From the NCBI GenBank assembly GCA_043816965.1, contig JBDRHK010000081.1:1-16945 (forward strand): a DNA stretch of 16,945 nucleotides, given 5' to 3'. The DNA comes from Candidatus Iainarchaeum sp. GTDB taxonomy: Archaea; Iainarchaeota; Iainarchaeia; Iainarchaeales; JAFCCJ01. Shown here piece by piece: positions 1 to 16,945 of the stretch. Made by a program: the position numbers and the translations under genes. Under the pieces are notes generated by a model. That model was not told the origin of the DNA. It saw only the letters and a list, made by a program, of their open reading frames with translations, and did no database searches. How positions within the stretch are numbered: position 1 is the first letter of the stretch; every line of letters starts with the position of its first letter.

Positions 1-139
1 GTTTCTCAGAAGACAAAAGACGCTTCGGCTGGAAAATCCCGCAAAGAAAAACCAACACCATCAACACGGCATGCTTCCTCACAACCATCTGGCACAACCT
101 GCTGTGGTTAGGGTAATACGCCTATTCTGTCCCACAGCC
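1..139 (+). mobile_element. Right end of an insertion sequence; candidate terminal inverted repeat TGTCCCACAGCC (128-139)
   Basis: The transposase stop is followed by a short spacer and a sequence reading GGCTGTGGGACA inward, a GGC-starting end typical of IS5-like elements. The partner IR is not in the window. Confidence 0.5.
3..116 (+). CDS. C-terminal fragment of a DDE-type IS transposase (5' part outside the window)
   Basis: Frame 3 reads FSEDKRRFGWKIPQRKTNTINTACFLTTIWHNLLWLG*. The FS.xKRRFG and HNL motifs resemble C-termini of IS4/IS5-like DDE transposases. Not in the ORF track. Confidence 0.65.
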   Translation, partial: FSEDKRRFGWKIPQRKTNTINTACFLTTIWHNLLWLG

Positions 140-185
140 GACTGGATAGTAATCTATAAATATTAGAATACTCATTATTAATGCA

Positions 186-821
186 ATGAAAATTGAAATT
201 AATTTTGATAAGAAGCCAGTGCTGTTTCTAGCGGCGTTTATTATTGGATTGGCTATTGTTGGGTTGGTGGTTGCTTATACTGACCCTTGGGGGCCTGAGC
301 TGCCCGGGAATTCTAGTGGACCTCCGGTTGTAGGGCATAGTGCAGACGAAACAAATGTTTATATTGGCGGTACGCTGAAAACATTGCAGCAGGCAATTGA
401 TGCTGGTGATTTTGGCGGCGGAACTGTAAGCGGATGGTCCTGCACTGATGAATTTACAACAATTCTTGAAATACCGGACGGTGACAGAACTCATAAGATT
501 ATCAGGTTAAAGGAGGAATGCATGAATGCAAATGGTTGCAAGATGATTTTTAGCAAAGGCGAATTAGATAGTCCCTCCCCAGAAGAGGCATTAGTTTTTG
601 AATTCCTGCAGAATTCAAACAATTTTTGGTTTACTTCTAGAACAGGAGTAGCACCAAATGAGGATGGAACAAATGGGAATGGTATTGATGAAAGAATAAT
701 GGATCAAGGTCCTGGCGGTTGCAATTTATATGACGAATATTCTGGCCAAGCCTTAGCTGCAGATGAGGTCTATATTTGGTGTAGTTCTGGCGAACCTGGC
801 TTTATTTACCTATGCAATTAA
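186..821 (+). CDS. Secreted or membrane-anchored protein; conserved N-terminal module (GHSADE...KTLQQAID) plus Cys-containing C-terminal domain
   Basis: 211-aa ORF with an N-terminal hydrophobic helix and TATA-like TATAAATA about 30 nt upstream. The first ~76 aa are paralogous to the gene at 10123. Confidence 0.8.
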   Translation: MKIEINFDKKPVLFLAAFIIGLAIVGLVVAYTDPWGPELPGNSSGPPVVGHSADETNVYIGGTLKTLQQAIDAGDFGGGTVSGWSCTDEFTTILEIPDGDRTHKIIRLKEECMNANGCKMIFSKGELDSPSPEEALVFEFLQNSNNFWFTSRTGVAPNEDGTNGNGIDERIMDQGPGGCNLYDEYSGQALAADEVYIWCSSGEPGFIYLCN

Positions 822-881
822 ATCAGAATACCCCAACAAAAACACATATTAATATCCTTGAACCTATTCTAACTGGTTTTT

Positions 882-2357
882 ATGTTAATCAGGGTCGGGC
901 TGGATGATATTAAGGTAATCCTTAGGGATACTGGTTCTCTCCTTAAATGGTCTGCGGTGATTTATTTAATTCCGCTGATTGTTTCAATCTGGTTTCGTTC
1001 CCCTGGCTTTGTTGATGAAACAATCGCATTTGTGTCTGTTTCGTTAATTTCATACCTTGTTGGTTTGGCACTTGAGAAGGCATTCAAAACAGAAGCAAAT
1101 ACAGGGCTAAAGCATGCATTTATGACCACTGCAATAATCTGGCTAGTTTTCACCGCATTTGCAGCTGTTCCTTTTGTCCTTATTCAGGAGATGAGTTTTG
1201 TTGATTCTTTCTTTGAGGCAATGAGCGCCCTAACCACAACAGGGCTTTCTATGATGGCCTCATCCATAAATTCCGCCCCGCAGAGCATTATATTCTGGCG
1301 CTCCCTGCTTTCCTGGATAGGGGGGGTTGGAATTGTCCTGCTTGCGCTTATCGGGGTGCTTTCCACATATACAAGGGCGGCCAAACTAATGACTGCTGAG
1401 GGAAGAGCTGACCAGATAAAGCCAAACCTGAAAAATTCCCTGAAACAGATTTGGGCGATTTATTTTTTGTTTACAATTATTGGCGCAGTTCTGCTTGTAA
1501 TTGTGCCCAACGGCCTTGACCCATTTACCGCGCTGAACTATTCGATGTCTGCAATCTCCACAACAGGCATGGACACTGTTCAGGGAGGGCTGCAGACACT
1601 AGTAGGATCTGGAAATCTGCTGTGGGTGGAAATAGTTTTGGTTCTGCTCATGCTTGCAGGCGCTGTTTCCTTCTCCGTGCATTACCTGTTCCTGAGGAAA
1701 AGGCAGATGGGGGCATATTTCCAGGACAGTGAATTCAGGATTTTCCTTTTGCTCGCAGTAATTTCCGCATTTTTGGTTATTCCGAAATTCGGGCTTGAAT
1801 TCCAGCAAATTGCGGATACGATTTTCCATATTGTTTCCGCATTGAGCTGCGGGGGTTTTGCTGTTGTTCCCTTCTCGGAAATAATGCAATGGGATGATTT
1901 TGTTAAACTGGTTTTGGTTGGGCTGATGTTTATCGGCGGGAGTGCGGGTTCAACTGCAGGGGGAATTAAAATCAGCAGGGCATGGATTTTTGCCAAATCG
2001 GTTTACTGGCAGATGAAGAGGAGTATTCTCCCCAAAAATTCGTTTTTCAAGAGGGAGTTTGAGGGCCATGAGGTTGATGATGTGATGATTAAAGAGATAA
2101 GCCAGTTCATAATACTTTACGGGGCATTGATTCTCATTGGTGTTTTGGTGCTTGTGTTCTATGGTTTCCCTTTGGGGTCCTCGCTTTTCGAGGTTGTTTC
2201 TGCGCAAAGCAATGTGGGGATAGGGACAGGGATTACTGGGCCTGCAATGCCTCTGGCCGCGAAAATAATGCTGATTTTGAATATGTGGATAGGGAGATTG
2301 GAGATAATTCCGATTATGGCTGCTGTTGGCTTTATGCTTTCCCTGGGAAAGAGATAA
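882..2357 (+). CDS. trkH: Trk potassium uptake membrane protein TrkH
   Basis: Four pore-loop motifs (SALTTTG, SAISTTG, SALSCGG, SAQSNVG), plus FIGGSAGSTAGGIK and MWIGRLEI; adjacent to trkA. Confidence 0.96.
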   Translation: MLIRVGLDDIKVILRDTGSLLKWSAVIYLIPLIVSIWFRSPGFVDETIAFVSVSLISYLVGLALEKAFKTEANTGLKHAFMTTAIIWLVFTAFAAVPFVLIQEMSFVDSFFEAMSALTTTGLSMMASSINSAPQSIIFWRSLLSWIGGVGIVLLALIGVLSTYTRAAKLMTAEGRADQIKPNLKNSLKQIWAIYFLFTIIGAVLLVIVPNGLDPFTALNYSMSAISTTGMDTVQGGLQTLVGSGNLLWVEIVLVLLMLAGAVSFSVHYLFLRKRQMGAYFQDSEFRIFLLLAVISAFLVIPKFGLEFQQIADTIFHIVSALSCGGFAVVPFSEIMQWDDFVKLVLVGLMFIGGSAGSTAGGIKISRAWIFAKSVYWQMKRSILPKNSFFKREFEGHEVDDVMIKEISQFIILYGALILIGVLVLVFYGFPLGSSLFEVVSAQSNVGIGTGITGPAMPLAAKIMLILNMWIGRLEIIPIMAAVGFMLSLGKR

Positions 2358-2405
2358 TTTCGGTTTAAAAACCTTTAGACTGTAAATGGAATTAGTGATG
2401 AACTG

Positions 2406-3059
2406 ATGTATTTCATAATTGTTGGTGGAGGGGATTTGGGCTATTATCTTGCCCAGCTGCTTTTGGAAGAGGAGCACGATGTTGTGGTTATTGATAAGAG
2501 CAAGGAAAGGTGCGAAAAGATAAGCACCGAACTGGATTTGGTTGCCACTATGGGTGACGGGACAGAGCAACAGGTACTGGAAAACGCCAATGTCAAGGAA
2601 TCTGATGCATTAATTGCATTGACAGGCCAGGATGAAACCAATATGGTTATTTCCCTGCTTGCGAAGGATTTGGGCGCAACCAGTGTTGCTGCAAGAATCT
2701 CGAAAGTGCAGTATGATGAAAAGGTGCTGAAGAAGTTGGGGATTGATATTGTCATACATCCCGAAGCTGCTGCCGCAGGCTATATTGCTGAACTTATAAC
2801 AAAACCCGAGGTTCTGGACCTTGCATTCATTTCCCGCGGGCAGGCGGAGATAATGGAAATTGAGGTGCAGAAAGGGAGCATGATTGCCGGGAAAAAGGTT
2901 AAGGAAATTGAGCATCCTTCCGGCTCGGCAATAATCGCATTATATGACAAGGACACGCTTGAAATTCCTGATCCTGAATCAAAAATAAATGTAGGGGATA
3001 AGGTGCTGATTCTCGCAAAAACAGAAATCGCGGAAAAGGTCAGGGAAATGTTCAGTTAA
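2406..3059 (+). CDS. trkA: Trk potassium uptake regulatory protein TrkA (RCK_N + RCK_C)
   Basis: IIVGGGDLG Rossmann motif, GDGT, LTGQDETN, and C-terminal GDKVLI; follows trkH. Confidence 0.95.
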   Translation: MYFIIVGGGDLGYYLAQLLLEEEHDVVVIDKSKERCEKISTELDLVATMGDGTEQQVLENANVKESDALIALTGQDETNMVISLLAKDLGATSVAARISKVQYDEKVLKKLGIDIVIHPEAAAAGYIAELITKPEVLDLAFISRGQAEIMEIEVQKGSMIAGKKVKEIEHPSGSAIIALYDKDTLEIPDPESKINVGDKVLILAKTEIAEKVREMFS

Positions 3060-3169
3060 GATTCCTATTTCTCTTTTCCAAATCCGAGCATCTCAAGAAT
3101 TGATTTGTGAAATGGTTTCTTGGGTCCTCTTAAAGGCTCGTGATAGTTTTTGGTCTTATCGGCATAAAA

Positions 3170-3325
3170 TCACCATTCCGGCTTTATTTTCCCGTGCTTT
3201 TCAACAATCAATTTTTTCAAATCCTCCAGTTTCGGGAGGGTGGTTTTCAGCACGCTTTTGTGCCTGTGCGCGGTTATTGAAACTTCCTCTTTCGAGATGG
3301 TTTTTTCGTTTTCGAGTTGTTTCAT
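3170..3325 (-). CDS. Small hypothetical protein (51 aa, MKQLENEK...KIKPEW)
   Basis: Hand-translated; its ATG overlaps the TAA of the upstream small ORF (TAATG). Confidence 0.4.
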   Translation of the reverse strand: MKQLENEKTISKEEVSITAHRHKSVLKTTLPKLEDLKKLIVEKHGKIKPEW

Positions 3326-3453
3326 TAAATTCCCCTAGTCCTCATTGCAAATCCAATACCGCGTCTTTTTTTAGTCCTTGCCCCGTCATCAGAAGGGTTT
3401 AGCGTGCTAATAGCTGATTTCTTAGTCCGTCTTGCCCCTGGTCGTTTCGCCAT
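3325..3453 (-). CDS. Small basic hypothetical protein (42 aa, MAKRPGARRTKK...RTRGI)
   Basis: Hand-translated; GGTGA RBS shortly before the ATG and an AT-rich promoter-like stretch upstream. Confidence 0.45.
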   Translation of the reverse strand: MAKRPGARRTKKSAISTLNPSDDGARTKKRRGIGFAMRTRGI

Positions 3454-3567
3454 AAATTATCACCAAAATAATTAGGTTGCCAATTGTATTTAATTGTTGC
3501 GTAAGGGGGCATTTGGGCTATCCGAAAGATATTTAAACCCTGAAAGGCAGAATATATATTGGTTTAA

Positions 3568-3627
3568 ATGAAAAGTGAGTGTCTTCATATGTGCGGTGGA
3601 TGCGACGGATGCGGCCCGCCTTACTAA
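3568..3627 (+). CDS. Candidate Cys-rich micropeptide MKSECLHMCGGCDGCGPPY (alternative start 3589: MCGGCDGCGPPY)
   Basis: Hand-translated GC-rich island in an AT-rich spacer; CxxCxxC motif; TATA-like TTTAAA at 3532-3537. Confidence 0.45.
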   Translation: MKSECLHMCGGCDGCGPPY

Positions 3628-3691
3628 TTTTCCTAGAGATACTTACAGTAATGAATTAAATGATTTGCAGAACCTAATTAATCCTGTTAAT

Positions 3692-3764
3692 GGCGGCGAT
3701 AGTGTAGTGGTTAGCATACAAGCCTGTGGAGCTTGTGGCCCGGGTTCGAATCCCGGTCGCGGCC
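3692..3764 (+). tRNA. tRNA-His(GTG) with encoded G-1
   Basis: Anticodon arm CAAGC-CT-GTG-GA-GCTTG, T arm CCGGG-TTCGAAT-CCCGG, acceptor GCGGCGA/TCGCGGC with one G:G mismatch, G-1 at 3692 and C73 at 3764. Confidence 0.95.
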
Positions 3765-3784
3765 CCTATGCAATGGTGATTTGA

Positions 3785-5029
3785 ATGGCTTTTCAGAATG
3801 TTCGCGGGATGAGGGATTTTCTCCCGGAAAGGATGAGGAAAAAGCAGTTTATTGAGGACACCTGCAGGGAAGTATTTGAGTTGTATGGCTTTTCCCCTAT
3901 CCAGACACCTGCTGTTGAGGAATTTAACCTTCTTTCGGCAAAAGGATCTGGCGGGGAGGCAATTAAGGACGAAATTTACTACTTCAAGGATAAAAGTGAC
4001 AGGGAACTAGGCCTTAGGTTTGATTTGACAGTCCCTACTGCAAGGGTTGTTGCCACAAACCAGAATATTGCAAGGCCATTTAAGCGCTACCAGATTGCGG
4101 AAGTTTGGAGATATGACAGGCCGCAGGCTTCCAGGTATAGGGAGTTTACCCAGGCCGATGTCGATATCTTTGGTTCAGGGTCAATGCTCGAGGAGTTTGA
4201 AATTATTGCACTTACGATTGAGGTGTTTAAGAGATTGGGTGCTGACTTCTACATAAAAATTAATAATAAGAAACTGCTTGAGGAGATTGCGGGAAAGTGC
4301 GGAGTGGCAAAAGGGAAGATTGTTGAGTGTTTAAGGTGCCTGGACAAGCTGGATAAAATTGGTGTTAAGGGGGTTAAGGAAGAGCTTAAGGGGAAAGGTA
4401 TTGATTCAGGAATCCTCGATGTCATTCAGAAGAATGATTTGAAAGAGGCGGAGAAATTGGTTGGCAAAGTTTCTGAGGGTTTAAGTGAGTTGAATGAGGT
4501 TTTGGATTTTTTGGAAAATGCCGGTTTGGGCAGGTATGTAAAGGTGGATTTATGCCTTGCGCGCGGTTTGGAGTACTACACTGGAACTGTTTTCGAGGTT
4601 ATTGCCGGGGGAAAATGGAGCTGTGGCGGCGGTGGACGCTATGATAAACTTGTTGAAATGTATGGAGGGAAGCCAAGCCCTGCAATGGGAATTTCATATG
4701 GGATTGACAGATTGCTGGATGTTCTGGAAGATAAGATTGTTCCTGTTGCCTCACCGAAAATTTTTGTTGTTCCTGTGGGGAAGGAGAGTATAGGGAAGAG
4801 TTTAGAGCTGGTGCAGAAAATCAGGGGCGAGGGAGTAAGCGCTTCAATGGATTTAATGGGGAGAGGCATTAGCAAGAACCTGGATTATGCAAACAGGCAG
4901 GGGATTCCTTTTGTCATTGTCCTTGGGGAAAAGGAATTTGACGAGGGGAAATTCAAATTGAAAGATATGGAAAGCGGGAAGGAAACTGAAATTAAGTTTG
5001 ATGAATTGGGTAAGTTGAAATCGATATAG
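3785..5029 (+). CDS. hisS: Histidyl-tRNA synthetase
   Basis: RGMRDF, LRFDLTVP, motif 2 WRYDRPQASRYREFTQAD, RGLEYYTG, GGGRYD and a C-terminal anticodon-binding domain; GGTGA RBS. Confidence 0.97.
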   Translation: MAFQNVRGMRDFLPERMRKKQFIEDTCREVFELYGFSPIQTPAVEEFNLLSAKGSGGEAIKDEIYYFKDKSDRELGLRFDLTVPTARVVATNQNIARPFKRYQIAEVWRYDRPQASRYREFTQADVDIFGSGSMLEEFEIIALTIEVFKRLGADFYIKINNKKLLEEIAGKCGVAKGKIVECLRCLDKLDKIGVKGVKEELKGKGIDSGILDVIQKNDLKEAEKLVGKVSEGLSELNEVLDFLENAGLGRYVKVDLCLARGLEYYTGTVFEVIAGGKWSCGGGGRYDKLVEMYGGKPSPAMGISYGIDRLLDVLEDKIVPVASPKIFVVPVGKESIGKSLELVQKIRGEGVSASMDLMGRGISKNLDYANRQGIPFVIVLGEKEFDEGKFKLKDMESGKETEIKFDELGKLKSI

Positions 5030-5074
5030 ATTGGATAAGGGCGATTTAAATTCCTTACTTTGTTCTTTATTACT

Positions 5075-6508
5075 ATGAACAAGGGCAGTAAGCTTTACTT
5101 GCTTATTTTTTCGATTATACTGTTTTTGTCATTTGTGGCCAGGATTTATCCTTTGCAGGAAGTTCATTGGTGGGATGAGACTGTTTATTTGCAGCATGCC
5201 GAAATAATTACTGGCTTAAGGACAAATAATTTTGATGAATTTAATCTAAGGCCACCTCTGCTCCCGGTCCTATTTGGGCTGGGATTTCTGGTTTGGCACC
5301 ATCCGTTTATGGCAAGTTTTATTGTTGCTGCTCTCGGAATTTTGGGAGTATTCTACATCTATCTGCTGGGAAAGAAATTATATGGTGAGAAATTAGGGTT
5401 AATTGCTGCCCTGTTTTTAGGCCTGGCGCCATTCATCGCCCGGAATTCCAGGACACTAATGACTGATGTTCCATCACTAGCCTTGTTGACAATGGCAATT
5501 TATTATTTTTTCAGTTATTCTGAAAAAAATAAAAATCCAATCGGGTTGCTTTCCGGCGCATTATTTGGTCTGGCAATTCTTATGAGATTTTCAACTTTGC
5601 CGTTGTTGGTTCTCTTATTCTTAATTTACTGGATTTCTAAAAAGAAAAACCTGTTTTCATTCAAGGAATCTAATTTCATAATAACCAATTGGAAATCACT
5701 TTTTATTGGATTTATCGCTGTTTTGCTCCCGTATTTTATTTGGTCGCAAATTAGTTTTGGTTTTTTCCTCACTCCAATTCTTGCTGCATTTTCCGCCATA
5801 TCTGACATTAATGAGCCTCTATTTTTCTACATTTCCGGCCTTCCGACAGCATACCCTTTAGTGTTGTTAATCGGCCTATTGGCAGCCCTATTTTTCCTGT
5901 TTTTCCAGTACCGCAAATCAGAAATAAGATGGGTTAGTTTTTCCCTGCTTTCGTGGGTATTTCTGGCCCTGCTTTTTATGTCATTATCCCTGCACAAAGA
6001 AATCCGTTACCTTATTTCAATGACAAGCATACCAGTAATCCTGCTTTCGAGTTATGGGTTTGTGCTAACATACAACGCCGTGAGAAATAAAAATCTCCTG
6101 CTAAAGCTCTCTCTTGGTTTGGTTTTTTTCCTTTTGTTATTTTTCTCTTTCGCGGATTCCTTTTCCACTCTTAACGAACCGTTTGTCAATCCAGAAATAA
6201 CCACTGAGGAGTTCAAAGTTTCCCAATTCATTAAAGAATTGGATTTGCCGACAGATACAGTAATTTACGCAAACCATAATTGGCCGGTTTTTGCATACTA
6301 TGCCGGTTATAGTACAGTAAGACTGGAACCGGCCAACGAGGATTTTTACAACAAATTTCCTGCAAACATGGGAAAATCCGGGATACTTATTGTTTACAGG
6401 GGTTTTTTGAATCCCGCTATTGATTGGCTCGATACAAGGCAGGAGTTTAATAAGATTAGAGAATTTGATAACGTGGTTATTTACCGATACATGATAAAAC
6501 AGGGTTAG
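5075..6508 (+). CDS. GT-C fold membrane glycosyltransferase (PMT/ArnT-like, GT39/GT83 type)
   Basis: WWDE..Y after TM1, RPPL, MTD, KEIRY motifs, many TM helices and a soluble C-terminal domain. ATG 5075 is preferred over TTG 5060. Confidence 0.85.
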   Translation: MNKGSKLYLLIFSIILFLSFVARIYPLQEVHWWDETVYLQHAEIITGLRTNNFDEFNLRPPLLPVLFGLGFLVWHHPFMASFIVAALGILGVFYIYLLGKKLYGEKLGLIAALFLGLAPFIARNSRTLMTDVPSLALLTMAIYYFFSYSEKNKNPIGLLSGALFGLAILMRFSTLPLLVLLFLIYWISKKKNLFSFKESNFIITNWKSLFIGFIAVLLPYFIWSQISFGFFLTPILAAFSAISDINEPLFFYISGLPTAYPLVLLIGLLAALFFLFFQYRKSEIRWVSFSLLSWVFLALLFMSLSLHKEIRYLISMTSIPVILLSSYGFVLTYNAVRNKNLLLKLSLGLVFFLLLFFSFADSFSTLNEPFVNPEITTEEFKVSQFIKELDLPTDTVIYANHNWPVFAYYAGYSTVRLEPANEDFYNKFPANMGKSGILIVYRGFLNPAIDWLDTRQEFNKIREFDNVVIYRYMIKQG

Positions 6509-7143
6509 ATGACACAGCCAATTTCATCCTCTATTTCTTCCTCGGTTGAGAAGCCCCTTGTTTTCCCATTAACGACAATTGAGGGGATGCTTGTTACCTT
6601 ATGTTTATCCATCATCAAATCGATTAAATCAATTTCCAAATCACCGGGAAAGGCGAAAATTCTGGTATTTGGACACTTATCCCTCACTTTATCAAGAATT
6701 GTTCCCTGAAGAAGGCATTGGTTGCACAATACCTGGTCCTTATAGAAGAAAAGTATTGCATTAATCTTCTTTTCCTTGCATTGCTTTTCAAAATCCTGCA
6801 TGTAAAGATATAATTCAAGGTTTGCATAGAAATATTTCCTTTTCAGGAGGTCGTAAGAGGTGAGAAAGCTTGCCTTCTCCCCTGCTTCAAGTTCTTTAAC
6901 CAAATTATAGGCTTTTGCGGCCTGGCTCTCAATCCGCATCTCAAGCAAATCGCAGTAATTGCCCTCATCGCCCTCGACTTGGTTGTAGAGGAGGAAAAGC
7001 CTTGTTGAATCCATATCCAGGATTATTTCATCAACCTTATCGTCCAGGGAATTGAGCCTCATATTATCCAACTGCATTATGAGAAAGATTCCAAGGATTA
7101 CTATAAACAGGGTCAGAATAAGGGCCTTGATGTATTTGCTCAT
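6505..7143 (-). CDS. Membrane-anchored protein with C-terminal thioredoxin-like domain
   Basis: N-terminal TM helix, LFFY...CNQC motif and a cis-Pro-like IPSIVVNG; ATG at 7143 overlaps the GT2 stop (TAATG). Confidence 0.75.
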   Translation of the reverse strand: MSKYIKALILTLFIVILGIFLIMQLDNMRLNSLDDKVDEIILDMDSTRLFLLYNQVEGDEGNYCDLLEMRIESQAAKAYNLVKELEAGEKASFLTSYDLLKRKYFYANLELYLYMQDFEKQCKEKKINAILFFYKDQVLCNQCLLQGTILDKVRDKCPNTRIFAFPGDLEIDLIDLMMDKHKVTSIPSIVVNGKTRGFSTEEEIEDEIGCVI

Positions 7144-8429
7144 TACCAAGTGTACTCACTTTTGTTAACTTCTTTAAGAAAACTTAGGAAATAAATTCCT
7201 GCAACAAAGAGGCTATAAATGGTGATGAAAATCAGTGTATAGAAAATCTTTGGGATGGTTAGCTTTTCCTTAATGAAGAAATGGGAAATAATAATTGTAA
7301 AGAGGAAAAGCCCTGTCGTCAGGAGCTGGAAAAGCAATGCTGAGTTTGTTACCATTGTTAACTGGATTAAATTCCAAACATTGGTGTCATATGTCTGCCA
7401 CACTATTAAGTAATTTATGTAATTGATTACTGACTCCAGATTGACCAAAATCAGGGAAAGGATAAGAATCATTGCAATCCCTTCCACAATAAGTGAGAAT
7501 GGGAGGCAGAACATTCCAAATTGGCCGTGGCTGGGATTGAAAATCATGTCCCTGTATTTGAAGCTGTTTACGAACTTTCCCCTGTACCACCTTGTCCTCT
7601 GCCTTATTAACTGGCCTAATGTTTCAGGAACCTCTGTGGGAATTGTGGCCTCAGGGCAGTTCTTAATCCTGTAGCCATGGTTCTGAAGCCTAAATGCAAT
7701 TTCCATATCCTCTGTCAGGTTGGTTTCATCATAGCCTCCCAAATCAATCAGCAATTTTCTCCTGTAAATGCTCATAGGGCCGGGAGTAACAAAAACCCCG
7801 TTGAGATAAGATAGGACCTTTTGAAGCAATCCAAATGCGACCGTATATTCAATGGCCTGTATGTTCTGCAGGATGTTTTTGGGGTTATGCACTTTTATAA
7901 AGCCTGTGACAGCCCCTGTCTTCTCATCGGCGAACATCGCAACCATCTTTTCCAGAACATCCTTTTCGGGGAATGTATCTGCATCAATGCAAGCGACCAA
8001 TTCCCCCTTAACCATCCTGATTCCTTCATTTAGTGCCCTTGCCTTGCCCTCGTTCTTTTTCTTTGCAAGGACTTTTATTCCCTTAATGCCTTTCAGGATT
8101 TTCTGCGAGCCATCCGTACTTCCATCATCAACAACCAAAATTTCAAATGGTTTTGGGTAATGCATTGCCTTAACTGCCTTAATGCAGCCCAAAAGGGTGG
8201 TGGAGGAATTGTAGTTGGGAATTACGATGGATATTGAGGGGTAATTTAAATTCACTTTTTCCTTTTTTTGCCTCATCTCAAGGAAGGTGATAAGGTAAAC
8301 GCTAATCACAAAAATCAGCACAATATTGAGCAAAACCAGGAATAGGTTAATGGTCAGCAGCTGGCTGATTAAGTAAAGGCCGATGAATACCGAAACCATC
8401 AGCAAAGGGACCCTGTAGGTTATTTCCAT
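7143..8429 (-). CDS. Processive GT2 glycosyltransferase (cellulose synthase/IcaA-like)
   Basis: VVDDGSTD, GKARALN, DAD, TED and QRTRW (QxxRW) motifs with flanking TM helices. Confidence 0.92.
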   Translation of the reverse strand: MEITYRVPLLMVSVFIGLYLISQLLTINLFLVLLNIVLIFVISVYLITFLEMRQKKEKVNLNYPSISIVIPNYNSSTTLLGCIKAVKAMHYPKPFEILVVDDGSTDGSQKILKGIKGIKVLAKKKNEGKARALNEGIRMVKGELVACIDADTFPEKDVLEKMVAMFADEKTGAVTGFIKVHNPKNILQNIQAIEYTVAFGLLQKVLSYLNGVFVTPGPMSIYRRKLLIDLGGYDETNLTEDMEIAFRLQNHGYRIKNCPEATIPTEVPETLGQLIRQRTRWYRGKFVNSFKYRDMIFNPSHGQFGMFCLPFSLIVEGIAMILILSLILVNLESVINYINYLIVWQTYDTNVWNLIQLTMVTNSALLFQLLTTGLFLFTIIISHFFIKEKLTIPKIFYTLIFITIYSLFVAGIYFLSFLKEVNKSEYTW

Positions 8430-8466
8430 TTAATAATTAGCCCTTTAATATCTTATTAATGCTTTC

Positions 8467-8486
8467 CATTTGCAGAACTGCAAATG
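8467..8486. promoter_or_regulatory. Perfect 9-bp inverted repeat between divergent promoters (candidate operator)
   Basis: CATTTGCAG-AA-CTGCAAATG lies between TATA-like boxes for GT2 (-) and tRNA-Thr (+). Confidence 0.35.
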
Positions 8487-8537
8487 CCTTATAAAACTAA
8501 CTTAGGAATCATTTAATTGGCATAAGGTCGGATTTTG

Positions 8538-8611
8538 GCCCTGGTAGCAAAGCGGCCTACTGCACCACATTGGTAATGTGGAGATCGTGAGTTCAAATCT
8601 CACCCAGGGCT
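8538..8611 (+). tRNA. tRNA-Thr(GGT)
   Basis: Acceptor GCCCTGG/CCAGGGC, U73, anticodon arm CCACA-TT-GGT-AA-TGTGG, T arm GTGAG-TTCAAAT-CTCAC. Confidence 0.96.
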
Positions 8612-9234
8612 TTTTCAATCCTGTTTAAGTGCCTTTCATTCGAAAAGCCAATCAGATTCATCCACTTTTCGAACTGTTCATGGCCATAAATCTCCAAGTA
8701 ATAGGCGTTCCTACCAGGATAGTTTCTGTTTGAAACAACGAAATATTTGCCCAGTATTTTAACTAATTGGTTGATTAGAGGAACACTTACTATTTGAAGT
8801 GTGATTCTGGGATACGGTTTCGAGTAAGCTCTTCTCCTGTCAAAAAATATGCAGCCATCAGTGTCAAATATTCCTCTAATCGTTGAGAAAATTAAAGATT
8901 CATCTGAATTCATTATTTCACCGGGAATTTTTATATTTTCAGTTTTTCTCTTTTTAGGGAATTCAAAACGGTTTGTTAACATATCATATAAATTTTTTGA
9001 GTAAAATCGCATATCATTAGCATTTTTATTTTTCTTTTTAATGAGAGATCCGTCTAATCCAAACAAGGATTTTGCGTTTCGGTTAAGATATTTAAAATAA
9101 GATTTATCAAGTTCGTTATGCCCGCAAATGCCTACGATAACTCCTCTGTTTGTGTACCCATCTCCAATTAAGGCGCCAATAAACTCGCAAAGATCATTAG
9201 ACAGTTCTTGATTTTCATTAATTTCCTTCCGCAT
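8593..9234 (-). CDS. Free-standing double-motif LAGLIDADG homing-endonuclease-like protein
   Basis: Motifs FIGALIGDG and TIRGIFDTDG; the last codons and stop lie antisense within the tRNA-Thr 3' end. Confidence 0.9.
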   Translation of the reverse strand: MRKEINENQELSNDLCEFIGALIGDGYTNRGVIVGICGHNELDKSYFKYLNRNAKSLFGLDGSLIKKKNKNANDMRFYSKNLYDMLTNRFEFPKKRKTENIKIPGEIMNSDESLIFSTIRGIFDTDGCIFFDRRRAYSKPYPRITLQIVSVPLINQLVKILGKYFVVSNRNYPGRNAYYLEIYGHEQFEKWMNLIGFSNERHLNRIEKALGEI

Positions 9235-9309
9235 CTTAAAATAAGATTTTTAAGAAATAAAAATGATTTCGGGAGTGCGTTTCCGGTGCGGGAAATGAAA
9301 AATAGCGGC

Positions 9310-9345
9310 AGGTCGGGGTCGCGAGTTCAATTCTCGCCAGAGGCT
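9310..9345 (+). pseudogene. Orphan 3' half of a tRNA (Thr-like, positions ~38-73)
   Basis: A-GGTCG-GGGTC-GCGAG-TTCAATT-CTCGC-CAGAGGC-T followed by a T run; intact T arm; no matching 5' half upstream. Confidence 0.8.
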
Positions 9346-9413
9346 TTTGGGCCCCGCTCCAGGCCCCTCAGCAATTCTTAAATACCCCAATGCACTTATA
9401 TTAACTGATTTTT

Positions 9414-10088
9414 ATGGGTATTGAGGATTCACATATTGAGGATTTTGTTGCGAAGTACATTAAGGGAGATTTTGTTGTTGCTGTCGGGACAAGTTTGTTG
9501 GGGAAGGCATTCCTGAACAAACTTGCCTTTGCCGAGGCAGAGAGAGGGGTGAATATCTCAATTATCCCCACCTCGCTGGAAACCGCGGCGATTGCTTCAC
9601 AACTGAAACTAAAGATTGTTTCACTCAATGAGGTGGAGATTGATGTTGCGATTGAATTTGTTGATGCCGTAGATGACAATTACAATTTCATAAAGAGGAA
9701 TTCCTCCTCGCTTGTTAGGGATAAGATGATTGCCCAGAGCGCCGCAACACTTATTGTTGTCACAAAGCACGAGAATTATGTTAAAAAATTGGCCGGGAAA
9801 ATCCCTTTTGAGATTGCCACTTTTGGCTACAAGCGGACACTTAACCAGCTTAACCTTTTGGGCAAGGCAAGGTTAAGGGAAATTAATGGAAAGCCCTACA
9901 AAACCGAAACAAACCACTATCTTGCAGATGTTGATGTTGATGAGATTTACTCTCCTGAAGATTTGGAATATCAGTCAAAGGAAATTCCCGGGGTACTTGA
10001 AACAGGGCTGTTTTTGGGTTATGCTGACAAGATAATCCTGTATGACAAGAATATTGAGGTTAAAAGCAGGACAGAATTTAAGCAGTAA
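9414..10088 (+). CDS. rpiA: Ribose-5-phosphate isomerase A-like protein with degenerate active-site motifs
   Basis: Overall RpiA layout (IPTS..T, RDKMIA, IPFEI, TETNHYLAD, IPGVLETGLF), but the GTGST, DGADE and KGGGG motifs are altered. Confidence 0.8.
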   Translation: MGIEDSHIEDFVAKYIKGDFVVAVGTSLLGKAFLNKLAFAEAERGVNISIIPTSLETAAIASQLKLKIVSLNEVEIDVAIEFVDAVDDNYNFIKRNSSSLVRDKMIAQSAATLIVVTKHENYVKKLAGKIPFEIATFGYKRTLNQLNLLGKARLREINGKPYKTETNHYLADVDVDEIYSPEDLEYQSKEIPGVLETGLFLGYADKIILYDKNIEVKSRTEFKQ

Positions 10089-10122
10089 TTATTATATAGG
10101 AGAATTGTGTTAGTTGATTACA

Positions 10123-10661
10123 ATGAAAATGGAAATAAATTTTGACAGGAAGCCTGTGCTTTTTCTGGCGGTTTTGATTATTGGATTGGCTATTGTTGGT
10201 TTGGCAGTTGCTTACACTAGCGGATGGAGCGGTGATGCGGGGAACCCGGCAACCCCTCCCGTTATTGGGCATAGTGCAGATGAGACAAATGTTTGGGTAA
10301 ATGGAGCAGCAAAAACATTGCAGCAGGCTATTGATGATGGTGATTTAAGGACTTCATTAGGCACATATGTCGGTGCAACAACCCTAATCTATGACGGAAT
10401 CACTATAGGGGGCTATTCTGGAGGCGATGATAAGAGTGTGCGGCACAATTTCCTGAGTCAAGGATGTGTGTGGCTGGGGATTTTGCAAACGGCAGACCGA
10501 CTCAAAGGGGTTGGTATAACTCATTTGTTGACTCAGGGGTTATTAGCAGTGACTGTGAAGGTTGGACAGACAATACTGGACTCACCGCGGGAATCTATTG
10601 GGAAGACTATCCCGGAGTACGGCTTTGCTCACAGTCTGCAAGAATATTATGCTGCCAATAA
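10123..10661 (+). pseudogene. Frameshifted paralogue of the gene at 186; C-terminal Cys-rich domain resembling DUF1554/C-type-lectin-like folds
   Basis: The N-terminus matches the 186..821 product. Removing AG at 10435-10436 joins GGYSGGDDK to CAAQFPESRMCVAGDF...DCEGWT...CSQSARILCCQ*. Confidence 0.75.
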
Positions 10662-10725
10662 AATTGCCCTCAGATAATAAACAACCTATTTAAACGTTTT
10701 TCAGTGGAATTCTTTATCGATTTAG

Positions 10726-10799
10726 GCCGGTGTAGCTCAGCCTGGTAGAGCGTTCGACTCATAATCGAAAGGTAGGGGGTTCAAATCCCCCCACCGGCA
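10726..10799 (+). tRNA. Elongator tRNA-Met(CAT), intronless
   Basis: Acceptor GCCGGTG/CACCGGC, A73, anticodon arm TTCGA-CT-CAT-AA-TCGAA, T arm GGGGG-TTCAAAT-CCCCC. G1-C72 and the lack of three G-C anticodon-stem pairs argue against an initiator tRNA. Confidence 0.95.
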
Positions 10800-10805
10800 A
10801 ACTAC

Positions 10806-10886
10806 ACGGCTATCCCTCACGGAGGACCTGAGGGCTCCGCATACACGACAGCCCCCCTACAGGGGACCTTCTCGGGTTCGCCTCGC
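10806..10886. ncRNA. Unidentified GC-rich structured element downstream of tRNA-Met
   Basis: Several helices: CCCTCA/TGAGGG, CGGAG/CTCCG, GGCT/AGCC and CCCC/GGGG; no ORF. Confidence 0.35.
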
Positions 10887-10922
10887 AATTAATATATACT
10901 AGTTTGGACTTAATTGTGGCTT

Positions 10923-11678
10923 ATGAAAAAGGCAGTTTTAGCGGGCGTATTTATTATTTTATTTCTGATAGCAGGATGCACTGATACTGAAAATCCGGAA
11001 GCTGAATGCACTGAGGAATTATGCGCAGAATTTATGCCTGGGCCACCAACGCTTGAAGAATGTGAAGAGAGCCTTGAAGTTATGATTGCTAAGGATGAGT
11101 TCCATCTGAAAGAAATGATATGGGAGAAGAGAGTTGACGTTATTGATAAATTTAAAGCAAACATGTTGATAAGTGTTTATACTTGGGCCACATCTGGCAA
11201 TGTATATTTAACAAACCCTGAAAAAAACTGGGATGAAGAAATTGACTTATATTTTAAATCGATGTACGGTGTTGGTGTGCCAGGTTCGAGTCAGTTTGCA
11301 AACAGAGTCGCGAACCATTTAGCAGCCCTCTGGTCGATTGAAAACGAAGGCAATGTTAAAATTTCTAGCGAATTTGGTCCAAACGACGGGTTATCTGATT
11401 TAATTTCTGAAACCTTGGATGAACAATATCTAGAGGGCTCTTTTTTCAAATTTGCAGATCCTGATTGCGGGCCCAATAATCCAACAGCATGTTATGCGGG
11501 CTATTACATAATTATCGATGTTACCAAAATGGATCAGGGTAGATTAATGGAACTTGCTTCAATAACTGCAGAAGATAGGATATCGGGCAAAACCGTCAAA
11601 GAAGGGGCTCTTCCAAATGAAAGGATTGAAATTCTTATTCTTGATCCAACTATTGTTGAGATTGCCAAAGAGAAATAA
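10923..11678 (+). CDS. Acidic hypothetical lipoprotein
   Basis: MKKAVL...LIAGC lipobox-type signal peptide; long ORF with paired Cys residues. Confidence 0.8.
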   Translation: MKKAVLAGVFIILFLIAGCTDTENPEAECTEELCAEFMPGPPTLEECEESLEVMIAKDEFHLKEMIWEKRVDVIDKFKANMLISVYTWATSGNVYLTNPEKNWDEEIDLYFKSMYGVGVPGSSQFANRVANHLAALWSIENEGNVKISSEFGPNDGLSDLISETLDEQYLEGSFFKFADPDCGPNNPTACYAGYYIIIDVTKMDQGRLMELASITAEDRISGKTVKEGALPNERIEILILDPTIVEIAKEK

Positions 11679-11689
11679 ATCTAATTTCA

Positions 11690-11869
11690 CTACTTCTGAA
11701 ATTCAAGGATTGCCAGCATTGAAATTACAAATGTAAATGTGGTAAGAACGCCCAATGGAGTGAACATTATTTCAGGAATTGAAACCCCAAAAGCAGAAAG
11801 TAATATGTAGGTAAATTCGAAAAATAATGTCAATGACACAACGTTTAATGCAAATCCAAATGTTCTCAT
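11690..11869 (-). CDS. Small 2-TM membrane protein (59 aa), paralogue of 12245..12439
   Basis: Hand-translated MRTFGFALNVVSLTLFFEFTYILLSAFGVSIPEIMFTPLGVLTTFTFVISMLAILEFQK*; GAGGT RBS; below the ORF-track cutoff. Confidence 0.7.
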   Translation of the reverse strand: MRTFGFALNVVSLTLFFEFTYILLSAFGVSIPEIMFTPLGVLTTFTFVISMLAILEFQK

Positions 11870-11873
11870 TTCA

Positions 11874-12236
11874 TTACCTCATGAAAATGTTGTAGAAAAA
11901 TAAAATTACTATAAAGGAAAGAAACAGCATCAAAGGAACTCTGCTCTTAAGGGCAGGAACCGACTCCGCAAACCCAATAACTGCAATACGGATAATGTAA
12001 CTGATCGAAAGGAATCCTCCAACCAAGAGAACAAATCCCATGGCATCTGCCCACTGGACCGAAGCCCAGAGATATACTGCCATTATAGGGATTCCCAGGA
12101 TCAGCAAATCCTTCCTCACAACATAGTATGCGAGGGTCGCAAATATGAAAACCCACATTAGATTTGCTATAAAGAATTCTATCATAAATGGGATTCCCCC
12201 CTCCCAGAAAAGATGCAATATTCCCCAGAGCGCCAT
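11874..12236 (-). CDS. Small multi-TM membrane protein (120 aa), paralogue of 12441..12803
   Basis: GGTGA RBS before ATG 12236; shares N..W.F.F, GGFL.I.YI..IA..GF.E..P.L and FNI motifs with its paralogue. Confidence 0.8.
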   Translation of the reverse strand: MALWGILHLFWEGGIPFMIEFFIANLMWVFIFATLAYYVVRKDLLILGIPIMAVYLWASVQWADAMGFVLLVGGFLSISYIIRIAVIGFAESVPALKSRVPLMLFLSFIVILFFYNIFMR

Positions 12237-12244
12237 TTTTTCAC

Positions 12245-12439
12245 CTATAATTTTCCTGTGAAGCCATATGTCAGCCATACTGTCTCCAGCATTACCACTG
12301 AAAAAGTTATAATAATCCCCACACTTGAAAAAAGGAAATCACTGAAAATCGGAAAGCCGATGGCAGCAGAGAACAATAGCCCGGCATATACGATTGCCGT
12401 GAACCACAACGCCTTTGAAAATGATTTCAGTATGCTCAT
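12245..12439 (-). CDS. Small 2-TM membrane protein (64 aa)
   Basis: Hydrophobic ORF tightly packed in the operon; similar to 11690..11869. Confidence 0.72.
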   Translation of the reverse strand: MSILKSFSKALWFTAIVYAGLLFSAAIGFPIFSDFLFSSVGIIITFSVVMLETVWLTYGFTGKL

Positions 12440-12440
12440 C

Positions 12441-12803
12441 TTATGCCGCCGCCACTATGTTGAATATAATAAATGTTGCAAGGAAGTGAATCTCACTCAT
12501 TAGGATTACGTTTTTTCCTAGTCCGGGCATTTTCTCAAAAAATCCAAGGAATGCTATTTTTGTTATATAGTAGATTCCGAGGAAGCCGCCCGCAAAAAGA
12601 ATTGCATTTGCTGCAATCTCGAAATCCATCAAAGCCCATGCAAGAATAAAAAGGATTGTTGTGCCAAGGATGACTTTTTTTCCGTCTGTCGCTATGTGCA
12701 CTGTCGCATAGAAAAGGAATAGCCAAAGAATATTGCCCAGAATTAGCTGGATAATCCATGCAATGTCAAGGCTAACCAGATGCGTAAGGAAATCTAAAAG
12801 CAT
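12441..12803 (-). CDS. Small multi-TM membrane protein (120 aa)
   Basis: Hydrophobic ORF with a TATA-like element about 25-30 nt upstream; paralogue at 11874..12236. Confidence 0.8.
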   Translation of the reverse strand: MLLDFLTHLVSLDIAWIIQLILGNILWLFLFYATVHIATDGKKVILGTTILFILAWALMDFEIAANAILFAGGFLGIYYITKIAFLGFFEKMPGLGKNVILMSEIHFLATFIIFNIVAAA

Positions 12804-12850
12804 GCTATATTAATTGCTGAACCGGAGATATTTAATATTAACTATTTAAC

Positions 12851-12876
12851 TAAAATAGGTTAATTTACCTGTTTTA
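12851..12876. promoter_or_regulatory. Inverted repeat between divergent operons (candidate operator)
   Basis: TAAAATAGGT-N6-ACCTGTTTTA, 9 of 10 positions complementary. Confidence 0.35.
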
Positions 12877-12944
12877 TGGCATTTTTCTTCGCCATTTGTC
12901 CCAATATATTTAAAAACTGGAAATCGCTTAATTCTCAGGGTTAG

Positions 12945-13613
12945 ATGGCAGAAACTTTACAATTGCAAAAGTCCAAAAAGAAGGAAAAATTGGGTGAATT
13001 GGCCGATTTCTGGAAGAAAATCAAGCTCAAGGACGAATCTAAAAAACTGACCATGTTTCTGGCCCTTTTGGGAGGGGCAGTTGTGGGAAGGGTTGCCTTG
13101 CAGGCAGTGCCCAGTGTTGAACCTATTATTCCTTTTGCGATTCTTGCAGGTTTGATTTTCGGGATGAAGGAAGGCTTCACTTTGGGTGGGGGCGCCTACA
13201 TAATCTCGAACTTTTTCATCTGGGGATTGCAGGGGCCCTGGACAATTTTCCAGGCAATTGGAGGTGCGCTGGCAGGAGTATTAGGCGGGGCTTATGGAAA
13301 AGTGAGGAAGCCAAAACAGTTTGATTTGATTACACTTACAATTGTAGGAACTGTTATGTTTGAATTTGTAATGAATCTTACCGGGCCGCTGATGGGAATT
13401 GGCTTGTTTGTTGGATTGCTTTCAATCCCGATTTACTTTCTAACATCACTTCCCTTTACAGCAATTCACATTGCTTCAAACATTGTATTTGCAAGGTTAA
13501 TGTATCCATTATTGAAACTGAGGAGGAACGAGGATGAACTCAAAATTGTTAGCGTTAGGCGTGTTGCTGGTGATGGTGACACTAACTACAGGATGTACAG
13601 AGGAAAGCCCTAG
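12945..13613 (+). CDS. ECF transporter S-component (CbrT-like, probably cobalamin)
   Basis: GRVALQAVPSVEP, G...GF..G, ISNFF..G.QGPWT.FQ, SLPF..IH..SN pattern; next to a DUF4430-like gene. Confidence 0.8.
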   Translation: MAETLQLQKSKKKEKLGELADFWKKIKLKDESKKLTMFLALLGGAVVGRVALQAVPSVEPIIPFAILAGLIFGMKEGFTLGGGAYIISNFFIWGLQGPWTIFQAIGGALAGVLGGAYGKVRKPKQFDLITLTIVGTVMFEFVMNLTGPLMGIGLFVGLLSIPIYFLTSLPFTAIHIASNIVFARLMYPLLKLRRNEDELKIVSVRRVAGDGDTNYRMYRGKP

Positions 13614-13923
13614 TGGGGAAATGACAACTGTTTCCATCAGCGTGGATTATTTAGGAACTGATTTGGTTAATGCATCTGTAGAAGTTGCACAGGGGAGCAA
13701 TGGCCTTGATGCAATGAAAAAGGTTACTGAGGTACAGTACCAGGATTCGGCTTACGGTGCATTTGTGCAGGGAATTGGAGGAGTGGAAAGTGATGATTTC
13801 TATTACTGGGCGCTTTATGTGAACGGGAGTTATGCGGATAGGGCGATTGACCAGTATGAAATGGAAGAGGGAATGGAAATCCTCTGGAAATTCGAGGAAA
13901 TCCAGGCTTTCCCAGTAGGTTAG
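13534..13923 (+). CDS. DUF4430/transcobalamin C-terminal-like lipoprotein
   Basis: TTGC lipobox; YGAFVQGIGG, YWALYVNG and I.W motifs. Confidence 0.82.
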   Translation: MNSKLLALGVLLVMVTLTTGCTEESPSGEMTTVSISVDYLGTDLVNASVEVAQGSNGLDAMKKVTEVQYQDSAYGAFVQGIGGVESDDFYYWALYVNGSYADRAIDQYEMEEGMEILWKFEEIQAFPVG

Positions 13924-14796
13924 TTACCTGTTCCTGATGAGCACGTCTTCAGTAATCAGTACAGTCTGATGCCCACTCATAAACTCGGTTTCAAGTTTCC
14001 TGCCATCCATGTGCCATGAATTTGCGATAACATCCCTTACATAATCGCGCCTGTTAAGGGCGCCCTCAACCGAGCCCTTCGCTTTTAATTCCTTGCTAAG
14101 GTTCCCCATTCCCCAGCGAAATGCTGAAAGGGCAAGCGCGAGCTGTATTTCCTCGGGAAGTTCCTGGTATTTCTTTTCCTCCTTCACAAATTTTAATTTT
14201 CTGCCAGAAAGCCCTTTCCTTTGGAGGTCGAGATATCCGCACACGGCCTTTACATTCTCCCTTACGTTGTGAAGGTCGCCTGGCTTAATCCCGGCCTCCT
14301 TCGCAGCCTCATCCTTGAGCTGGCCTATTCCCTTTGCGCCTGCGGAGGAAACCACATAAGGGTCGCCGCTGCTCTCGAAGCAGACTATGCATTTTATGAA
14401 ATTCGGGCGGTAACCTTTTTTTGTGGCCTCTTCCTCAATGGCAGTGTGAATCCACTTCGGTAGTTTGAGGACAGGAATTGTTTTCTCTTTCTTTCCGCGC
14501 ACTATAAAAGTTACTTTCGTCTTCTCATTGAGTTCCATCACCTTTACTTTCTCAAGATGGCGAACGGATTTTGAGGGCTCAAGAATGGTTGCGTTCTCAT
14601 ACCTTTTCCTGAAATCCTCAATCTTTGCCCTTTTAGCCGCCGCATTCGCGGCCTCGGCAGTCAGTCTTTTTCTTCGCAGATAGTATTTCCTTCCGCCAAC
14701 GCCCAGGCCAACTGTACCACCGGCAAGCCCCAATCTCCCCAAAAAGCCAAAAAACCTTCGCCTGGTTATTTCCGGCTGCTTTTTTTTTGCAGGCAT
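13924..14796 (-). CDS. Lytic transglycosylase (SLT)-domain protein with twin-arginine-like N-terminus
   Basis: ITRRRFFGFL followed by a Gly-rich hydrophobic stretch; FESSGDP (catalytic Glu), SSAGAKGIGQL, ENV....YL, and ALSAFRWG (variant of AYNxG). Alternative start at 14805. Confidence 0.85.
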   Translation of the reverse strand: MPAKKKQPEITRRRFFGFLGRLGLAGGTVGLGVGGRKYYLRRKRLTAEAANAAAKRAKIEDFRKRYENATILEPSKSVRHLEKVKVMELNEKTKVTFIVRGKKEKTIPVLKLPKWIHTAIEEEATKKGYRPNFIKCIVCFESSGDPYVVSSAGAKGIGQLKDEAAKEAGIKPGDLHNVRENVKAVCGYLDLQRKGLSGRKLKFVKEEKKYQELPEEIQLALALSAFRWGMGNLSKELKAKGSVEGALNRRDYVRDVIANSWHMDGRKLETEFMSGHQTVLITEDVLIRNR

Positions 14797-14806
14797 AAAA
14801 ATCATT

Positions 14807-14872
14807 TCTCAGAACTCATAATCTTCGTCATTGTACCCGAAGGGTACTCCGCACTCAGCCTGTTCATCATCA
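14807..14872 (-). ncRNA. Box C/D 2'-O-methylation guide sRNA targeting elongator tRNA-Met (sR-tMet-like)
   Basis: On the minus strand: C box ATGATGA, 12-nt guide, D' CGGA, hairpin GTACC-CTTCG-GGTAC, C' TGACGA, 12-nt guide, D CTGA. TATA-like TTTAAATA about 26 nt upstream. Both guides are complementary to the tRNA-Met at 10726. Confidence 0.9.
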
Positions 14873-14934
14873 ATTGATAAGATTTAAGTAGTTATCCTAT
14901 TTAAAATTAATTTGCGGATTCTTGCCCAATTGGC

Positions 14935-14994
14935 TGCCCCGATAGTCTAGAAACCTTTTTTAAAAAGGTTTACCAAAAAATTGACTATCGGTGC
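14935..14994 (+). repeat. 16-bp direct copy of the tRNA-Glu 5' end, a 21-bp palindrome and an inverted copy
   Basis: TGCCCCGATAGTCTAG at 14935-14950 equals 15008-15023; AAACCTTTTT-T-AAAAAGGTTT at 14951-14971; GACTATCGGTGC at 14983-14994. Confidence 0.85.
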
Positions 14995-15008
14995 TTTATC
15001 GGCATTAT

Positions 15009-15083
15009 GCCCCGATAGTCTAGCCCGGTCAAGGACACAGCCCTCTCAAGGCTGAAACCCGGGTTCAAATCCCGGTCGGGGCA
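15009..15083 (+). tRNA. tRNA-Glu(CTC)
   Basis: Acceptor GCCCCGA/TCGGGGC, anticodon arm CAGCC-CT-CTC-AA-GGCTG, T arm CCGGG-TTCAAAT-CCCGG. Confidence 0.96.
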
Positions 15084-15143
15084 TAGGAGAAAAGTTCAGT
15101 GCCCTGACTAGCCTTTATATTGTTCAAAGGCAGGGATTAAAAT

Positions 15144-16379
15144 ATGGCTGAACTAGTCTCCATCCATCAGAAATATGAAGACGTTAATGCGGAATTTAAC
15201 AGGATTGGGAAGACTCTTTCTTCCCATAATTCCGCCCTTCTTCACAACTTTTATGAAAAGCATTACCTGAAGGAAGGGCTGAGCAAATCCCGGGCGATTA
15301 AATCCCTTATTACCCTCCGAAAATTTGCCGAATTCACGGGCAAGCCGTTGGACAAAATAACTGAAAAGCAGATTGAGGCATACAACATTAAGCTGGTTAA
15401 GGATGACAAGAGCCTGTTTACGATAAGCGATTACAAGAAAATAATCAAATGCTGGCTGCGCTTTTTGGGGGCGAAGAAAAACTGGAACCTTATAAATTCA
15501 AGGGAATTGAAGTGCAAGAATCCCTATGGAAATGGGCACGCATTACTGCCTTCTGACCTTCCTTCTGATGAAGAGGTTTTGCAGATATTCAGCCTTGCGA
15601 GCTCCCGGTTGCGCTGTGTTCTGTCCTTATGTGAGGGAGCGGGATTCCGGATTAGCGAGGCAGCCACAATGAGAATAAAAGACCTGAAATGGAATGAAGA
15701 TGGCTCTGTCCATGCAACCGCCCGGCAGAGCAAGAGCCAGCAAAAGACTGTTTTAGTGCGGCCCGATTTGGCTTATTATATCAAGGCATGGCTTAATACC
15801 TTGCCAGAAAATAATGAGGATTTCCTCCTTTTTGCCGACCCAAAGAAGCCTAACCAACCCATTCAGTATGCCACCATAAACAAAGAACTGAAGAAGATTG
15901 GCGAACAGTTGGGCTTGAGGAAAAAAAGAAAAATGGGTTTTCATGCCTTTCGGCACAGGCACGCCACTTGGGCATTGGGGCATATGAACCCAATAATGGC
16001 TAAACTTCGAATTTGGAATAATAAAACGACAAGGATGGATGGGGTTTATGGGGCCTTCTCCAACGAGCAGGTTGATGAGGAATTTCGTAAGGCTAATGGG
16101 GATGTTGTTGTCGATAAACCGAGGGACGTGATGAAGGAAAATAACCAGATTTGTTTTAAATGCAAGGTCGCATATCCCGGCCATGTAAAAGTATGCCCAA
16201 TTTGTTCTCGGTCATTGGATGTGGAGAAAATGATTAATGAGAAGGAAGAAGCAGAACGAGTGCAGGTTGACCAACTAGTCAGGATAATTGACGCTTTGCT
16301 GGACGAGCGATTAGGGAAGGACAACGGAAAACTGAAGACAATTCCAATTTTAGCCAGCCTGAAAAAACAAGGTTTATAA
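15144..16379 (+). CDS. Tyrosine recombinase/integrase with C-terminal zinc ribbon
   Basis: GFRISEA (R), QSKS (K), FHAFRH (HxxR), RIWNN (W at the H/W position), GVYG (Y); CFKC...CPIC. Confidence 0.92.
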   Translation: MAELVSIHQKYEDVNAEFNRIGKTLSSHNSALLHNFYEKHYLKEGLSKSRAIKSLITLRKFAEFTGKPLDKITEKQIEAYNIKLVKDDKSLFTISDYKKIIKCWLRFLGAKKNWNLINSRELKCKNPYGNGHALLPSDLPSDEEVLQIFSLASSRLRCVLSLCEGAGFRISEAATMRIKDLKWNEDGSVHATARQSKSQQKTVLVRPDLAYYIKAWLNTLPENNEDFLLFADPKKPNQPIQYATINKELKKIGEQLGLRKKRKMGFHAFRHRHATWALGHMNPIMAKLRIWNNKTTRMDGVYGAFSNEQVDEEFRKANGDVVVDKPRDVMKENNQICFKCKVAYPGHVKVCPICSRSLDVEKMINEKEEAERVQVDQLVRIIDALLDERLGKDNGKLKTIPILASLKKQGL

Positions 16380-16427
16380 ATTTGAAAAAGCATTAATTAT
16401 ATTGTAGCACTGATTTTTGCTTCTGAA

Positions 16428-16565
16428 ATGGTTGAAATGGTGACTTGGTTATCATTTCCAACTGAGGAATTCAGGAAAATTGAGGAATTGCTTGAGGAGG
16501 TTCGTAGGGTGCCCATAAAGCGCTACGAAATAAGAATTCCTCACAGGTTACTGAGGGGTAGATAA
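16428..16565 (+). CDS. Small hypothetical protein (45 aa, MVEMVTWLSFPTEEFRKIEELL...)
   Basis: Hand-translated; purine-rich coding-like composition; TATA-like TTATAT upstream. Confidence 0.45.
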   Translation: MVEMVTWLSFPTEEFRKIEELLEEVRRVPIKRYEIRIPHRLLRGR

Positions 16566-16658
16566 ACTGCCCTCCAATCCAATTTTAAGGACTTTTGGTC
16601 AGAAAATAATCTGAAGAGTTAGCATCCCTTGAAAGAAATGGGGAGTGAGGAGAAATAT

Positions 16659-16808
16659 ATGAATCAAAAAGGACAACAAGTTTCAGCTATTGCTGTTTTT
16701 GGTGTTGTTGGTGCCATATTAGGCGCACTTTTTCCAATATTTGGGGCAAATACGCCAATAATCGGTTTGGTGGTCGGACTTATAGTTGGTTATTTCATAG
16801 AACGGTGA
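16659..16808 (+). CDS. 49-aa two-helix hydrophobic protein with class III-like signal (MNQKG/Q)
   Basis: Hand-translated MNQKGQQVSAIAVFGVVGAILGALFPIFGANTPIIGLVVGLIVGYFIER*; GAGGAG RBS. Confidence 0.7.
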   Translation: MNQKGQQVSAIAVFGVVGAILGALFPIFGANTPIIGLVVGLIVGYFIER

Positions 16809-16812
16809 TTAT

Positions 16813-16945
16813 TTGGATTTAAAATCAGCCTATATTGGGGTTTTTCTTATTGTAATTGTCATAACTATTTTATTTAGAAAATTTATTTTGAAAAAAGGTT
16901 TAAATCACACTTTCTATTTTGCGGTGATTATAGGAACTTTTGCAG
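16813..16945 (+). CDS. Membrane protein, N-terminal part (runs off the window)
   Basis: GGTGA RBS then TTG; open hydrophobic frame MDLKSAYIGVFLIVIVITILFRKF... to the window end. Confidence 0.55.
   Translation, partial: MDLKSAYIGVFLIVIVITILFRKFILKKGLNHTFYFAVIIGTFA

Follow-up and report, generated by a model that had tools for sequence, protein, structure and literature searches.

The so-called mORFs of fungal mitochondria (Allomyces atp6; Glomus atp6, atp9, cox2 and nad3) unite an LAGLIDADG or GIY-YIG open reading frame with a foreign, partial copy of their target gene (PMC3630166, in excerpts). According to these excerpts, the foreign copy takes over the function and the native end stays downstream, unexpressed; the remnant of native origin clusters with close relatives, the inserted copy with distant ones. 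SegB of phages T4 and T6 and the free-standing Seg/Mob enzymes are, as far as the excerpted account goes, encoded beside tRNA genes, cut within tRNA genes and spread by intronless homing, in which the endonuclease gene is co-converted with its flanks (PMC13096335). Their association with tRNA genes is described there as widespread, and SegB as a GIY-YIG phage enzyme of loose specificity for which 83 sites have been mapped. Excerpts of Sugahara et al. 2012 (PMC3293823) give a disruption model for the tRNA-Thr(GGU) of Caldiarchaeum subterraneum, based on population or relative comparison at the locus: an inserted element stands between a tRNA fragment and a whole copy that differs from it. This element is proposed there as a route to disrupted archaeal tRNA genes.

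Our analysis concerns a stretch of 16,945 nt from Candidatus Iainarchaeum sp. (contig JBDRHK010000081.1, assembly GCA_043816965.1), referred to below as the window. Its source is a metagenome-assembled genome of 109 contigs that is 86% complete, and its occupied allele is labelled G000. Comparison with related genomes leads us to the view that an endonuclease cassette probably replaced the resident tRNA-Thr(GGT) of this archaeon by homing, which would have involved cutting of the resident gene and copying of the donor.

The occupied locus and its empty counterpart

Between the native flanking genes GT2 and rpiA, the window carries an inserted segment of about 0.8 kb whose coding content consists of a tRNA and an endonuclease gene only (Table 1). 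The endonuclease gene is free-standing: it lies antisense, outside any intron or intein, with the complete tRNA on one side and the tRNA remnant on the other. Its final six codons plus the stop run into the 3' end of the complete tRNA, an overlap of 20 bases (8593-8612). ARAGORN (8537-8612) and Rfam RF00005 (8538-8611, 63.4 bits) agree on the intact tRNA-Thr(GGT) reported in the preliminary description. This tRNA has the acceptor GCCCTGG/CCAGGGC, the discriminator T and no intron, and we found no other tRNA-Thr(GGT) in the 86%-complete assembly.

Table 1 Features of the tRNA-Thr(GGT) locus in the window
Feature	Positions	Strand	Basis
GT2 (family-2 glycosyltransferase), left native flank	7143..8429	-	Pfam Glycos_transf_2, E 6e-37
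Native upstream region of the tRNA locus, TATA-like box catttaattgg	8440..8521	+	G001 alignment			
Left AGGTCGG copy of the 7-bp repeat	8525..8531	+	Loose alignment to G001 AATGCCGG
Incoming complete tRNA-Thr(GGT)	8538..8612	+	ARAGORN, Rfam
LAGLIDADG endonuclease gene, 213 aa, free-standing, two-motif	8593..9234	-	Pfam, alignment, model
Promoter-like region of the endonuclease gene: TATA-like box, then module TTTCCCGCACCGGAAACGCACTCCCGAAAT (9266-9295)	9240..9295	-	
Orphan 3' half (positions 37/38-73) of the former resident tRNA-Thr(GGT)	9310..9345	+	nhmmer, G001 identity
rpiA (ribose-5-phosphate isomerase A), right native flank	9414..10088	+	Pfam Rib_5-P_isom_A, E 7e-38

The second tRNA element, described beforehand as an orphan 3' half, was recovered as such by a whole-genome nhmmer search with a tRNA-Thr profile (model positions 37-72, E 2.8e-5) and has no second copy in the genome when up to 3 mismatches are allowed. 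The differences said to separate it from the complete tRNA are real: a compensated pair distinguishes the T stems (GTGAG/CTCAC in the complete tRNA, GCGAG/CTCGC in the orphan), and the 3' acceptor strands do not match (CCAGGGC against CAGAGGC). A 7-bp direct repeat, AGGTCGG, had also been proposed to bracket the tRNA and endonuclease unit, and this part of the proposal failed. When the 45-nt junction windows were shuffled, a shared word of at least 7 letters arose in 170 of 2000 trials, which is chance level, and no repeat of this arrangement recurs in five other orphan-bearing loci. The copy at 9310-9316 belongs to the orphan itself; the left copy is probably a chance match and possibly native upstream sequence.

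The empty state of the locus is found in a genome of the same genus (G001), which has one whole tRNA-Thr(GGT), GCCTCTG...CAGAGGCT, between the same GT2 and rpiA genes, and at this place neither an endonuclease gene nor a copy of the incoming tRNA. Its tRNA is identical to the orphan at 35 of 35 bases, from tRNA position 42 to three bases past the end. The interval from GT2 to the tRNA is syntenic in the two genomes, with near-identity through ...GGAATCATTTAATTGGC and divergence thereafter, so that flank homology breaks at about 8521-8531; it restarts inside the orphan, and the 46 bases upstream of rpiA are 98% identical. The GT2-rpiA interval thus presents a presence/absence polymorphism, occupied in G000 and empty in G001, with the old tRNA truncated at 37/38 in the occupied allele. 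An endonuclease-free allele with a whole tRNA-Thr of this form had been predicted together with the anticodon stem CGACC/GGTCG. The allele was found in G001, but its stem is CGTCA/TGACG; the predicted stem occurs in another genome (G035), and a one-base variant of it in G024 and G016. An endonuclease-free relative with both the same tRNA and the orphan had been named as evidence to the contrary, and G001 does not show this combination.

The G001 tRNA represents the common type of the order. G024, G016 and G035 share its T arm and acceptor, apart from one compensated pair each in G016 (T stem) and G035 (acceptor), and the orphan is 97%, 92% and 95% identical to the tRNAs of G024, G016 and G035, respectively. 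The incoming tRNA is unlike this old type in both halves and pairs only with itself. It shares 76% identity over 51 nt with the G001 tRNA of the same locus, and its nearest relative, at 93% identity, is a tRNA from another family (G136). Beside the G136 tRNA lie 36 bases with 72% identity to the endonuclease gene's 3' end; translated in frame, they give FSNKMHLDRIKEALGEI*. They are a relic of the same cassette, retaining 12-17 codons of the endonuclease tail. We also considered whether the incoming tRNA type travels only with the endonuclease and rejected this, as only 1-2 of the 29 best look-alike loci have an endonuclease. Since most look-alikes have no endonuclease beside them, the type must also occur independently, either in the role of an ordinary gene or surviving where the endonuclease has been lost.

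The endonuclease and its tRNA-Thr-bound family

The antisense LAGLIDADG reading frame with two motifs was correctly described. The reading frame is intact, contains both LCEFIGALIGDG (D25) and IRGIFDTDGC (D124/D126), and matches Pfam LAGLIDADG_3 (E 3.7e-8); its catalytic domain is thus of the LAGLIDADG type rather than GIY-YIG or HNH. Across 26 aligned homologues, G24, D25 and G26 never vary, and conservation is 90% or more at D124 and D126. An AlphaFold model built with the homologue alignment (pLDDT 95.3, pTM 0.92), used after a single-sequence prediction (pLDDT 37.9) had been discarded, has the pseudo-symmetric alpha-beta-beta-alpha-beta-beta-alpha double-domain fold. Comparison of the model with the PDB gave 144 matches at E <= 0.001, headed by I-Tsp061I, VMA inteins, PI-PfuI and I-DmoI. 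Among solved structures, I-Tsp061I, an intron endonuclease of archaea, matches best (TM 0.72/0.75); the best sequence match is the endonuclease domain of the TliVMA intein (E 1e-9). WhiA, a factor derived from LAGLIDADG proteins, and the bI3 maturase appear among the lower-ranked structural matches. Judged from alignment and model, the enzyme is a single-chain, two-motif member of the LAGLIDADG superfamily. It also looks active, given the intact reading frame, the acidic residues conserved in the 26 sequences, the confident model and the true homing endonucleases among its best matches. The enzyme is a short form that lacks an N-terminal domain of about 125 aa, present in full or nearly so in 19 of the 26 aligned homologues and without a Pfam match in the long homologues; the short form may be weakened. 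An intron-encoded archaeal endonuclease of the I-DmoI type was considered and rejected, the incoming tRNA being complete and intron-free and the reading frame lying on the opposite strand.

The best homologue of the enzyme is 58% identical and comes from another family, and the best homologue in G001 is 38% identical and lies at a different locus. Judged from homologue identities and loci, the distribution is patchy and appears non-vertical, with decayed copies: a stop codon interrupts the gene in L037, and in G136 only the C-terminal relic is left.

A survey of homologues for linkage to a tRNA and a tRNA half, suggested in the preliminary description, was carried out over 80 loci from species-representative genomes of DPANN archaea. 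A tRNA-Thr gene or fragment adjoins the endonuclease gene in 79 of the 80, in three different orientations, and layouts with a tRNA plus an orphan recur. Such a tie to a single target gene family is more in keeping with target-site specificity than with linkage by chance. In a sample of 29 loci from the order, tRNA-Thr stands at the tail of the reading frame in all 24 other convergent loci and is overlapped by it in 23 of them. Orphan 3' pieces lie 51-59 nt upstream of the endonuclease start in the convergent loci L038, L017 and L027 (76 nt in the window) and farther off in L016 and L032; among codirectional loci they accompany 4 of 4 in the order sample and 16 of 23 in a wider sample. The orphans start anywhere from model position 21 to 51 and therefore mark no single fixed cut site. 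Furthermore, the endonuclease-linked tRNAs of L016 and L023 have the same anticodon arm as the old-type tRNA of G001, which is awkward for a target confined to the anticodon arm. We also looked for an enrichment of introns as a sign of immunity and rejected it: tRNAs of intron size stand beside the endonuclease in 22 of 68 cases, no different from about 9 of 28 in the window genome, which is a rough base rate and not a proper control. The tRNA-bound family is large. Our literature search, whose coverage excluded most subscription journals, returned no account of LAGLIDADG genes bound to archaeal tRNA genes, which is not proof that the family is undescribed.

A BLAST search of 9236-9312 for a complementary partner of the orphan leader revealed instead that the module TTTCCCGCACCGGAAACGCACTCCCGAAAT is a repeated, promoter-like element. 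The window genome holds 21 copies (up to 4 mismatches), located 26-47 nt before start codons, and at least 12 LAGLIDADG-type genes are preceded by one. Within the order the module occurs in 4 of 196 genomes and is genus-specific; its position suggests a promoter or factor site. The module is confined to the host genus; the cassette has therefore undergone local remodelling on its 5' side and did not simply arrive as foreign DNA.

Probable replacement of the resident tRNA, and alternatives

The insertion of an endonuclease and replacement tRNA unit in place of a resident tRNA-Thr, with the old 3' half left as a scar, was the central proposal of the preliminary description, and the before/after pair formed with G001 supports it. 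The mobile cassette would comprise the complete tRNA-Thr(GGT) arranged tail-to-tail with the free-standing LAGLIDADG gene, and would have entered the tRNA-Thr(GGT) locus of a DPANN-type archaeon. There it would have displaced the resident tRNA from position 1 to about 37, along with the short leader, so that the incoming tRNA would now be driven by the resident promoter region, for which 8440-8521 is the candidate, and the resident 3' half (38-73) would remain behind the endonuclease gene as a dead scar. The enzyme would cut endonuclease-free tRNA-Thr genes in a region including the sequence 5' of the orphan, that is, the anticodon arm, and the break would be repaired by copying of the donor allele. 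Co-conversion would then pass on the endonuclease gene and, with it, a tRNA copy resistant to the enzyme, so that the cell would at no time lack this essential tRNA. Such a process would parallel the intronless homing of the phage Seg enzymes and the fungal mORFs that supply a replacement gene end. Later decay of the endonuclease gene could leave the imported tRNA alone; the stop in L037 and the relic in G136 are as expected of a homing cycle. We infer from these comparisons a cleavage site near the anticodon, resistance of the incoming tRNA and actual homing.

Alternatively, the cassette could be a passive passenger of ordinary gene transfer, fixed by illegitimate or flank-homology recombination, with an endonuclease that is inactive, domesticated (for instance as a DNA-binding regulator or maturase-like protein) or directed at a site other than tRNA-Thr. 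The short form of the enzyme, the variable orphan start points, the presence of WhiA and bI3 maturase among the lower-ranked structural matches, and the position of the gene behind a host-genus-specific promoter module common to many other genes are all compatible with a passenger. Conservation of the acidic residues of both motifs, the tie to tRNA-Thr in three orientations and the degraded copies argue against it, and we regard this explanation as unlikely.

Integrases of archaea and bacteria often target the 3' halves of tRNA genes, from the anticodon loop onward. The orphan could thus be the att-site remnant of a tyrosine-integrase element that duplicated the 3' part of its target tRNA, and a recombinase element has been proposed at the tRNA-Thr(GGU) of Caldiarchaeum (PMC3293823, in excerpts). 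The window itself contains a phage-integrase family gene at 15144-16379; however, this gene lies 5.8 kb away, directly behind a tRNA-Glu(CTC), and rpiA stands in between, placed as in G001. The insert encodes no integrase, and the complete tRNA differs from the orphan in both T stem and acceptor. Since the orphan sequence is not shared by the adjacent tRNA, there is no duplication of the att type, and an att remnant is very improbable.

We give even less credence to the orphan as the 3' half of a split, trans-spliced tRNA with its 5' half elsewhere. The break falls at the canonical 37/38, this archaeon has many intron-bearing tRNAs, and a 5' half could lie outside an assembly that is 86% complete. 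However, the leader of the orphan is the A+T-rich promoter sequence of the opposite strand rather than a G+C-rich pairing leader, a complete tRNA-Thr(GGT) is already present, and G001 shows the piece to be the tail of a formerly whole gene at the same spot. Degenerate and strict patterns and a tRNA-Thr profile, applied to the whole assembly, located no 5' half with a complementary flank.

An assembly or binning artefact joining two organisms at about 8530 or about 9300 is scarcely credible even for a metagenome-assembled genome in 109 contigs, where tRNA repeats often break or mis-join assemblies, as contigs from different studies cross the left junction (run X1, 323 nt, 8251-8573) and the right junction (run X2, 231 nt, 9115-9345) with 0 differences, both flanks are syntenic with G001, and other, independent genomes have the same architecture. 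The source sample may be X1, and X2 belongs to a different study; the X2 contig passes cleanly through about 9300, the place at which a misassembly had been feared. Contigs of the four runs are short only. None of them spans the whole cassette, and no endonuclease-free allele of the same species was seen among them, which has no bearing on absence; the two joints in these runs come from relatives.

Comparison with known systems

The locus offers a clean natural before/after pair in which an essential RNA gene on a cellular chromosome has been exchanged in association with an endonuclease; empty, occupied and decayed alleles are all available. The origin of disrupted archaeal tRNA genes, including halves and 37/38 introns, is an old question, and the family is a concrete candidate agent acting at 37/38. 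Its enzymes would be new meganucleases with conserved tRNA genes as natural targets, and the genus-wide module before many such genes may point to a common regulation of these selfish nucleases. A broader reading, which we hold to be doubtful, is that tRNA gene turnover in DPANN archaea is driven in large part by tRNA-locked LAGLIDADG endonucleases, through swaps of whole tRNA genes between lineages, halves that could seed split or permuted genes and 37/38 introns favoured because they confer immunity. In this genus a dozen such nuclease genes, along with genes of toxin-antitoxin type, may be controlled through one module by the host or by the elements themselves. The counts of intron-size tRNAs (22/68 against about 9/28) speak against the immunity part so far.

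The locus resembles the fungal mORFs in combining an endonuclease reading frame with a foreign functional tRNA, close to that of G136, and a native remnant on the far side that matches G001. It is set apart from the mORFs in that an archaeal chromosomal RNA gene is targeted, that the tRNA is of foreign type in its entirety and not just at its end, and that the endonuclease gene is antisense and overlaps the tRNA tail. As in the Seg/Mob systems, a free-standing endonuclease gene stands next to a tRNA; the enzyme may act in the manner of the Seg enzymes without belonging to the Seg or Mob families. Unlike SegB, reportedly the subject of a 2008 study by Brok-Volchanskaya, it is an LAGLIDADG protein of cellular archaeal genomes that is bound to one isoacceptor family, overlaps the tRNA and leaves tRNA scars. 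The Caldiarchaeum element, as described in excerpts of PMC3293823, is 1.8 kb long with a DNA recombinase and a 5' fragment, whereas the window element is 0.8 kb long with an LAGLIDADG gene and a 3' fragment. Finally, the enzyme shares the fold and the single-chain, two-motif build of I-Tsp061I, I-DmoI and the VMA inteins, but unlike these intron- and intein-encoded endonucleases its gene is free-standing and antisense to its partner gene.

Organization of the GT2-rpiA interval and its encoded endonuclease

The source assembly comprises 1.34 Mb in 109 contigs (86% complete, 42% G+C), the window being contig C81, and many tRNA genes of this genome contain introns, which marks the organism as an archaeon. 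The three-part layout proposed in the preliminary description (a tRNA, a LAGLIDADG reading frame and an orphan tRNA 3' half) proved real in each of its parts. The orphan is single-copy in the genome, and sequence comparison bore out that its T stem and acceptor are unlike those of the adjoining tRNA. The 7-bp repeat thought to bracket the unit did not hold up as a meaningful junction; a shared 7-mer appeared in 170 of 2000 shuffles, and a counterpart was absent at all five other orphan-bearing loci examined.

Features of the window discussed in the text
Feature	Positions	Strand	Remark
Family-2 glycosyltransferase gene (GT2)	7143-8429	minus	left flank of interval
Complete tRNA-Thr(GGT)	8538-8612		in GT2-rpiA interval
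213-aa ORF	8593-9234		antisense to tRNA-Thr(GGT)
Promoter-like module, window copy	9266-9295	minus	further copies on C5, C15, C22, C25, C26, C31, C66, C86 and other contigs
tRNA 3' half (orphan)	9310-9345		tRNA-Thr profile match, positions 37-72
rpiA	9414-10088	plus	right flank of interval
Integrase-family gene	15144-16379		Pfam phage-integrase, E 5e-17

The product of the antisense ORF is a single-chain, two-motif LAGLIDADG enzyme. It matches Pfam LAGLIDADG_3 (E 3.7e-8), among solved sequences it comes closest to the TliVMA intein's endonuclease domain (E 1e-9), and a structure model built with an alignment of 26 homologues (pLDDT 95.3) matched I-Tsp061I (TM 0.72/0.75) and also VMA inteins, PI-PfuI and I-DmoI on structure comparison. 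Across the 26 homologues, motif 1 keeps G24, D25 and G26 without exception, and conservation reaches at least 90% for D124 and D126 in motif 2. The window gene lacks an N-terminal domain of approximately 125 residues that is full or nearly so in 19 of the 26 aligned homologues and is likewise missing from a few others (homologue alignment A3, columns 1-170). This domain carries the pattern R..FF....W..L......R..FQ.Y..G...P...F...NWG..KGG in most homologues, and a Pfam search with it returned no family matches.

Comparison with an endonuclease-free relative and affinities of the incoming unit

The GT2 ... rpiA ... tRNA-Met neighbourhood is common to the window and to the same-genus genome G001. 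The endonuclease-free allele with a whole GCCTCTG... tRNA-Thr that had been anticipated was found there; the G001 GT2-rpiA interval holds one whole tRNA-Thr(GGT), GCCTCTG...CAGAGGCT, and no endonuclease. The upstream alignment of the window with G001 holds up to ...GGAATCATTTAATTGGC and is divergent beyond, and identity resumes inside the orphan, where 35 of 35 bases match from tRNA position 42 to 3 bases past the gene. Across the order, this old type is the usual form of tRNA-Thr(GGT): G024, G016 and G035 agree with it in T arm and acceptor, save that one T-stem pair in G016 and one acceptor pair in G035 show compensated changes, and G035 additionally carries the orphan's GGTCG anticodon-stem strand. 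Because the G001 gene self-pairs and equals the common order type, it is the ancestral state; the same two features ruled out its being a recombinant of the two window copies. In the window lineage, approximately 64 bases (the leader plus positions 1-37) were replaced by approximately 0.78 kb. Compared with the divergence of the window species and G001, the event was probably recent, since the dead orphan is unchanged over 35 bases while the intergenic flanks are only about 74-81% identical. Between the old tRNA-Thr and rpiA, G001 has a small ORF (1745-2260 of its locus L003) with a lipoprotein-like start, leucine-rich-repeat-like by eye, which is absent from the window. The G001 comparison supports the original interpretation that an endonuclease cassette replaced a resident tRNA-Thr and left its 3' half as a scar, and it shows that a tRNA-plus-endonuclease unit has taken the place of a resident tRNA.

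The new and old tRNAs differ in the D arm, anticodon stem, T stem and acceptor. The best match of the new tRNA within the order is in G136, a genome of another family (93% over all 75 bases), while the G001 tRNA of the same locus is 76% identical over 51 bases. At the G136 tRNA-Thr(GGT) site (contig C104, 436-546), the 36 bases past the tRNA share 72% identity with the 3' end of the endonuclease gene in the window, and a same-frame reading gives FSNKMHLDRIKEALGEI and a stop in G136 versus IGFSNERHLNRIEKALGEI and a stop in the window; a tRNA-Met gene follows. We read this stretch as a putative 12-17 codon in-frame C-terminal relic of the same cassette after endonuclease loss. The closest intact endonuclease (58% identity) is in that same family, and the best match in G001 (38%) is at another locus. 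These alignments show the tRNA-plus-endonuclease unit of the window to be of foreign affinity. A simple picture of its origin is countered by the rarity of the endonuclease beside the tRNAs most similar to the new one (1-2 of 29 loci), by the missing N-terminal domain and by a promoter-like module specific to the host genus; this last specificity indicates that the 5' side of the cassette has been rebuilt locally.

This module consists of GCACCGGAAAC-N-CACTCCCGAAA(T) with a TATA-like box after it; the window's genome has it at 21 sites, each 26-47 bases ahead of a start codon. At two mismatches or fewer, it has 13 copies here, 5 in G001, 2 in G027 and 1 in G014, and was found in none of the other 192 order genomes (thus in 4 of 196). 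Conservation is much stronger in the module than in the genes downstream. At least 12 ORFs behind it have LAGLIDADG motifs (six confirmed by tblastn, the rest of the twelve by eye), and other ORFs look PIN, HicB-like, AbrB-like or NurA-like by eye; the module could be the signature of a selfish-nuclease regulon. Paralogues at C86:8063-8963, C22:1126-2112, C25:6757-7785 and C26:23468-24286, about 27-35% identical to the window gene, abut or overlap tRNA-Ile(GAT), tRNA-Gly(CCC), an intron-bearing tRNA-Val(GAC) and tRNA-Leu(GAG), so that each of these paralogues seems to be paired with a different tRNA gene.

Linkage of the endonuclease family to tRNA-Thr

The closest endonuclease homologues are in Candidatus Iainarchaeum and more distant ones in Woese-, Pace-, Nano- and Micrarchaeota, a spread that makes DPANN the setting of the window. 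Within the order, 138 of 196 genomes contain a homologue (E <= 1e-5). Of the 29 top-ranking loci other than the window's own, 24 have the ORF converging on a tRNA-Thr at its tail (19 GGT, 5 TGT), four are codirectional (tRNA-Thr(CGT), endonuclease, 3' fragment) and one stops at a contig edge. The ORF enters the tRNA 3' end by 1-88 bases before its stop in 23 of the 24 convergent loci, and the only non-overlapping one, L037, has a broken ORF. A wider sample of 80 loci from species-representative genomes contained a convergent whole tRNA-Thr at 25, a whole, same-strand tRNA-Thr immediately following the gene at 19, one just upstream at 23 (16 of these also with a 3' fragment after the gene), pieces only at 10 (some being intron-split genes), other upstream pieces at 2, and a contig end at 1. 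The proposed survey of homologues for tRNA linkage thus yielded a tRNA-Thr or fragment at 79/80 loci. A sister clade of the endonuclease (L039, L040, L042, L043 and 23 loci of L113-L150; 35-43% identity) is codirectional, a whole tRNA-Thr(CGT), the endonuclease and a tRNA-Thr 3' fragment starting at model positions 21-43 following one another; this is the classic arrangement in which an endonuclease separates the replacement copy from the native remnant.

At convergent loci, orphans start at tRNA position 37 in the window, 41 in L038, 49 in L017 and 51 in L027, and these four lie 51-76 bases upstream of the endonuclease start on the tRNA's strand; those of L016 and L032 are more distant. The four weaker matches among these (E 0.002-0.06) still have a T arm and an acceptor ending GGCT. 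Orphans mostly belong to the common ...C[AG]GAGGCT type, and the linked tRNAs have varied acceptors. That the starts vary is easier to reconcile with conversion or recombination ending at different points than with a single insertion site. The comparisons show that the family is almost invariably linked to tRNA-Thr, that scars recur, that the catalytic residues are conserved and that decayed copies exist.

Proposed mechanism, alternatives and known systems

The endonuclease would cut tRNA-Thr genes free of endonuclease, and its target would take in sequence 5' of the orphans, because these would otherwise remain cleavable. Repair by copying the donor allele would then co-convert the endonuclease and an uncut tRNA. 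The locus lies in an order-wide conserved region (tRNA-His/HisRS ... tRNA-Thr ... rpiA) that could provide flank homology between species. Protection of partner tRNAs by 37/38 introns was considered and found no support in frequency; such introns occur in 9 of 20 GGT partners of the order sample and 22 of 68 of the wider one, against a rough base rate, not a proper control, of about 9 in 28 ARAGORN-called tRNAs of this genome only.

That the endonuclease is instead a passive or domesticated protein is possible, if rather improbable. A split tRNA with the orphan as its 3' half is countered by pattern and profile searches of the 86%-complete assembly, which found no 5' half; the orphan's leader is promoter-like sequence, and G001 reveals its origin by truncation. 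An att remnant of an integrase element is opposed by the position of the only integrase-family gene, which directly follows tRNA-Glu(CTC) and is separated from the orphan by syntenic rpiA, and by the orphan being no repeat of the neighbouring tRNA. The integrase region (15008-16379) may be a separate integrated element extending beyond the window, and a second tRNA-Glu(CTC) is present on contig C73. An assembly artefact, initially listed as a possible refutation, was not borne out, given the synteny and contigs crossing both junctions with no differences (8251-8573 in run X1, possibly the source sample; 9115-9345 in run X2, from another study). The evidence supports reading the locus as a probable case of gene replacement by a free-standing homing endonuclease, here involving an entire tRNA gene on an archaeal chromosome.

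The literature searched yielded no description of an association between LAGLIDADG genes and tRNA genes of archaea. By fold, the window enzyme groups with I-Tsp061I, I-DmoI and intein endonucleases; unlike those, its gene lies inside no intron or intein. For the Caldiarchaeum tRNA-Thr(GGU), a recombinase-bearing element has been proposed as the cause of disruption (PMC3293823). In mechanism, the closest systems are fungal mitochondrial mobile ORFs, in which a replacement gene end is brought in and the native end is left as a remnant (PMC3630166). Next is the intronless homing of free-standing phage enzymes, among them SegB, which cuts in tRNA genes and is widely linked to these (PMC13096335); SegB is GIY-YIG and phage-borne, whereas the window enzyme is LAGLIDADG and resides in an archaeal chromosome.
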